The notes beneath the pieces were generated by a model. It made no database searches and was not told the origin of the DNA. It was given only the letters and a program-made list of their open reading frames with translations. Below are positions 1 to 64,000 of a stretch of 64,000 bases of DNA, in pieces. The stretch is from the NCBI GenBank assembly GCA_964426555.1, contig CAYRQJ010000005.1:5901-69900 (forward strand), written 5' to 3'. The position numbers were made by a program, and so were the translations under genes. Each line of letters opens with the position of its first letter. Position 1 is the first letter of the stretch. The stretch is from an uncultured Candidatus Saccharibacteria bacterium. Lineage in GTDB: Bacteria; Patescibacteriota; Minisyncoccia; Phycocordibacterales; UBA9973.

Positions 1-835
1 TACTCAGGATCCAGATGAAATAATAAACATTGTACAAAATATTTCACCAGTTTTTGGAGCAATAAATTTGGAAGACATATCCAGTCCAAGATGTTTTCAT
101 ATTGAACAAGCTTTACGTGAAAAATTAAATATTCCAGTAATGCATGATGACCAATGGGGTACAGCTACAGTTGTTTTGGCTGGTCTTATAAATTCTTTAA
201 AGTTAAAAAATTTAAATTTATCAGACGCGCGTATTATTGTTTCTGGTCTTGGTGCTGCTGGGGTTGCCGTATCAAGATTACTTTTTTCAGCTGGTGCAAA
301 ATATATTAGTTTTGTAGATAGTCATGGAATAGTAAATAAAAATCGCACAGATTTAAACAAAGAAAAAATTGAACTAATTGAAAAATCAAAATCAAATCCA
401 ATTGATGGGCAATTAGTGGATGCTATTAAAGACTGTGATGTGTTTATTGGGCTTTCAAAACCTGGGGTATTAACTGCTGAAATGATAAAGTCTATGAATA
501 CTGAACCAATTATTTTTGCATTAGCTAACCCAACTCCTGAAATAATGCCAGACATTGCTAAATCAGCTGGAGCATATGTTATTGCAACTGGACGTAGTGA
601 TTTTCCTAACCAAGTCAATAATGCATTGGTATTTCCTGGTATATTTAAAGCTGCTTTGTCTGTCAATGGTTGCCAGTTTACTGACGAGGTTTTTATAAAC
701 TGTGCACATGCATTGGCGAATATTATTACAGAACCAAAGGAAGATTATATAATCCCAAGTCCATTTGATGAACATGTGGTAAATGCAATATATGATTCTG
801 CTCGCGAAATCTTCCTAAAACAAGTAAATAAATAA
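1..835 (+). CDS. NAD(P)-dependent malic enzyme, C-terminal part (5' end lies outside window)
   Basis: Reading frame is open from position 2. The translation contains the GAINLEDI and GLGAAG (Rossmann) motifs of the malic enzyme NAD-binding domain. ORF-track entry 68..835 is only the first in-frame Met. Confidence 0.8.
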   Translation, partial: TQDPDEIINIVQNISPVFGAINLEDISSPRCFHIEQALREKLNIPVMHDDQWGTATVVLAGLINSLKLKNLNLSDARIIVSGLGAAGVAVSRLLFSAGAKYISFVDSHGIVNKNRTDLNKEKIELIEKSKSNPIDGQLVDAIKDCDVFIGLSKPGVLTAEMIKSMNTEPIIFALANPTPEIMPDIAKSAGAYVIATGRSDFPNQVNNALVFPGIFKAALSVNGCQFTDEVFINCAHALANIITEPKEDYIIPSPFDEHVVNAIYDSAREIFLKQVNK

Positions 836-851
836 AATTTTGTGATTTTTA

Positions 852-885
852 CCTCCTTGATAAAGGAGGGTTAGGGAGGATTTTT
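852..885. repeat. GC-rich hairpin repeat (CCTCCTT-GATA-AAGGAGG + GTTAGGGAGGA + T5), member of a dispersed hairpin family
   Basis: Perfect 7-bp stem followed by a partial direct copy of the 3' arm and a T-run. The same architecture recurs at 41309, 41692, 48625 and 52025. Confidence 0.5.
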
Positions 886-891
886 ATATGC

Positions 892-897
892 TATAAT
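892..897 (+). promoter_or_regulatory. Extended -10 element (TGcTATAAT) 8 nt upstream of the ATG at 906
   Basis: tatGcTATAATccatttacATG. Same arrangement is seen at many genes in this window. Confidence 0.4.
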
Positions 898-905
898 CCA
901 TTTAC

Positions 906-2567
906 ATGACCCAAGATGACGCATTACAAATCTTAAAAACAGGAGCCAATGTATTCCTAACAGGGGAACCGGGTAGTGGTAAAACTTATACTTTAAACCA
1001 GTATATTGATTATTTAAAAGGGCATGGTGTATGTCCTACTATAACCGCCAGTACTGGTATAGCTGCAACGCATGTTAGTGGAATAACAATTCATTCTTTT
1101 CTTGGTCTAGGTAGTAGAAAGGAATTTTCAGTTTACGATATTGAAGCCATTGCCACAACTGAACGAATTGTAAAAAAAGTTAGTAAAGCCAAAGTTCTAA
1201 TAATTGATGAAATTTCAATGCTTTCTGGCTCTACACTAAATGCAATAGACCAAATCTTAAAATCAATTCATGGTAATAATGATGCATTTGGGGGGATTCA
1301 AGTTGTATTAGTAGGAGATTTTTTTCAACTACCACCAATAACAAATTTTAACGAAGAAGTAAATTTTGCATTTCAAAGTTCTTCTTTTCGAAATGCTAAT
1401 TTTGTTACTTGTTATTTAGAAGAACAGCATCGGCAGTCTTCAGGAGAATTGCTAGATATTTTATCTGCTATTCGGGAAAATAATATTAAAGATATTCATA
1501 GAAAAATCTTAAACAATAAAATAAAAGATAAATTAGTAATAAATGATGATACAAAATTATTTACACACAATAAAAATGTTGATGCTATTAATTTAGTTGA
1601 ACTAAAAAAAATATCTGGCAAAACTCATACTTTTAAAATGACAAATAAAGGTAAAGATAGTTTAGTTGATGCTCTAATTCGGGGGTGTCTCTCACCTGAA
1701 ATTCTAGATTTAAAAATTGGAGCCAGAGTAATGTGTACTAAAAATAATACTCAGCGCGGTTTTGTAAATGGAACAATTGGAACCGTGGTTTCTTTTGGTT
1801 ATGGTAATGATTATCCTATTATCCAAACCAAAAACGGTGAAGAAATTTTAATAGAACCAATGACTTGGCAAATTGAAGAAGATGGTAAAGTAAAAGCAGA
1901 AATTACTCAGGTTCCGCTAAGACTGGCTTGGGCGATAACTGTACATAAATCTCAAGGTATGAGTTTAGACAGCGCTAGTATTGATTTAACTAATGCATTT
2001 GAATATGGACAGGGTTATGTGGCATTGTCTCGTGTTAAAAACATTAATGGTTTAAATTTGCTTGGTTTGGGAGACAAGTCATTGCTTGTTCATCCTGATG
2101 TACTAAATATAGACGAATATTTTAAAAATGAAAGTTTGAAAACTGAATCATATTTAATAACTGTCCCAGTAGCTGATTTACAGGTTTTATTTGATAAATT
2201 TATTATTTATATTGGTGGGTCACTAAAGAATACTGGTATTGTAGAAAAAAATCGTGATACTTATACTAAAACTTTAGAATTAATAAAAAATAATTCTAAT
2301 TTAGAAGAAATAATAAGAGAAAGAGATTTAAAACTGGGAACAATAATAGACCATATACATGTTTTGTATGAAAAAGGGGATATTACAATGCATGAAATTG
2401 TTAACATTGTGCCAGTCAAATTAATGAATGATTTAAAGAAAGTCTATAAAGCGTTTGATGAGTGTGGTACAGAAAAATTGTCTCCAGTTTTTGAGTTTTT
2501 AAATAAAAAGATTAGTTACGATGATTTAAAATTATTAAGAGTTCTTTATAATGCTTCATATAAATAA
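906..2567 (+). CDS. PIF1/RecD-family ATP-dependent DNA helicase with C-terminal HTH-like extension
   Basis: Walker A motif GEPGSGKT. Helicase motifs LIIDEISML, VLVGDFFQLPP and ITVHKSQGMSLD. Confidence 0.8.
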   Translation: MTQDDALQILKTGANVFLTGEPGSGKTYTLNQYIDYLKGHGVCPTITASTGIAATHVSGITIHSFLGLGSRKEFSVYDIEAIATTERIVKKVSKAKVLIIDEISMLSGSTLNAIDQILKSIHGNNDAFGGIQVVLVGDFFQLPPITNFNEEVNFAFQSSSFRNANFVTCYLEEQHRQSSGELLDILSAIRENNIKDIHRKILNNKIKDKLVINDDTKLFTHNKNVDAINLVELKKISGKTHTFKMTNKGKDSLVDALIRGCLSPEILDLKIGARVMCTKNNTQRGFVNGTIGTVVSFGYGNDYPIIQTKNGEEILIEPMTWQIEEDGKVKAEITQVPLRLAWAITVHKSQGMSLDSASIDLTNAFEYGQGYVALSRVKNINGLNLLGLGDKSLLVHPDVLNIDEYFKNESLKTESYLITVPVADLQVLFDKFIIYIGGSLKNTGIVEKNRDTYTKTLELIKNNSNLEEIIRERDLKLGTIIDHIHVLYEKGDITMHEIVNIVPVKLMNDLKKVYKAFDECGTEKLSPVFEFLNKKISYDDLKLLRVLYNASYK

Positions 2568-2605
2568 ACTTGCAGGATTAAATAAATTACAGTATATATA
2601 AATGT

Positions 2606-3679
2606 ATGATAGTTAATTTATTTGAACAATATTTAAAAGCATTAACCGGGCAAGATTTCTTGTTTGTCTTTATTTCGGTTTTTATTGGTTTTGGTTTAGG
2701 TTTTTTATTTGAGAGAGTTATTTTAAAATTAATTAGTAAAATATTATCTTTTATTCCTAAAAAAATTGGTGAATCTATCAGCCATTCTTTAAAGTTCATG
2801 CCCATATTTTGGGGTATTATTTTAGGGCTATATTTTTCTTTGAAACATATTGGAATGGGTCCAAAAATGACTTTTGCAGTTAGAGAAATTTTAATAGTTT
2901 GTGCAACTTTGTCTATTGGTTTTGTAATATCTAGATTTTTTGCCGCTAGGATAAAGTATAAAGCCCAAGAATCAGACAGTGTAATTGTGTCTACTAGTAT
3001 ATTCGGTAATATTATAAAAGTTTTAATTTTGTTTATTAGTGTATTGGTTGCACTACGAATTTTAAATGTACCAATTGGTCCAGCATTAACTGCACTGGGT
3101 GTTGGGGGAATAGCAGTAGCGTTAGCTTTAAAAGATACATTAGAAAATTTCTTCGGAGGGTTACAAATTATTTTTTCAAAGCAAGTTCGTATTGGTAACT
3201 ATATAATGCTTACAACAGGAGAAGAAGGCTTTGTACGAGATATTACTTGGCGTAATACCAGTATTGAGACTCCGTATAATACAACTTTGATTATTCCAAA
3301 TTCCAAATTATCTAGCGCGTATGTTACGAATTGTTCTGTGCCAGATGAATCTACAATTAGTAGAATAAAATTTATTGTCTCAGCTTATGCTGATGTAAAT
3401 AATGTAGAAAAAATTACTACAAATATTGCGAATAAAATTCAAGATAGCTCTATTTATAAAAGCAGTCACGAATATAAGCCATTTGTGCATTTACGTGATT
3501 TGGGGCAATTTGGGCAAGAATGGTGGGTGTATTTATTAACAGACCATGCTGAAAATATAAATAGAATAAGACATGAATTCTTAAAAGAGCTTATATTTGA
3601 ATTTCAAAATCAAAAAATAGAGCTTTTCCCGGTAGGAGAAGACCGAAAATACCAAGAATCAAGGCAGCCTTTGGTATAA
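2606..3679 (+). CDS. Small-conductance mechanosensitive channel (MscS family)
   Basis: N-terminal TM helices. MscS-domain stretch LKDTLENFFGGLQIIFSKQVRIGNYI. Confidence 0.8.
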   Translation: MIVNLFEQYLKALTGQDFLFVFISVFIGFGLGFLFERVILKLISKILSFIPKKIGESISHSLKFMPIFWGIILGLYFSLKHIGMGPKMTFAVREILIVCATLSIGFVISRFFAARIKYKAQESDSVIVSTSIFGNIIKVLILFISVLVALRILNVPIGPALTALGVGGIAVALALKDTLENFFGGLQIIFSKQVRIGNYIMLTTGEEGFVRDITWRNTSIETPYNTTLIIPNSKLSSAYVTNCSVPDESTISRIKFIVSAYADVNNVEKITTNIANKIQDSSIYKSSHEYKPFVHLRDLGQFGQEWWVYLLTDHAENINRIRHEFLKELIFEFQNQKIELFPVGEDRKYQESRQPLV

Positions 3680-3803
3680 TGCAATTAATTTTTAATTGTG
3701 GTATTATATTTTTGTAAAAGAATCTGGCTATTTTTGTCTCCGAGCATAGTGTGTAAGGATACGAGGTGCAAGAGTTTACACATTATAAGGAAGCATATAT
3801 ATC

Positions 3804-4055
3804 ATGGTAACAAAACTTTTCATTGGTTCACTCGCTTGGGCAACTCGCGATGAAACTCTTATGAGTCATTTTTCAACTATTGGTGAAGTAGAATCAGCAC
3901 GAGTAGTAATGGATAAAATGACAGGCAGATCAAAAGGTTTCGGTTTCGTTGAATACAAAAACGAAGCTGATGCTGCAACTGCAATCGAAAAACTAAATGG
4001 TAGCGAGCTTGATGGACGTAATATTACAGTTCAAGAAGCTAAAGCTAGAGAATAG
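3804..4055 (+). CDS. RRM-type RNA-binding protein
   Basis: RNP2 motif LFIGSL and RNP1 motif KGFGFVEY. Preceded by a ~120-nt leader containing a GTGTAA/TTACAC stem. Confidence 0.85.
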   Translation: MVTKLFIGSLAWATRDETLMSHFSTIGEVESARVVMDKMTGRSKGFGFVEYKNEADAATAIEKLNGSELDGRNITVQEAKARE

Positions 4056-4067
4056 TAATTCATTATA

Positions 4068-4094
4068 AAAGCCCCCGCATGCGGGGGCTTTTAT
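4068..4094 (+). terminator. Intrinsic terminator (20-nt perfect palindrome GCCCCCGCATGCGGGGGC + T-run)
   Basis: 4071-4090 is a perfect palindrome followed by TTTT. Confidence 0.8.
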
Positions 4095-4095
4095 A

Positions 4096-4611
4096 ATGCA
4101 TAAATATGCAGTACAATATGTATATATGGATCAAGCAATAGATAATGAAAAACAAGTTCTTTATTCTTTTACTACAAAAGAACATACTTATTATGAAAGA
4201 AGTATAGATTTTTATTGGGCCGTTGGAATAATTGGTGCAGTCTTGGCAACACTGGCTTTTATCTTTAAAGATGCATTGTTTGGAATTTTGATTATTATTG
4301 GATTTTTCCTGTATGGTTATTCTTCTTACAAAAGACCAAAAGATGTAGACGTTATAGTGACTAATAAAGATATAACAATAGGGGATGATGTGTTTAATAT
4401 TGCAAAAATTTCTGCTTATAGAATTTTAGACATTGGCAACGAAAAAGATGTAGTTTTTTTAATTAAAAGATCTTATCAACCACGAGTATCGGTAACACTG
4501 CCAGAAGGAATTGCAGACTCATTAAAAAATGCGTTAAATCAAATCTTAGAAGAAGATACTACTATTGTGCCGCATGTTGGACGCAGGTTCATGGCACGAT
4601 TTAAGATATAA
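4096..4611 (+). CDS. Hypothetical membrane protein (2 TM)
   Basis: Long ORF with hydrophobic helices. No recognisable domain. Confidence 0.45.
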   Translation: MHKYAVQYVYMDQAIDNEKQVLYSFTTKEHTYYERSIDFYWAVGIIGAVLATLAFIFKDALFGILIIIGFFLYGYSSYKRPKDVDVIVTNKDITIGDDVFNIAKISAYRILDIGNEKDVVFLIKRSYQPRVSVTLPEGIADSLKNALNQILEEDTTIVPHVGRRFMARFKI

Positions 4612-4666
4612 AAAAATACAACCGCACCATTTGTGATGGCACGGCTGTCTTGGGATTTTCCAGATT

Positions 4667-4879
4667 TTAATGTCCACCGTGATGGTGTGCATATTTCTCC
4701 GGATTTTTTGAAATTTTCTTAAATGCTGATTTCAGTAAAGTTTCAGCCAAATTCTTGGCTTCTTTTTTACTGTATCCTGCATCTTTGGTTTGCTGCATTA
4801 GAGCTACCATGTTTGGGCCAATTACTTGCGCCGCATTTTGTTTTAGCATTTTTAATGCCATTTTTTGATTTTTTGCCAT
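4667..4879 (-). CDS. Small hypothetical protein with C-terminal His-rich tail (HHHGGH)
   Basis: 70-aa ORF with a Lys-rich helical body. The overlapping ORF 4767..4997 is judged spurious. Confidence 0.3.
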   Translation of the reverse strand: MAKNQKMALKMLKQNAAQVIGPNMVALMQQTKDAGYSKKEAKNLAETLLKSAFKKISKNPEKYAHHHGGH

Positions 4880-4933
4880 GTTTATATAGTTGAATACATA
4901 TTATAGCATATTTAGGTGTAAAGTCAAGGTATA

Positions 4934-4964
4934 CAAAAAAGGCTACATAATGTAGCCTTTTTTG
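4934..4964. terminator. Bidirectional hairpin terminator (A-run, GGCTACA-TAA-TGTAGCC, T-run)
   Basis: Stem at 4941-4957, flanked by A6 upstream and T6 downstream. Confidence 0.6.
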
Positions 4965-5053
4965 TATTTCGTCGTGAATCTTACAGATTCTGTACACCTT
5001 TCATATCGTACTCACTAAGTTCCGTGCGATATACTCAAGGTCAGCACAACGTA

Positions 5054-5084
5054 CAAAAAAATCCTCAGTAGTGAGGATTTTTTC
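5054..5084. terminator. Bidirectional hairpin terminator (A7, ATCCTCA-GTA-GTGAGGAT, T6). Terminates the minus-strand tRNA.
   Basis: Stem at 5061-5078 with flanking A-run and T-run. Confidence 0.65.
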
Positions 5085-5091
5085 GTCGTTG

Positions 5092-5163
5092 TGCTCCCGC
5101 TAGGAATCGAACCTAGATTTTGTGTTCCGCAAACGCATGTCCTATCCATTGAACGACGGGAGC
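5092..5163 (-). tRNA. tRNA, probable tRNA-Arg (anticodon GCG), 72 nt
   Basis: Minus-strand sequence GCTCCCG-TC-GTTC-AATGGATA-GGAC-A-TGCGT-TTGCGGA-ACACA-AAAT-CTAGG-TTCGATT-CCTAG-CGGGAGC-A. Acceptor and T arms are perfect (T-loop TTCGATT). The anticodon stem has one C·A mismatch. No CCA encoded. Confidence 0.55.
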
Positions 5164-5244
5164 GATTTGATTACAGTAACACAAAATTACTGCTTTTTCA
5201 AGGAAGTTTGGGGTGAGGTTAATTTTGTGCTATATTCAAAATAC

Positions 5245-5631
5245 ATGAAATATCTTGGCATAGATTATGGCAAAAAATATATAGGGCTAGCAGTATCTGA
5301 TGATTCTGGAGTTATGGCTTTTCCGTTACATGTTTTAAAAAACAATAAAACAGTAATTGCAGTAATTCAAAAAATTTGTAAAGAACGAAATATAGATCAA
5401 ATTATAATTGGTGATTCTGTAGACCAAAAAGGAGAAAAAAATGACATTGCAGAAGATGCTGAAAAATTTGCAAAAATTTTGGAAAAAGAAACCGGTTTAA
5501 AAATAGCTTACGAAAAAGAAGGTTTTACATCGGCTCATGCACGACATGGTGGTGGGGAAACAGTAGGTAGAATAGATGCAGCCGCAGCAGCATTGATCTT
5601 ACAAAGATTTTTAGATAAATTTAATAAATAA
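5245..5631 (+). CDS. ruvX: Holliday-junction resolvase-like RuvX/YqgF
   Basis: MKYLGIDYGKKYIGLAVSD N-terminus plus downstream acidic motifs. ORF-track start 5122 overlaps the tRNA, so the in-frame ATG at 5245 is preferred. Confidence 0.75.
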   Translation: MKYLGIDYGKKYIGLAVSDDSGVMAFPLHVLKNNKTVIAVIQKICKERNIDQIIIGDSVDQKGEKNDIAEDAEKFAKILEKETGLKIAYEKEGFTSAHARHGGGETVGRIDAAAAALILQRFLDKFNK

Positions 5632-5636
5632 TTTTT

Positions 5637-5963
5637 ATGATAAATATAGACACATTTAAACAAACAGAAATTCGCATTGGTAAAATTATCAGCGCAGAGA
5701 AAGTTGAAAAATTAGACAAAATTTTAAAACTACGCGTTGATTTTGGAGAATTAGGGGAAAGACAAATATTGTCCGGTATTGCAATGACATTTACTGACCC
5801 AGCTGTACTAGTTGGACGTCTTTGTCCTTTTGTTACAAACCTTGAACCAAGAATAATTAACGATCTTGAATCACAAGGTATGATATTGGCAATGAAAGAT
5901 GAAAATGGAATTGTCTTATTGTCACCTGAGCGTGAAATAACACCCGGTTCACTTGTTGGTTAG
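5637..5963 (+). CDS. Stand-alone tRNA-binding domain protein (CsaA/Trbp111/MetRS-C-terminal-like OB fold)
   Basis: IRIGKIISAEKVEKLDKILKLRVDFGE resembles EMAP/MetRS C-terminal tRNA-binding domain. Confidence 0.7.
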   Translation: MINIDTFKQTEIRIGKIISAEKVEKLDKILKLRVDFGELGERQILSGIAMTFTDPAVLVGRLCPFVTNLEPRIINDLESQGMILAMKDENGIVLLSPEREITPGSLVG

Positions 5964-5990
5964 TCTATATTTTTGCTATAATTGCCATGT

Positions 5991-7070
5991 ATGGCACACT
6001 CGAAACTTTTAAGATTTTTTCCTGTTCCACAATATATTGTGATGCCGTCTTTTGGTTTGGAAATTTCTGAGAGAACAGTAAAATATTTAGAAGTAAAAGA
6101 TAGTTACTTGGGCTTAACTGTTGGTAATTATGGGTTAGAACGTATCCCCGAAGGTGCTGTAGTAAAAGGTGTAGTTGTTGACCCATCTAAACTTGTTCCA
6201 GTTTTGGCTAATATTAAAAAAACTAAAGGCGTAAATGCTGTGAGATTATCAATTCCTGAAGAACAGGTTTATACTTTTCAAATTGATATTGAATATATTC
6301 CTGGTATGGAATTGCGTGACGCAATACTATTAAATTTAGAAGGTTACATTCCTGTTTCAGCAAGTGAGGTAGAATTTGATTATGATATTATTTCTCAAAT
6401 TGGTAATAAGATAAAAATCCAAGTTGCTGCAGCCGAGAGAAATGCAATAGAAAGTTATATAAATGCATGTAATATGGCTGGCATAGAAGTATTATCTTGC
6501 GAATATGAATGCCAAGCATTAGCCAGAGCAATAACAAAACCTAAAGAAAAATCAGTAATTTATATTATAGATATTGGGAGAGCATCAACTACGTTGTCAG
6601 TAGTGCAAGATGGAGTTGTTGTTTCTTCAAACACAATAGCTCGTGGCGGAGAAGAAGCTACAACTGCAGTTTCTGAAAAATTTGGAATTGACCGTATTGA
6701 TGCTGAAATTTTAAAACACAAAATTGGCATGAATGGTAAAGACGAATACAAAGAATTACCAGAAATTTTAAAAGCGTCGTATGCGCCACTTTTTGAAGAA
6801 ATAATTAGTCAGTACAATGCTTGGCTTTCTTATATAAGAGAGAAGTCAAATATTTATAGACCAATTGAATCTGTGCAAATATTTGGAACTGAAGCATTAA
6901 CTCCTGGAATTATTGATCTTTTTCAAGCTACATTTCATAAACCAGTTTATATGGCGAATGTTTGGACAAGAATTGAAGCAGTTAGTACATTTGTCCCTAA
7001 AATTCATTTTAATGATTCGTTAGTTTATGGTACAGCAATTGGACTAGCTTTAGGGGCTTTTGAAGTATAA
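5991..7070 (+). CDS. Type IV pilus assembly ATPase-fold protein PilM-like
   Basis: Actin-like fold signature (FGLEIS...). Followed by PilN-like and PilO-like genes. The ORF-track TTG start at 5982 is replaced by the ATG at 5991; an alternative ATG at 6043 is possible. Confidence 0.6.
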   Translation: MAHSKLLRFFPVPQYIVMPSFGLEISERTVKYLEVKDSYLGLTVGNYGLERIPEGAVVKGVVVDPSKLVPVLANIKKTKGVNAVRLSIPEEQVYTFQIDIEYIPGMELRDAILLNLEGYIPVSASEVEFDYDIISQIGNKIKIQVAAAERNAIESYINACNMAGIEVLSCEYECQALARAITKPKEKSVIYIIDIGRASTTLSVVQDGVVVSSNTIARGGEEATTAVSEKFGIDRIDAEILKHKIGMNGKDEYKELPEILKASYAPLFEEIISQYNAWLSYIREKSNIYRPIESVQIFGTEALTPGIIDLFQATFHKPVYMANVWTRIEAVSTFVPKIHFNDSLVYGTAIGLALGAFEV

Positions 7071-7072
7071 AC

Positions 7073-7621
7073 ATGATTAATTTATTACCACAAGACAGGA
7101 AAAACATTTTAAGAAAAACTCATAAAGCAAATTTGTTAGTAGCTTTTGTGACAATGTTTTCTTTTGCTATATTACCACTGGGTATAACCGCAGGGGTTTT
7201 ATCTTTTAGTGAATATATAAATTTAAATATTATAAAAAAAGATTATAACACAGCAAATGAAGCTTTGTTTAAAAGTGGACTTGGAGATGTAATCCAAAAT
7301 TTAAATAACACAAATGATAAAATAAATTTTTTAAAAAATGATTTTAAAAAATCAAAATCAGTGTATGTTATTTTAGAAAAAATTCTTTCTTTAAAACCTA
7401 ATACAATAAAAATTAATTCAATTAACTACGTTGGTGGTGAAAAATCAAATACAATTACAATTTCTGGGACCGCCGACAACAGAGACGCCGTAATTTCATT
7501 TGGGTCAATACTTTCTTCTAAAGATAATAAAATTTGTAGCAACATTAAATTACCCGTATCAACCTATACAAAAAAAATAAATGTACCATTTACAGTAAAT
7601 TGTGATGTTATTTATGAATAA
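7073..7621 (+). CDS. PilN-like pilus assembly protein
   Basis: N-terminal MINLLPQDRK (INLLP signature) followed by a single TM helix. Confidence 0.55.
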   Translation: MINLLPQDRKNILRKTHKANLLVAFVTMFSFAILPLGITAGVLSFSEYINLNIIKKDYNTANEALFKSGLGDVIQNLNNTNDKINFLKNDFKKSKSVYVILEKILSLKPNTIKINSINYVGGEKSNTITISGTADNRDAVISFGSILSSKDNKICSNIKLPVSTYTKKINVPFTVNCDVIYE

Positions 7622-8288
7622 AAAAAATATAAAAATTCATTTGGGGTTATCTATACTATTGTTTCTTTTTGTATGTGGAGCAATATTTTTTAGTTTAAAA
7701 ATTTTAAATAGTGCTACTTCAAAAATCTATGTTTTAAATAAAACAATTTTAAATATTAAATCTGAATCAGAGAATGAAACCAAAATAAAATCAGAACTTG
7801 AGAATTATGCAGCTGCTATTGAGTCTGTGGATAATCATATTATTACGAAAGAAAATGATGTTCCTAAGATTATTGAAAACATTGAATCTTTAGGGAATAA
7901 ACTTGGGTTAGATATTAAAATTGACAATATTTCGATTCCTGGAGCTCAGCCAGGCAAGGTGGGTGGTGTAGCCACAACTGATGATATTGAAAATTCAAAA
8001 AAGAATTCAATTACTGGAGTTGTAAACAGTATCCCTAAAAATCCATCAAAACCAATCATTGTAGATATGACAACCAATGGGTCTTTTGATAAATTATTTA
8101 AATTTATGTATTTAATTGAAAATAATGATTACATTATGAATATTCAAAGCTACAAAATAGAACAAGTATATGTAAATAGTTCATCTGATGGTCAAACTTA
8201 TTCTCCTGTTTTACAAAACATCGATCCAAACAAAAAAATGACTTGGCTTTTAAATATTAAATTAGTTATCAATACAGCAATAAAATAA
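7602..8288 (+). CDS. PilO-like pilus assembly protein (tentative)
   Basis: N-terminal TM plus coiled-coil region, and position after pilN. Confidence 0.4.
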   Translation: MMLFMNKKNIKIHLGLSILLFLFVCGAIFFSLKILNSATSKIYVLNKTILNIKSESENETKIKSELENYAAAIESVDNHIITKENDVPKIIENIESLGNKLGLDIKIDNISIPGAQPGKVGGVATTDDIENSKKNSITGVVNSIPKNPSKPIIVDMTTNGSFDKLFKFMYLIENNDYIMNIQSYKIEQVYVNSSSDGQTYSPVLQNIDPNKKMTWLLNIKLVINTAIK

Positions 8289-8289
8289 C

Positions 8290-8682
8290 ATGAATAAAAT
8301 TAAAGAATTAATCTTAAAATTTAAAAATAGAAAAAATAAAACCATATTAAAAATCCAAGATATGGACCCAGTTAAATATTGGAGAATTATTGTGGTTACA
8401 ATATTGTTTGTTTTGTTGTTTATTTCTGTATTATGCGTGTTGCTTGTATTTTTTGTACAAAAGGGGTATTTTGTTAGTAATGCTAGTAAAGAACAAATAT
8501 CTCAATTAAAAAATACAGAATTTAATTCAAAAAATATAGAAGACATTGTTGCAAAATTTAATGAAAGAAAGATTAATCAGGAGAATATGTTAAATTCAAA
8601 AGAAATTATCTTAGACCCAAATAAAAATACACCCGTAGCCCCAGCCCCAATTGTACCGGTTATTATAAATAAACAAAATTAA
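8290..8682 (+). CDS. Hypothetical membrane-anchored protein (pilus operon member)
   Basis: Single TM helix and Pro-rich C-terminus. Confidence 0.35.
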   Translation: MNKIKELILKFKNRKNKTILKIQDMDPVKYWRIIVVTILFVLLFISVLCVLLVFFVQKGYFVSNASKEQISQLKNTEFNSKNIEDIVAKFNERKINQENMLNSKEIILDPNKNTPVAPAPIVPVIINKQN

Positions 8683-8683
8683 T

Positions 8684-9013
8684 ATGGTTAACTTAAAAGA
8701 ACTTCAGCACGAAGTAATGCGCAACAAATTAGAAAAAGGATTTAATACTACAGATGTAGCTTTGGAATTTTGTCGTGCACATGAAGAATTGTCCGAAGCT
8801 TTTTCAAAATACAATAAAAATCAAGATGGTGTAGCAGAAGAATTTGCAGATGTTATGATTTTTATTTTAGGGATGTGTGAAACTTTGGGTTATGATTTAG
8901 AAACTGAATTAGTTAAAAAAATTGAGACAAACAAAAATCGTAAATATATAAAATCAAAATCTCCCGATGGTAAAGATGTTTTTATAAGAGTTAAGACTGA
9001 TATAGACCCGTAA
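8684..9013 (+). CDS. MazG-like all-alpha nucleoside-triphosphate pyrophosphohydrolase (single domain, 109 aa)
   Basis: EEFADVMIFIL matches the EExx(E/D) metal-binding motif of the MazG/dCTPase fold. Confidence 0.65.
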   Translation: MVNLKELQHEVMRNKLEKGFNTTDVALEFCRAHEELSEAFSKYNKNQDGVAEEFADVMIFILGMCETLGYDLETELVKKIETNKNRKYIKSKSPDGKDVFIRVKTDIDP

Positions 9014-9017
9014 ATAA

Positions 9018-9040
9018 AATCCCCTAAATAGGGGATTTTA
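9018..9040. terminator. Bidirectional terminator (ATCCCCT-AAAT-AGGGGAT) shared by convergent mazG-like and thyA-like genes
   Basis: Stem at 9019-9036 with flanking A-run and T-run. Confidence 0.7.
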
Positions 9041-9874
9041 TTATAGTGCAATTGTCAGTCCTTCTATTTGGGGCAATGGATTGTATTGGGTCAGTAGTGG
9101 GTCCAGTATTTCGTTTATTAAATTCTCATCTAATTTTTCTGCTCTGTCGTATGTATTATCCGGTAATGTTATAAATATATTTTTATGATCGTTTATTCGT
9201 GAAATTATTTCATTTGCACCAGTGTAATGGTTATCATATATGTGTGCATTAGATACAGAGTGAGTGTATATTCCAGGTTTTACATTTAATTTTTGAGCTA
9301 AAATACATTGTAATAAACAAAATCCAAATGTATCAAAAGGACACCCAAGCATCATGTCGTTTGATCTTATAATATTATGTAAATGTAATCGTCCACCAAT
9401 AATATTTACTGTAAAAGTATATGGGCAGGGTACATTTTTTTTAGGGATACCTCCGTGACCATCTTCTCGTGGGTCCCAAGTAACAATTACACCATGCCGA
9501 GAACTGGGTTCGTTTTGTAATAATTTTACAAGTTCACCTAATTGATCTCGTTCAAATGCATGACGCCAACGGTAACCATATGCTGCAGCCAGTGTACCAT
9601 CCTCTTCTAAAAAAGCGTCCCACATTTTAGTATATTTTCTTAAAAATGTTGTATCTTTAACACCGGATATAAACCAAAGCATTTCAGCTATTGCTGACTT
9701 AAATGGATTTTTTCGAAGTGTAAGAATAGGGAATCCATCATTTTCGATATCTATTTGAAATGTTAACCCTGGTAGAGCTTTTGTTTTTTTACCAGTTCTA
9801 ACATTTAATTCTTCGATACCATTTTCCATGATATTTTTTAGTAAGCCTTGGTATATAAGGTCAAAATTAGTCAT
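9041..9874 (-). CDS. Thymidylate-synthase (ThyA) family enzyme carrying Asp at the Asn177 specificity position; predicted deoxycytidylate C5-methyl/hydroxymethyl-transferase rather than canonical dUMP-dependent TS
   Basis: Aligns along its whole length with ThyA (FPILTLRK...LWFISG, AYGYRWR, catalytic Cys in VPCPY, RSNDMMLGCPFDTFGF vs E. coli RSCDVFLGLPFNIASY). The residue after the conserved PF is Asp, not Asn. A leaderless-type promoter (TATAAT, 6 nt, ATG) lies on the minus strand at 9881-9886. Confidence 0.8.
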   Translation of the reverse strand: MTNFDLIYQGLLKNIMENGIEELNVRTGKKTKALPGLTFQIDIENDGFPILTLRKNPFKSAIAEMLWFISGVKDTTFLRKYTKMWDAFLEEDGTLAAAYGYRWRHAFERDQLGELVKLLQNEPSSRHGVIVTWDPREDGHGGIPKKNVPCPYTFTVNIIGGRLHLHNIIRSNDMMLGCPFDTFGFCLLQCILAQKLNVKPGIYTHSVSNAHIYDNHYTGANEIISRINDHKNIFITLPDNTYDRAEKLDENLINEILDPLLTQYNPLPQIEGLTIAL

Positions 9875-9930
9875 ATTGTGATTATACCAAAGCTGTGTAT
9901 AATGAGCAAAATAATGATAATATAAATAAT

Positions 9931-10416
9931 ATGAGAAAAAGTGATTATCTTCCAGATGGTAGAATTATTAAATATGTGGCTAATGATAATGAATTTATAC
10001 TAGCTGCTAAAACATATGCCAAACAATATTCATTAGACAAGGTTATGCCAACAGGGGCCGTATTGGTTAAAAACGGTACTATAATTGGTATGGGAGCAAA
10101 TGGTAGTGATTACCACGAAAAAAATGGTTGTGAAAGGGTTCGCCAAAATATACCTAGTGGAGAAGGGTATGAATTATGTAATGGTTGTAACCCTAATAAT
10201 CATGCAGAACCAAAAGCTATTGAAAATGCAAAGCAAATTGGGAATGATCCCATAGATTCTGATTTGTATTTGTGGGGACATTTTTGGTGTTGTGAGCCAT
10301 GTTGGAATTCTATGATTAAGAATGGAATTAAAGATGTATTTTTAATGCAAGATAGTAAAATTCTTTTTGATAAAGATGAACCTCGTAATATTGTAGGTAA
10401 ACAATTCACTATTTAA
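9931..10416 (+). CDS. dCMP deaminase (ComEB/DCTD-type, with extra Zn-site insert)
   Basis: HAEPKAIENA (H-x-E) and CCEPC (PC-x-x-C) motifs plus the Cys-rich insert typical of dCMP deaminases. The ORF track starts at GTG 9895; the ATG at 9931 is preferred. Confidence 0.8.
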   Translation: MRKSDYLPDGRIIKYVANDNEFILAAKTYAKQYSLDKVMPTGAVLVKNGTIIGMGANGSDYHEKNGCERVRQNIPSGEGYELCNGCNPNNHAEPKAIENAKQIGNDPIDSDLYLWGHFWCCEPCWNSMIKNGIKDVFLMQDSKILFDKDEPRNIVGKQFTI

Positions 10417-10462
10417 GTTAAGATATAAATTTTTACTATAGGTCAAAAACCTATAGTATTTT

Positions 10463-10969
10463 TTATTTCTTATAAACTACAAAATCAAATTCAAATTCGT
10501 GGTCAGTATCTTTTTCATGGTGAATACGAGATGTTTCTTTAAAAATATTTTTATCAAATTCTGGAAAGAATGTGTCAGCATAAGGGAAAGCACCATTAAC
10601 TTCTGTAAGATAAATTGTATCTACAAAAGGAAGTCCCTGGCGATAAACTTCACCTCCGCCAATTATAAAAATTTCATTATTGTATTCACTATTGTTTCTT
10701 AAAAAATCCTCGGCTTTTTCTATAGCATCAGTGATATTTTTTGCAGTTATAACACTGTCTTGTTGCCAGTCGTCCTGACTAGTTATGACTATAGATTTAC
10801 GACGGGGTAGTGGGCGACCAATGGATTCGTATGTTTTTCTACCCATTATCATTACGGTATTGTTTGTTTTCTCTTTAAAATAAGCAAAGTCTTTTGGTAA
10901 ATGCCACAGTAATGACCCGGATTTTCCCAGTTCACGGTTTTGGCCAATAGCAGCAATTAATGAAATCAT
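10463..10969 (-). CDS. folA: Dihydrofolate reductase
   Basis: MISLIAAIGQNRELG...LPW-like N-terminus, MGRKTYESIG and FIIGGGEVY motifs. Confidence 0.85.
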   Translation of the reverse strand: MISLIAAIGQNRELGKSGSLLWHLPKDFAYFKEKTNNTVMIMGRKTYESIGRPLPRRKSIVITSQDDWQQDSVITAKNITDAIEKAEDFLRNNSEYNNEIFIIGGGEVYRQGLPFVDTIYLTEVNGAFPYADTFFPEFDKNIFKETSRIHHEKDTDHEFEFDFVVYKK

Positions 10970-11064
10970 AGGTCTATTTTACCCTTTATTCTAATAAATT
11001 CAAACTTCTTTTTATTTTGCCCGCAAATGCTATAATGGCTGTATTAATATAATCTTTGCTTTTT

Positions 11065-12285
11065 ATGATAGACAAACAAGTAGAAAAACTAATATTAGCT
11101 GAAGACAAACGCCAAAAGAGCGTAATGAACTTAATCGCATCAGAGAACTATGTAAGCAAAGACGTATTAGATGCATTGGGTAGTAATTTGCAAAACAAAT
11201 ATGCCGAAGGTTATCCTGGACGCAGATATTATGGGGGTAATGAAATTATCGACCAAGTAGAAAATCTTTGTATTGAACGAGCCTTAAAACTTTTTAAACT
11301 GGATAGTAAAAAATGGCATATGAATGTGCAAGCATTGTCTGGTTCACCAGCAAACTTTGCATTGTATTGCGCATTGGTTCCACCAGAATTTGGTAAAGAC
11401 GGAAAACCAACAAAAAAAATAATGGGTATGAAGCTAACCAGTGGTGGACATCTTACACATGGGCACCCATTATCTATGACTGGTAAATTGTGGAAGCCAG
11501 TTCAATATTCATTGGATACAAAAACTGAAGTAATAAATTATAAAGAATTGGAAAAGTTGGCAATGGCAGAAAAGCCCGACATTATCGTAGCTGGGTTTAC
11601 TGCATATCCGCGCGTTGTGGACTTTAAAAAGTTTCGTCAAATTGCTAACAAATGTGGAGCGTTGCTACATGTTGATATGTCACACTTTGCAGGGTTAGTT
11701 GCTGGGGAACAATACCCATCGCCATTTCCATATGCTGACAGTGTAATGACTACTACTCACAAATCTTTGCGTGGTCCACGTCATGCATTAATGTTTGTAA
11801 AACGTGACAAGAGAGAGTTAGATAAAAAGCTGGATAAGACTGTAATCCCAGGGCTATACGGTGGCCCGCATGAAAATACTATTGCAGCAGTAGCAGTGAC
11901 AATGAAAGAAGCCAACACACCAGCCTTTAAAAGTTACGCAAAGCAAGTTATAAAAAATGCGCAAGCGCTAGCTAATGAACTACAAAAATTAGGCTGGCAT
12001 ATTATTTCTGGTGGGACTGATTCACATTTGATATTAATGGATACTTGGATGGAAGGAAAAGTAAATCCGCTGGGAGCCGGATCTGTACCAGGTTCAGTTG
12101 CTAGTAAAAAATTGGAACTTGCAGGAATAATAGTAAACATGAATACTATTCCTGGCGAAACTCGCAGTGCAATGGACCCGTCTGGAATTCGTTTAGGTAC
12201 ATGCGCGGAAACTACTCGTGGTAAAAAGGAAAAAGATATGGTAGCTATTGCCAAAAAGATAGACAAAGTTTTAAGAAGCAAATAA
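11065..12285 (+). CDS. glyA: Serine hydroxymethyltransferase
   Basis: PLP-lysine region TTTHKSLRGPR and SGSPANFA motif. The ORF-track TTG start at 11056 is replaced by the in-frame ATG. Confidence 0.9.
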   Translation: MIDKQVEKLILAEDKRQKSVMNLIASENYVSKDVLDALGSNLQNKYAEGYPGRRYYGGNEIIDQVENLCIERALKLFKLDSKKWHMNVQALSGSPANFALYCALVPPEFGKDGKPTKKIMGMKLTSGGHLTHGHPLSMTGKLWKPVQYSLDTKTEVINYKELEKLAMAEKPDIIVAGFTAYPRVVDFKKFRQIANKCGALLHVDMSHFAGLVAGEQYPSPFPYADSVMTTTHKSLRGPRHALMFVKRDKRELDKKLDKTVIPGLYGGPHENTIAAVAVTMKEANTPAFKSYAKQVIKNAQALANELQKLGWHIISGGTDSHLILMDTWMEGKVNPLGAGSVPGSVASKKLELAGIIVNMNTIPGETRSAMDPSGIRLGTCAETTRGKKEKDMVAIAKKIDKVLRSK

Positions 12286-12288
12286 TTC

Positions 12289-12552
12289 ATGGAAGTCAAA
12301 GATAAAAATATTTGGTTTAAGAGAAAATCTTATGGATGGGGCTGGACACCAGTTTCTTGGCAGGGATGGGTGGTGTTATTTATATATGTATTATTAATGA
12401 TTAGTTTTTCGTATATTAATCACACCGAGCTTCCAGACGGTAATTTGTTTGTTGGTTTTGTTTTTCCTTTTGTAATTTTTACATCAATTTTAATATTGAT
12501 TTGTTATAAAAAAGGGGAATCTCCAATATGGCAATGGGGCAAAGATAAATAA
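12289..12552 (+). CDS. Hypothetical small membrane protein
   Basis: Trp-rich N-terminus and two TM helices. Confidence 0.35.
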   Translation: MEVKDKNIWFKRKSYGWGWTPVSWQGWVVLFIYVLLMISFSYINHTELPDGNLFVGFVFPFVIFTSILILICYKKGESPIWQWGKDK

Positions 12553-12618
12553 ACATGCTTCTTGCTAAAATTTGTGCTATAATATACTCATATTCGTATT
12601 AATAATTATATATAAATC

Positions 12619-13050
12619 ATGTTAGGAATCTTTCTTTTGCCTTTAGTAGGCGCAGTTATAGTTACAGTTATCGGAACATTATGGTACGGTCCAATTTTTG
12701 GCAAAGCGTACATGCGTGCAATGGGAGTAAATCCTGAAATGGCACCAGCTAACAAAAAAGGCATGATCGGCAAAGTTGTTTTAGACTTTATAATGACTTT
12801 TATTCTTTTATTCGGTTTTCTTAATGTAATGAATTTTGCTTATGCAGGTACATACAGTGCAGCATTTATTTTTGCATTATTGTTCTGGTTCTTTATTGTT
12901 ATGCCTATGAAAGCAAGTGGCGCTATTTGGAGCGGACGCGACAATAAATCTTCATGGACATTGTTTGGTCTAGGAGCAGGGTATTCTTTAATCTCATTTG
13001 CTATTGCTGGTCCACTATTTATTTGGCTTATTGGATTTTTTGTAAAATAA
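12619..13050 (+). CDS. Hypothetical membrane protein (4 TM)
   Basis: Hydrophobic 143-aa ORF. No domain recognised. Confidence 0.4.
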   Translation: MLGIFLLPLVGAVIVTVIGTLWYGPIFGKAYMRAMGVNPEMAPANKKGMIGKVVLDFIMTFILLFGFLNVMNFAYAGTYSAAFIFALLFWFFIVMPMKASGAIWSGRDNKSSWTLFGLGAGYSLISFAIAGPLFIWLIGFFVK

Positions 13051-13053
13051 AAA

Positions 13054-13431
13054 ATGAAAAGAAATATCTCAGAATTTAAAAGTTTTGCTTTAAAGGGTAA
13101 TGTAATGGATTTAGCCATTGCAGTTATAATAGGAGCTGCCTTTGGTAAAATAATCGAATCAGTAGTAGCTGATATTGTAATGCCGATACTGGGTATATTT
13201 ATCGGAGGAGTAGATTTTACAAAACTTGCTTTTGGTATTGGGGACGCACAAATTACTTATGGTAATTTCTTGCAAGCAATATTTAATTTAGTAATTGTTG
13301 CATTAGCTTTGTTTGTACTAATAAAAGCAATAAACAAACTAAAAAAAGAAAAGAAGGTAGAAGAAGGTGTACCCCCAGTAGCGCAAGATATTGTTTTGCT
13401 TACTGAAATTCGCGACTTACTTAAAAAATAG
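13054..13431 (+). CDS. mscL: Large-conductance mechanosensitive channel
   Basis: FKSFALKGNVMDLAIAVIIGAAFGKII is the MscL signature. Confidence 0.85.
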   Translation: MKRNISEFKSFALKGNVMDLAIAVIIGAAFGKIIESVVADIVMPILGIFIGGVDFTKLAFGIGDAQITYGNFLQAIFNLVIVALALFVLIKAINKLKKEKKVEEGVPPVAQDIVLLTEIRDLLKK

Positions 13432-13444
13432 AACTATAAAAAAC

Positions 13445-13473
13445 TGCCAAGCTTAATGCTTGGTGGTTTTTTA
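13445..13473 (+). terminator. Intrinsic terminator (CCAAGC-TTAAT-GCTTGG + T-run)
   Basis: Stem at 13447-13463 followed by T7. Confidence 0.7.
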
Positions 13474-13490
13474 TTTGGTATAATATATCT

Positions 13491-14801
13491 ATGAAAAAAA
13501 TCTTTATTCCAACAGAGACCCGCACTGGATTATTAGTTATTATTGGTTTGTTTATTGCACTATTGGCATTTATGCCTTGGATCTACGGTACACTAACTCC
13601 AATGTTTGCATTACTTGACCAACATGTTGTTTTTAATTCGGCTCTATTTTTTGCTTTGATTGGTTTAACTATTTACTTTATACATAAAGCTAATAATTTA
13701 TTAAATATACCGTATGCTGTTAGTTCAATTATATTTGGAATGTCTGGTTATCTTATTTGGAATCAGTTGTTCCCAATACCGGTAAATTTATTTTTAATAC
13801 TGGGAACTTTTGCTGTAGCTATAATTTTATTTAGACAAGGATTAGAAATAGAAACAAACATTCACCAAAAAAGCTTTTGGAAAGATGTTTTAATTGGGGT
13901 AGTGTCTGCAATTGTTTTATTTTTAGCTACACAATTTATTTTAAAACTAGCATTTCCTTTTATTAGTGAATTTTTGAAATATAGCATTCCTACTTTGTTT
14001 TTAATTTTTGGAGCTAGTTATTTGGGTGGGAATAAATCTACAAATTTAATTAAATTTGTGTATGATCTTACTTTGGTGATTATACTTTATAATTTTCTTT
14101 ATTTTAGTACCCGTCTAATGCCAGGATCTTTTACTAATCTTAGTAGTATTAGTAGTTTATACAGTGTCTCATTTGTCAGCACTGTTTTTGGAATATTCGT
14201 TGGTTTAATTGGTTCATATGTTATTCATCGCCATCATTTTTTATGGAAAGATAAAACAGAATCTCAAAATCAAAATTTGTATGCCGCTACAATTGTTATT
14301 GGGTTGGTGGCATTATCTTTAATTATTGGAGCAAATCCATTTATTGCTGCTGCTATTTCAGGAATGTTTATTAGTTTAAAAGATAAAATTGATAACCCAG
14401 AAGAAAAAATATTAAACAAAACTGAAAAGAATTTAGCAATAATTGCTTATTTTTTAATTGGTACAAGTTTATCTTTTGAAGCGTTTACTCAGTTTGGAAT
14501 AAACGGATTAATTTTGGGGGTATTTACAACTATAATTGCTCCAATAATTTTATTTATTTTTTGGATTATTTTGTCAAAATTTAATTTACTTTCTACTAAA
14601 TCACCACAAATTATATTCAGTGATATTTTCAAAAGAAAAGGCTCAACTGTATTAATGGGTTCACTTTGCTTGTTTGCTATTAGTTTTAGTCGGGGAGAAG
14701 ATTTTGTTATTTCAGCGCTTTGTTTTGTTGCTGTATTGATAATTAATTATTTATATCCTTGGGCTACTAGTTTATTAAATAGGGATATTTTGAATAAATA
14801 A
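13491..14801 (+). CDS. Hypothetical polytopic membrane protein (10 or more TM)
   Basis: 436-aa hydrophobic ORF. Preceded by TGgTATAAT at 13476-13484 plus a 6-nt spacer. Confidence 0.5.
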
Positions 14802-14824
14802 GATTATTTAGTATAATTTGCTTT

Positions 14825-15376
14825 ATGAATAAAAAGAATGATTACAAAGTATGGCTAGGTATTTTAATACTGGCTTTAATTATTATAATATCAGTTTACG
14901 GTTATAAAAAATTTGGTAACAATGTTGCAGTACCACAAGTCGGAGATGGTATTATAACTGAAGAAAAAGTAGATGTGCTACCAACAGGTAGTGAATTACT
15001 AGACAAAAAAGACAAACAAAGTATGAATCCTGTTCAAATTATTAAAAAAGACAATGGGTTAGTAATAGAAATAATCAGCGAGGGAACTGGTGAAGGTGTA
15101 CGCAGTATGCAAACTGTCTCTGTGGATTATCGTGGGATGCTAACTGATGGTAAAGTTTTTGATGAATCTTATAAACGTGGGCAGCAATTTTCTTTTACTG
15201 TTGGCGGAGGTCAAGTTATCAAAGGTTGGGATGAAGGACTACTAGGTATGAAAGTAGGCGAAAAACGTCGTCTTACAATACCAGGTGATTTAGCTTATGG
15301 TCCCAATGGTATTCCAGGAGTTATCCCAGCAAATGCTACACTTATTTTTGATATTGAATTACATTCAATAAAATAG
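14825..15376 (+). CDS. FKBP-type peptidyl-prolyl cis-trans isomerase (membrane-anchored)
   Basis: [16 protein letters not shown]...[20 protein letters not shown]...ATLIFDIEL. Confidence 0.85.
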
Positions 15377-15612
15377 TGTCATTACGCTAAATAATCTTTT
15401 TAGAAAGTCCTCGGGTTGGCTCACCAGACATTTCAAAAAAGACAATTTAGCTGCATTTGTTTTCTTATTAAAATAGAGCGCCCCGCTATGCGGGGCGCTC
15501 TTGCAATATCTAAATCTTTATGTTATTTTAACTGGGTATATCCCGCAGGCGGGATTTTAATAGTAGTGTACGGTTATTCGAATATCTGGCGGGTAAAAGT
15601 ACTAATAGATAA

Positions 15613-16038
15613 ATGCCAACAGTAAATCAACTAGTTCGAAAAGGAAGAGTTAAGGTGGTTAAAAAATCAAAAGCCGTGGCTTTAGCGCGCGGATTTAATC
15701 AACTTAAAAATCGTCCAGTATTATACTCCTCACCATTCAAAAGAGGTGTATGTACAAAAGTTACTACTACAACTCCTAAAAAGCCTAACTCAGCTGTTCG
15801 TAAGATTGCTCGTGTGCGTCTTACTAATGGTATGGAAGTTACAGCTTATATCCCAGGTATGGGTCACAATCTACAGGAACACTCTGTGGTTATGATTCGC
15901 GGTGGTCGTGTAAAAGACCTTATCGGAGTACGTTACCACATAGTTCGTGGTCGTCTTGACGCTTCAGGCGTAGATAAGCGTCGTAAAGAACGCAGTAAGT
16001 ACGGTGCAAAACGCCCAAAAGCTGACGCTAAGAAATAA
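15613..16038 (+). CDS. rpsL: 30S ribosomal protein S12
   Basis: [12 protein letters not shown]...PKKPNSA. Confidence 0.95.
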
Positions 16039-16055
16039 AATACACGATTGATAAT

Positions 16056-16526
16056 ATGCGAAGAAAAGTAACAAATAGAAATATAGTTAGTGCCGACATG
16101 CATTATAACTCTGAAAAACTTTCAAAGTTTATCAATGTTATTATGTGGAACGGACAAAAAAATACAGCACAAAAAATTGTGTATGGGGCATTTGAAATAA
16201 TCAAAGAAAAAACTGGTAACCCAAATCCTCTTGAAGTTTTTGATTTAGCAATTAAAAATTCTAGTCCGCTTATTGAAGTAAGATCTCGCCGTATTGGGGG
16301 AGCTAACTACCAAGTTCCAAGAGAAGTAAGAAAAGAAAGACAACAAGCATTAGCTATTCGTTGGATTATTACTGCAGCAAGATCTGTAAAAGGTAAACCA
16401 ATGGCAGAAAAATTAGCTGATGAATTAATCTTAGCATCTAAAAATGAAGGTACTGCTGTTAAAAAACGCACAGATACTCATAAAATGGCTGAATCTAACA
16501 AAGCCTTTGCTCACTTTGCTTGGTAA
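16056..16526 (+). CDS. rpsG: 30S ribosomal protein S7
   Basis: S7 signature; str-operon order. Confidence 0.95.
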   Translation: MRRKVTNRNIVSADMHYNSEKLSKFINVIMWNGQKNTAQKIVYGAFEIIKEKTGNPNPLEVFDLAIKNSSPLIEVRSRRIGGANYQVPREVRKERQQALAIRWIITAARSVKGKPMAEKLADELILASKNEGTAVKKRTDTHKMAESNKAFAHFAW

Positions 16527-16561
16527 TTTAATTATAAATAAAATTTTAAAATCATATCTAT

Positions 16562-18715
16562 ATGGAAAGAGATTATCCACTGGAGAAAGTTCGTAATTTC
16601 GGTATTATTGCTCACATTGATGCTGGTAAAACTACTACATCTGAACGTGTTCTTTATTATACCGGAGTTTCTCATAAAATCGGGGAAGTTCACAATGGTG
16701 AGACCACGACTGACTGGATGGAACAAGAAAAAGAACGTGGTATCACTATTACATCTGCGGCTGTTACATGTTTTTGGACACCAACATACGCACTAAAAGA
16801 TGGTAAAGCTGACAATACTAAAAAAACTCGTTTTAACATTATTGATACACCAGGGCACATTGACTTTACTGTAGAAGTAAAGCGGTCTCTTCGTGTACTA
16901 GATGGTGCTGTAGTTGTGTTTGATGGTGTTGCTGGTGTTGAACCTCAATCTGAAACAAACTGGCGCTATGCTGACGAAGCAAATGTTCCAAGAATTTGTT
17001 TTATTAACAAACTTGACCGTACAGGAGCTAGTTTTGAAAAATCTTTTGCATCTATTCTTGATCGTCTTTCAAAAAAAGCAGTTCGTGCACAATTACCAAT
17101 TGGTCTTGAAGAAAACCATGAGGGAGTAGTTGATTTGCTTACTAAGACAGCTTATAAATTTGAAGGTGAAATGGGAATAAAAGTAGTAACTACTGAAATC
17201 CCAGCTGATATGATTTCTGATGTTGAAAAATACCGTGCAGAACTTATTGAAAAAATCGCACTGAATGACGAAGCAATGATGAATGAATATCTTGAAGGTA
17301 AAGAAATTCCAGTTGCTAAATTGAAAGAAGTTTTACGTAAGGCTGTTATTGCTAACGAAATTTTCCCGGTATTTGCAGGTAGTGCTTTGAAAAACAAAGG
17401 TGTTCAATTAGTACTAGATGCTGTTGTAGATTATCTTCCATCACCGTTAGATATTCCACCTATTCCAGGAGTAAACCCATCTGACGATTCACCAATGGTT
17501 CGTCATGCTGACGATAAAGAACCTTTTGCTGCACTTGCTTTTAAATTAGCTAGTGACCCATATGTTGGACAATTAGTATTCTTCCGTGTTTATTCAGGAA
17601 CTTTAGAAGCAGGTAGTTATGTATACAACCCTCGTACAAGAAACAAAGAAAGAATTGGAAGAATCTTGCGTATGCATGCTAATGATCGTGAAGAAGTTAA
17701 AAAAGTTTTCGCTGGGGAAATTGCAGCTGCTGTTGGTCTAAAAGACACAATTACATCTGACACAATTTGTAGCGAAACTAGTCCTATTGAACTGGACCGT
17801 ATTGTATTTCCAGAACCAGTTGTGTCACTGCGTATTGAACCAAAAACAAAAGCTGACCAAGAAAAAATGGGTATGGCATTGTCTCGTCTTGCTCAAGAAG
17901 ATCCAACATTTAAAGTTTCAACAGACCAAGAAACAAACGAAACAATTATTGCTGGTATGGGAGAACTACATTTGGAAATTATTGTTGACCGTATGAAGCG
18001 TGAATTCACCGTAGAAGCTAATGTTGGTAAACCAATGGTGGCATACAGAGAAACTATTACATCACCTGCAGAAGCTGAAGGTAAATACATTAAACAATCT
18101 GGTGGACGTGGTAACTATGGTCACACACGTATCCGTATTAAACCAATGGACATGTCTGTAGATGTAAATGATTTACCAAAGAACACAAAGCGTGATGATC
18201 ATTTTGAATTCGTAAACACAATCAAAGGGGGGGCTATTCCTACAGAATATATTCCAGCTTGTGAAAAAGGTTTCCGCGAAGGTCTTGATCGCGGAGTTGT
18301 TGCTGGATTTAAGATGGTAAATGTATCTGTAGAATTATACGATGGATCTTACCACGATGTTGACTCTAACGAAATGGCTTTCAAAATTGCAGCAAGTATG
18401 GCTATGCAAGACGCATGTCGTCTAGCACGTCCAGTGATTCTAGAACCAATGATGAAAGTAGAAGTAGTAACTCCTGAAAAATTCATGGGAGACGTTACTG
18501 GAAACTTGTCTTCAAAACGTGGTCTTGTAGAAGGAATGGAAGACCGTGGTATGAACAAAGTTATTCGTGCTACTGTGCCATTGTCTGAAATGTTTGGTTA
18601 TATTAACTCATTAAGAAGTATGACCGAAGGCCGCGCATCATTTACTATGGAATTCTCTCGTTATGACATTGTTCCACCAAATGTGGAAAAAGATATCGTA
18701 GCTGCAAGAAAATAA
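16562..18715 (+). CDS. fusA: Elongation factor G
   Basis: [17 protein letters not shown] and NKLDR G-motifs, with domains II-V. Confidence 0.95.
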
Positions 18716-18729
18716 TATTAAATTTATTC

Positions 18730-18758
18730 AAAAAATCCCTAGAAATAGGGATTTTTTG
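18730..18758 (+). terminator. Intrinsic terminator (ATCCCTA-GAA-ATAGGGAT + T-run)
   Basis: Stem at 18735-18752 followed by T5. Confidence 0.75.
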
Positions 18759-18797
18759 AATTTCGTAAAATTGGCTAATTTATGTTATATTTTAAGC

Positions 18798-20399
18798 ATG
18801 AAAGAAAAAATTTCCACACAAATTGCAATAATCTTAAATAAAATAAAGACTTATTTTGTAGATTTTAAAACATTACCAACAAAGAAAAAGATAACTCGCA
18901 TAGTAATTCTGCTTGTGATTTTGTTTATAATTTGGAATGTTGTAAAACCTAAAACAATTGACCCTAATTTAATTACAGTTATACCTGTTGAAACAACAAA
19001 TATTATATCAACTGTAAAATCATCCGGTGTTGTAACATCTGTTACTGATTTAAATTTATCTTTTAAAAATAGTGATTTGGTTCAAACATTGAATGTATCA
19101 GTTGGTGACAAAGTCTCTACTGGACAAATTCTTGCGACTTTGAAAAATGGGAACGAGCTTGGGGCTTTAACTCAAGCCAGAGCATCACTTGCATCAGCTC
19201 AAGCTTCACTTCAAAAAACTATCGAAGGCAGTAGTAGTGAAGAAGTTCGTGTGGCAGAAGTTAGTTTAGAAAATGCAAAACGCAGTTTAAATAATACTCA
19301 GAAATTACAAGATACATTAGTAAAAAATGCACGAATAAATTTATACTCTAATGGGCTTACTGCTGTGTCTTCTTATACTAATTCCAGTACTACTGCGCCT
19401 GTGATTTCAGGAACATATTACGGAGAAACTGAAGAAGAATATACTATAAATATATACGGTACAGGTAATGGTAGTTACGCTAACATTACTAGTACTGGCG
19501 GTGATAGTGGTAGTATCCCTGTAACTACAAATGGTCCAGTAAAGCTGGGGACTCGCGGTCTTTATGTTCAATTTAGTTCTGCGAATTCTTCTTCTTCTGA
19601 ATCTTGGAAAATAAAAGTTCCAAATACTGCAAGTTCTACTTATTCTACAAATCTTAGTGCTTATAATAGTGCATTAGAAACAAAAGATTCTGCAATAGAG
19701 ACTGCTCAGGCTACAGTTGATAATGCAAGTGCAAATCTAGATCTTAAAAAAGCTGCCGCAAGACCAGTAGATATAGATTTAAAACAAGCTGAAGTACTGC
19801 GTGCACAAGGGCAACTTCAAAGTGCACAAGGGGCTTATGAAAATACAATTATTCGCGCTCCAGCAAATGGCACAATAACCAAAGCTGACTTAAAAGTAGG
19901 AGAGCTTGCAAAATCTCTTGATCCAGTAATTGTGCTTCAAGATGTAAGCAAGCTTTATGTTGAATCAAATATTAATGAATCAAATATTACCGAAGTGTTT
20001 GCTGGACAAACAGTTGAAATAACAATTGACGCTTATGGTCCAAATAAATTATTTACCGGAATAGTTACAATGGTTGAACCCGGAGCTACGATTACTGATG
20101 GTATTGTTAACTATAAAGTAAAAGTTTCTCTTGATGTAAATGACGTAAATATAAAACCAGGAATGAATGCTAACTTGGTAATCAAAACTGGTGAAAAAAA
20201 TAATGTGCTAGCAATTCCAAATGCATCTGTAGAAAAAAGAGATGGAAAAAATTATGTTTCGGTTATTACAAACGAAAGTAAGAAAAAATACATAGAAAGA
20301 GAAGTTGTAACCGGTATTGTTGGTAGTGGTAATTTAGTAGAAATTGTATCAGGGCTTGCCACTGGTGAAAAAGTAGCTCTAGTAGAAAAAGAAAAATAA
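18798..20399 (+). CDS. Efflux periplasmic adaptor (HlyD/MacA-like membrane fusion protein) with Ser/Thr-rich low-complexity insert
   Basis: N-terminal TM, biotinyl/lipoyl-like hairpin, coiled coil and beta-barrel C-terminus. ORF track starts at 18756. Confidence 0.7.
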   Translation: MKEKISTQIAIILNKIKTYFVDFKTLPTKKKITRIVILLVILFIIWNVVKPKTIDPNLITVIPVETTNIISTVKSSGVVTSVTDLNLSFKNSDLVQTLNVSVGDKVSTGQILATLKNGNELGALTQARASLASAQASLQKTIEGSSSEEVRVAEVSLENAKRSLNNTQKLQDTLVKNARINLYSNGLTAVSSYTNSSTTAPVISGTYYGETEEEYTINIYGTGNGSYANITSTGGDSGSIPVTTNGPVKLGTRGLYVQFSSANSSSSESWKIKVPNTASSTYSTNLSAYNSALETKDSAIETAQATVDNASANLDLKKAAARPVDIDLKQAEVLRAQGQLQSAQGAYENTIIRAPANGTITKADLKVGELAKSLDPVIVLQDVSKLYVESNINESNITEVFAGQTVEITIDAYGPNKLFTGIVTMVEPGATITDGIVNYKVKVSLDVNDVNIKPGMNANLVIKTGEKNNVLAIPNASVEKRDGKNYVSVITNESKKKYIEREVVTGIVGSGNLVEIVSGLATGEKVALVEKEK

Positions 20400-20402
20400 T
20401 CT

Positions 20403-21695
20403 ATGGATCCTGTACTTGACCGTGAAAAAATTAAAAAAGAAAATTCATTTTCTCAAAATTTGCGCGTTGGTTTCTTTTTAGCAAAAAGAGATATAAAACG
20501 CGCAAACATTTGGACTACGGCATTGATTGTGTCTGTAATGATTTTTACTTTTTTGAATTTAGTTGTTGTTGCTGGAATACTTGTTGGTTTGATTGAAGGA
20601 AGTGAAAACGCAGCACGAAATTATGGTTCAGGGGATGTTGTGGTTTCTGCTTTTTTAAACAAATCAAATATTGAGCATACTCCAGAAATTGTAGACATAA
20701 TCAAAACTTATCCTGGTTATAAAAGCCATACTGTTCGTTATATTGCGTCTGCCAAAGTTTCGTCAGATTATCGCAGTACTATAAAACCAGGAGATTTAAG
20801 AAATGGAGCCGGTGGAACATTAACTGGAATAGATGTAAATCAAGAAGAAGCTTTTTCAGGATTTTCAAAATTCGTAATCCGCGGAGAAGTTTTAACTCCA
20901 ACAGATTTTGACAGTGTTTTGATTGGTAAAAATCTTCTATATGAATTTACACCTATTGAATCTCCTGGATTCCAAACACTAAAAAATATAAATATAGGAG
21001 ACCGCGTCAAAGTAACAGTAGGGAATAACTCTAAAGAATATTTTGTAAAAGGAATACTTTCTTCAAAAGTAGATGAATTTGATAATGTAATAATGACTGT
21101 TGATAGTGAAGTTCGTAAACTAACAGGACAAGACAATTTAAATGCTGACGGGATTTCTATAAAATTAAAAGATGGATATACCGACACTGGAATGAAACAG
21201 TTTTTAATGAATAGTGGTGTAGGAGATTATGCACGTGTGCAAACTTTTGATGAAGCTATCCCAAAATTCTTAAAAGACATAAAGGGTACTTTTGCAATAT
21301 TGGGTAACGCAATTTCTGGTATTGGGTTAATAGTTGCTTGTATTACAATATTTATTGTTATTTTTGTGAACGCAATTACTCGTCGCAGATTTATTGGTAT
21401 TCTAAAAGGTATTGGGATAAACAAAAAAGCTATACTTTATTCATACATGATGCAGGCTATGATATATGCATTTATGGGAATAATAATTGGGATGATATTA
21501 ACTTTTGGTTTAATCAAACCATACTTTGCAGCAAACCCAATTGATTTTCCTTTTTCTGACGGAATACTGGTAGCTACATTTGTGGGAACACTACAGCGTG
21601 CGGGAATATTGTTAATAGCTACTCTTATTTCAGGATATATACCAGCCAGAATGGTCGTAAAACAAAATACACTGGATGCAATTTTAGGAAGATAA
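20403..21695 (+). CDS. ABC transporter permease, MacB/FtsX-like
   Basis: N-terminal TM, large periplasmic domain, C-terminal FtsX-type 3-TM bundle. Confidence 0.8.
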   Translation: MDPVLDREKIKKENSFSQNLRVGFFLAKRDIKRANIWTTALIVSVMIFTFLNLVVVAGILVGLIEGSENAARNYGSGDVVVSAFLNKSNIEHTPEIVDIIKTYPGYKSHTVRYIASAKVSSDYRSTIKPGDLRNGAGGTLTGIDVNQEEAFSGFSKFVIRGEVLTPTDFDSVLIGKNLLYEFTPIESPGFQTLKNINIGDRVKVTVGNNSKEYFVKGILSSKVDEFDNVIMTVDSEVRKLTGQDNLNADGISIKLKDGYTDTGMKQFLMNSGVGDYARVQTFDEAIPKFLKDIKGTFAILGNAISGIGLIVACITIFIVIFVNAITRRRFIGILKGIGINKKAILYSYMMQAMIYAFMGIIIGMILTFGLIKPYFAANPIDFPFSDGILVATFVGTLQRAGILLIATLISGYIPARMVVKQNTLDAILGR

Positions 21696-21704
21696 AATAA
21701 ATTT

Positions 21705-22379
21705 ATGATACAAATAGAAAACATTAGTAAAATATTTCAAAGCGGAGACAGTGAGATTAGAGCAATAGATAATTTATCTTTCTCTATCCCAGCAGGACAA
21801 TTTGTTACTATTTCTGGGAAATCTGGGTCAGGTAAATCAACATTGCTATACCAATTGGGATTACTGGATGAACCAACTCATGGCTCTATTAAAATAGATG
21901 GTGTTGAAATGGTTGGGCTAGATGAAGAAGAAAGAACAATGATAAGACTAAATGATTTGGGCTATGTTTTTCAAGACTATGCTGTTATTCCATCATTAAC
22001 TGCAATTGAAAATGTAATGGTGCCACTATTAATGCAAGGTGATACAGAAGCCATGGCAAAAACAAAATCCATAAATGCAATGGAGAAAGTTGGATTAGGA
22101 AATAGATTAGATAATCTACCTTCACAGCTTTCAGGGGGGCAACAACAGCGTGTGGCAATTGCGCGGGCTATAGCGCACAACCCCAAGATTATTTTTGCCG
22201 ACGAGCCAACAGCTAATTTAGATTCTGAAACTTCAGACCAAGTAATACATACTTTTCTTAAATTAAATCAGGAAGGTCAAACCATAGTTATGGTTACCCA
22301 CGAACCCGAATATGCTCAAATGGCCCACAGGACAATTTATCTTGCAGATGGTAAAATAGTAGAAGATAAGATGAATTAA
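21705..22379 (+). CDS. ABC transporter ATP-binding protein
   Basis: Walker [10 protein letters not shown], signature LSGGQQQR, Walker B IIFADEPT. Confidence 0.9.
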
Positions 22380-22397
22380 TAGTTAACGATAAATTAT

Positions 22398-23204
22398 ATG
22401 AATACAATTTTCGACAATAAAAAAACATTACAAGGAATAATAATTGCAGTTGCAGTGTGTCTTTGTGTTTTCTTTTTAGCGCAGGCTAGTAGTGCAATAA
22501 AAGAAGAAAGCAAAAATGATATGCCAGCTACAATTACAGTAACAGGTGACGGTGAATTTTTTGCAGTTCCTGATACTGCAACATTTACTTTTAGTGTAGA
22601 GAAAGAGGGGAAGACTCAGAAAGAAGCTAACGATACTGGTGCAACTATAATGAACAAAATAATAGATACACTGAAAAAAGATTATGGTATGAGTAGTACA
22701 AAAGATTTAAAGACTATTAGTATGTCTGTAAATCCAAAATACGAATATTCTGTACCAAAGCCATGTTACGGTGAAATTTGTCCAGCATATATGCCAGTAT
22801 CTCAACAAAAAATAGTTGGCTACACATTTAGTCAAACTGTAACTGCAAAAATAAACAACCTTGATAAAGCCGGAGAAATTTCTGCAAAGCTTAGCGAACT
22901 GGGCGCTACAAATGTAAACGGTCCAGAATTTACTTTGAAAGACGAAGACGTAGCTAAAGAAACAGCTCGTAAAGACGCAATTACAAATGCACAAGAAAAA
23001 GCAAAAATATTAGCAGACCAATTGGGAGTAAGACTGGGTAAGATTCAAAATTTCTCTGAAAATGCTGGTGGCGGAATGTACCCAGTAGCTTATGGTGGAG
23101 ACATGATGCGTTCTGCTACTATGGAAAAATCTGTTGCTCCAGAAATGCCAACAGGGGAGAACAAATATATTTCTAATGTGTCTATAACTTATAAAATAAA
23201 ATAA
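22398..23204 (+). CDS. SIMPL-domain (DUF541) periplasmic protein
   Basis: ITVTGDGEFFAVPDTATFTFSV matches the SIMPL family N-terminal motif. Confidence 0.65.
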   Translation: MNTIFDNKKTLQGIIIAVAVCLCVFFLAQASSAIKEESKNDMPATITVTGDGEFFAVPDTATFTFSVEKEGKTQKEANDTGATIMNKIIDTLKKDYGMSSTKDLKTISMSVNPKYEYSVPKPCYGEICPAYMPVSQQKIVGYTFSQTVTAKINNLDKAGEISAKLSELGATNVNGPEFTLKDEDVAKETARKDAITNAQEKAKILADQLGVRLGKIQNFSENAGGGMYPVAYGGDMMRSATMEKSVAPEMPTGENKYISNVSITYKIK

Positions 23205-23215
23205 GATAAATACTA

Positions 23216-23246
23216 ATAAAAAGCCCTGAAATCAGGGCTTTTTATG
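23216..23246 (+). terminator. Intrinsic terminator (AAGCCCTGA-AA-TCAGGGCTT + T5)
   Basis: Stem at 23221-23240. Confidence 0.75.
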
Positions 23247-23249
23247 TGT

Positions 23250-23278
23250 TTGACTTTTGGGGGTAAATACGGTAGTAT
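23250..23278 (+). promoter_or_regulatory. Sigma70-like promoter, TTGACT, 17 nt, TAGTAT, for secE-nusG
   Basis: TTGACT at 23250-23255 and TAGTAT at 23273-23278. The block GTGTTTGACTTT is repeated at 50001-50012. Confidence 0.5.
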
Positions 23279-23334
23279 ATCTATATAGGGCCCCGAAAGG
23301 GCTTTTAAAATTGCCCGAATTAATTTATATTTTT

Positions 23335-23520
23335 ATGGAAAAAATTACAAACTATTTAAAAGCAACAAAGTTAGAAATGGCAAATGTTGTATGGCCAAAG
23401 AGAAACATGGTGTTTGTGCACACTATTATTGTAGTTGTTATTGCACTTTTTGTTGGTTACCTTTCAGGATTTTTGGATTCTCTGTTTAAAATGGGACTTG
23501 GAAAATTACTTGGATTTTAA
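23335..23520 (+). CDS. secE: Preprotein translocase subunit SecE
   Basis: MEKITNYLKATKLEMANVVWP + single TM; followed by nusG. Confidence 0.8.
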   Translation: MEKITNYLKATKLEMANVVWPKRNMVFVHTIIVVVIALFVGYLSGFLDSLFKMGLGKLLGF

Positions 23521-23540
23521 TAATTAAATTTTAAAAACAT

Positions 23541-24086
23541 ATGGCAAAACAAGGCGAAGGAAACCGTAACTGGTATGCAGTGCATACATATGCAGGTTAC
23601 GAAAATGCAGTCCTAAGAAATTTGCGTCAACGTATTGATTCACTGGGGATGCAAGAAAAAATATTCAATGTTGTTGTTCCTACTGAAAAGAAAATAAAAA
23701 TCAAAGGTAACAAGCGCGTAGAAGTAGAAGAAAAAACTTATCCCGGTTATGTGCTAGTAGATATGATAGTAACTGATGATTCATGGTATGTAGTACGAAA
23801 TACTCCTAGAGTTACAGGATTCGTTGGGGCAGGGGTAAACCCAGTTCCATTAACTGACAAAGAAGTAGAATCGTTATTTAAAACAATGAATACTGAAAAT
23901 GAAGTAATCTACACATCTCTATATTCAGTAGACGAACCAATAAGAATTACTGATGGTCCATTTAAAGACTTAGAAGGTGTTGTTTCCGAAGTAGATACAG
24001 TTCATGGTAAAGTAAAAGTATTAGTATCTCTTTTTGGAAGAGAAACACCGGTAGAATTAGACTTTTTACAAGTAAAGAAATTATAA
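23541..24086 (+). CDS. nusG: Transcription termination/antitermination factor NusG
   Basis: NGN domain WYAVHTYAGYE plus C-terminal KOW. Confidence 0.9.
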   Translation: MAKQGEGNRNWYAVHTYAGYENAVLRNLRQRIDSLGMQEKIFNVVVPTEKKIKIKGNKRVEVEEKTYPGYVLVDMIVTDDSWYVVRNTPRVTGFVGAGVNPVPLTDKEVESLFKTMNTENEVIYTSLYSVDEPIRITDGPFKDLEGVVSEVDTVHGKVKVLVSLFGRETPVELDFLQVKKL

Positions 24087-24173
24087 GAAAAAATATTCGT
24101 TTCTGGGGCTCAAATATATGTCGCGAGCAAGCTTCTCCCAGGGCGACAAAATAGTTAATTAATTAATAAATTT

Positions 24174-24602
24174 ATGGCAACTAAGAAAATAATCAAAAAC
24201 GCAAAATTTCTTGCACCAGCAGGTAAAGCAACACCAGCTCCACCACTTGGTCCAGTATTAGGTCAAGCCGGAGTAAACATTGCCGAATTCTGTCAAAAAT
24301 TTAACGCTGCATCACAAGAATTTCTTGGAGAAACAGTAGGTGTAAAACTAACAGTTTACGAAGACAGAACTTACGATTTCTTTATTAAAACTCCGCCAGT
24401 TACAGGTATGATTTTAAAAGCTGCTGGTATGGAAAAAGGAGCTGCAAAAGCAGGTTCAAGTAAAGCAGGTAAAATCACTCGTGCTCAAGCTGAAGAAATT
24501 GCAAAAAGAAAAATGCAAGATCTAAATGCTAAAGATTTAGAAGGTGCAGTAAAAATTATTGCTGGATCTGCTCGATCTATGGGTATCCAAATTGTAGACT
24601 AA
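24174..24602 (+). CDS. rplK: 50S ribosomal protein L11
   Basis: PAGKATPAPPLGPVLGQAGVNI. Confidence 0.95.
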   Translation: MATKKIIKNAKFLAPAGKATPAPPLGPVLGQAGVNIAEFCQKFNAASQEFLGETVGVKLTVYEDRTYDFFIKTPPVTGMILKAAGMEKGAAKAGSSKAGKITRAQAEEIAKRKMQDLNAKDLEGAVKIIAGSARSMGIQIVD

Positions 24603-24618
24603 ATAGAAATATTCATTA

Positions 24619-24641
24619 TTACCCCCGCAAGGGGGTTTTAT
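24619..24641 (+). terminator. Intrinsic terminator (ACCCCC-GCAA-GGGGGT + T-run)
   Basis: Stem at 24621-24636. Confidence 0.75.
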
Positions 24642-24677
24642 TGTTGGAGTATCTTTATGGTGGTATAATATAATTAT

Positions 24678-25520
24678 ATGGAAAACAATAATTCATCCAG
24701 CAGTGTTATGTCTTTAATAAAAAGTAGCACTCGTTTTTTTAAACAAAATTACCAGCTATATCTACCAGTCTTAGTAATATTGTATGTATTTACAATACTG
24801 CGTATCCCAACAGAAGAAGGAAATCAATTTTCTTTACTTGGTTTAATTCTTCAAATTGGATACCTATATTTTTTAATAGGATTTATGAAACTAGTTGTTA
24901 GTAATAACAATACAAGTCAATTGTCTGTTAAAAATATTTTTCCAAATATTAAAACTATAATTCGTCCAGTTGCAACATTGGTTTCTTTGGTTGTTGCTAT
25001 GATGGTTATTTATTTACCTTTTGTTTTGCTTATAGCAAGTAGTTTTATAAAAAATATTACAAATAATATAATGCCCAAAGAAGCAATATACAGTATGTTC
25101 CCTGTAATTTTGGTTTTTATTATTTTAGTAATTTTGACTTCTTTTATTTTAAATTCAACACTACTATTCTCAATAAAAAACAATACTTGGCCAATGCGCT
25201 CTGTTAAAGATTTCTTTAAATCCGTAAAAGGAAGACTCTTTAAAACTTTTGGTAAAATAATGCTTTTAACTTTTTACATGCTGTGTATTGTTATGGTTAT
25301 GGCATTACTATTTACGTTAGTTACAATTGGTTTTGGGTCTGAATATATTTCTATGGTTATATTGCTTGCAGTATTTCAACTAACTATTTTCCCTGTATAT
25401 TATATTTGTTTTACTAAAATAGTTTTACCAATAGATAACGAAAACCATAATTTACCTGAAATTCAGCCATTAGAAGTTAATCCGCCAGTAGAAATTGATT
25501 CTGTTGGTCAAAATATATAA
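24678..25520 (+). CDS. Hypothetical polytopic membrane protein
   Basis: 280-aa hydrophobic ORF. TGgTATAAT at 24661-24669 plus an 8-nt spacer. Confidence 0.45.
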   Translation: MENNNSSSSVMSLIKSSTRFFKQNYQLYLPVLVILYVFTILRIPTEEGNQFSLLGLILQIGYLYFLIGFMKLVVSNNNTSQLSVKNIFPNIKTIIRPVATLVSLVVAMMVIYLPFVLLIASSFIKNITNNIMPKEAIYSMFPVILVFIILVILTSFILNSTLLFSIKNNTWPMRSVKDFFKSVKGRLFKTFGKIMLLTFYMLCIVMVMALLFTLVTIGFGSEYISMVILLAVFQLTIFPVYYICFTKIVLPIDNENHNLPEIQPLEVNPPVEIDSVGQNI

Positions 25521-25677
25521 TATGTTTTTTACAAAAGTCTTAAGTCACATTCAAACAATAGGGTATGTCTATTTTTTGCTTATAATCGTAGCAGATATAA
25601 TACTTTGGAAGATTCATCCAGTGTTAGGAGTCTTAGGGGTTCTATTCACATTTGCATTTCTTCTTGGTTGGCTATAA
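25495..25677 (+). CDS. Small hypothetical membrane protein
   Basis: 60-aa ORF with two TM helices. Weak support. Confidence 0.25.
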   Translation: MILLVKIYNMFFTKVLSHIQTIGYVYFLLIIVADIILWKIHPVLGVLGVLFTFAFLLGWL

Positions 25678-25713
25678 TTTGTTTTAAAATAAAATAAAAT
25701 TATTTTTTTAGTA

Positions 25714-25747
25714 ACCCAAAAAGCTTCCTATAGGAAGCTTTTTGGGT
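25714..25747. terminator. Bidirectional terminator: 34-nt perfect palindrome ACCCAAAAAGCTTCCTATAGGAAGCTTTTTGGGT
   Basis: Perfect palindrome with embedded A-run and T-run. Confidence 0.7.
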
Positions 25748-25901
25748 TATGGTATTGACTACAGTAAATATAAATTTTCTAACCCCCAAAAACACCTCTT
25801 TTTGGGTTTTCCACTGTTTTTTTTCGGGCCAAATTTTGGTATTATGATAGTCCATGCAGGTAACTATGTCGCATGCATTATAATAATATATCAATTTATC
25901 C

Positions 25902-28436
25902 ATGTCGATCTTTATAACCCATCGTGACGGTACAAAAGAAGAGTTTAATGCTGACCACATTAACCGTTCTATTGAAAAAGCCGCAGCTAACCTTACTGAC
26001 ATCACTGCAAAAGTGATGCAAATTGCTTCAGAAACACAGCTCACATTGTATGATGGTATAACAACCGACGAACTTGATATTGCAACTATAAATGCAGCAC
26101 TTCAAAATGCTCAAGAAGATTTAGAATTCGACAAAATTGCTACACGACTACTTTTAAAAGTAATTTATAAAAGAGTATTAGGTGCATACCCAGAAGAAGA
26201 ATTAGATAACGCACACAAAAATGGTTTCAAAGAATTTATTTCAAAAGGTATTGAAATTAATGTTCTAAACAAAAATTTGGGAGAACTTTTTGATCTAGAT
26301 GCTCTTTCCAATGCACTGGATTTATCTCGTGATGAACTATATTCTTATTCTGGAATTTCTTCAATGCAAAATCGCTACCTTACAAAAGGAACCGATGGTC
26401 ATGCAATTGAAACACCACAATATTTTTGGATGCGTGTAGCTATGGCAATGTCTACAAACGAAGTAGACCGTAATGCTTGGGCAATAAAGTTTTATGAAAA
26501 AATGTCAAAACTTGAGTATCTTTCAGCAGGATCAACTAACATTGGTGCAGGTACAAACAAATCCAGTTTGTCTAACTGTTACTTAATGGAAATGCACGAC
26601 GACATGGCACATATTGGTAAAACAATATCTGACGTCTTACTGCTTTCTAAAGCAACAGGTGGTATTGGTCTTTCTGTAACAAAGCTTCGCGCAGAAGGCA
26701 GTATGCTCTCATCTACAAATACAGCATCCAGTGGTCCAATTCCATTTTTACATACTATTGATTCTGCAATTCGTGCAGTACAACGTGGTGGTAAAAAATT
26801 AGGAGCATTATGTTTCTATATGGAAAACTGGCATCTTAATTTTCAAGATTTTCTAGATCTAAAACAAAATGCAGGAGATGACTATCGTCGTGCGCGTACA
26901 GCAAATACTGCTGTGTTTATATCAGACGAATTTATGCGCCGAGTTAGTGCTGGAGAAGACTGGTATCTTTTTGACCCTAATGAAGTAAAAGATTTAAATG
27001 AGCTTTATGGAGATGCCTTTACAAAAAGATATACTGAATATTGCCAAATGGCTGAAAATGGACAAATTAAAATTTGGTCAAAATTACCAGCATCACAACA
27101 ATATAAAAATATTATTGTAATGCTAGAAACTACTTCACACCCATGGCTTACTTGGAAAGATACTATTAATGCCAGAGCATTAAATAATAATACTGGTACA
27201 ATTCACTGTTCTAATTTGTGTACAGAAGTAACATTACCTACTGACCGGGACAATATTGCTGTATGTAATCTTATTTCAATTAACTTGGCAAAACACATTA
27301 ATGGTACTGAAATAAACTGGCCACTACTTGAAGAATCTACTCGTCTTTCAATTCGCCAGTTAGATAATCTTATTGATGTGAATGTTCCACCAATTCCAGA
27401 AGCTAAAAAAGCTGATAAAGAAAATCGTGCAGTTGGTCTTGGTCTTATGGGACTAACCGACACAATTGAAAAGTTGGGAATGTCTTATGAAGATAGTGAT
27501 GCCGCAGAATTAACTGATAAAGTTTTTGAATTTATATCATATTGTGCAATTGATGAGTCTGCTAACTTAGCGGAAGAGCGTGGAAGTTATGGAAATTTCC
27601 CTGGATCAGGCTGGAGTAAAGGTATGGTTCCAATTGATACACTAGCAGTACTAGAATACGAGCGTGGAGAAGAATTAACTGTTTCAAAAGTTTCTTCTTA
27701 TGTTAACCCAATAGTTGATTGGGATAAGTTACGAGCAAAAGTAAAAAATGGAGTTCGTAATGCTACAGTAATGGCAATTGCACCAAATGCAAACATTGGT
27801 CTTGTGGCAGGAACCAGCCCGGGTATTGACCCAAGATTTGCGCAAATGTTTTCAAGAAATAAAATCTCAGGAAAATATTTAGAAGTTAATCCAAACTTGG
27901 TTCATGATTTAAAGAAAGAAGGACTATGGGAAAAAGTTCGTGGTGCAATACTTGAAAACCATGGTGACATTTCAGAAATTGACAGTATTCCAGAAAAAAT
28001 AAAACATATTTACAAAACTTCTTTTTCAATCTCACCATATGCATTTATTGAAATTGCAGCTCGTGCTCAAAAATGGGTAGATCAAGCAATCTCTCGTAAT
28101 ATGTATCTAGAAACTAGAGACATTGAAGAAGTTACAAATGTATATATGCAAGCTTGGAAGAAAGGTCTTAAGACTACGTATTATCTACATATGAAACCTC
28201 GTCATAGCGCTGAACAAAGTACAACCAGTGTAAATAAATCTCAAACTATGGGTAAAGTTGGATTTGCATCATTAAGAATGAAAGCAATTCCTGTAGCTAA
28301 TATTGAAACTATTGATCCTGTTATTTCTTCAGCTGAAACAGATGTAGTAATTCCAGCACATAACGAAGAACCAAAAATAAAAGTTCATGTCGTAAACGAT
28401 CCTCAAGATGCTCTTCTTTGTGAAGGTTGTCAATAA
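25902..28436 (+). CDS. nrdA: Ribonucleoside-diphosphate reductase alpha subunit (class I, with ATP-cone)
   Basis: N-terminal ATP-cone, catalytic NLCTEV region, C-terminal CEGCQ. Confidence 0.9.
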   Translation: MSIFITHRDGTKEEFNADHINRSIEKAAANLTDITAKVMQIASETQLTLYDGITTDELDIATINAALQNAQEDLEFDKIATRLLLKVIYKRVLGAYPEEELDNAHKNGFKEFISKGIEINVLNKNLGELFDLDALSNALDLSRDELYSYSGISSMQNRYLTKGTDGHAIETPQYFWMRVAMAMSTNEVDRNAWAIKFYEKMSKLEYLSAGSTNIGAGTNKSSLSNCYLMEMHDDMAHIGKTISDVLLLSKATGGIGLSVTKLRAEGSMLSSTNTASSGPIPFLHTIDSAIRAVQRGGKKLGALCFYMENWHLNFQDFLDLKQNAGDDYRRARTANTAVFISDEFMRRVSAGEDWYLFDPNEVKDLNELYGDAFTKRYTEYCQMAENGQIKIWSKLPASQQYKNIIVMLETTSHPWLTWKDTINARALNNNTGTIHCSNLCTEVTLPTDRDNIAVCNLISINLAKHINGTEINWPLLEESTRLSIRQLDNLIDVNVPPIPEAKKADKENRAVGLGLMGLTDTIEKLGMSYEDSDAAELTDKVFEFISYCAIDESANLAEERGSYGNFPGSGWSKGMVPIDTLAVLEYERGEELTVSKVSSYVNPIVDWDKLRAKVKNGVRNATVMAIAPNANIGLVAGTSPGIDPRFAQMFSRNKISGKYLEVNPNLVHDLKKEGLWEKVRGAILENHGDISEIDSIPEKIKHIYKTSFSISPYAFIEIAARAQKWVDQAISRNMYLETRDIEEVTNVYMQAWKKGLKTTYYLHMKPRHSAEQSTTSVNKSQTMGKVGFASLRMKAIPVANIETIDPVISSAETDVVIPAHNEEPKIKVHVVNDPQDALLCEGCQ

Positions 28437-28460
28437 TTATAAATTAACTAAATATCATAT

Positions 28461-29477
28461 ATGTTATTAGGAAAACCAGCACCAGCAGACACAACACTTC
28501 ACCCAATGCATTACAAATGGGCTTATGATTTATATCAGCAAGCTGTTCGTAATACTTGGTTCCCACACGAAATTGCATTAGGTGAAGATTTGGCGGATTG
28601 GAAAAAAATGACCGACGATGAAAAGCATGCACTGTCTTTTCTTATGGCATTTTTTAACCCAGCCGAACTAATTGTTAATCGTTCACTTGCACTAGGAGTG
28701 TATCCTTATGTAAAAGCTCCAGAAGCTCATCTATATTTAGCAAAACAAATGTGGGAAGAAGCAAACCACTGTGTAGCTTTTGAATATGTACTGGAAACTT
28801 TTCCACTAGACCGTGAAGAAGTATACAAAGTCCATTTAAATACTGAAAGTATGATCGCTAAAGAAGCTTTCATTGAAAAATATTTAACTCGCATGACAGA
28901 AATGAGTATAGATATTGAAACAATTGAAGGTAAAAAAGATTTTATTAGAAATCTTGTAGCTACAAATATCGTAATGGAAGGTGTATGGTTTTACACTGGG
29001 TTTATGGTGGCGCTTTCTTTCCGACAAAGAAACTTGCTTCGTAACTTGGGTTCAATGATCAACTGGGTTGTTCGTGATGAATCTCTACATCTTAAATTTG
29101 GAATTGGTTTAATCATGCAAGGTCTTGAAGAAAACCCAGAAATGTTAACCGAAGAATTTGCAGACGAAATTAGAAACATTGTTATAGAAGGAGTAGACTT
29201 AGAATGTAATTACAATAAAGATTTATTCCCTCATGGAATTCTTGGATTAAACGCTGACTATGTTAACCAATATGTTCAATATATTGCAGACCGAAGATTG
29301 GAAGAGCTGGGACTACCAGCCCATTACAATGTTACAAATCCTGCAAAATGGATGAGTACAGCAAATGATGTGTTTGAACTAGTAAATTTCTTTGAATCTC
29401 AAAATACAAACTACGAAGTTGATGCTGGTGGCCACAGTAATACAAAAAAAGAAGAAGATAAAGAAGAAAGTAAATAA
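28461..29477 (+). CDS. nrdB: Ribonucleoside-diphosphate reductase beta subunit
   Basis: Di-iron ligands EEANHCVAFEYVLE and RDESLH, plus tyrosyl-radical region. Confidence 0.9.
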   Translation: MLLGKPAPADTTLHPMHYKWAYDLYQQAVRNTWFPHEIALGEDLADWKKMTDDEKHALSFLMAFFNPAELIVNRSLALGVYPYVKAPEAHLYLAKQMWEEANHCVAFEYVLETFPLDREEVYKVHLNTESMIAKEAFIEKYLTRMTEMSIDIETIEGKKDFIRNLVATNIVMEGVWFYTGFMVALSFRQRNLLRNLGSMINWVVRDESLHLKFGIGLIMQGLEENPEMLTEEFADEIRNIVIEGVDLECNYNKDLFPHGILGLNADYVNQYVQYIADRRLEELGLPAHYNVTNPAKWMSTANDVFELVNFFESQNTNYEVDAGGHSNTKKEEDKEESK

Positions 29478-29479
29478 TA

Positions 29480-29506
29480 AAAAGCCCCGCAATGCGGGGC
29501 TTTTTA
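29480..29506 (+). terminator. Intrinsic terminator (GCCCCGC-AAT-GCGGGGC + T5)
   Basis: Stem at 29484-29500. Confidence 0.8.
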
Positions 29507-29535
29507 ATTTACTCATTTTAGAGTATATTGAAGCT

Positions 29536-30285
29536 ATGAAATTAGAAGACATTATACTTTTTGAAGACGAGGATATTATTCTTATAAACAAGCCTGCAGG
29601 TCTAACTGTACATCCAGATGGCAAGGCTGAATTTGAGACTTTGTCTGAAATGATATTGTCAGAAAGAAAAGACATGAAAAATGTCGGGGAACCCATTATA
29701 ACAGCTGATGGGGATGTAATAATGCGCCCTGGTATTGTCCACAGGCTTGATAGAGACACTACAGGTGTAATGGTTATAGCTAAGACCAACGACGCATATG
29801 AAAGCCTTAAAGAGCAATTTAAAGACCATAAGGTAAAGAAGAATTATCGAGCATTAGTAGTAGGTAGTTTCCGTAGTCCTCGTGGTGTAATCAAAGAACA
29901 AATTGGTAGATCAAATCAAGACATTCGTAAATGGGCTGCTGGTGTGCACGCTCGTGGTGAAAAAAGAGATGCATTGACTCGCTATATGGTAAAGCGATCT
30001 GGTAAAGTTAACGATGCATCAGGGGTTGCTCAAACTATTTCTTATATTGATGTATTTCCGGAAACTGGTCGTACTCATCAAATTCGTGTACATATGCAGT
30101 ATATTCAGCACCCAATTATTGGTGACGAGCTTTATGCATATTATGTTCCAAAATTTAGCGGAGTAAATCGCCAAATGCTTCATGCTTATTCAATTACTTT
30201 TACTCACCCAAAGACAAACAAAAAAGTTAGTTATATTGCTCCATTGCCAGTAGATTTAGAAAACGTTGTTAATTCAATGGAATAA
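29536..30285 (+). CDS. RluA-family pseudouridine synthase
   Basis: HRLDRDTTGVMVIAKT catalytic-Asp motif. The ORF track starts earlier, at 29392, overlapping the nrdB terminator. Confidence 0.8.
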   Translation: MKLEDIILFEDEDIILINKPAGLTVHPDGKAEFETLSEMILSERKDMKNVGEPIITADGDVIMRPGIVHRLDRDTTGVMVIAKTNDAYESLKEQFKDHKVKKNYRALVVGSFRSPRGVIKEQIGRSNQDIRKWAAGVHARGEKRDALTRYMVKRSGKVNDASGVAQTISYIDVFPETGRTHQIRVHMQYIQHPIIGDELYAYYVPKFSGVNRQMLHAYSITFTHPKTNKKVSYIAPLPVDLENVVNSME

Positions 30286-30287
30286 TT

Positions 30288-30992
30288 ATGGCAAAAAAAA
30301 CCAAAGGTAAATTTATTGTTATTGATGGTACTGATGGGTCAGGTAAAGCAACTCAGGTAGAATTTTTATTAAAGAGACTTAAAAAAGAAGGCTACAATAT
30401 AAAAACTGTAGATTTTCCAGAATATTACAAAAACTTTTTTGGTGAATTTATTGGGCATTGTTTAGCGGAGCAATATTATAATTGGGTCAAAGTTCACCCA
30501 AAAATTGCATCTGTAATTTACGCAGCAGACAGATGGGAATCCAGCCAGCAAATAAAAGATTGGTTAGATAAAGGATATGTTGTGGTTGCAAATCGTTATG
30601 TTTCTTCAAACCAAATTCACCAAGGTGGTAAAATAACCGATCCTAAAAAAAGAAAAGATTTTTTAAAATGGTTAGACACAATGGAATACGAAGTTTTTAA
30701 AATTCCGCGTCCTGATATTGTATTTTATCTAGAAGTACCAATAAAAGTAACTCAAAAATTAATGGTTGAAAGAGACCAAAAACATGCTCGTCAATATTTA
30801 AAAAAGAAAGGGGATGTTCATGAGAATGATCCAGTATTTCTAGAAAATTCTCGTAAGTCAGCATTGAAATTAATCAAAGAACTAAATAATTTTATAAAAA
30901 TTTCTTGTGTTCGCGGTATGAATATGCGCACCCGTGAAGATATTCACGAAGATGTGTACACCGAAGTAAAAAAAGTAATTACTAAAAAATAA
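30288..30992 (+). CDS. tmk: Thymidylate kinase family (dTMP/dNMP kinase)
   Basis: P-loop IDGTDGSGKAT and DRY-like NRY motif. Confidence 0.7.
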   Translation: MAKKTKGKFIVIDGTDGSGKATQVEFLLKRLKKEGYNIKTVDFPEYYKNFFGEFIGHCLAEQYYNWVKVHPKIASVIYAADRWESSQQIKDWLDKGYVVVANRYVSSNQIHQGGKITDPKKRKDFLKWLDTMEYEVFKIPRPDIVFYLEVPIKVTQKLMVERDQKHARQYLKKKGDVHENDPVFLENSRKSALKLIKELNNFIKISCVRGMNMRTREDIHEDVYTEVKKVITKK

Positions 30993-31015
30993 ACCCACAA
31001 TTGTGGGTTTATTTT
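30991..31015. terminator. Bidirectional terminator (palindrome AACCCACAATTGTGGGTT + T-run)
   Basis: Perfect palindrome at 30992-31009. Confidence 0.7.
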
Positions 31016-31016
31016 T

Positions 31017-31535
31017 CTACATTACCAAGTTATAAATAAATTTTACTATTGGGTCTATGTCTGGGCCGTAGACTATTGCAGCGCCCAGTGCACCAGTGAT
31101 GGTTACTGCGATGAAGCCAAATATTATAGACAATATTATAATAAATCTATTGTTTAAAATATAGTTTGCAATTTTTTGTTTTAAAATCCAAATTTTATTT
31201 ATTATACTTTCAGGTTTGAAATTAAATACATTATTTACTGAAAGAATTTTTATTAAATACAGTACTGCAATTACTCCAAATACTGCATTTGTAGTTCCAG
31301 CCCAAAAACTGTGTGTTTCGATTAGATTATGTAGATCAGGAAAATTGTCTTCAATTGCTTCACCAGAGCTTGCCGCAAGTAGGCCGCCGATAAATCCGGC
31401 AATTACTAAAATTGCTTTTGTATTTAATAGCCAAATTTTATCTGATAATTTTTTTTTACTAATTAATTCTAAAAAAGAATACAAAACTAAAAATGCAATA
31501 GGGAAATGTACTAAAAGTGGGTGTATATTTGTCAT
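31017..31535 (-). CDS. Hypothetical membrane protein (DUF2231-like HPxxVHFPIA N-terminus)
   Basis: 172-aa ORF with 4-5 TM helices. Confidence 0.45.
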   Translation of the reverse strand: MTNIHPLLVHFPIAFLVLYSFLELISKKKLSDKIWLLNTKAILVIAGFIGGLLAASSGEAIEDNFPDLHNLIETHSFWAGTTNAVFGVIAVLYLIKILSVNNVFNFKPESIINKIWILKQKIANYILNNRFIIILSIIFGFIAVTITGALGAAIVYGPDIDPIVKFIYNLVM

Positions 31536-31574
31536 GCTTTAATTTTACTCTTGTTTAATATAGAATACAAATAC

Positions 31575-31997
31575 ATGCAAATAAAAGTTAAAAAACTAAA
31601 AGAAAATGCAAAACTGCCAACTTATGCTCATCCAGGCGATGTAGGAATGGACATGTATGCTATGGAAACAGTTACTATACCGCCAATGGGCCAGCATCGT
31701 TTTTTCCACGGATTTGCTTTAGAATTTCCAATTGGTTATGGAGCTTTTGTTATGGACAAAAGCAGTATTTCTAAAGCCGGCCTGCAAACTATGGGTGGAG
31801 TCTTTGATGCTGGATATCGTGGTGAATATAATACGCATTTAATTAATCTTTCAAGTGAATCTTATACCGTAGAAATTGGTGACAAAGTAGGGCAACTTGT
31901 TATTGTTCCAGTTAATATTGCTGAGCTTGAAGTAGTAGAAGAATTAACTGATAGTTCTCGTGGAATGGGAGCATTTGGTAGTACTGGTAAAAAATAA
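31575..31997 (+). CDS. dut: dUTP diphosphatase (trimeric dUTPase)
   Basis: Motif 3 GVFDAGYRGE and motif 5 RGMGAFGSTG. The ORF-track start at 31521 overlaps the upstream gene. Confidence 0.85.
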   Translation: MQIKVKKLKENAKLPTYAHPGDVGMDMYAMETVTIPPMGQHRFFHGFALEFPIGYGAFVMDKSSISKAGLQTMGGVFDAGYRGEYNTHLINLSSESYTVEIGDKVGQLVIVPVNIAELEVVEELTDSSRGMGAFGSTGKK

Positions 31998-32020
31998 AAT
32001 ATAAAACAAAAAGCAGCCAG

Positions 32021-32251
32021 TTATTCTCCAGCTGCTTTTTGTTTATTCTTATCGTCGTCAGTTTTTTGATTTTCTTTTTCTACTTCTTTTTCCGTACTTT
32101 GTTGCTTCTTTTTATCGTCTTCATTATTTTCTTCGTTTGGTTCTGTTACGGGATCGTCAGTTTTTTCAGGTGCTTTTTCTTTACCTTTACCACCATCTGC
32201 TACTATTGCAGTACTTGGCATTTCAATTTTTTTCATTAATTCTCTGAACAT
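32021..32251 (-). CDS. Hypothetical Lys/Glu/Asp-rich low-complexity protein
   Basis: 76-aa ORF between terminator-like hairpins. Low complexity, weak support. Confidence 0.3.
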   Translation of the reverse strand: MFRELMKKIEMPSTAIVADGGKGKEKAPEKTDDPVTEPNEENNEDDKKKQQSTEKEVEKENQKTDDDKNKQKAAGE

Positions 32252-32307
32252 TTTATTATTATTAGCTTATTTACATATATTGTCAAATAGGGTAATATAT
32301 AAATATA

Positions 32308-32475
32308 AGCGCTTGAGAGGTTATCAGCCTTTAGCTTTGGGAAGAAACCCTAAACATTAAATTTAGTGTTCGGGCTAGTAGAACCCAGTAAATGAGAAGT
32401 AATTAAGGTGGTACCACGAGTGAAGCTCGTCCTTATATAACAATTAATTTTGTTGTATGTGGACGAGTTTTTTTA
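32308..32475 (+). promoter_or_regulatory. T-box riboswitch leader, Ile-specific (specifier AUC), upstream of ileS
   Basis: Stem I with GAGAGG; specifier loop ttATCa (32323-32325). T-box sequence AATTAAGGTGGTACCACGAG at 32401-32420. Terminator GAAGCTCGTCC...GGACGAG + T7 at 32422-32474. Confidence 0.75.
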
Positions 32476-32489
32476 GTTAATTAAATTTT

Positions 32490-35400
32490 ATGGAAGAAGA
32501 AAAAAAGATAAAAACAAATAACGAACACGAATTGGACGTAATAGAATTTTGGAAGAAAAACCAAATTTTTGAAAAGTCTTTAGAGAAAGATTCACCAAAT
32601 GGAGAATTTGTGTTTTATGATGGCCCTCCTACAGCTAACGGTCGTCCGGGAATTCACCATCTTGAAGCTCGAGCTTTTAAAGATGCAATTCCACGATATA
32701 AAACTATGCAAGGATACCACGTTCGTCGTAAAGGTGGATGGGACACACATGGACTACCTGTAGAACTTCAAGTTGAAAAAGCATTAGGTTTAACAAACAA
32801 AAAACAAATCGAAGAATACGGAATTGCTAAGTTTAATCAAGAATGTAAACAAAGTGTTTGGACTTATATTGATGAATGGGAAAAATTTACTGACCGTATT
32901 GGTTATTGGGTAGACCATAAAAATCCGTACGTTACATATCATAATAGCTATATTGAATCTCTGTGGGATGTAGTAAAAGAAATAAATAAAAAAGATATAT
33001 TATATAAAGATGATCGTATTGTGCCATGGTGTTCACGTTGTGGAACTGCACTGTCTTCTCACGAATTAGCCCAAGGTTATAAAGACGTAAAAGATCTTTC
33101 AGTTACCGCTAAATTTAAAGTAGTAGGGGTTGATAATACTTTTATACTGGCTTGGACTACAACACCTTGGACACTGCCGGGGAATGTTGCACTGGCAGTA
33201 AACGAAAAATTAACTTACGTAAAAATACAAGCAGGGGAAGAGCGATTTATTTTAGGTAAAGATAGGCTGTCTATTATTCAGGGTGAATTTAATATAATCG
33301 AAGAATTTACAGGAGATAAATTAATTGGTTTAGAATACGAGCCTTTGTATTCTTATTTTGCTGAACAATTTAAAGTTCAACAAAAATTAAATCCAACTAC
33401 TAACATGGGTGATATAGAAAAAGCATACCGCGTTTATGCTGCTGACTTTGTAACTGCAAATGATGGTACAGGTATTGTACATACTGCTGTAATGTATGGT
33501 CAAGATGACTTTGTATTGGGTACAAAACTAGGTTTGCCAAAATATCATTTAGTAAATTTAGATGGGACATTTAAAGATGGAATGGATTTTTTGTCTAACA
33601 GATTAGTAAAATCTATAGCAGAAAATGGCGAAGATACTGTTGCCATAGATATAATTAAAGATTTAGCACACAAAGGTCTTTTATTTAAAAAAGAAAAATA
33701 CGAACACAGTTATCCGCATTGTTGGCGCTGCCAAACACCACTTATATATTACGCTCGAGATTCTTGGTATATCCGTATGAGTGATTTACGTGAAGATTTA
33801 ATAATGAATAACAATTTTATTAACTGGGAACCAAAACACGTTTCTCAGGGTAGATTTGGTGAATGGATTAGTGAAGTAAAAGATTGGGCAATATCTCGCG
33901 AAAGATATTGGGGGACACCACTACCAATTTGGGAAGATACAAATGGAGTTCGTCATATTTTTACTAATAAAGCAGAATTAATAAAAAGTTCTAAAAATTC
34001 TGGTAATAATTATACAATGATTCGTCATGGTGAAGCACAAAGTAATTTAACTAAAACTTGTAGTTTTGCTAATGGAAATATTATTGATTTAACAGAGACA
34101 GGGGTAGAACAAATAAAGACTGCAGCCAGTGAATTAAAAGATAAAAAATTTGATTTAATTTATACTTCACCATTTCTTCGGACTCGTCATACTGCAGAAA
34201 TTATTGCAGATCAGCTGGGTATTCCACATGTAAATATTATTACAGATGATCGATTAGTAGATTTGAATACTGGAATTTTTGAAGGCAAAACTTGGCCAGA
34301 ATATTTTGATTTCTTTTCTGATAAAGATCGCTACAATGTTCCATCTCCTGGTGGAGAAAGTGTTCTAGATGTTAAAAGAAGAATTGGAGATTTTGTTTAT
34401 GAAATTGAAAAAAATACAAACGGTAAAAATATTTTAATTGTAGCTCATGGGATTAGTCTTTGGATGCTTGAATGTGTAGCAAAGGGGGCAGATATTCCAG
34501 GAATGAAAAAAATTCGTGAAGATTTAAATCATGATATTCACCAAGATTCACTTCCAAATGGTGCACATAAAGAATTAAATTTTGTACCAATGCCACATAA
34601 CCTTGATTATGAATATGACCTGCATCGTCCTTTTATTGATGAATTTCCAGTATTTAACGAAGCTGGAGAAAAGCTTACAAGAGTCAGCGAAGTAATGGAT
34701 GTCTGGTTTGACTCTGGGGCTATGCCATACGCACAAGATGGTTATCCAAATTTAACTGATAATATTCATTTCCCAGCAGATTATATTTGTGAAGGTATGG
34801 ACCAAACTCGTGGATGGTTTTATACTCTGCACGCTGTTTCGGCGTTACTTGGGCGTGGTCCAGCTTATAAAAATGTAATATGTCTGGGGCTTATTTTAGA
34901 TAAAGAAGGTCAAAAAATGAGTAAATCTCGTGGCAATGTTACATCACCTTGGGAGATGTGTGAAAAATACGGAGCAGATGCATTACGTTTTTGGATGTAT
35001 TCAGTAAATCAACCAGGAGACAGTAAAAATTTTGATGAAAAAACAGTTGATGAGGTTGTAAAAAAAGTTTTTAATCTTATCCGTAATGTTTATGCATTTT
35101 ATGATTTATACCGAAATCGAGATAGTGAGAAAACTTATGAAGAAAATACATTATCTAAAAACGTATTAGATAAATGGATATTAGCAAAGTTAAGTAATTT
35201 AATTACAAACACTACAAATTCATTGGATGCTTATTCATTGCTTAACCCCACTCGCGACATAAGAAGTTTTATTGATGATTTGTCTACTTGGTATTTGAGA
35301 CGCAGTCGTGACCGTATGCGTGAACTTGACCCACAGGCACTGCAAACAATTTATATTGTTTTAAAAAATTTAGCGAAATTAATTGCACCTTTTGCTCCAT

Positions 35401-35966
35401 TTATTGCAGAAGAATTATGGCTTGATTTAAAAAATGAAAAAGATGAACAAAGCGTTCATCTATCAAATTGGCCCAAATCCATAAACATTCCAGAAAACGA
35501 AATGTTATTAGAATCAATGGAGATGGTTCGTGATTTATGTACAGGGGGTCATGCTTTGCGTAAGTCAGTAAATATTCCTGTACGGCAGCCACTACTTTCA
35601 TTTACTATCGATAAAGAAATAGATGAAGAATTGCAAGATTTAATTCGTGAAGAATTAAACGTAAGAAATATTGTAATTTCAAATAAAATAGCATTAAATA
35701 CTGAAATTACAGATGAACTAAAAGACGAAGGTAATTTTAGAGAATTTGTTCGTTTTCTTCAGGATAATCGAAAATCTCAAGGGCTTAACGCTGGGCAAGT
35801 TGTTGATATAAAAATAAAATCAAATCATGATGCTTTTGAATTTATAAATCGTTGGCAAGAACAAATTAAAAAAGAGGTTTCTATTAATGAAATAATCACA
35901 GATAATTCTTTGAATAGTGAAATATTAAAAATAGAAAACATGGAATTTGCTATAATGTTCGTATGA
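32490..35966 (+). CDS. ileS: Isoleucyl-tRNA synthetase with a nested histidine-phosphatase (phosphoglycerate-mutase-like) domain
   Basis: IleRS CP1 motif TTPWTLPGN and KMSKS. An insert at ~34017-34545 carries RHGEAQSN, SPFLRTRHTAE and ILIVAHGIS (branch-1 histidine phosphatase motifs), placed between the PIW and DLHRPFID segments. Confidence 0.9.
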   Translation: MEEEKKIKTNNEHELDVIEFWKKNQIFEKSLEKDSPNGEFVFYDGPPTANGRPGIHHLEARAFKDAIPRYKTMQGYHVRRKGGWDTHGLPVELQVEKALGLTNKKQIEEYGIAKFNQECKQSVWTYIDEWEKFTDRIGYWVDHKNPYVTYHNSYIESLWDVVKEINKKDILYKDDRIVPWCSRCGTALSSHELAQGYKDVKDLSVTAKFKVVGVDNTFILAWTTTPWTLPGNVALAVNEKLTYVKIQAGEERFILGKDRLSIIQGEFNIIEEFTGDKLIGLEYEPLYSYFAEQFKVQQKLNPTTNMGDIEKAYRVYAADFVTANDGTGIVHTAVMYGQDDFVLGTKLGLPKYHLVNLDGTFKDGMDFLSNRLVKSIAENGEDTVAIDIIKDLAHKGLLFKKEKYEHSYPHCWRCQTPLIYYARDSWYIRMSDLREDLIMNNNFINWEPKHVSQGRFGEWISEVKDWAISRERYWGTPLPIWEDTNGVRHIFTNKAELIKSSKNSGNNYTMIRHGEAQSNLTKTCSFANGNIIDLTETGVEQIKTAASELKDKKFDLIYTSPFLRTRHTAEIIADQLGIPHVNIITDDRLVDLNTGIFEGKTWPEYFDFFSDKDRYNVPSPGGESVLDVKRRIGDFVYEIEKNTNGKNILIVAHGISLWMLECVAKGADIPGMKKIREDLNHDIHQDSLPNGAHKELNFVPMPHNLDYEYDLHRPFIDEFPVFNEAGEKLTRVSEVMDVWFDSGAMPYAQDGYPNLTDNIHFPADYICEGMDQTRGWFYTLHAVSALLGRGPAYKNVICLGLILDKEGQKMSKSRGNVTSPWEMCEKYGADALRFWMYSVNQPGDSKNFDEKTVDEVVKKVFNLIRNVYAFYDLYRNRDSEKTYEENTLSKNVLDKWILAKLSNLITNTTNSLDAYSLLNPTRDIRSFIDDLSTWYLRRSRDRMRELDPQALQTIYIVLKNLAKLIAPFAPFIAEELWLDLKNEKDEQSVHLSNWPKSINIPENEMLLESMEMVRDLCTGGHALRKSVNIPVRQPLLSFTIDKEIDEELQDLIREELNVRNIVISNKIALNTEITDELKDEGNFREFVRFLQDNRKSQGLNAGQVVDIKIKSNHDAFEFINRWQEQIKKEVSINEIITDNSLNSEILKIENMEFAIMFV

Positions 35967-36412
35967 CATCATTTTTCCTAACATTTGCTAGATTTTTTAG
36001 AGCATTAAAAAGAAGCGTTAAAGATTCTGAATTTAGAAAATTATTTTTAGTTGTGCTTGCATTACTTTTTTCTGGGATGCTTTTTTATCACCTTGTAGAA
36101 GGCTGGAGATTAATTGATGCTCTTTATTTTAGCGTTACAACACTAACAACGGTTGGAACAAATTTTGTTCCACAGCACGATGTAAGTAAAATATTTACCA
36201 TGGTTTATTTAATTGTGGGTATTGGAGTAATGCTTTCTTTTATTACCCACGTTGCAGAACAAGCTAGAAAAGAAGCGTCTGTTTCCAAAGCTATTGCAAT
36301 AGAATCCTATGAACAAACTAAAAAAATAATAAATTCAATGAGTAATATGTTTGAACCCAAGGAAGAAAATGAAACAAAAAAAGAAATAAAAAATCTAAAT
36401 AAAGAATTATAA
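35963..36412 (+). CDS. Two-TM ion channel, K+-channel-like pore (filter TTVGTN)
   Basis: TM1, pore helix FSVTTLTTVGTN, TM2. TGcTATAAT promoter at 35947-35956 lies inside the ileS 3' end. Confidence 0.55.
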   Translation: MTSFFLTFARFFRALKRSVKDSEFRKLFLVVLALLFSGMLFYHLVEGWRLIDALYFSVTTLTTVGTNFVPQHDVSKIFTMVYLIVGIGVMLSFITHVAEQARKEASVSKAIAIESYEQTKKIINSMSNMFEPKEENETKKEIKNLNKEL

Positions 36413-36417
36413 TATCT

Positions 36418-36969
36418 ATGGCATATGATGTTTATTCACTAACCGGGTTTGTTGTTGATGTTCGAGATCATAAGGAATTCGACAAGGTTTTTACATTTTT
36501 TTCCAAAGAGCAAGGGTTTGTTGATATTTATGCTACATCTATTTCAAAACCAGAATCAAAGTTAAGATCTTTTATTGTTAGATATTGTTATTTAGATATA
36601 GAAATAGTTCACGGTAAAACTGGGTATCGGCTAATTCGTGCAAGAAGTAATGAAAATGGTTTTTTGGTTCACAAAAAAGAAGCATATTTTTTATTAAACA
36701 AATTTTGTAATTTATTAAAAAATTTAATACCTAAAAATGTACCGGACAGTTTGGCTTTTATGGTTCTTGTTAGTTTAACAAATCATATTTTAAATAATGT
36801 AATTACAAGCTCAGACGTGGAAAAAATATTTTTAATAAAAGCTCTAGAGCTTTTTAGCGCCATGGGCTATAGAGAAAAAGATAAATCTCTTGAGAATATT
36901 TCTGTATTTGAAATGAAGACTGAATACGAAAGCATTTTAGATGAAAATGGTTTAACAAATATGATATAA
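36418..36969 (+). CDS. RecO-like DNA repair protein (short, N-terminal OB domain)
   Basis: FVVDVRDHKEFDKVFTFFSKEQGFVDIYA...KLRSFIVRYCYLDIEIV resembles the RecO N-terminal OB fold. Confidence 0.5.
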   Translation: MAYDVYSLTGFVVDVRDHKEFDKVFTFFSKEQGFVDIYATSISKPESKLRSFIVRYCYLDIEIVHGKTGYRLIRARSNENGFLVHKKEAYFLLNKFCNLLKNLIPKNVPDSLAFMVLVSLTNHILNNVITSSDVEKIFLIKALELFSAMGYREKDKSLENISVFEMKTEYESILDENGLTNMI

Positions 36970-36977
36970 TTGTATTT

Positions 36978-38870
36978 ATGGAATACGGGGGAGACAAAGA
37001 ATCAAATTTTATAAACGACAAAGAAACAAATCTTTATAGTACTTCTCGTGGGTCAGGTAACCCTGTTACTCATGAATTATCTGGAACAGCATTCAGGGTT
37101 CGTCAAAAAATTGATGATACTATTTTAGTTGATAAAAAAAATCCAAAAACTCGTGGAGGTTTAGCAAAAAAATTTTTCTTAATCTCATTTCTTATTCTTT
37201 GTATTGCTACTTTCTATGCTGGGTATAAATTATTTTTTTCAGAATCCAGAGAAGATTTTATTTCAAGACATATTGATGTAGTTATGGAAACCGCGCCATT
37301 TACTCGCGGGGGTGAACCTTTGAATTTAAATATATCTGTTACCAATAAAAACAATGTAGCGCTTCAAAATGTAAGTGTTGAAATAGAATATCCTCGGGGG
37401 AGCGAAGCTGTTACCCGGGATGATTTTGAAAGACAAACAGTAGAATTGGGGAATATTAATCCTGGCCAAAAGATAGAAAAGAATGTTACTTTAATTTTAT
37501 ATGGTGAACAAGGTAGTTATAAAGATTTAAAAGCAAATCTTGAATATTCTATTCCTGATTCTTCTTTGTCTTATAATAAAATTAGTAAAGCTGGAATAAC
37601 TATTAGTTCTTCTCCAATAATAATGGAAATTGATGCACCAAAAGATATTGCACCAAGCCAGCTTTATACAATGAGAATTAGAATAACTCAAAACACAAAA
37701 GCTTTACCAAACAATGCGTTGTTTACTATTGTTTTTCCTAGAGACTTTACTGTAGAAACTTTTTCACGTAAACCAGACTATGGTGTTGGAACGTGGCTTT
37801 TAAAATCAGTTAAAGAAGGTGATTATGAAGATATTATAATAAATGGAAGATTTAATTCTCAAGAAGGGGACGAGAGATCTTTTAAATTTTTATCCGGAGT
37901 TCCCGAGAGCGCTGACAAAAATGAAATCAAAACAAGCTATGTTAGTAAAACCCATGTAGTAACTGTAGCTAAACCATTACTTGATGCTTATATTGTTTTA
38001 GGTGAAGAAAAAGGTAAAACCATTGCTGTTGATCCTGATTCTTATGTAACAGGAACTTTGATATATCGTAATCGTTCTAATACTGCGGTTAAGGATCCAA
38101 AATTTAGAATAAAATTAACTGGTTCAGCGTTGGAAGAAGCTTCAATTTCTCCAATAGAAGGTTTTTATGATTCAAATACAAAAGAAATTTTTTGGGATAA
38201 AAATACTCTTCCTGCGTTAAACAATATTCCTGCGGGTCAAGAAGGGCGACTAACTTTTTCTTTCCGTGTTCTACCAAGATCAGTAAATGGGCCATCTTTT
38301 GTAAAAGAACCAATTGTAAATCTGGCACTTTCTTATTCAGGAGTTCGTGATGATGAAAGCCAAACATTTCAAAGTCTTGAAAATATTGAAAATGCTAGTG
38401 TTAGAGTATCTACTGAATTAAAAATTTCAGCTGATGTTATTCATGCTACTGGGGCTTTACCACCAAAAGCTGGAAGTGAGACAACATATCAAATTACATT
38501 AACGCTTACAAATACTCATAATGATGTTACCGGTGCAAAATTAATTTCTAAAATTCCATTTTATATGAAATGGGTTGGCAAGGTTAGTAAAAACGAAAAA
38601 ATTTCTTACAACCCAGATACTAGAGAAGTTATTTGGAATTTAGGTGATATAAAAAGCGGTAGTGGAACATCAGCTAATGAACGTAAAGGTGTATTTCAAG
38701 TTTCAATTATTCCATCTATCTCTCAAGCAGAATCTGCTCCAGAAATATTACAAAATATTCGTTTTTCAGGAACTGATTTGTTTTCAAATAAAGATGTAAA
38801 AGCAATATACCCAAATCTTACAACTAGAATTAGTAATGGTACAGACCAAGATGGTCTTGTAACCCAATAA
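36978..38870 (+). CDS. Hypothetical membrane-anchored protein with large beta-rich extracytoplasmic region
   Basis: N-terminal cytoplasmic segment, one TM, ~540-aa exported part. No recognisable domain. Confidence 0.5.
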   Translation: MEYGGDKESNFINDKETNLYSTSRGSGNPVTHELSGTAFRVRQKIDDTILVDKKNPKTRGGLAKKFFLISFLILCIATFYAGYKLFFSESREDFISRHIDVVMETAPFTRGGEPLNLNISVTNKNNVALQNVSVEIEYPRGSEAVTRDDFERQTVELGNINPGQKIEKNVTLILYGEQGSYKDLKANLEYSIPDSSLSYNKISKAGITISSSPIIMEIDAPKDIAPSQLYTMRIRITQNTKALPNNALFTIVFPRDFTVETFSRKPDYGVGTWLLKSVKEGDYEDIIINGRFNSQEGDERSFKFLSGVPESADKNEIKTSYVSKTHVVTVAKPLLDAYIVLGEEKGKTIAVDPDSYVTGTLIYRNRSNTAVKDPKFRIKLTGSALEEASISPIEGFYDSNTKEIFWDKNTLPALNNIPAGQEGRLTFSFRVLPRSVNGPSFVKEPIVNLALSYSGVRDDESQTFQSLENIENASVRVSTELKISADVIHATGALPPKAGSETTYQITLTLTNTHNDVTGAKLISKIPFYMKWVGKVSKNEKISYNPDTREVIWNLGDIKSGSGTSANERKGVFQVSIIPSISQAESAPEILQNIRFSGTDLFSNKDVKAIYPNLTTRISNGTDQDGLVTQ

Positions 38871-38905
38871 TTAACCTGTTGGTTAAATTATGCTAGAATA
38901 AAAAA

Positions 38906-40285
38906 ATGGAAGAGAAAAACGACATATTTGAAAAGGTTGTTAGTTTAACTAAACGCCGTGGATTTATATACCCCAGTTCTGAAATTTATGGGGGGTTTGC
39001 TGGTGTATACGACTATGGCCCAATGGGTGTCTTGTTAGCTAACAATATAAAATCTCAGTGGTGGAAAAGTATGGTTCAAAAAAGACCAGATATTGTAGGG
39101 CTGGATAGTGGTATTTTTATGTCGCCAAAGATCTGGGTAGCATCGGGCCATGTGTCTGGATTCTCTGACCCACTAATGGAAAATAAATTGACTCACGAGC
39201 GTGTACGAGCTGACCATATCTTAGAAGAAATCGGCATACTAGCTGACGAGAAAATGGAAATTGTTGAAATAAATAATCTTCTTCAAGAAAATAAAATTGC
39301 TTTAAAAAATATTGGCTACAATGTTGACGATTATACTGAAGCTAAAAGATTTAATCTACTTGTGGAATCAAATCTTGGAGATTTTACTGGAACTGGCGAA
39401 AACAAATCATATCTTCGTGGTGAAACTTGCCAAGGTATATATGTAAACTACAAAAACGTGCTAGATACTACAAATGTAAAATTACCTTTTGGTATTGCAC
39501 AAGTTGGTAAAGCTTTTCGTAATGAAATTGCAGCTCGCCAATTTGTATTTCGTACTCGTGAATTTGAACAAATGGAAATGCAATATTTTATAACTCCAGA
39601 TGAAGAAATGGTGGAATATGATGCATTAAAAGAATACCGTTGGAAATCTCTACTTTCATTAGGTATTAAAGAAGAAAATTTACGTTGGCACAAACACGAG
39701 AATTTGGTTTTTTATGCTAAAGAAGCTTATGATATAGAATTTAAATATCCTTTTGGCTTTAAAGAATTAGAAGGTATTCATGCGCGTGGAAATTATGATC
39801 TTACACAGCACAGTACGCACAGTGGACAAAATTTAACTTATTTTGATGAAGAGAAAAAAGAACATTTTATTCCGCACATTATAGAATCTTCTATTGGAGT
39901 GGGGAGACTGCTTTTAGCTATACTTTGTCAGTCATATTTTGAGGAAGAAGTAGGAGGCGAAACACGCGTAGTAATGCGTATTCCAAAAAAGATTGCACCT
40001 ATTCAAGTAGCCATATTACCACTTTCTAAAAAAGAAGAATTATCTATTCCAGCCAGCCAACTTTTTGAAGAACTATCTGAGAATTTTATGTGCCAATATG
40101 ACGAAACTCAAAGTATTGGTAAAAGATATCGCAGACAAGACGAAATTGGTACACCGTATTGTATTACTTATGATTTTGATAGTATCAACGACAATGCCGT
40201 AACTGTACGCGACCGTGACACTATGCAGCAAGAGCGAATTCCTGTAGCTGAATTAACTCAGTATTTACAAAGTAAATTTGTGTAA
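38906..40285 (+). CDS. glyQS: Glycyl-tRNA synthetase (class II, alpha2 type)
   Basis: RRGFIYPSSEIYGGFAGVYDYGP N-terminus and class II motifs. TGcTAGAAT at 38891-38899 plus a 6-nt spacer. Confidence 0.9.
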   Translation: MEEKNDIFEKVVSLTKRRGFIYPSSEIYGGFAGVYDYGPMGVLLANNIKSQWWKSMVQKRPDIVGLDSGIFMSPKIWVASGHVSGFSDPLMENKLTHERVRADHILEEIGILADEKMEIVEINNLLQENKIALKNIGYNVDDYTEAKRFNLLVESNLGDFTGTGENKSYLRGETCQGIYVNYKNVLDTTNVKLPFGIAQVGKAFRNEIAARQFVFRTREFEQMEMQYFITPDEEMVEYDALKEYRWKSLLSLGIKEENLRWHKHENLVFYAKEAYDIEFKYPFGFKELEGIHARGNYDLTQHSTHSGQNLTYFDEEKKEHFIPHIIESSIGVGRLLLAILCQSYFEEEVGGETRVVMRIPKKIAPIQVAILPLSKKEELSIPASQLFEELSENFMCQYDETQSIGKRYRRQDEIGTPYCITYDFDSINDNAVTVRDRDTMQQERIPVAELTQYLQSKFV

Positions 40286-40290
40286 TTCTT

Positions 40291-40509
40291 ATGTTAGAAG
40301 GTTTAAGTAATATACCCCTTGATCCAAATGAAAAAGGGAAAGATGTAAATAACGAGGAAAGTAAAAAAGAATCATATAGTGGAGAGCAAGATATGCACGA
40401 CACTGATTCTGCTTACGAGACCGACAATGATGGTTCCGAATATGATGGTGTTACAAAACCACATAATAAAGATATGGACACAAATCCTTGGGGTGATGAA
40501 GAAGAATAG
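40291..40509 (+). CDS. Hypothetical acidic protein
   Basis: 72-aa Asp/Glu-rich ORF immediately after glyQS. Weak support. Confidence 0.3.
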   Translation: MLEGLSNIPLDPNEKGKDVNNEESKKESYSGEQDMHDTDSAYETDNDGSEYDGVTKPHNKDMDTNPWGDEEE

Positions 40510-40511
40510 AT

Positions 40512-40546
40512 TGAAAAAACAGCTTAGTTATCTAAGCTGTTTTTGT
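40512..40546. terminator. Bidirectional terminator (A6, CAGCTTAG-TTAT-CTAAGCTG, T5)
   Basis: Stem at 40520-40539. Confidence 0.7.
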
Positions 40547-41250
40547 TTGAAATAATCTAGTATTGCAAAGTTATCATGGTGCCATTTGGGGCCTAATTCT
40601 TTTTGTGCTTTTATAGAAGAATTTTCTTTTGGCATATACGAATATACTTTTGCATTCCATTCTAAATTCATTTGGCCAATGGTTTGCAAAGCTAAAGATA
40701 AATAATAATCTTCCGCCCAAAAATAAAGTTTTAATTCATCTTTTAATTTTATAATAGGATCCAACCCACCAACTTTTTCATAATCATTTTTTCTGCATGC
40801 AAAACATGCGCCAGAAGCAAATTTGTTTAATTCATTGTTTCTAAACTTTCGAAAAAAATATTGTCTTAGCATTGAAATTTTCCAAAATAAATTATTTAGA
40901 AAAACTACACGCCCAGCAGACAATGTTATGTCTGGGTTCTTTAGCAGTGGGGCAGTAATGTTTTTTAGCCAATTTTTATCTGCCCATGCATCACCATCAA
41001 TACAAGCCACAATATCTCCAGTTACTTCTTGGAAGCCTTTTATGCGCGCATATGGTTGGCCATGTGGTCCATTATATTCTACTACCTTTATAATATTAAA
41101 TTTTTTAGCAATAGCTACGGTATTATCAGTACAATTATGAGATATCAATACTATTTCGTCAGGAGTTATTGTTTGATTTAAAATGCTCTCTATACATTTT
41201 TCAATCCATTCTTCTTCGTTATGGGCAATAATTAGTACTGAAATTTTCAT
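40528..41250 (-). CDS. Family-2 glycosyltransferase
   Basis: ISVLIIAHNEEEWIEKCIESILNQT and DxD-type motifs. Confidence 0.8.
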   Translation of the reverse strand: MKISVLIIAHNEEEWIEKCIESILNQTITPDEIVLISHNCTDNTVAIAKKFNIIKVVEYNGPHGQPYARIKGFQEVTGDIVACIDGDAWADKNWLKNITAPLLKNPDITLSAGRVVFLNNLFWKISMLRQYFFRKFRNNELNKFASGACFACRKNDYEKVGGLDPIIKLKDELKLYFWAEDYYLSLALQTIGQMNLEWNAKVYSYMPKENSSIKAQKELGPKWHHDNFAILDYFKQKQLR

Positions 41251-41292
41251 AAAATGATTATATCATTTATGGTATAATTTATAAATTAATCA

Positions 41293-41731
41293 CCACCTCT
41301 CCCTTAATCCCTCTCCTTGTAAAGGAGAGGGAAACGCAAAAAATGACAATATTAAACAATAAACAAAATTTTAAAGAAAGAAGAAGAGAGCTAAGAAAAA
41401 ATGCTACAAAAGCTGAACAAATTCTTTGGGAACATTTAAGAAGAAAAAGTTTTCAACTTAAATTTAAACGCCAAAATTCAGTAGGACCTTATATTATTGA
41501 TTTTTATGCACCAACTATTAAATTGGCAGTAGAACTGGACGGTGAAATACATAAACAAAATAAAGATTATGATTTAGATAGAACTAATTATTTAAATGAT
41601 AAAGGCATTAAAATTCTAAGATTTTGGAATAGTGAAGTAGAAAATAATATTGATAAGGTTTTAGAAAAAATAAAGCAAAATATGTAGTTAACCCCCTCTG
41701 CCTTTACAAGGAGAGGGGGTAGGGGGAGAGG
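41293..41731. mobile_element. DUF559 endonuclease gene bracketed by ~24-bp inverted GC-rich hairpin repeats (MITE-like/selfish-cassette candidate)
   Basis: Left hairpin CCCTCTCCTT-GTA-AAGGAGAGGG at 41309-41331. Right hairpin CCCCCTCTGCCTT-TAC-AAGGAGAGGGGG at 41692-41719 is its reverse complement. Each is accompanied by a partial direct repeat of one arm. Confidence 0.45.
41343..41687 (+). CDS. DUF559 (Vsr/restriction-endonuclease-like fold) domain protein
   Basis: AEQILWEHLRRK...FKRQNSVGPYIIDFYAPTIKLAVELDGEIH is the DUF559 signature. Confidence 0.75.
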   Translation: MTILNNKQNFKERRRELRKNATKAEQILWEHLRRKSFQLKFKRQNSVGPYIIDFYAPTIKLAVELDGEIHKQNKDYDLDRTNYLNDKGIKILRFWNSEVENNIDKVLEKIKQNM

Positions 41732-41756
41732 TTTGCACTTGTGCTATAATTTATTT

Positions 41757-41990
41757 ATGACTTACATAAAACTATTTGGCTGGTTGGGGACACTGCTACT
41801 AATGGCAACATATTTGTTAAATATTTTTGGCATGATTACAGCACAGTCTTTAATATATTTATTCTTAAATTTATTTGCTGCAATATTCTTGGGTCTACGA
41901 GTTTATAAAGACCGAAATTTCTCTAATGTATTCTTGGAAATCTTTTGGGCTGGGGTAGCCATAATTGGGATAATTAAATATTTCTATTAA
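41757..41990 (+). CDS. Small hypothetical membrane protein (2-3 TM)
   Basis: TGcTATAAT at 41742-41750 plus a 6-nt spacer, then ATG. ORF-track TTG start at 41733 is rejected. Confidence 0.35.
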   Translation: MTYIKLFGWLGTLLLMATYLLNIFGMITAQSLIYLFLNLFAAIFLGLRVYKDRNFSNVFLEIFWAGVAIIGIIKYFY

Positions 41991-42009
41991 GAGTGCTATA
42001 ATCTCCAAT

Positions 42010-43272
42010 ATGAAATACAGCATAAAGACACTAAAGAATGGTTTACGGGTTGTAACCGTGCCAATGAAGGATAATCCTACTGTGACAGTTTTAACTATTG
42101 TAGGGACTGGTAGCGACTATGAGCAAAAAGATTTAGGTGGAATATCTCACTTCTTAGAACATATGTGTTTTAAGGGCACCACAAAGCGCCCTACATCGTC
42201 TATAATCTCTCACGAACTGGATTCACTGGGTTGCGAATACAACGCTTTTACCGACCACGAAATGACTGGTTACTATGCCAAAGGTGATAGTAAACATTTC
42301 AAAAAACTACTAGATGTAGTAGGGGATATTTATCTAAATTCTACTTTCCCCGAAAAAGAGATAGAAAAAGAAAAAGGTGTAATTGTAGAAGAATTAAACA
42401 TGTACGAAGACATGCCTCAGCGTCGAGTGTACGACTTGTTTGACGAATTAGTTTATGGGGATACTTCAGCGGGTAGAAATATTGTTGGTACAGTTAAAAC
42501 AATAAATTCTATGAATCACGATAAATTTGTGCAATATAAAAATGCGCAATATACAGCTCCAAACACTATTGTTGTTATTTCTGGAAATATCGATGCAAAT
42601 AATTCTTTCAAGGAAGTAGAAAAAATATTTGGGAATTTAAATAATAAAAATCCAAACAAAAAAGAAAAATCTATAATTCAAAATAATTCTAAATTAAAAA
42701 TTCAAAACAAAAAAACTGACCAAGTTCATCTTATGCTTGGGTTGCGTGCTTATGATCGAAAAAATCCTAAAAATAAAACTTTAAGAATGCTTTCTTCAGT
42801 ATTGGGGGCGGGGATGTCGTCACGACTTTTTAATAAATTACGTGAAGAAATGGGGGTTTGTTATTATGTTGGGGCACATGTTTCTACTAGAAAAGAAACA
42901 GGAATTTTTGCTATAAATGCCGGGGTAACTACTGCTCGTACTAACGAAGTTATAAAAGTCTTACTTGAAGAATTAAAAAAATTAACCACAGAATTAGTCC
43001 CTGAATCTGAATTAAAAAAAGTCCAAAATCTTTTAATTGGTAATATGAAACTGGGGTTAGAAAGCAGTGACGACATTGCCAGTTTCTATGGTAACCAGTT
43101 ACTACTGCGTGGAGAAATAAAAACACTAAAAGACAAAGAGCGTGATATTATGTCTGTGTCTGCTAAAGATATTATGAAATTAGCAAAAGAAATAGTAAAA
43201 ACCGAAAATCTGCGTCTAGCCATTGTTGGCCCTGAAACGTTAAAAATAGACGGGAATATTCTAAAATTCTAA
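42010..43272 (+). CDS. M16-family zinc metallopeptidase (pitrilysin-like)
   Basis: HFLEH inverted zinc motif and downstream E. Confidence 0.8.
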   Translation: MKYSIKTLKNGLRVVTVPMKDNPTVTVLTIVGTGSDYEQKDLGGISHFLEHMCFKGTTKRPTSSIISHELDSLGCEYNAFTDHEMTGYYAKGDSKHFKKLLDVVGDIYLNSTFPEKEIEKEKGVIVEELNMYEDMPQRRVYDLFDELVYGDTSAGRNIVGTVKTINSMNHDKFVQYKNAQYTAPNTIVVISGNIDANNSFKEVEKIFGNLNNKNPNKKEKSIIQNNSKLKIQNKKTDQVHLMLGLRAYDRKNPKNKTLRMLSSVLGAGMSSRLFNKLREEMGVCYYVGAHVSTRKETGIFAINAGVTTARTNEVIKVLLEELKKLTTELVPESELKKVQNLLIGNMKLGLESSDDIASFYGNQLLLRGEIKTLKDKERDIMSVSAKDIMKLAKEIVKTENLRLAIVGPETLKIDGNILKF

Positions 43273-43329
43273 ACAAAGGGCTGGCTGGTATTGTTTTATG
43301 AGATTAGGATTTTATGTTATAGTTATCTT

Positions 43330-44409
43330 ATGTCAAAAGAATCTAGAACAGTACATGTAAATATAAACACAGGTACAATTGTGCGTATTATTTTATTCAT
43401 AGTATTAGGGTTTTTACTGTATAAGCTAAGTAATTTGTTATTTTTACTATTAGTTTCTATTGTTATTGCTACTTTTGTTGATGCAGTTGCAAGAAAATTA
43501 AAGAAATACAGAATACCAAGAACTCTTAGTGTTATTGCAGTATTTCTTTTACTGATTGCATTTTTAGCAGCAATGTTTTATGCCATTGTGCCGGTTTTAT
43601 TTAATGAACTTTCTCATGCATTAACAATGATTTCAAAATATGTACCCCAGGATAAACTAAAAGCCATCATTGACCCAAATGCAATCAAAAGTATAGACAA
43701 TTTTATAAATGCTGTGGGGGCTCAAGTCCCAGCATCTCAAGTAGCTAGCACTACAAAGACTTTGATCAGTAATATTTCCGGAGCTTTTTATGGAACAGTT
43801 CAAGCATTGTTTGGTAGTATTGCAAACTTGGTGGTTATATTTGTTTTGTCATTTTATTTGTCTATTCAAGAAAAAGGAATTGAAAATTTCTTGAAACTAG
43901 TTATGCCAATAAAATATGAAGCATATGTTGTGGATTTATGGGGTAGATCAAGTCGTAAGATTGCACACTGGTTACGTGGACAAATGACATTGGCTGTTTT
44001 AATTGCAATTATTACATTTGCTGTACTTTATTTCTTAAATGTTCCGTATGCATTACTTTTGTCTTTACTAACTATGGTTTGTGAACTTATTCCTTTTGGA
44101 ATGATTTTTGCAACTATTCCAGCAACTTTAGCCGGAATTTCTGCAGGGGGGATAGAATTAGGTGTAATAATTTTGATATTTTATTTCTTATTACAGCAAT
44201 TAGAAGGCTATGTTTTTGTGCCATTGATGAACAAAAAAACCACAGGGATTTCACCATTAATGGTTATACTATCACTGTTAATTGGAGCACAACTTGCTGG
44301 ATTTTGGGGTCTAATTCTTGCAATGCCAGTAGCGTTGTTTTTACTGGAATTAATGAATGATTTTGAATCTCACAAAGAAAATTTGCGTAAAATAATTCAA
44401 GAAGATTAA
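43330..44409 (+). CDS. AI-2E family transporter (UPF0118/PerM-like)
   Basis: 8-TM protein with AI-2E core. TGtTATAGT at 43315-43323 plus a 6-nt spacer, then ATG. The ORF track starts at 43291. Confidence 0.7.
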   Translation: MSKESRTVHVNINTGTIVRIILFIVLGFLLYKLSNLLFLLLVSIVIATFVDAVARKLKKYRIPRTLSVIAVFLLLIAFLAAMFYAIVPVLFNELSHALTMISKYVPQDKLKAIIDPNAIKSIDNFINAVGAQVPASQVASTTKTLISNISGAFYGTVQALFGSIANLVVIFVLSFYLSIQEKGIENFLKLVMPIKYEAYVVDLWGRSSRKIAHWLRGQMTLAVLIAIITFAVLYFLNVPYALLLSLLTMVCELIPFGMIFATIPATLAGISAGGIELGVIILIFYFLLQQLEGYVFVPLMNKKTTGISPLMVILSLLIGAQLAGFWGLILAMPVALFLLELMNDFESHKENLRKIIQED

Positions 44410-44414
44410 AAAAT

Positions 44415-45857
44415 ATGTCCAAAAATTTCTATATTACAACTACATTACCGTATGTAAATGCACCGCTTCATATGGGGCATGCATTGGAATTTGTGCGTGC
44501 AGACAGTATAGCCAGATATAAAAAACAAACTGGGTTTAATGTATTTTTCAATACCGGAACCGATGAACACGGAATGAAAATTTTTGAAAAAGCTAAAGAA
44601 AATAATCTTACTGCTCAGGCTTTTGTAGATCAAAATTTTGTAGTTTTTAAAGAGCAATTACAAATATTTGGCATTAGTGAAGACGCACATTATATTCGTA
44701 CTACTGACACAAATCACGAAGCAGGGGCTATAGAATTTTGGAACCGGGTAAATAGCAATGGTTTTATTTATAAAAAAAATTATGAAGCAAAATATTGTGT
44801 AGGTTGTGAAGCTGAAAAAACCGACAGTGATTTAATGGACGATGGCACATGCCCGCACCACCCAGGAATACAATTGGAAATTATTAATGAAGAAAATTAC
44901 TTTTTCAAATATTCTGCTTTCCAAGATTTGCTTTTGGAATTTTATGATAAAAATCCTAATTTTATAATTCCTGATTTTAGATTTAATGAAGTAAAAACTT
45001 TTATAAAAAATGGCTTACAGGATTTTTCTATTTCTCGTCGTAAAGAAAAAATGCCATGGGGTATACCAGTACCAGGGGACAGTGACCATGTAATGTATGT
45101 ATGGTTTGATGCATTAACTAATTATATAAACACACTGGGCTGGCCTGATACTGCTGGTGACTTTGACAAATACTGGGTCAACGGTACACCCACACAATAC
45201 TGCGGTAAAGACAATACTCGTTTCCAAGGTGCAATGTGGCAAGCAATGCTAATGGCTGCAGATGTGCCAAATTCTCACCAAATCATTGTAAATGGGTTTA
45301 TTATGGGCGGCGGCGGAGTCCGTATGAGTAAAACATTAGGTAACGTTGTAGATCCGCGTGACGTAGTAAATGAATACGGGATAGATGCGTTGCGATATTT
45401 TTTACTGCGCGAAGTTAGTAGTTTTGAAGATAGTCCATTTACAATGGAAAGGTTTAAAGACGCGTACAACAGTGGTCTTGCAAATGGTATAGGTAATTTA
45501 ACTTCAAGAATTTTAACTTTGTCAGAAAAATATTTACCAGATGGTGTTGAATTGGGTGATGCAGATTTTGACCAAGAATTTAATGATGCAATAGAACTAT
45601 ATAATATTTCACATGCGGTAAATCATGTATTTGAATTGGCTAATAATTTGGACCGTCATATTCAAGTAACTGAACCTTTTAAAGTTGTAAAAACAGATTT
45701 AGAAAAAGGTAAAGATTTGATAAAAAATAATGTATTGGAATTATATAAAATTGCATACATGCTAACTCCATTTTTACCACAAACATCTGAGAAAATAATT
45801 TCTGCTATTAAAGAAAACAAAAAACCAACCGAGCCACTATTTTTACGAAAAGATTAA
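44415..45857 (+). CDS. metG: Methionyl-tRNA synthetase (core enzyme without C-terminal tRNA-binding domain)
   Basis: HMGHALEF (HIGH-type) and VRMSKTLGN (KMSKS). No Zn knuckle Cys pairs visible. Confidence 0.9.
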   Translation: MSKNFYITTTLPYVNAPLHMGHALEFVRADSIARYKKQTGFNVFFNTGTDEHGMKIFEKAKENNLTAQAFVDQNFVVFKEQLQIFGISEDAHYIRTTDTNHEAGAIEFWNRVNSNGFIYKKNYEAKYCVGCEAEKTDSDLMDDGTCPHHPGIQLEIINEENYFFKYSAFQDLLLEFYDKNPNFIIPDFRFNEVKTFIKNGLQDFSISRRKEKMPWGIPVPGDSDHVMYVWFDALTNYINTLGWPDTAGDFDKYWVNGTPTQYCGKDNTRFQGAMWQAMLMAADVPNSHQIIVNGFIMGGGGVRMSKTLGNVVDPRDVVNEYGIDALRYFLLREVSSFEDSPFTMERFKDAYNSGLANGIGNLTSRILTLSEKYLPDGVELGDADFDQEFNDAIELYNISHAVNHVFELANNLDRHIQVTEPFKVVKTDLEKGKDLIKNNVLELYKIAYMLTPFLPQTSEKIISAIKENKKPTEPLFLRKD

Positions 45858-45861
45858 ATAA

Positions 45862-45888
45862 AAATCCCCGCAGTAATGTGGGGATTTT
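45862..45888 (+). terminator. Intrinsic terminator (ATCCCCGC-AGTAAT-GTGGGGAT + T-run)
   Basis: Stem with one G·T pair, followed by TTTTATTT. Confidence 0.65.
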
Positions 45889-45890
45889 AT

Positions 45891-46082
45891 TTAATATTTT
45901 ATTTTTCTATGATCATTAGATAGACTTTTTTTAGTATTTATTTGCTGTGTTTTTAGATTACTTTTTTCTTTTTTAATAAAATCAATAAGTTTTTTGTCAT
46001 CATTTTTACTTCTTGTATTAATCGGGGTTTTTGCATTTTTTGTTAGCTCTAACAAAATTTGCCTTATATTTTTTTCTTCCAT
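45891..46082 (-). CDS. Small basic hypothetical protein
   Basis: 63-aa Lys-rich ORF in an otherwise ORF-free 370-nt AT-rich spacer. Weak support. Confidence 0.2.
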   Translation of the reverse strand: MEEKNIRQILLELTKNAKTPINTRSKNDDKKLIDFIKKEKSNLKTQQINTKKSLSNDHRKIKY

Positions 46083-46232
46083 AATTTTAATTAATTTAAT
46101 TAAACTACAAAATATTTTTTAATGCAAATTAACCAATATTTTTAAGAAAAGACTAAAACCAGCCCCAATATCATGGTTTTCTTTTTGTCTAAATATATGC
46201 TACTTTTAGCTTAAATAAAAACTAAATTTATT

Positions 46233-47351
46233 ATGAAAAATGATAACAAAATAATACATGTCCCCATTAGTGGTGGGCCATGTTCAGCTAAAACTAGCAG
46301 CTCTGTTCATATCAGGGAAAAAGCTATGCAATTAGGTATAAAAACCATATTTGTACCAGAAGCTGCGCGTTCTTATTTTCAGGCTATTGGACGAGGTACA
46401 GAAAGTATTTATGCTCAACAAAGAGGAATATTTTCTCTACAATTAGCCAATGAGGCTTTTTATAGAAAAAAGGCGCAGCAAATTCTGGAATTTACAAATT
46501 CAAGAGTTCTTGTTATCTATGATCGAAGTCTGATGGACAACAAGGCTTATATGCCAAAACATCAATGGATCGATTTAATGAAGGATTTTTCTACTAGTGA
46601 ATTTAAAATATCTAAAAGATACACAAATCCATTACATTTAGTTACGGCAGCTGATGGTGCAGAAAAATTTTATGTAAATGACCCAGAAAGACCAGAATCT
46701 CCATCCGAAGCTAGGGTTATTGATCAAAAATTACAAACTATTTGGAATGGGTTAGCTGATCATGTTTCGATTATAAAAAATAAACCAGGTGGGCTTGATC
46801 AAAAAATGAATGAATCTTGGGCTGCAATTCTTAAAATAATGGGGTTGCCAATTCCAATTGAAGATGAACTTTGGTTTTCTGTTAAAGAAAATTTTGATCC
46901 GTCTCAAATTCATGTTCCTTATACCAAAATATACATTGAACAAGATTATCTTTTTACTAAAAATTCAGAAGACGAGCTGCGTGTTCGAATGAAAGAAATC
47001 AGTGGAGAAAGAATGTACATTATGACTTCAAAAAGAGAAATTGGTGGTTCAAAAAGAGAAGAGATAGAAAGACAGCTAACGCCTGATCAGTATCTTAAAA
47101 TCCTAAATGAAAAAAGAAGTAATCTTCATCGAACAATAAAAAAATGGAGATATTGTTTTATTTATAATTATCAATATTTTGAGTTGGATGAAATTATTGA
47201 TTATGAAGAATATGGGTTACCTCGTTTTAAAATGGAGTTTTCTCGGACACTTGAAAATCAAAAAGTTTTACTTCCTCCTTTTATCCCAATTTTAAATGAT
47301 GTTACTGGTGAGAAAAATTACAAAACCAGTCAAATGGCTTTAGTTCATTAA
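46233..47351 (+). CDS. Fusion of P-loop NTPase/kinase-like domain (AAA_28/NadR-like) and CYTH (triphosphate tunnel metalloenzyme) domain
   Basis: N-terminal P-loop PISGGPCSAKTS...VPEAAR. C-terminal region IYIEQDYLF, ELRVRMKE, MTSKRE, REEIERQL and YFELDEI carries the CYTH acidic/basic motifs. Confidence 0.55.
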   Translation: MKNDNKIIHVPISGGPCSAKTSSSVHIREKAMQLGIKTIFVPEAARSYFQAIGRGTESIYAQQRGIFSLQLANEAFYRKKAQQILEFTNSRVLVIYDRSLMDNKAYMPKHQWIDLMKDFSTSEFKISKRYTNPLHLVTAADGAEKFYVNDPERPESPSEARVIDQKLQTIWNGLADHVSIIKNKPGGLDQKMNESWAAILKIMGLPIPIEDELWFSVKENFDPSQIHVPYTKIYIEQDYLFTKNSEDELRVRMKEISGERMYIMTSKREIGGSKREEIERQLTPDQYLKILNEKRSNLHRTIKKWRYCFIYNYQYFELDEIIDYEEYGLPRFKMEFSRTLENQKVLLPPFIPILNDVTGEKNYKTSQMALVH

Positions 47352-47354
47352 ATT

Positions 47355-47390
47355 ACACCTCCTGAAATACGGAGGTTTTTTCTTTTTGAC
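47355..47390 (+). terminator. Intrinsic terminator (ACCTCC-TGAAATAC-GGAGGT + T-run)
   Basis: Stem followed by TTTTTTCTTTTT. Confidence 0.65.
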
Positions 47391-47439
47391 TTTATTAGGG
47401 TTAAGTGATATAAAAAATCTAACTTAAAATATAAACGTT

Positions 47440-47757
47440 ATGGAAAATCAAAAAATAGTAAAAAATCTAACTGAAAAACAGTATGGATTATTAAAATACT
47501 TCTGCAATTTTCATGAAAAAGATTTTGGGCAATCAAATCAGCCAATCGACGGGAAAGAAGTAAAAGTTGAAACCAGAAAGAAAGATTTAAATAATTACCC
47601 TGGGATTCATATAGTCCTGAAAAAGTTCATTTTTAATGACGACTCACCATCAACATACACAGTGGAACTATCTTCCAGTGATGAAGAAAATTTAAAATCA
47701 AGTTCTACCGCACTTTTTAAAAGAATAGGTATGGAAGAAGAAGAAGCTTCATTTTAA
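47440..47757 (+). CDS. Hypothetical acidic protein
   Basis: 105-aa ORF with a terminator at both ends. Confidence 0.4.
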   Translation: MENQKIVKNLTEKQYGLLKYFCNFHEKDFGQSNQPIDGKEVKVETRKKDLNNYPGIHIVLKKFIFNDDSPSTYTVELSSSDEENLKSSSTALFKRIGMEEEEASF

Positions 47758-47777
47758 ATAAATTTAAATAAATTTTT

Positions 47778-47802
47778 AGAGCACAATTGTGCTCTTTTTT
47801 TA
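47778..47802 (+). terminator. Intrinsic terminator (palindrome AGAGCACAATTGTGCTCT + T7)
   Basis: Perfect palindrome at 47778-47795. Confidence 0.75.
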
Positions 47803-47817
47803 TGCTATTATAATCTT

Positions 47818-48624
47818 ATGAAATTCAATTATTTTGATGTGCATTCGCATTTAAATCTCTCTCCTTTACTGGAGAATAAAGACGAAATTATAAATACACT
47901 GCGAGACCAGGGTATAGGTACTATTACTGTTGGTGTAGATTACAATACATCAGTTATAGCGCTAGAGATGGCAAATGAAAATCCGGATATTCTTTGGGCT
48001 ACAGTTGGTCAGCATCCTAATGACAACCCAGAAGAAATTTTTGACTATAATAAATTTTTAGAATTATCTCGCGACCCAAAAGTTGTAGCTATTGGCGAAT
48101 GTGGAATTGACTATTATCGTCTAAAAGGCAGTGAAGAAGAAAAAGATATAGAAACAAAAAGACAAAAAGATTTGTTTATTCAGCATATTAAATTAGCCAG
48201 TGAAACTGGTAAACCTTTAATGATCCATGCTCGTCCACACATGAATAGTCAAGATGCTTATATTGATGCCATAAGAATTTTAGAAGAAGAAAAATTTAGT
48301 GGCCATGCAAACTTTCATTTTTTTGTAGGCGATATTGAAACTGCACAAAAAATAGTAGAAAAAAATTGGAGCGTGTCTTATGACGGTCCAATTACATTTA
48401 GTTCTGAATATGACGAAGTTATAAAATCTATTCCAATACAAAATATAATGTGTGAGACCGATGCACCTTTTGCAGCACCTGCTCCATATCGCGGGCAAAC
48501 AAATTATCCGCAATATGTAGAACATGTATATAAAAAAATAGCTGAAATAAAAGTTGTTACCCCTGAATTTATGCGTGAAGTAATGCAAGAAAACATAAAA
48601 AGAGTATTTGGGATTGAGTTTTAA
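47818..48624 (+). CDS. tatD: TatD-family metal-dependent hydrolase/DNase
   Basis: FDVHSHL N-terminus, GECGIDY, MIHAR, and the HANFHFF...D series. Confidence 0.85.
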   Translation: MKFNYFDVHSHLNLSPLLENKDEIINTLRDQGIGTITVGVDYNTSVIALEMANENPDILWATVGQHPNDNPEEIFDYNKFLELSRDPKVVAIGECGIDYYRLKGSEEEKDIETKRQKDLFIQHIKLASETGKPLMIHARPHMNSQDAYIDAIRILEEEKFSGHANFHFFVGDIETAQKIVEKNWSVSYDGPITFSSEYDEVIKSIPIQNIMCETDAPFAAPAPYRGQTNYPQYVEHVYKKIAEIKVVTPEFMREVMQENIKRVFGIEF

Positions 48625-48663
48625 AAAGTCCTCCTCCTGCGAAGGGGAGGATTTAGGTGGGGT
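48625..48663. repeat. 39-nt GC-rich hairpin repeat, copy 1 (AAAGTCCTCCTCCTGCGAAGGGGAGGATTTAGGTGGGGT)
   Basis: Identical except for one base to 52025-52063. Confidence 0.7.
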
Positions 48664-48707
48664 TAGCTAATCTTTACTTTTAATAAAAATTGTGCTATAT
48701 ATAGACC

Positions 48708-49244
48708 ATGAGTATTAATAAAGAAGACATGTTAGTCAAGGTCTACGAGCTTGGCTACCACCTGATTCCGACATTAGCGGAAGAAGAGGTTCCACAATAT
48801 GTCAATAAAATCAAAGATGCGCTCGACTCGTACGGGGCGGTTATTATTAGTGAAGAAATGCCAAAACGTATGGAATTGGCATACACAATGAACCCAAGTG
48901 TTAAAAACAAAAAACAAAAGTTCGCCAAAGCTTATTTTGGATGGATCAAGTTTGAAGTAGACACAGAGTCAGCTAACGCTTTTAAGAAATTAATAGAAGA
49001 TATGGATGAAGTATTTCGTTCACTTCTAATTATTACAGTTCGTGAAAACACAATGGCTCCAAAGAAATTGTTTAGTGCTCCAAAGAAAAGAACAACTCAC
49101 CACGCAAGTAGTGACGAAAAGATTGATGTTGCAGTAGTAGACAAAGAAATTGATGCTCTTGTTGACGGAGAAACTGAAGATGCAATTACTGCTCCAGAAG
49201 TAGAAGAAGTAACAGAAGACACAACACCAGAAGATACAATTTAG
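48708..49244 (+). CDS. rpsF: 30S ribosomal protein S6 with acidic C-terminal extension
   Basis: YELGYHLIPTLAEEE...KAYFGWIKFE...LIITVRE. Followed by ssb and rpsR. Confidence 0.8.
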   Translation: MSINKEDMLVKVYELGYHLIPTLAEEEVPQYVNKIKDALDSYGAVIISEEMPKRMELAYTMNPSVKNKKQKFAKAYFGWIKFEVDTESANAFKKLIEDMDEVFRSLLIITVRENTMAPKKLFSAPKKRTTHHASSDEKIDVAVVDKEIDALVDGETEDAITAPEVEEVTEDTTPEDTI

Positions 49245-49276
49245 AAAACAATTAATAATAATTAATATAAAACTAT

Positions 49277-49741
49277 ATGTACTATAACCAAGCTCTAATA
49301 ATAGGAAACCTAACTCGCGACCCAGAACTAAAAGCATTGCCAAGTGGTATCAAAGTAGCAACATTTACAATTGCCACAAACCGTACTTGGAAAAATCCCC
49401 AAGGTCAAAAAGAAACAGCAACTGACTATCATAATGTAGTAGCATTTGGTAACCAAGGCGAAACAATCGCACGGTACATGAAAAAAGGTAACATCATGAT
49501 GATAAACGGACGCATGCAAACTCGTTCTTGGGATGGCCCAGACGGAACAAAGCGTTACCGTACAGAAATAGTTACTGATGGATTCCAATTTGGACCAAAG
49601 ATTAGTAATGGTAGTGAAATGGGAGTAGCTGGACCATCTGCATTCAAAGGCGAAGATACATCTATGGATGGGTCAGCTGATGATTTCGGACCAATCGATT
49701 ACCCGCAAGAAGATAATAACCTGGAAGACATTCCTTTTTAA
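49277..49741 (+). CDS. ssb: Single-stranded DNA-binding protein
   Basis: OB fold, and a C-terminal DIPF tail. Confidence 0.9.
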   Translation: MYYNQALIIGNLTRDPELKALPSGIKVATFTIATNRTWKNPQGQKETATDYHNVVAFGNQGETIARYMKKGNIMMINGRMQTRSWDGPDGTKRYRTEIVTDGFQFGPKISNGSEMGVAGPSAFKGEDTSMDGSADDFGPIDYPQEDNNLEDIPF

Positions 49742-49751
49742 TTTATAAATT

Positions 49752-49955
49752 ATGAATAAACAAGATTTTTTTACTCAAAATAATCTAAAGCATGTGGACT
49801 ATAAAGACACAGAACTATTAAAAAAGTTCTTGGCTCCAAATGCAAGATTACTTTCTCGTCGTAAGACAAACCTTACAGCAAAAAACCAACGCAAGATGGA
49901 AGAAGCTGTAAAGCGCGCAAGATTTATGGGATTACTTCCATTTATCGCAAAATAA
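49752..49955 (+). CDS. rpsR: 30S ribosomal protein S18
   Basis: RRKTNLTAKNQRKMEEAVKRARFMGLLPF. Confidence 0.9.
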   Translation: MNKQDFFTQNNLKHVDYKDTELLKKFLAPNARLLSRRKTNLTAKNQRKMEEAVKRARFMGLLPFIAK

Positions 49956-49974
49956 TAGTTTTTTAAAACACAAC

Positions 49975-50034
49975 AAAAGCCTCAGAAATGGGGCTTTTGT
50001 TGTGTTTGACTTTCTTTAAAATTTGTTTTATAAT
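49975..50034 (+). promoter_or_regulatory. Terminator hairpin followed by sigma70-like promoter (TTGACT, 17 nt, TATAAT) for dgkA-like gene
   Basis: AAGCC...GGCTT hairpin + T-run. TTGACT at 50006-50011 and TATAAT at 50029-50034. The block GTGTTTGACTTT is shared with 23246. Confidence 0.5.
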
Positions 50035-50053
50035 ATGTAAAATTATTTAAAAT

Positions 50054-50401
50054 ATGAAAAAATTCTTTAAAGGTTTTGTGTATGCCGCGAATGGTATTGC
50101 CGAAGCAATAAAAGTTAGAGGAAATATTCTTGTGCACTTATGTGCTGGAATAATTTCCATTTTTATGGGCTTTTATTTTAATATTAGCCAAATAGAATGG
50201 GTGTTTGTCACCATACTTATTGTTCTAGTTATTGCAGCGGAAATGATAAATACATCTATTGAAAAAGTTGTAGATATGATTTCTCTTAATAAAAATGAAC
50301 AAGCTCGAATTATAAAAGATATCAGTGCTGGGTCAGTATTGGTTATCTCAATTGGAGCATTAATAATTGGGTTAATAATATTTATCCCAAAAATTTTCTA
50401 A
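50054..50401 (+). CDS. Diacylglycerol/undecaprenol kinase (DgkA family)
   Basis: EMINTSIE motif and 3 TM helices. Confidence 0.8.
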   Translation: MKKFFKGFVYAANGIAEAIKVRGNILVHLCAGIISIFMGFYFNISQIEWVFVTILIVLVIAAEMINTSIEKVVDMISLNKNEQARIIKDISAGSVLVISIGALIIGLIIFIPKIF

Positions 50402-50417
50402 AAATTATTTTTTTAAA

Positions 50418-50446
50418 GAAACCCGGAATGATTTCGGGTTTTTATT
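50418..50446 (+). terminator. Intrinsic terminator (AACCCG-GAATGATTT-CGGGTT + T-run)
   Basis: Stem followed by TTTTATTTT. Confidence 0.7.
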
Positions 50447-50464
50447 TTGTGCTATAGTTAGATT

Positions 50465-51169
50465 ATGGAAAAAAATAATAGCTTAGAAACTATGAAAAAA
50501 TGCGCAGCAATGGGGGATAAAATTTTTGCCCAAGTTTGTGTTCAGCTAAAAAAGCATGCTTTAAAAACAGAAATTGAATTAGCAGATTATATAAAAAATG
50601 AGATATATAAACTGGGGGCAAAAGAATCTTTCCCGGTAATTGTTACATCTGGTCCAAGAGCAGGGAATAATATTCATCCCACTCCGACTACTGCTGTAAT
50701 ACAGGGATTTGTGATTATAGATTTTGGTATAAAGCTGGGCGGGTATTGTAGCGACATGACCCGTACAGCATATGTTGGTAAGCCAATGAAAGATGAGATT
50801 GCAGTATATAATACCGTTTTAAGAGCCCAAATTGGCTCTACAAGCTACCTTAAGTCTGGTTTACCAGTATCTGCACCAGACGCATTTGTACGAGGGATTT
50901 TGGCTGAAAATAGGTATAAAGGCAGGGAACTGGGGCAATATTTTATTCATACATTAGGGCATGGAATATCTAAAAAAGTCCACGAATCTCCAAAGATTTA
51001 TTATAAATCAAAAGAAATTTTTAAAATGGGTAAAGTTGTCACATCCGAACCTGGGATATATATTCCTAAAACCTTGGGCATAAGAATAGAAGACATGTAT
51101 TTGATTACTGACGGAGAACCGCAACAAATTACCAAAAGTAAAAAAGAGTTATTAGTTTTTCATAAATAA
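50465..51169 (+). CDS. M24-family metallopeptidase (Xaa-Pro aminopeptidase-like catalytic domain)
   Basis: IIDFGIKLGGYCSDMTRT, HTLGHGIS, VHESP and SEPGIY metal ligands. TGcTATAGT promoter 6 nt upstream of the ATG. Confidence 0.7.
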   Translation: MEKNNSLETMKKCAAMGDKIFAQVCVQLKKHALKTEIELADYIKNEIYKLGAKESFPVIVTSGPRAGNNIHPTPTTAVIQGFVIIDFGIKLGGYCSDMTRTAYVGKPMKDEIAVYNTVLRAQIGSTSYLKSGLPVSAPDAFVRGILAENRYKGRELGQYFIHTLGHGISKKVHESPKIYYKSKEIFKMGKVVTSEPGIYIPKTLGIRIEDMYLITDGEPQQITKSKKELLVFHK

Positions 51170-51173
51170 AAAT

Positions 51174-51196
51174 CCCAGACGTCCAACGTCTGGGAG
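51174..51196. terminator. Palindromic hairpin (TCCCAGACG-TCCAA-CGTCTGGGA)
   Basis: 9-bp stem preceded by an A-run on the + strand. Confidence 0.5.
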
Positions 51197-51220
51197 TCGA
51201 AAAAGGGAAGTAGTATATAC

Positions 51221-51250
51221 TAAAAAAGCCTTAAAAATAAGGCTTTTTTA
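51221..51250. terminator. Bidirectional terminator (A6, AAGCCTTA-AAAAT-AAGGCTT, T6) between convergent M24 peptidase and efp
   Basis: Stem at 51227-51246. Confidence 0.7.
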
Positions 51251-51295
51251 GTAATTTTGTTTAAATATCCTTATAAAATAAGGCTAAATGGGGAA

Positions 51296-51874
51296 TTAAG
51301 AAGTTACTCTTTCTGCGTATTCGCCACTGTCAGTATTTATACGTACAGTTTCGCCTTCGGCAATAAACAGTGGAACTTCTACTTGAGTACCGTTTTCCAA
51401 AGTAACACGCTTGTTACTACCACTGGCAGATGCGCCTTTTATAGCTGGTGGGGCTTCTTTAACTACAAAATCCATTTTTACTGGTAGTTTGATACCAATT
51501 ATTTTTTCTTCGTCATCAAAATCAAATATCATTGATTCAACTTCACTGTTTGGTTTTAACCATTTTTTGTTGTCACCAACCAATGTATCTTCCAAAGTGA
51601 ATCTATTTGACGGGTTTTTGATATCACAAAACCAATGTTCAGTCCCCTTTGAATATAAAAATTTTATTGGGCGCTTTGTAATGTCGGCTTCATCCACACT
51701 GTCAGAAGCATGAAAAACTGTGTTTACTCCACGACCACTAACTAACGAACGCATTTTTACTTGGTTCTGAGGTTTTCTTTGTTGAGTGCGGGCTATATGA
51801 TAGTCTAAGACTACATAAGGTTCATTTTCGTAGATTATAACCTTGCCTTTCTTTATTTCGCTGTATTCTAACAT
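51296..51874 (-). CDS. efp: Elongation factor P
   Basis: Three OB/KOW-like domains; start sequence KGKVIIYENEPY. A conserved Lys32-equivalent loop is present. Confidence 0.9.
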   Translation of the reverse strand: MLEYSEIKKGKVIIYENEPYVVLDYHIARTQQRKPQNQVKMRSLVSGRGVNTVFHASDSVDEADITKRPIKFLYSKGTEHWFCDIKNPSNRFTLEDTLVGDNKKWLKPNSEVESMIFDFDDEEKIIGIKLPVKMDFVVKEAPPAIKGASASGSNKRVTLENGTQVEVPLFIAEGETVRINTDSGEYAERVTS

Positions 51875-52024
51875 GGGTATATCTTAACTTAGTAATTAGT
51901 ATTTTTCAAGCTATATAAAAATAAGCTCTTTTCAAAATGCACACATAATTCTTTGAGAAGAATTTGCTCTGCTCGAAGGATGGACCTTCTGCGCAAGGCA
52001 TTTTTCAAAGACTTATTTTCTAAA

Positions 52025-52063
52025 GTCCTCCTCCTGCCAAGGGGAGGATTTAGGTGGGGTGCG
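52025..52063. repeat. 39-nt GC-rich hairpin repeat, copy 2
   Basis: AAAGTCCTCCTCCTGCCAAGGGGAGGATTTAGGTGGGGT; one mismatch to 48625-48663. Confidence 0.7.
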
Positions 52064-52067
52064 CGTT

Positions 52068-52403
52068 TTAATCTACTTTAAACTTTTCGATCATTGGTAG
52101 ATAACCTTTGTGTTTACCAGCAAATGATTTTGTCATATCTTCGCCACATTTAAATATATCACCACCTGTATGTTGTGATTTAAATTCAGTTACATCATAA
52201 TTACCACCTTGAATTGTGATTATACATCTTTCACCTTCTGCTAATTTTTCTTTTTCACCGTCAGTATTTACGGTTGCAGATTGTTCTGTGTCTACAGTGT
52301 AATTGTATTCTTTGTATTGTTTTTTGCCTTTTACAATTCCAAAAGCAATTATCACTACTGCCAAGATTACAATAACTAATGTAATTTTCTTATTTGTTGT
52401 CAT
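52068..52403 (-). CDS. Membrane-anchored cytochrome b5-like heme-binding domain protein (tentative)
   Basis: YDVTEFKSQHTGGDIF...CGEDMTKSFAGKHKG resembles the cytochrome b5 H-P-G-G and AG-D-A-T-x-x-F motifs. N-terminal TM helix. Confidence 0.45.
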   Translation of the reverse strand: MTTNKKITLVIVILAVVIIAFGIVKGKKQYKEYNYTVDTEQSATVNTDGEKEKLAEGERCIITIQGGNYDVTEFKSQHTGGDIFKCGEDMTKSFAGKHKGYLPMIEKFKVD

Positions 52404-52449
52404 ATTACTAAACTTTATTTTTTATAAACTTTTAATCTTATAAATTAAT

Positions 52450-53556
52450 TTATTCTCCTGACTGCGCAGGCAGGTCTTCACTAGCACTAGTCTTCAAAAA
52501 ATTTCCTTGCATTACATCAAATTGACTTTTAATGTCTTCAAAAATTGCTTTTGCTAATTTTGGGTTTTCTTTTAAATATGTACGTGTAGCGTCATATCCA
52601 CGAGCCAGTTTTATTTCTTCTTCGCCAGCTTTTGGTTTTACAGGAGTATAGCTATACGAGGATCCTGATTTCGAGACTACTTTACATTGTTCACCCAGTG
52701 CAATTAATTCACCTTCGTGAGATATGCCTTCACCATAAATAATATCAAATTCAGTTTGTTTAAAAGGAGCTGCAACTTTGTTCTTCACTACTTTTACACG
52801 AGTTCGCGACCCCACAACATCTTCACCTTTTTTGATTTGAGCAATTCTACGAATGTCTAATCTTATGGAAGTATAAAATTTCAAAGCTTTACCGCCTGGA
52901 GTAGTTTCTGGGTTACCAAACATTACACCTATTTGCATACGAATTTGGTTGATAAATATTACCACAGTGTGCGAGCGTGCCACAATTGCTGTTAGTTTGC
53001 GCAAAGCTTGAGACATTAGTCTAGCTTGTTTACCCATATGAGATTGACCCATGTCGCCTTCGATTTCGTCTTTTGGAGTCAATGCTGCTACAGAGTCAAT
53101 AACAATTACGTCAATTTTTCCAGAACGTATCAATGCTTCGGTAATTTCTAAAGCTTGTTCACCATGGTCAGGTTGAGATATCAATAATTCTTTTGTATTT
53201 ACACCCAAATTCTTTGCGTATTCTGGATCCATTGCGTGTTCGGCATCAATATATGCACAAGTACCACCTTTTTTCTGAGATTCAGCAACAATATGTAATG
53301 CCAATGTTGTCTTACCACTAGATTCTGGTCCAAAGATTTCAATAATTCTTCCACACGGGACTCCACCAACACCCAGAGCCATATCTAGTCCTACTGATCC
53401 AGTTGGGATAACTGAAAGATTTACTTTAGGTTTGTCACCCAATTTCATTATTGCACCTTCACCGTATTTAGATTCTATAGACCGCAAGGTTGCTTCTAAT
53501 GCGGATGAACCCAGTTCTTCTTTTGGAGCCTTTTTTGCTTTTTTTGTAACTGCCAT
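52450..53556 (-). CDS. recA: Recombinase RecA
   Basis: Walker [11 protein letters not shown]1/L2 loops, Lys/Glu-rich N-terminal extension. Confidence 0.95.
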
Positions 53557-53579
53557 ACAATTATTTTTATTACTTTTAA

Positions 53580-53993
53580 TTAATTTTTATTTTCATCTAA
53601 ATTTAAATGCGCAAATTCTTTTCCTATTTCATGAATACTCATGCTACCGCTCATTGTTATTTCTTTTGTGTGTGTACGCCCACGAACATCTTCAGCGGTG
53701 ATTGTAATTTTATTCATTCCGGGTATCAAAACTAATTCATCAGCAAAATCTCCATGGGTGTTTATTAGTACAGCTCGTCCATTTATAAACAAAGTTCTTG
53801 CATGGTTTGCATTACCTGTAATTACAAATGAGTCTGGGGTATTGTTGTCACTAATTGTATCAAAGATTTTTATATCAACACCACGCATCACAGGAATAAT
53901 TCTCATCACTCCATATACCAAAACCATTGACCCAAAGCCAACCAGTAGCCATTTCCATAATTTTCCTCCGATAGTGTTGATAGAATTTGTCAT
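53580..53993 (-). CDS. Hypothetical membrane-anchored protein
   Basis: 137-aa ORF with an N-terminal TM and a beta-rich domain. Confidence 0.4.
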
Positions 53994-53996
53994 ATA

Positions 53997-56258
53997 CTAT
54001 ATTTCAACTTCGTTATTTATTTCACTGTCGTGTTTGACCAATACTTCTCGTGGTTTTGCACCGTCTGCTGATCCAATTATACCACGGTCTTCTAGCATAT
54101 CCATTAGTCTTGCAGCTCGGGCGTAACCAACTTTCAGTTTTCTTTGTAGATACGAAGTACTAGCGCGTCCAGCATTCATAATCTCTTGTTTTGCTAACTC
54201 ATACATTTCATCGTCATCGCCACTGTCACCATCAAGAGACGCTGAGAATATATCAGTATTACTGCCAGCATTGTTGCTGGTTTGGAAATTTACTTCATTA
54301 GGTAATTCGTCTTTAAATGCATTTACAAGATAAGCCACGACATTTTTAACTTCGTCTTCAGATATAAATGCAGATTGCAGTCTTTCTGGTTGAGGTGAAT
54401 CACTGGATAGATATAGCATATCTCCTCGGCCCAATAATTTTTCAGCACCAGGCTGGTCTATAATAGTACGAGAATCAATTTGTGATGCTACTTGCAATGC
54501 TACACGTGTAGGGATATTGGCTTTGATTAGTCCAGTAATGACTTCCACGCTTGGTCTTTGTGTAGAAACAACAAGATGAATACCCACAGCACGAGACATT
54601 TGGGCCAGTCGCACAATTGCAGATTCCAATTCTCTTGGATATGCTTGCATTAAATCAGCCAGTTCATCAATCACAATTACTATATATGGCATTGGGTCTA
54701 CACCAGACTTTTCTGCATTTTTAGCTACAGTATTGTGATAAGATTCAATATCGCGAACTTTGCAGTCTTCCAGTATATCGTAACGGCGCTCCATTTCTTT
54801 TGCGGCCCATTTTAATGCCATGATGGCTTGTTTTGGTTGAGTAATAACTGGAGACAATAAATGAGGAATACCATTGTACAATGTTAACTCTACGCGTTTT
54901 GGATCTACGAATATTAGACGCAATGCATCTGGTCCATTTCTATATAGTAGTGATGTTATCAATGTATGAATAGTTACAGATTTACCAGACCCTGTAGTAC
55001 CAGCAATCAAAGCATGTGGCATCTTTGCGAGATCTGCTACTACAGATTTACCAGACAAACCTCGTCCCAATGCTACAAGTAATGGCTTCTTACCTTCCGC
55101 ATAATTAGAATCCGAGAAAAGACTAGCCAAACCAACCATAGATTTAACTTTGTTTGGTATTTCGATCCCCACCAAAGATTTACCAGGAATAGGTGCTTCG
55201 ATACGAATTGGGTGCGCCGCCAATGCCAATGCCAAATCTTGTTGTAGTGCAATAATCCGAGTTAGTTTTACACCTTGAGCAGGTTTCAATGCGTAACGGG
55301 TTACTGTTGGTCCAACAGTGATTTCGTCCATTTCTACATCTATACCAAAGTTAGCCAATGTGCGTTTTATAATATTTGAATTAGCCTTAATGTCACCAAC
55401 ATTTGGTTTACCTTTGTCAGTCTCTAGTAATGACAGTGGTGGTGGGGTATACACACTGCGTTTGTGAACTTTGACTTCAAAATCGGCACTTGGAATAGTT
55501 TGCATACCTGTAACTTTGACTTCTTTTTGGGTAGTAGGGGAGATTTTTTTAGGAGATAAAATATTCTTCATTTCATCTTCTAATGATTCTGTTTCTTCCT
55601 CGTCATCTTCATTTTCGTCATCAATAGCATCTTCTTCGTATTCATATTCGTCCTCGTTTTCTTCTTTTTTAGATCGCATAAATGCTGGCAATTGTAGCTT
55701 GAATGTGGGTAGATTAAATCTGTTGGCGTCAATATTGACATGACCAGAATCAGACAGTAATAGTACACAAACTATCAGTACTCCTGCGAGTAATACCGCA
55801 CTGGTAATTGGCCCAATTTGACTACGCAAACTAGTAGCTAATACGTCTCCGGCAGTGCCACCCATGTGTGCAACGGGGCCCAAAATATTTAGCAATGCCA
55901 AGAAAACAAAAACCAAAATCAAGGTCAAAATTGATGGTAAAATTTTGAAACTTATCTTCTTTTGAAACAATAATTTTACACCCAAAATTGTCGTAAATAA
56001 TGGTAGTAATGGGTACAGTAAACCGAACACATTTTCCAACTTTTTATACAGCGAAATTCCAAAATTTCCAGCTTGTCCAAATGGTCCCAAAATCAGTATT
56101 AAAGACACCACAATTAGTAGTAAACCCAACAAAGTTTTTTTAGTTTTTGAGCTCACGGAAACGGGCTTGATTTCGGGGATAGAAAACCGTGGCAGAGATA
56201 AATCTCCGTCTTTAATTCCCAGCAACTTGCCACCTTTTTTTGATTTTGTTTTTGCCAT
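53997..56258 (-). CDS. ftsK: DNA translocase FtsK/SpoIIIE
   Basis: N-terminal 4-5 TM, acidic linker, motor domain with P-loop GTTGSGKS, C-terminal gamma wHTH. Confidence 0.9.
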   Translation of the reverse strand: MAKTKSKKGGKLLGIKDGDLSLPRFSIPEIKPVSVSSKTKKTLLGLLLIVVSLILILGPFGQAGNFGISLYKKLENVFGLLYPLLPLFTTILGVKLLFQKKISFKILPSILTLILVFVFLALLNILGPVAHMGGTAGDVLATSLRSQIGPITSAVLLAGVLIVCVLLLSDSGHVNIDANRFNLPTFKLQLPAFMRSKKEENEDEYEYEEDAIDDENEDDEEETESLEDEMKNILSPKKISPTTQKEVKVTGMQTIPSADFEVKVHKRSVYTPPPLSLLETDKGKPNVGDIKANSNIIKRTLANFGIDVEMDEITVGPTVTRYALKPAQGVKLTRIIALQQDLALALAAHPIRIEAPIPGKSLVGIEIPNKVKSMVGLASLFSDSNYAEGKKPLLVALGRGLSGKSVVADLAKMPHALIAGTTGSGKSVTIHTLITSLLYRNGPDALRLIFVDPKRVELTLYNGIPHLLSPVITQPKQAIMALKWAAKEMERRYDILEDCKVRDIESYHNTVAKNAEKSGVDPMPYIVIVIDELADLMQAYPRELESAIVRLAQMSRAVGIHLVVSTQRPSVEVITGLIKANIPTRVALQVASQIDSRTIIDQPGAEKLLGRGDMLYLSSDSPQPERLQSAFISEDEVKNVVAYLVNAFKDELPNEVNFQTSNNAGSNTDIFSASLDGDSGDDDEMYELAKQEIMNAGRASTSYLQRKLKVGYARAARLMDMLEDRGIIGSADGAKPREVLVKHDSEINNEVEI

Positions 56259-56364
56259 CTTTTTTATAAAAAAATATGTATATATTATATGTTTTTTTAC
56301 ACAAAAACAAAAGGGGAAAAGCTCTTATATTTCAGCATAAAATGTGTTCTAAATTTTTAATTTA

Positions 56365-56474
56365 TTACGGACATTTTACAGGTCTTACGGACATAAAATC
56401 TTATTAAAGACATTTGCATCTTTATAAAAGACATGTATAATAACAATATCAATTTCTTACGGACATGGATGTCC
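56365..56474 (+). promoter_or_regulatory. Operator-like array: three direct TTACGGACAT repeats and a GGACAT-GG-ATGTCC palindrome between a TATAAT box and the 56509 start
   Basis: Copies at 56365-74, 56385-94 and 56457-66. Palindrome at 56461-74. TATAAT at 56436-41. A second palindrome, GGACAT-CT-ATGTCC, lies at 56570-83 inside the CDS. Confidence 0.5.
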
Positions 56475-56508
56475 ATGAGATAAAATTATAAAGGACAATG
56501 AATAAATT

Positions 56509-57315
56509 ATGGCTGAATTAGAAAACACACAAATCGAAAAAAAGTCTTATATTACAACAACTTCCTATCGGACATCTATGTCCTTGATAAAGAAATTGCA
56601 ACAAATAACGATGGCTGTATACATGGTAACTGATTGTGTGGAAGATTCTGAACCATTGCGCTACGAAGCCCGCTCAGCCGCATTAAGCGCCATGAAATCA
56701 ATCTCTAAAGTTATGGGTTATCCGCAGACCAGTTCAGTAGAATTTCGTGCTGCAAATGCATCTGTAAAATTGGTAAAAGAACACATTTCAATACTGGAAA
56801 TCATGGGCTATGTTTCATCTATGAATGCCAACATTTTGATCAGCGAAATTGATAAATTTATTGCCCGTTTAGACACATCATTACTCGACATTGATTCACC
56901 TCATGAAGCCAAAATTCCCCTACGATCTGATATGACATTTGGTATAGACTTAGGAGAGCTTTTCTTTAAAAATAATACTGAAAATAACAGCCAAAATAAC
57001 CCTGAAAATGAGACCTATAATGAGGCACAATTTGCAGGAGAAGATATGGTTCAAAAACCCCTTGGCCGCCTGGAAAAAGAGATGGGTAAATTAAAGAGAA
57101 AAAGCCTGATTTTGAAGCTATTCCGCGAGCTACCATCACCCAATGGTTTCAAGGAACTAACCATGAACGAACTGGTGGAAAAATACAGCCGTTATGGTGG
57201 GGAAGGCCAGATCAGTGAAAAGACAATTCAACGCGAATTAGGGGAGCTAACTTTGGACGGAACCTTGGAAAAAATTGGCCAAAAAAGATGGGTCAAATAT
57301 CGTCTAAAAAAATAA
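56509..57315 (+). CDS. Hypothetical protein with C-terminal winged-helix-like DNA-binding region (putative regulator)
   Basis: C-terminal ISEKTIQRELGELTLDGTLEKIGQKRWVKYRL resembles wHTH recognition helix plus wing. GC content and codon usage differ from neighbours. Confidence 0.45.
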   Translation: MAELENTQIEKKSYITTTSYRTSMSLIKKLQQITMAVYMVTDCVEDSEPLRYEARSAALSAMKSISKVMGYPQTSSVEFRAANASVKLVKEHISILEIMGYVSSMNANILISEIDKFIARLDTSLLDIDSPHEAKIPLRSDMTFGIDLGELFFKNNTENNSQNNPENETYNEAQFAGEDMVQKPLGRLEKEMGKLKRKSLILKLFRELPSPNGFKELTMNELVEKYSRYGGEGQISEKTIQRELGELTLDGTLEKIGQKRWVKYRLKK

Positions 57316-57996
57316 ATCGGGGGCTATACATTTGCTGTGGATAACCTTGCGAAAAATAGCTCTATTATGTTATACTAATTTCAGTGGACGGATTTTATTC
57401 GTTCACCCATTCGGACCGATCATTGAAAACTGAATATCGACCGTGAACGCATCATATGTGTTTGCATCAACTTCAGTTCGGTTTTCGCACAGTGATGCTC
57501 TGATTATTTTTTATTAAATTTTCTTAGCATGATAGACACTTTGCGGATATCGGTTTCACTGTCGGCATCCGTATCGGCCCTGTCGACAAGGCGGATAGCA
57601 TTGCTAAAAATAGTGTACTATTACGCTGTTACAATGTTTTCTGGGCAAATTATTTGTTAATTCAAATATGGCGCCACCGGAGATTGAAAGATACTTTAAA
57701 AATATTTTTTAATCTTTGCGTTCTCATACACTGCGCTACGTTTTCGTGTATGTTCCGGACAGATTATTTCACGGAAGTTGAAAATTTATTTCTAAATAAA
57801 TTTTTACAAGTTTATAAATTCGGATAGAGGAATTTATTAACAAGAAATATATTTGGTGCATCTTCGCTTATACTTATCTAATTAATTTTAGAAGGTGTCG
57901 AAATAAGCAATAAATTATGCATCGTAGAATACATATATATGTACATGTTTATTTTATAGACAATGGCATGTGTAGGTATCACCTACAAAAAACAAA

Positions 57997-60900
57997 TTGA
58001 ATTTTATTATGACTAAGTCAAAAATCGTCGCTTTCGTAGCTGCGTTTGCTGTTCTTGTTTCAGCTGGTACAACATCAGCTGCTTACATGTTCAACACAAA
58101 CCTTGGCTTCGGAATGCGCAATAGTGATGTTAAAGAACTTCAAATGCGTCTAAACGCAGAAGTTGCTACAACATTGCCTGGTACAACATACTTCGGATCT
58201 TTAACTAAATCTGCAGTACAAAAATACCAAGCTATGAAGTCAATTTCTACAACTGGATTCGTTGGTCCTTTGACTCGTGCTGCTCTTAATGGTTCTACAG
58301 CTCCATCAGGAAATCTTCCTGCAGGTTGTACAACAACTTCTGGATTTTCTCCAATATCAGGTGCTCCATGTAATGGAACAACAGGAAACACACAAACAGG
58401 TCCTGTAACAGCAATGTTAGCTACAACTAACCCAGCTTCAAGTACTCTTGTTGCAGGTCAAGCTACAGCAAACATGGCTCAATTCACATTTAGTGGAACA
58501 GGTACAGTTACAAGTGTAACTCTACAAAGAATTGGAGTATCAGCTGACTCAACTCCTTCAAACGTGTACCTATTTGATGGTGCTACTCGTTTGACAGATG
58601 CTGCTGCTGTTACAAACAATGGTATGGTAACATTTAACAATCCTTCAGGTATCTTTATGGTAAGTGGTTCAAAAACTATTTCTGTAAAATCTGATATTGC
58701 TTCTGGAACTTCAGGGCAAACTGTTGGATTTAGTTTGAACTCATTTGCTACTTCAGCAGGTACAACTACAGCTAATATCTCTGGAAACATCCACTCAATA
58801 GCTTCAGCTACTCTTGCTACAGTTGCTCACAACACAGTTACTCCTTCATCTGCTACAGTTAATCCTGGTTCAGGAATTACTGTTTGGCAAGATACATTTA
58901 CTATCTCAAACAGAGATGTAATGATGAAGCGTTTAGCTCTTCGCCAAGTTGGTTCAGCTCCTGCTAGTTCTTTCCAAAACTTCAAACTATATGTAAATGG
59001 TTTGCAAGCTGGAACAGCTACTGGTGTTGACGCAATGGGATATGTTACATTTGACATGTCTGCTGCTCCAGTTTCTCTTGTTTCTGGATCACGCGTAGTT
59101 CGTGTTGATGCTGACATCGTTTCAGGTTCTTCAAGAACATTCCAATTTTCACTTCGTCAAGCTGCTGATGTTGACTTCGTTGACTCATCATTTGGCGTAA
59201 ATATTACACCTGGTATCTTTACAGGTTCTACATGTACAAGTTCATGTACTCCTTGGACTTCTGCGGCTGCTAACACAATCTCAGGAACATCAGGAGGAAC
59301 ACTTACAATTCAAAAAGATAATGCATCTCCTTCAACAAGTCTTACTTTAAATGGAAATGACGTTAATCTTGGAACATTCAAAGTAACTGCTTACGGTGAA
59401 GCAATCAAAATTGAAACATTAACACCAGGATTTACATTTACAGATGGTGGTGCAGCTAACGCTGCTGCTACTTTACGTAATGGACGTCTTTTGATTAATG
59501 GTGTCGCTTATGGTTCAACAGCAACATTGCTTGCTGCTGGTACATCATTTACTACAAACTATACAGTGTACCCAGGTACTCCTGTAATGGTTGAAGTACA
59601 TGCTGATGTATACGATAACGATGGAACAGGATCACTTGATACAAGTGATACTATCCAAGCAAAAATCGTAACTGGTTCATCAAATGCACAACGCATGGAT
59701 TCATTGGGTTCATTTAACGCTCCTTCAAGTCCTGTTACAGCTAACACACTTCCTATAGCTACAGGAACAATGACTCTTGCAAAAAATGGTACATATGTTA
59801 ACCAAACAACAACACTTCCTACAACTAACTTCAAAGTTGGTTCATGGAATCTTACAGGTTCTTCAACAGAAGATATTCTTCTAACAACACTTTCACTTGA
59901 TGTTGATGCAGTTTCTGACAACTCATTTGAAAATGGTGATTTGACAAACATGTATGTAGTTGTAAAAAATGGTTCAAATGTAGTTGCTCAACCTTCTGCT
60001 CGTCAAACTGCTACAGCTGCAGATAATAATTTCTCAATAAACTACACTCTTCCAAAGGGTCAAACTTTGAGTATTGAATTATATGCTGATTTAGCTGATG
60101 ATGGTCTTAATGCTGCAGCTGGTTCTGAAGCTATTACTTCAACTGATTCAGTTAAGACAGATCTTACTGTTACAGGTATTTCACTTGTTGGTAATACTTC
60201 TGTAACTGCAACTTCTGCTGATACTGATGGTCAAACAATTGCTTACGGTGCTCCTACTCTAACAGCTACTCTAGATGCTTCATCTCCAGTAATTGCTATG
60301 GTTAGTGATAACCAAACAACAGATTCTGCTGCGTTTAAATTCTCAGCATTAACTGCTAATGCTACTGTTACTGATCTTACATTTACACTTCCAGCTGCTG
60401 CTGCGACAGTTGTTAATAATGTACATCTTTACGAAGGTTCAACTTTGATCGCTTCAAGAGCAGGTGCTACAACAGTTACATTCTCTGGTCTAACATGGGG
60501 TGTTACTGCTAACACATCAAAAGTTCTAACAGTTAAACTAGAATTAGGTTCAATTGGTTACGGTGCTGGTACAACAGGTGCTACATTAACTACAACACTT
60601 ACAGGATTTACTGCTGTTCAAGCAGGAGTTTCTGATGCTTCAGCAAACGATGCTGGTCCATCTATTGAAAATGATCCAGCAGGTGTTGCGTTAATTACTC
60701 GCGCTGCTGTTCCTTCAATATCACAAGGTACACTTTCAACTTCATTAGTTAATGCTATTGAAAATGATATGTACAGCTTCACAGTTTCTCCAGCTGGTGG
60801 TTCAGTTGCTGTAAAACAATTGAAATTCACAGTTGTTGTTAACGATAACGTAGGTACAAACGACACATTGACAGTTGGTTCATTCAAACTGTTCCGTGGT

Positions 60901-61407
60901 TCAACAGATATCACTTCATTAGTTGATATCCACAATACTGCAGGTGCTACAATCGAGAGTACAAACTCTTTGGCTGAAGGTACTTCAACAGCTATTGTTA
61001 CATGGGCAACTGAAGAACAAATTAGTACAGCTACAACATTCACTTTGAAGGCAACTCCAACTGGATTTAGTACTGCTGCTGATGATGATTACATCAATGT
61101 AAACATGGCTTACGATAGTGCAGCTCATACTGCAGCTAATAGTTACTTGATCGACCTTGACACTACAGGGGCACAAGCAACTATCGGTCTTGCACCAACA
61201 GGTGGTGCAGCTCAAGATGATTCAACTCATGGTACTGATGGTGCTACAGTTACTGATGGTCCAAATGTAATTTGGTCTGATATTTCTGCTCTGCCTCACT
61301 CTGAGACAGTTGTAGATGCAGGAACTACTGCTACTTCATCAGCTGATTGGGCTAATGGTTACTTGATACAATCAATGCCTCTAACTGGTCTAACTAAGAA
61401 CAACTAA
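57997..61407 (+). CDS. Large secreted cell-surface protein with N-terminal peptidoglycan-binding domain and long Thr/Ser/Ala/Gly-rich beta-repeat region (S-layer/adhesin-like)
   Basis: Signal peptide, then PG_binding_1-like DVKELQMRLN...GSLTKSAVQKYQA...GPLTRAAL, then ~1000 aa low-complexity beta-rich region. Codon usage is strongly biased and compositionally distinct. Confidence 0.6.
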   Translation: MNFIMTKSKIVAFVAAFAVLVSAGTTSAAYMFNTNLGFGMRNSDVKELQMRLNAEVATTLPGTTYFGSLTKSAVQKYQAMKSISTTGFVGPLTRAALNGSTAPSGNLPAGCTTTSGFSPISGAPCNGTTGNTQTGPVTAMLATTNPASSTLVAGQATANMAQFTFSGTGTVTSVTLQRIGVSADSTPSNVYLFDGATRLTDAAAVTNNGMVTFNNPSGIFMVSGSKTISVKSDIASGTSGQTVGFSLNSFATSAGTTTANISGNIHSIASATLATVAHNTVTPSSATVNPGSGITVWQDTFTISNRDVMMKRLALRQVGSAPASSFQNFKLYVNGLQAGTATGVDAMGYVTFDMSAAPVSLVSGSRVVRVDADIVSGSSRTFQFSLRQAADVDFVDSSFGVNITPGIFTGSTCTSSCTPWTSAAANTISGTSGGTLTIQKDNASPSTSLTLNGNDVNLGTFKVTAYGEAIKIETLTPGFTFTDGGAANAAATLRNGRLLINGVAYGSTATLLAAGTSFTTNYTVYPGTPVMVEVHADVYDNDGTGSLDTSDTIQAKIVTGSSNAQRMDSLGSFNAPSSPVTANTLPIATGTMTLAKNGTYVNQTTTLPTTNFKVGSWNLTGSSTEDILLTTLSLDVDAVSDNSFENGDLTNMYVVVKNGSNVVAQPSARQTATAADNNFSINYTLPKGQTLSIELYADLADDGLNAAAGSEAITSTDSVKTDLTVTGISLVGNTSVTATSADTDGQTIAYGAPTLTATLDASSPVIAMVSDNQTTDSAAFKFSALTANATVTDLTFTLPAAAATVVNNVHLYEGSTLIASRAGATTVTFSGLTWGVTANTSKVLTVKLELGSIGYGAGTTGATLTTTLTGFTAVQAGVSDASANDAGPSIENDPAGVALITRAAVPSISQGTLSTSLVNAIENDMYSFTVSPAGGSVAVKQLKFTVVVNDNVGTNDTLTVGSFKLFRGSTDITSLVDIHNTAGATIESTNSLAEGTSTAIVTWATEEQISTATTFTLKATPTGFSTAADDDYINVNMAYDSAAHTAANSYLIDLDTTGAQATIGLAPTGGAAQDDSTHGTDGATVTDGPNVIWSDISALPHSETVVDAGTTATSSADWANGYLIQSMPLTGLTKNN

Positions 61408-61461
61408 TGTTCATAGTTTAACCAACAAAGGTTAAAAAGTATCTTTCTTTAAAAAAGAAAC

Positions 61462-61490
61462 AAAAACACCCCGAAAGGGGTGTTTTTGTT
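61462..61490 (+). terminator. Intrinsic terminator (ACACCCC-GAAA-GGGGTGT + T-run)
   Basis: Stem at 61466-61483. Confidence 0.75.
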
Positions 61491-61517
61491 TTGGTTAATT
61501 TTTGCTATAATGACTGT

Positions 61518-62177
61518 ATGAAAAATCAAAAAATAAAAAATATAATTATATTATTAACAGTAATATTAGCAGGTTTTCTAATTTTTTCTTATTATTCGAA
61601 ACCAAAAGAATCCTTAAACAATAGTGAAAATACACAAAATCAAGAAGAAGTTACTACAATAGTTGATAAAAATAAAGATACTGGATCTGTTACCCAATCT
61701 TCTGATCTTGAACAAAAATTTAATGCGTCTATGGTTTCAGCTCGAAATGCTATGCTAAAAGCTGATTATTCTTCTGCAATCAAATATTACAATCAAGCTT
61801 TAGAATATAAACAAGATGATACTGCTTACGCTGGTTTGTTTACGGTATATTTAACACAAAAAAATTGGCAAAAAGCTTTTGATTCAGTTAATAAAGCTAT
61901 ATCAATTAGTCCTGTTTGGGGTGATTATTGGAAATGGAAAATATTAGTTATGAACGAAGGCCTGAAAGCAACCTTTACAGATCTAAAAAAAGTTTACGAA
62001 GAAGGGTATTTAAAAACTAAGACAGAAGAAAAAATTAATCTTGTTACTTATTTTGCTAGTATTGCTAGTTCAAAGAATCAAAAAGAATACGCAATTTCTT
62101 TATGGCAAAAAGCTATAGAATTATCTCCCGAAAATAAAGCTACTTATCAAGCAGAAATAGATAGATTAAATAAGTAA
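61518..62177 (+). CDS. Membrane-anchored TPR-repeat protein
   Basis: TPR-like AIKYYNQALEY...AYAGL...WQKAF repeats. TGcTATAAT at 61503-61511 plus a 6-nt spacer. The ORF track starts at 61491. Confidence 0.55.
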   Translation: MKNQKIKNIIILLTVILAGFLIFSYYSKPKESLNNSENTQNQEEVTTIVDKNKDTGSVTQSSDLEQKFNASMVSARNAMLKADYSSAIKYYNQALEYKQDDTAYAGLFTVYLTQKNWQKAFDSVNKAISISPVWGDYWKWKILVMNEGLKATFTDLKKVYEEGYLKTKTEEKINLVTYFASIASSKNQKEYAISLWQKAIELSPENKATYQAEIDRLNK

Positions 62178-62183
62178 GGTCTA

Positions 62184-62206
62184 TATATACAAAATCCCCC
62201 TGATGG
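62184..62206 (+). terminator. Intrinsic terminator (ATCCCCC-TGAT-GGGGGAT + T-run)
   Basis: Stem at 62184-62201. Confidence 0.75.
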
Positions 62207-62249
62207 GGGATTTTGTAATTGTATTATCCATATAATCAATCTAAACTCA

Positions 62250-62304
62250 CCCAATACTTATCCACATGTATAGGTCTTGCCTTAACATGTGGATAAGTAT
62301 TGGG
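62250..62304. repeat. 55-nt perfect palindrome containing a reverse-orientation REP-like unit (copy A)
   Basis: CCCAATACTTATCCACATGT-ATAGGTCTTGCCTTA-ACATGTGGATAAGTATTGGG. The 15-nt core is the reverse complement of the core in copies B and C. Confidence 0.8.
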
Positions 62305-62343
62305 TATTGCTAGTTTTGTTTATTTGTGTTATGGTAGCTTATT

Positions 62344-62850
62344 ATGAAATTACAAGAAATCAAGGCAAAATTATTAAATAAAGTTGATAGCAAAATAGCT
62401 TGGACTATTGTTGGGACATTAGCTATTGTTCTAATCGTTGTGGTACTAGTTTGTAACACAAAAACTAACAAAATTAGTCAAGATGTATTAGATGGTAATA
62501 CAGCAGACAAGACTACTGAATCTAAAGAAGACATTGTAAAGCCAGTTGCTACCACAAAGCCAGTAGTAAAAATGAGTTATGCAAATGCATTAAATATTTA
62601 TAAAGACCGTCGTATTCAATTAAATGACGCTTGTCAGGCTATTCCAAATACAATGACTTTTAAAAACGGTACTACTATAATGATAGATAATCGTTCAAAG
62701 ACAGCTCGTAAACTAAATATAAATGGCGCGTATACTGTGGGATCATACGACTACATAACAGTAAAATTAACTTCAAACACACTACCTAAAACAATTTTAA
62801 TTGACTGTGGAGCTAGTCAAAACGTAGCAACAATCCTGTTACAAAAGTAA
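62344..62850 (+). CDS. Hypothetical membrane-anchored protein, lying between REP-like copies A and B
   Basis: 168-aa ORF with an N-terminal TM helix. Confidence 0.4.
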   Translation: MKLQEIKAKLLNKVDSKIAWTIVGTLAIVLIVVVLVCNTKTNKISQDVLDGNTADKTTESKEDIVKPVATTKPVVKMSYANALNIYKDRRIQLNDACQAIPNTMTFKNGTTIMIDNRSKTARKLNINGAYTVGSYDYITVKLTSNTLPKTILIDCGASQNVATILLQK

Positions 62851-62885
62851 AATAATTTTTAACTTTTAAAAATAAAAATTCCTAC

Positions 62886-62918
62886 TTATCCACATGTTAA
62901 GGCAAGACCTATACATAT
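62886..62918 (+). repeat. REP-like unit copy B (TTATCCACATGT-TAAGGCAAGACCTAT-ACATAT)
   Basis: Direct match to copy C. Confidence 0.8.
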
Positions 62919-63021
62919 CTGTATATGTATATATCTCAAAAGAGCAGCTTTATTGGCTGCTCTTTTTGTTTATACTGAACACCGCTTATTTAGTCTTTAG
63001 GATGTGTTTTCCTAAACTAAG

Positions 63022-63750
63022 TTATCCACATGTTAAGGCAAGACCTATACATGATAAAATTATAATAGTTATGAGTACAAGAAAAGTTTCATTTGTTTTG
63101 GGTGAATATTATCATCTGTATAACAGGGGTAATAGTAAACAACTAATTTTTCTTGATGATTCTGATAAAAGACATTTTATAAATCTTCTTTATTTATCAA
63201 ATACAACAAAAAGAGTTGTGATTGATCGTGTATCTAAAAATATATATGATTTCGACAGGGAAGAATGTCTAGTTTCAATAGGTGCGTATTGTTTGATGCC
63301 GAATCATTTTCATATTTTAATTACCGAAAAAACAAATGGTGGAATAAGTAAATTTATGCAAAAGTTAACAACTGCTTATTCAATGTATTTTAATAAAAAA
63401 TATAATAGAACTGGGGCATTATTTGAAGGAAAATTTAAATCACAACACTTGAATAAAGATGAATACTTGAAATATGTCTTTTCTTATATACACCTAAATC
63501 CTTTAAAATTAATAGATAAAGATTGGAAAATAAATGGAATACAAGATAAAACAAAAGCTTTGAATTACTTAAACACGTATCAAGAAAGTAGTTATTTAGA
63601 CTACCTTGATATTAATCGCAAGCAAGGACTGATACTTGATAGAGGATTATTCCCAGAATATTTTCCAAATAAATATTCTTTCGAAATCGAAATATTTGAC
63701 TGGTTATCTTATAACGAAGATGTATAGGTCTTGCCTTAACATGTGGATAA
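63022..63750 (+). mobile_element. REPtron-like unit: IS200-like/RAYT Y1 transposase gene flanked by inverted REP-like hairpin repeats (copies C and D)
   Basis: Copy C at 63022-63054 (forward) and copy D at 63718-63750 (reverse) bracket the transposase CDS. The stop codon lies inside copy D. Confidence 0.7.
63071..63727 (+). CDS. REP-associated tyrosine transposase (RAYT)/IS200-like HuH Y1 transposase
   Basis: YHLYNRGN, HuH motif LMPNHFHILI, and catalytic-Tyr region YVFSYIHLNPLK. The ORF-track start at 62894 reads through repeat copies B and C, so the ATG at 63071 is preferred. Confidence 0.8.
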   Translation: MSTRKVSFVLGEYYHLYNRGNSKQLIFLDDSDKRHFINLLYLSNTTKRVVIDRVSKNIYDFDREECLVSIGAYCLMPNHFHILITEKTNGGISKFMQKLTTAYSMYFNKKYNRTGALFEGKFKSQHLNKDEYLKYVFSYIHLNPLKLIDKDWKINGIQDKTKALNYLNTYQESSYLDYLDINRKQGLILDRGLFPEYFPNKYSFEIEIFDWLSYNEDV

Positions 63751-63800
63751 CTATGTTTATTTAGTGTTGTGCTTTTTAAAAATTGTTATAATTTAGTTAT

Positions 63801-64000
63801 ATGAATATAAGACAGTTTTATGTGCTGATCTTTACTTTTTTATTAACAAATATTTTTGGAACTAATTTAGTTTTTGCTGATACGACATACAATAATGCTT
63901 TCCAGTTACAAGCTGAAGCTATAAATAACGGGGGATATATAAGGCTAACCAAATCTGGTTCGCCTTATTTTTTTCCTAATAGCTTACAAATTGAAGCAAA
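63801..64000 (+). CDS. Partial CDS: secreted hypothetical protein (3' end outside window)
   Basis: Signal peptide MNIRQFYVLIFTFLLTNIFGTNLVFA. TGtTATAAT at 63784-63792 plus an 8-nt spacer, then ATG. Confidence 0.4.
   Translation, partial: MNIRQFYVLIFTFLLTNIFGTNLVFADTTYNNAFQLQAEAINNGGYIRLTKSGSPYFFPNSLQIEA

Follow-up and report, generated by a model that had tools for sequence, protein, structure and literature searches.

A RAYT-like Y1 HUH endonuclease gene flanked by inverted hairpins: a probable REPtron/TIRtron-type module in Patescibacteria/CPR

RAYT proteins are domesticated transposases with REP sequences as their non-autonomous partners; these systems are known mainly from Proteobacteria, and the REPs are species-specific. 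In the 64,000-nt stretch of DNA analysed here (“the window”), a short repeat occurs alongside a RAYT-like gene at positions 62250-63750, and the question is whether these repeats are the substrates of the enzyme encoded between them, regulatory elements, the ends of an insertion sequence or arrays of DnaA boxes. A preliminary description of the locus had guessed at a distinct REP/RAYT class outside Proteobacteria, a proposal that the analysis supports. The features of the locus are as follows.

62250-62304: near-perfect 55-nt palindrome containing copy A, an extended form of the hairpin whose + strand loop is TCTTG
62264-62296, - strand: copy A of the repeat unit
62344..62850, + strand: gene for a 168-aa membrane-anchored protein, between copies A and B
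62886-62918, + strand: copy B, loop CAAGA on the + strand
62938..62966, + strand: terminator-like hairpin of the intrinsic type with a T run, between copies B and C
63022-63054, + strand: copy C, the promoter-proximal unit, with the tip AGGCAAGACCT at 63036-63046
63061..63066, + strand: TATAAT, a -10-like hexamer read from the sequence, just upstream of the ATG
63071..63727, + strand: predicted gene for a Y1 HUH endonuclease/transposase of RAYT type, 218 aa, with HUH as H79-F80-H81 and Y139 as the catalytic-type tyrosine
63718-63750, - strand: copy D, loop TCTTG on the + strand, containing the stop codon of the 218-aa ORF

The repeat unit and the enzyme

All four copies of the 31-33-nt unit reported in the preliminary description were recovered, each with 0-1 mismatch to the 33-mer, whereas 0 of 100 shuffles gave any match; the 19-nt core likewise occurs four times, versus 0.01 expected. 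The other 62 kb of the window contained 0 further copies, and searches with the window-specific repeat returned 0 matches in GTDB genomes and 0 in JGI metagenomes. The copies form inverted pairs as had been claimed, with A and B bracketing the 168-aa gene (34-nt arms, 100% complementary) and C and D flanking the 218-aa ORF (40-nt arms, 95% complementary); in addition, B and D pair through 49-nt arms that are 86% complementary. The palindrome at copy A, which had been called perfect, proved to be imperfect: its arms of 26 nt show 92% complementarity, are interrupted by an internal loop (T.T/A.A) and end in an apical loop of 5 nt. It is nevertheless very stable when folded (-24.5 kcal/mol, z = -11.5). 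Copies B, C and D, whose outer ACATGT arm has decayed to ACATAT, ACATGA or ACATCT, fold only weakly on their own as a result (-4.3 to -6.6 kcal/mol, z -1.4 to -2.5). A known RNA family was sought for the hairpin and rejected, the matches being far below threshold and to generic long-hairpin models only, mostly miRNA precursors.

The 218-aa ORF carries the RAYT/Y1 motifs first noticed in it (YHLYNRGN, LMPNHFHILI and YVFSYIHLNP), and it ends inside copy D, with the stop codon TAG (63725-63727). When profile comparison was carried out, the protein scored well above the cut-off for Pfam PF01797 (Y1_Tnp; 44 bits, cut-off 23) but fell short of that for the NCBIfam RAYT equivalog NF047646 (46.8 bits, cut-off 80). 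An alignment of 21 homologues confirmed the catalytic residues: H79-F-H81, Y139 and N143 are invariant and P144 is at least 90% conserved, as part of a pattern in which NHFH, F95..Q97, YIHLNP and S173-S174 are also invariant and length ranges from 216 to 229 aa. The C-terminal tail of ~75 aa, which includes the SS motif, is conserved. At the level of fold, the best Foldseek match was E. coli TnpA-REP (4ER8, E = 3.3e-4), with further matches to IS608 and ISDra2 TnpA; a sequence-profile search of the PDB found nothing at E <= 0.01, and ISDra2 TnpA alone at E ~0.8. Taken together, these data support the reading of the ORF product as a RAYT-type Y1 HUH enzyme (class 2, Y...NP). A DnaA-like (domain-IV-like) C-terminal domain was considered and rejected, since none was detected by profile or fold. 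Exact-protein look-ups gave no identical entry on record for this protein or for the 168-aa protein.

The enzyme belongs to a large family. A homologue search at E <= 1e-5, with clustering at 90% identity, yielded at least 7,957 clusters; among the best 120 of these matches, every name given by the source was Patescibacteria/CPR, and the same was true of all 80 GTDB record titles of homologues.

A conserved tip on covarying stems

Hairpins with the tip of the window's unit but with different stems were first met in two relatives (L002 and L005) and then across ~55 GTDB species. This tip, AGG-YCTTG-CCT, is found on both sides of the gene in 57/66 evaluable loci and is invariant, while the stems below it are species-specific and strongly covarying. 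In a set of 125 hairpins picked by the tip alone, 89% of stem cells were paired, as compared to 62% after shuffling and 29-48% after sliding; the covariation score for the stem was 0.656 versus 0.16, and all four Watson-Crick pair types were represented at stem positions 4-8. Furthermore, on the YCTTG strand T.G is commoner than G.T, and the first loop position alternates between T and C with its pairing to G kept. Since the tip is conserved and changes in the lower stem are compensatory, it is the folded stem-loop that is selected, rather than the duplex sequence; and as the inverted-hairpin layout is kept in distant relatives, together with these compensatory changes, the hairpins are a selected feature that is cognate to the enzyme.

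The two hairpins are inverted in 43 and direct in 14 of the 57 two-sided loci. By loop orientation relative to the gene, 40 of these loci are F/R, 12 F/F, 3 R/F (the window included) and 2 R/R, so any strictly strand-specific mechanism must tolerate this variation. Across 211 distinct hairpins we found no conserved foot tag (GTAG/GTGG), no base exceeding 46% in the 8 nt on either side, and the guide and cleavage logic of RAYT and IS200/IS605 enzymes is therefore not simply transferable.

The hairpins are also strikingly local. A total of 951 kb gave 108 hairpins, of which 91 lay <=100 nt from the gene, 12 at 0.1-1 kb, 4 at 1-2.5 kb and 1 beyond (1 copy in 515 kb of relatives' flanks at more than 2.5 kb). 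Extra copies gather within ~2 kb of the Y1 gene, as copies A and B do in the window, and in relatives they surround unrelated neighbouring genes; some lineages have them at other places in the genome too. REPIN-like doublets were present in five loci (L010, L014, L039, L064 and L065). A reverse search of metagenome contigs with the 15-mer tip found 37/51 long-stem hairpins without a Y1 gene within 1.2 kb, and one stem family, CCGCTAGG, flanks Y1 genes in six loci and is solo in at least 12 unrelated contexts. These solo hairpins come from metagenome contigs that are not assigned to genomes carrying the Y1 gene. Separately, a 234-aa ORF preceding a second-family hairpin at 51173 was examined as a possible Y1 gene and is not one.

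Comparison with two sister genomes, L208 and L209, which are syntenic with the window and 82-92% identical in the flanks, revealed the boundaries of what has changed. Both carry another Y1 paralogue, 34% identical, at the same site. Homology to L208 stops at 62876 and homology to both sisters resumes at 63739, making the segment 62877-63738 the exact difference from L208 and L209. Copy B forms the outer left end of this segment (it is also found in the relative locus L001), while the outer half of copy D, ACATGTGGATAAC, is common to the window and the sister genomes. The site of copy A is in three different states across the three sequences, and the sisters vary in the presence, orientation and tip of their hairpins. 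Elsewhere, Y1 genes that are 80-84% identical sit in unrelated contexts, and other clades keep synteny.

The 168-aa gene, which has no Pfam or NCBIfam match, occupies the same place in L208 and L209, both of which lack copy B, and does not adjoin Y1 genes in other lineages. We therefore rejected the idea that it is a cassette: it is a resident neighbour outside the machinery. An inversion of the neighbour gene between hairpins was also considered and discarded, as L002, L003 and L004 are identical and differ in gene calling alone.

A proposed mechanism and its rivals

In light of these analyses, we think it likely that the locus is a module of the REPtron/TIRtron type, in which the gene for a RAYT-like Y1 HUH ssDNA endonuclease lies between inverted cognate hairpins. 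When the DNA becomes single-stranded, at a replication fork or through cruciform extrusion, the strand with the YCTTG loop would fold to expose a CTT triloop closed by a T.G or C-G pair. By analogy with E. coli TnpA-REP and IS608 TnpA, the enzyme may then recognise the invariant tip, and its tyrosine may cut and rejoin nearby DNA, which would from time to time copy or move a hairpin unit or a segment bounded by hairpins, the ~0.75-kb gene module itself among them. For the window, copies C and D would be the gene's own pair, copy B the outer end of an inserted or exchanged segment, and copy A a satellite deposited in the neighbouring intergenic region.

The position of the upstream hairpin suggests a further function. 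In the window, the Y1 gene start has no Shine-Dalgarno sequence, and copy C has its loop centred 30 nt upstream of the ATG. The corresponding distance in relatives is held at 35 nt (IQR 34-36), and in 61/66 homologous loci a TAnnnT motif finishes 5-9 nt ahead of the start codon, so that the putative Y1 promoter would be expected to yield a leaderless or nearly leaderless mRNA. With the upstream hairpin at -35 in this promoter, the enzyme would probably also repress its own gene on binding there. The constant placement of the hairpins relative to promoter and stop codon is compatible with a purely regulatory role as well.

It is conceivable that regulation is all that the hairpins do, and that the gene is fully domesticated and immobile, with an operator at -35, a hairpin at the transcript end or terminator, and no DNA mobility. 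The spacing and the -10-like motif just described argue for such a reading, as do the family-wide overlap of the downstream hairpin with the stop codon, the high conservation of the protein, and the several syntenic clades in which Y1 identity is no lower than that of the genes around it. We nonetheless regard it as unlikely, given the extra hairpins around unrelated neighbouring genes, the doublets, the stem family that is solo in so many unrelated contexts, the near-identical Y1 genes in different contexts, and the sisters that differ in their hairpins and even in the Y1 paralogue at the site. Moreover, no T run follows the downstream hairpin.

A similarly improbable reading is that of a distinct ancient CPR hairpin/HUH system, whose universal tip would serve to re-target landing pads and seed gene-bracketing hairpins, with coupling to DnaA boxes in some lineages. 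Re-targeting of the same intergenic landing pads would explain how a single site came to hold different Y1 paralogues in sister genomes. If true, the system would go beyond a selfish REP generator, and would be a site-specific system of ssDNA rearrangement or regulation acting on adjacent host genes.

The segment that distinguishes the window from L208 and L209 is also what would be expected of a conventional or IS200/IS605-type autonomous IS with C/D (or B/D) as its terminal repeats. Such an element would be compact, at ~0.75-0.87 kb, and would end in inverted repeats of 40-49 nt; consistent with it, both hairpins are direct in 12/66 loci, as in IS200/IS605, two Y1 loci each occur in eight of the GTDB genomes (80 GTDB loci sampled), and L168 holds a decayed, hairpin-flanked Y1 copy. 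Several lines of evidence make this reading quite unlikely. No target-site duplication was visible by eye at the C/D or B/D ends; the enzyme has Y...NP, the class 2 (RAYT) motif Y-x-x-x-N-P, and not the Y-x-x-x-Q of IS200 transposases (PMC6006769 Table 1); the inverted layout is the commonest, not the direct one; around the locus there are many more hairpins than copies of the gene; and in the 80 GTDB loci no same-genome pair reached 72.6% protein identity, the lowest value in the list of best pairs.

Finally, the flank of the unit in the window is TTATCC, and the TTATCC/GGATAA tail on both sides of the copy A palindrome produces two DnaA-box 9-mers. Five perfect TTATCCACA DnaA boxes lie in 62258-63750, and the whole window has 7 versus 0.72 expected, so the DnaA box that had been noticed in the repeats is real here. 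Near hairpins in other lineages, 7 boxes were found versus 0.68 expected from the whole-sequence background, a figure that shrinks to 7 versus 2.5 (p = 0.015) when set against intergenic background, because boxes are ~9-fold enriched in intergenic DNA generally. The box belongs to the unit in the window's lineage only, with a marginal association elsewhere. That the cluster is a replication origin or DnaA-regulated region, with the repeats as DnaA-box arrays rather than transposase substrates, is very improbable: five perfect boxes within 1.5 kb, the boxes beside site A and the right-hand end that are kept in L208 and L209 where the tip is absent, and the excess near hairpins over whole-sequence background all speak for it, but across lineages the tip and not the box is the conserved part, the excess over intergenic background is small, the Y1 protein lacks a DnaA domain-IV-like region, and GC skew shows no clear switch at this position, staying positive across 1-52 kb and close to zero beyond.

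The probable REPtron/TIRtron-type module would thus bring REP/RAYT logic to a very large family from the small, gene-dense genomes of Patescibacteria, with three unusual traits: a family-wide tip on covarying stems, a rigid geometry, and an apparently low, strongly local copy number. The hairpins constitute a clean natural covariation data set for the study of DNA-hairpin recognition by a Y1 enzyme, offer a simple substrate for testing in vitro, and provide a handle on genome dynamics in mostly unculturable organisms. Such loci will also mislead oriC predictors, through their DnaA boxes, and IS annotators.

Comparison with known systems

We found no relevant paper in the literature on RAYT, IS200 or HUH proteins in CPR, or on the tip sequence, and the CPR gene-plus-hairpin module seems to be previously undescribed. 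Its relationship to three known systems can be set out as follows.

The IS200/IS605 elements (IS200, IS608 and ISDra2 TnpA) resemble the module in having subterminal hairpins, whose recognition in CPR would be by analogy, in being very small single-gene elements, and in the same-strand hairpin pair of a minority of CPR loci. Unlike them, the CPR module has Y...NP where they have Y...Q, its hairpins are mostly inverted, it lacks a tnpB partner, and the loci sampled show neither near-identical copies nor a recognisable conserved target or guide tetranucleotide.

Closer parallels are found in the TIRYT/TIRtron system (Di Nocera et al. 2013, PMC3733652), which corresponds to TnpAY1 subclass 2.1 (Quentin et al. 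2018, PMC6006769) and to RAYT group 1 of Bertels et al. 2017 (PMC5581495). Subclass 2.1 proteins are ~238 aa long, with NH[YF]H, FQ/W[EQ], Y[IV]HLNP and SS in the proximal tail (PMC6006769 Table 1), and by motif matching, as opposed to a tree, the Y1 protein of the window appears nearest to this group. Like the CPR module, TIRtrons combine NH[YF]H, Y[IV]HLNP and the tail SS motif in a protein of ~220-240 aa, and have the gene between terminal inverted repeats, some of them self-complementary and at most moderately repeated, with signs of occasional horizontal movement or relocation. In contrast, the TIRs of TIRtrons share GGGGWSAS, which a direct reading shows to be absent from the window's repeat units, and subclass 2.1 has been reported without REPs or REP-like hairpins nearby (PMC6006769), whereas the CPR module has a covarying hairpin as a rule. 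Subclass 2.1 is also reported to have a C-terminal HTH (Bac_DnaA_C/HTH_23/HTH_28-like), for which 21 members of the CPR family gave no Pfam match even at E <= 10.

The REPtrons of E. coli K-12 (PDB 4ER8) and Pseudomonas (Nunvar 2010; Bertels & Rainey 2011; Ton-Hoang 2012, via PMC6006769 and PMC5581495) provide the remaining comparison. REPs in the strict sense these hairpins are not, as they have no GTAG/GTGG foot tag, which REPtron hairpins do have, and no high copy number in the sequence at hand: the CPR hairpins appear to be few and concentrated within ~2 kb of the gene, where classical REPs are dispersed in hundreds of copies. The CPR tip, moreover, is conserved across a class-to-phylum-level radiation, in contrast to the species-specific classical REPs; the protein, at 218 aa, is longer than a REPtron RAYT, its C-terminal tail is conserved and its score falls below the NCBIfam RAYT cut-off; and the hosts are Patescibacteria. 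What REPtrons and the CPR module have in common is the overall architecture, with a gene between inverted short palindromic hairpins that also occur as inverted doublets and solo copies; they may also share a gene history of few copies, divergent paralogues and partly vertical inheritance.

The repeat unit and its Y1 gene

The 33-nt unit TTATCCACATGTTAAGGCAAGACCTATACATGT is present four times in the 64-kb window, at the sites reported in the preliminary description and with 0-1 mismatch per copy, against 0 matches in 100 shuffles. The 19-nt core of the unit returned the identical four sites, and no further match to the unit was seen in the rest of the window. As had also been described, a 218-aa ORF lies between copies C and D and ends within the latter.

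Copies of the 33-nt unit (each 0-1 mismatch) and the Y1 gene
62264-62296, reverse strand, copy A
62886-62918, forward strand, copy B
63022-63054, forward strand, copy C
63071-63727, forward strand, Y1 ORF (218 aa) between copies C and D, with its TAG stop within copy D
63718-63750, reverse strand, copy D

Copy A is enclosed by a palindrome at 62250-62304 that folds at -24.5 kcal/mol (z = -11.5). This 55-nt palindrome had been called perfect, which must be corrected because its 26-nt arms are 92% complementary, with a T.T/A.A internal loop and a 5-nt apical loop. In copies B, C and D the outer arm is degraded and each alone folds weakly; between copies, complementary arms span 34 nt for A/B (100%), 40 nt for C/D (95%) and 49 nt for B/D (86%). 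Many intergenic regions across the window also carry long perfect A/T-flanked hairpins with stems of 10-15 bp (for example 4061-4098, 4931-4967, 18726-18761, 25712-25749, 51218-51253 and 61458-61491), which resemble bidirectional intrinsic terminators and have no sequence relationship to the Y1 hairpin.

The proposed assignment of the ORF to the RAYT/Y1 enzymes held at the level of Pfam Y1_Tnp (44 bits, cut-off 23) but not at that of the NCBIfam RAYT equivalog (46.8 bits, threshold 80). A database search returned at least 7,957 clusters of homologues at E <= 1e-5; most of the best 120 of these measure 216-229 aa and share 60-73% identity with the window's protein, and wherever a source is named it is Patescibacteria, Paceibacterota, Nomurabacteria or Minisyncoccia. 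When 21 homologues were aligned, H79-F-H81, Y139-I-H-L-N143 and S173-S174 were invariant, confirming the HUH motif and catalytic tyrosine, while P144 was at least 90% conserved and the entire C-terminal tail was likewise conserved. By its NHFH, YIHLNP and SS motifs and its length, the protein appears to fit TnpAY1 subclass 2.1 in the motif table of Quentin et al. 2018 (PMC6006769), which corresponds to Bertels group 1 and to the TIRYTs of Di Nocera et al. 2013 (PMC3733652). The helix-turn-helix reported for this subclass was looked for in the tail and not found.

A cognate hairpin across the family

In a close relative (L001; protein 96% and DNA 94% identical), copies B, C and D occupy matching positions. 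In distant homologues the gene again lies between inverted hairpins, which share an 11-nt tip, AGG-TCTTG-CCT or its complement, on quite different stems; this was seen first at two relatives' loci (L002 and L005) and then at about 55 of 80 GTDB species loci. Accepting either pyrimidine as the first base of the loop, we found the tip on both sides of the Y1 gene in 57 of 66 evaluable loci, on one side alone in 4, and not at all in 5, where other tips replace it (e.g. TCGGA, TCCTT or TTA loops). Among the two-sided loci, 40 have YCTTG upstream and the complement downstream, 12 are direct, 3 (including the window) are reverse inverted, and 2 have the complement on both sides.

For 125 distinct hairpins, chosen by the 11-nt tip alone, 89% of the cells of a 10-pair helix were paired; shuffling lowered this to 62% and sliding the partner to 29-48%. 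The covariation score was 0.656, compared with 0.16 after shuffling and no more than 0.14 after sliding, and all four Watson-Crick pair types were present at stem positions 4-8. This pairing and covariation indicate that selection acts on the folded form, a stem-loop whose tip is sequence-specific. On the YCTTG strand, T.G mismatches outnumber G.T, and alternation of T and C at the first loop base preserves its pair with G, leaving a CTT triloop; both suggest that folding occurs on the YCTTG strand.

The upstream loop is centred 35 nt before the ATG (IQR 34-36), a TAnnnT motif (often TGnTATAAT) ends 5-9 nt before the ATG in 61/66 loci, and no Shine-Dalgarno sequence is visible upstream of the ATG in these loci. 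From this we infer a leaderless promoter with the hairpin occupying the -35 region, so that the upstream hairpin would be a DNA element rather than RNA; it is likely an operator for autoregulation. Rfam gave nothing near threshold at the locus. The downstream loop is centred 4 nt past the stop codon (IQR 3-14), and the stop is often the TAG of the hairpin's ...TAGG....

Extra hairpin copies, turnover and DnaA boxes

The protein-selected loci, 951 kb in all, contain 108 hairpins. Most (91) are no more than 100 nt from a Y1 gene; a further 12 lie 0.1-1 kb away and 4 lie 1-2.5 kb away, and the 515 kb at greater distance hold a single one. Nearby extras lie in the next intergenic region and thus bracket single, mutually unrelated genes, as copies A and B do in the window. 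The 168-aa gene between A and B is a resident, being unmoved in sister genomes without copy B and without Y1 linkage elsewhere; A and B are therefore read as locally seeded copies, and a role as cassette ends is rejected.

A reverse search of metagenome contigs from the 15-mer CTAGGTCTTGCCTAG yielded many long-stem hairpins on low-GC contigs, and 37 of the 51 with enough flank had no Y1 gene within 1.2 kb. One stem family, CCGCTAGG, surrounds Y1 in six loci and stands solo in at least 12 contexts with unrelated flanks; at least one lineage thus shows dispersal like that of REPs. REPIN-like inverted doublets occur beside the Y1 gene at L010, L014, L039, L064 and L065. At L168:4450-4990, a decayed Y1 gene (three tblastn fragments) still lies between long CCGCTAGG-family hairpins (stems 18 and 13 bp), which have outlived it. 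Solo hairpins of this family within long ORFs (460-540 aa; L130, L152, L170 and L190) could be in-frame intragenic insertions.

Synteny with window 52.9-64 kb is kept in two sister genomes, L208 and L209 (flank identity 82-92%). Homology stops at 62876 and restarts at 63739, so the exchanged segment is B through D. In place of the window's Y1 gene, both sister genomes have a different paralogue (219 aa; 34% identity to the protein of the window; Pfam Y1_Tnp 22.9 bits; Y motif YVNMNY), located between the 168-aa gene and the gene downstream and behind a leaderless TATAAT-type promoter. After its hairpin comes a vestige of the window's unit, ACATGTGGATAAC.

Features of the sister genomes
L208:9721-10380 and L209:8630-9289, Y1 paralogue at the site of the window's Y1 gene
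L208 10381-10403 and L209 9290-9312, hairpin TCCCAGACGT-TGG-ACGTCTGGGA, 3' of this divergent paralogue

This suggests that one landing site has been used recurrently. Site A holds the long palindrome in the window, in L208 the window's stem capped by an ATCGGAC tip, and in L209 a single unit in opposite orientation joined to another TTATCCACA box. A TPR-repeat gene upstream of copy A (61491-62177) is shared with L208 and missing from L209, where the hairpin unit comes after the terminator of a large PG_binding_1 protein gene. Family-wide, several clades are syntenic and conserve Y1 to the same degree as the adjacent genes, yet other Y1 genes 80-84% identical lie in unrelated contexts. Eight GTDB genomes have two loci each, and no Y1 pair of at least 72.6% identity among the sampled loci came from one genome.

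Other hairpin families were also seen. At window 51173-51195 a solo TCCCAGACGT-CCA-ACGTCTGGGA hairpin, identical in stem to that of the L208/L209 paralogue with the loop inverted, directly follows a 234-aa non-Y1 ORF (50465-51169); it looks like a second family whose cognate gene is absent from the window. A Nomurabacteria genome encodes a third Y1 subfamily (L005:6112-6798, reverse strand; 228 aa, 43% identical over the core) 3 kb from its main Y1 gene. Its hairpin, AGATAGAG-CCTTAGA-CTCTATCT, repeats at about 6119-6151, 6606-6646 and 6803-6842, and the copy within the gene is reminiscent of TnpAY1 subclass 2.4, which has intragenic REPs.

The DnaA box reported in each repeat is real in the window, where the locus has five perfect TTATCCACA 9-mers: in this lineage the unit includes a TTATCC tail, which joins the stem's ACA to form a perfect box. 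Elsewhere the association is weaker. Boxes lie within 45 nt of hairpins at seven other places against 0.68 expected from an all-sequence background, but in all CPR loci covered (1.66 Mb) boxes are ~9-fold commoner in intergenic than coding DNA (0.103 vs 0.012 per kb), and against the intergenic background the excess is 7 vs 2.5 (p = 0.015). L208 and L209 keep the box where the hairpin tip is absent, and the GC skew does not suggest an origin at this locus. We treat the box as a lineage-specific neighbour of the hairpin, possibly pre-existing. Intergenic boxes often occur as TGTGGATAAC, with others in the window at 7826 and 57336, and their enrichment may reflect widespread DnaA-dependent regulation in these Patescibacteria.

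A proposed mechanism and known systems

Alongside the observed fold, motifs, covarying hairpin, geometry, clustering and turnover, the most likely account of the module is drawn by analogy with E. coli TnpA-REP (4ER8) and the IS200/IS605-type element IS608, from which we infer binding, cleavage, strand choice and autoregulation by the Y1 enzyme. The enzyme would bind the tip of a hairpin extruded from single-stranded DNA, and nearby DNA would be cut and rejoined via Y139. Occasionally, hairpins would be copied locally, and more rarely elsewhere, or the whole ~0.75-0.87 kb module would be relocated or exchanged. Binding at the -35 would probably repress the enzyme's own gene.

A non-exhaustive literature search found no description of this CPR Y1 family or its hairpin. 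The gene and hairpin module works like a REPtron/TIRtron, and in layout and covarying hairpin the earlier reading of a RAYT with cognate REPs is sustained; strict REP/RAYT membership fails, however, because the hairpin foot has no conserved tag such as GTAG, copy number is not high in the sequence covered, and the protein falls below the equivalog cut-off. Described TIRYTs have GGGGWSAS in their terminal repeats and a helix-turn-helix tail; the window's repeat units lack the former, and no such tail was found in 21 members of the CPR family. Among the loci sampled there are no near-identical copies of the module as in IS200/IS605, from which the CPR family also differs in its Y...NP motif and mostly inverted hairpins.
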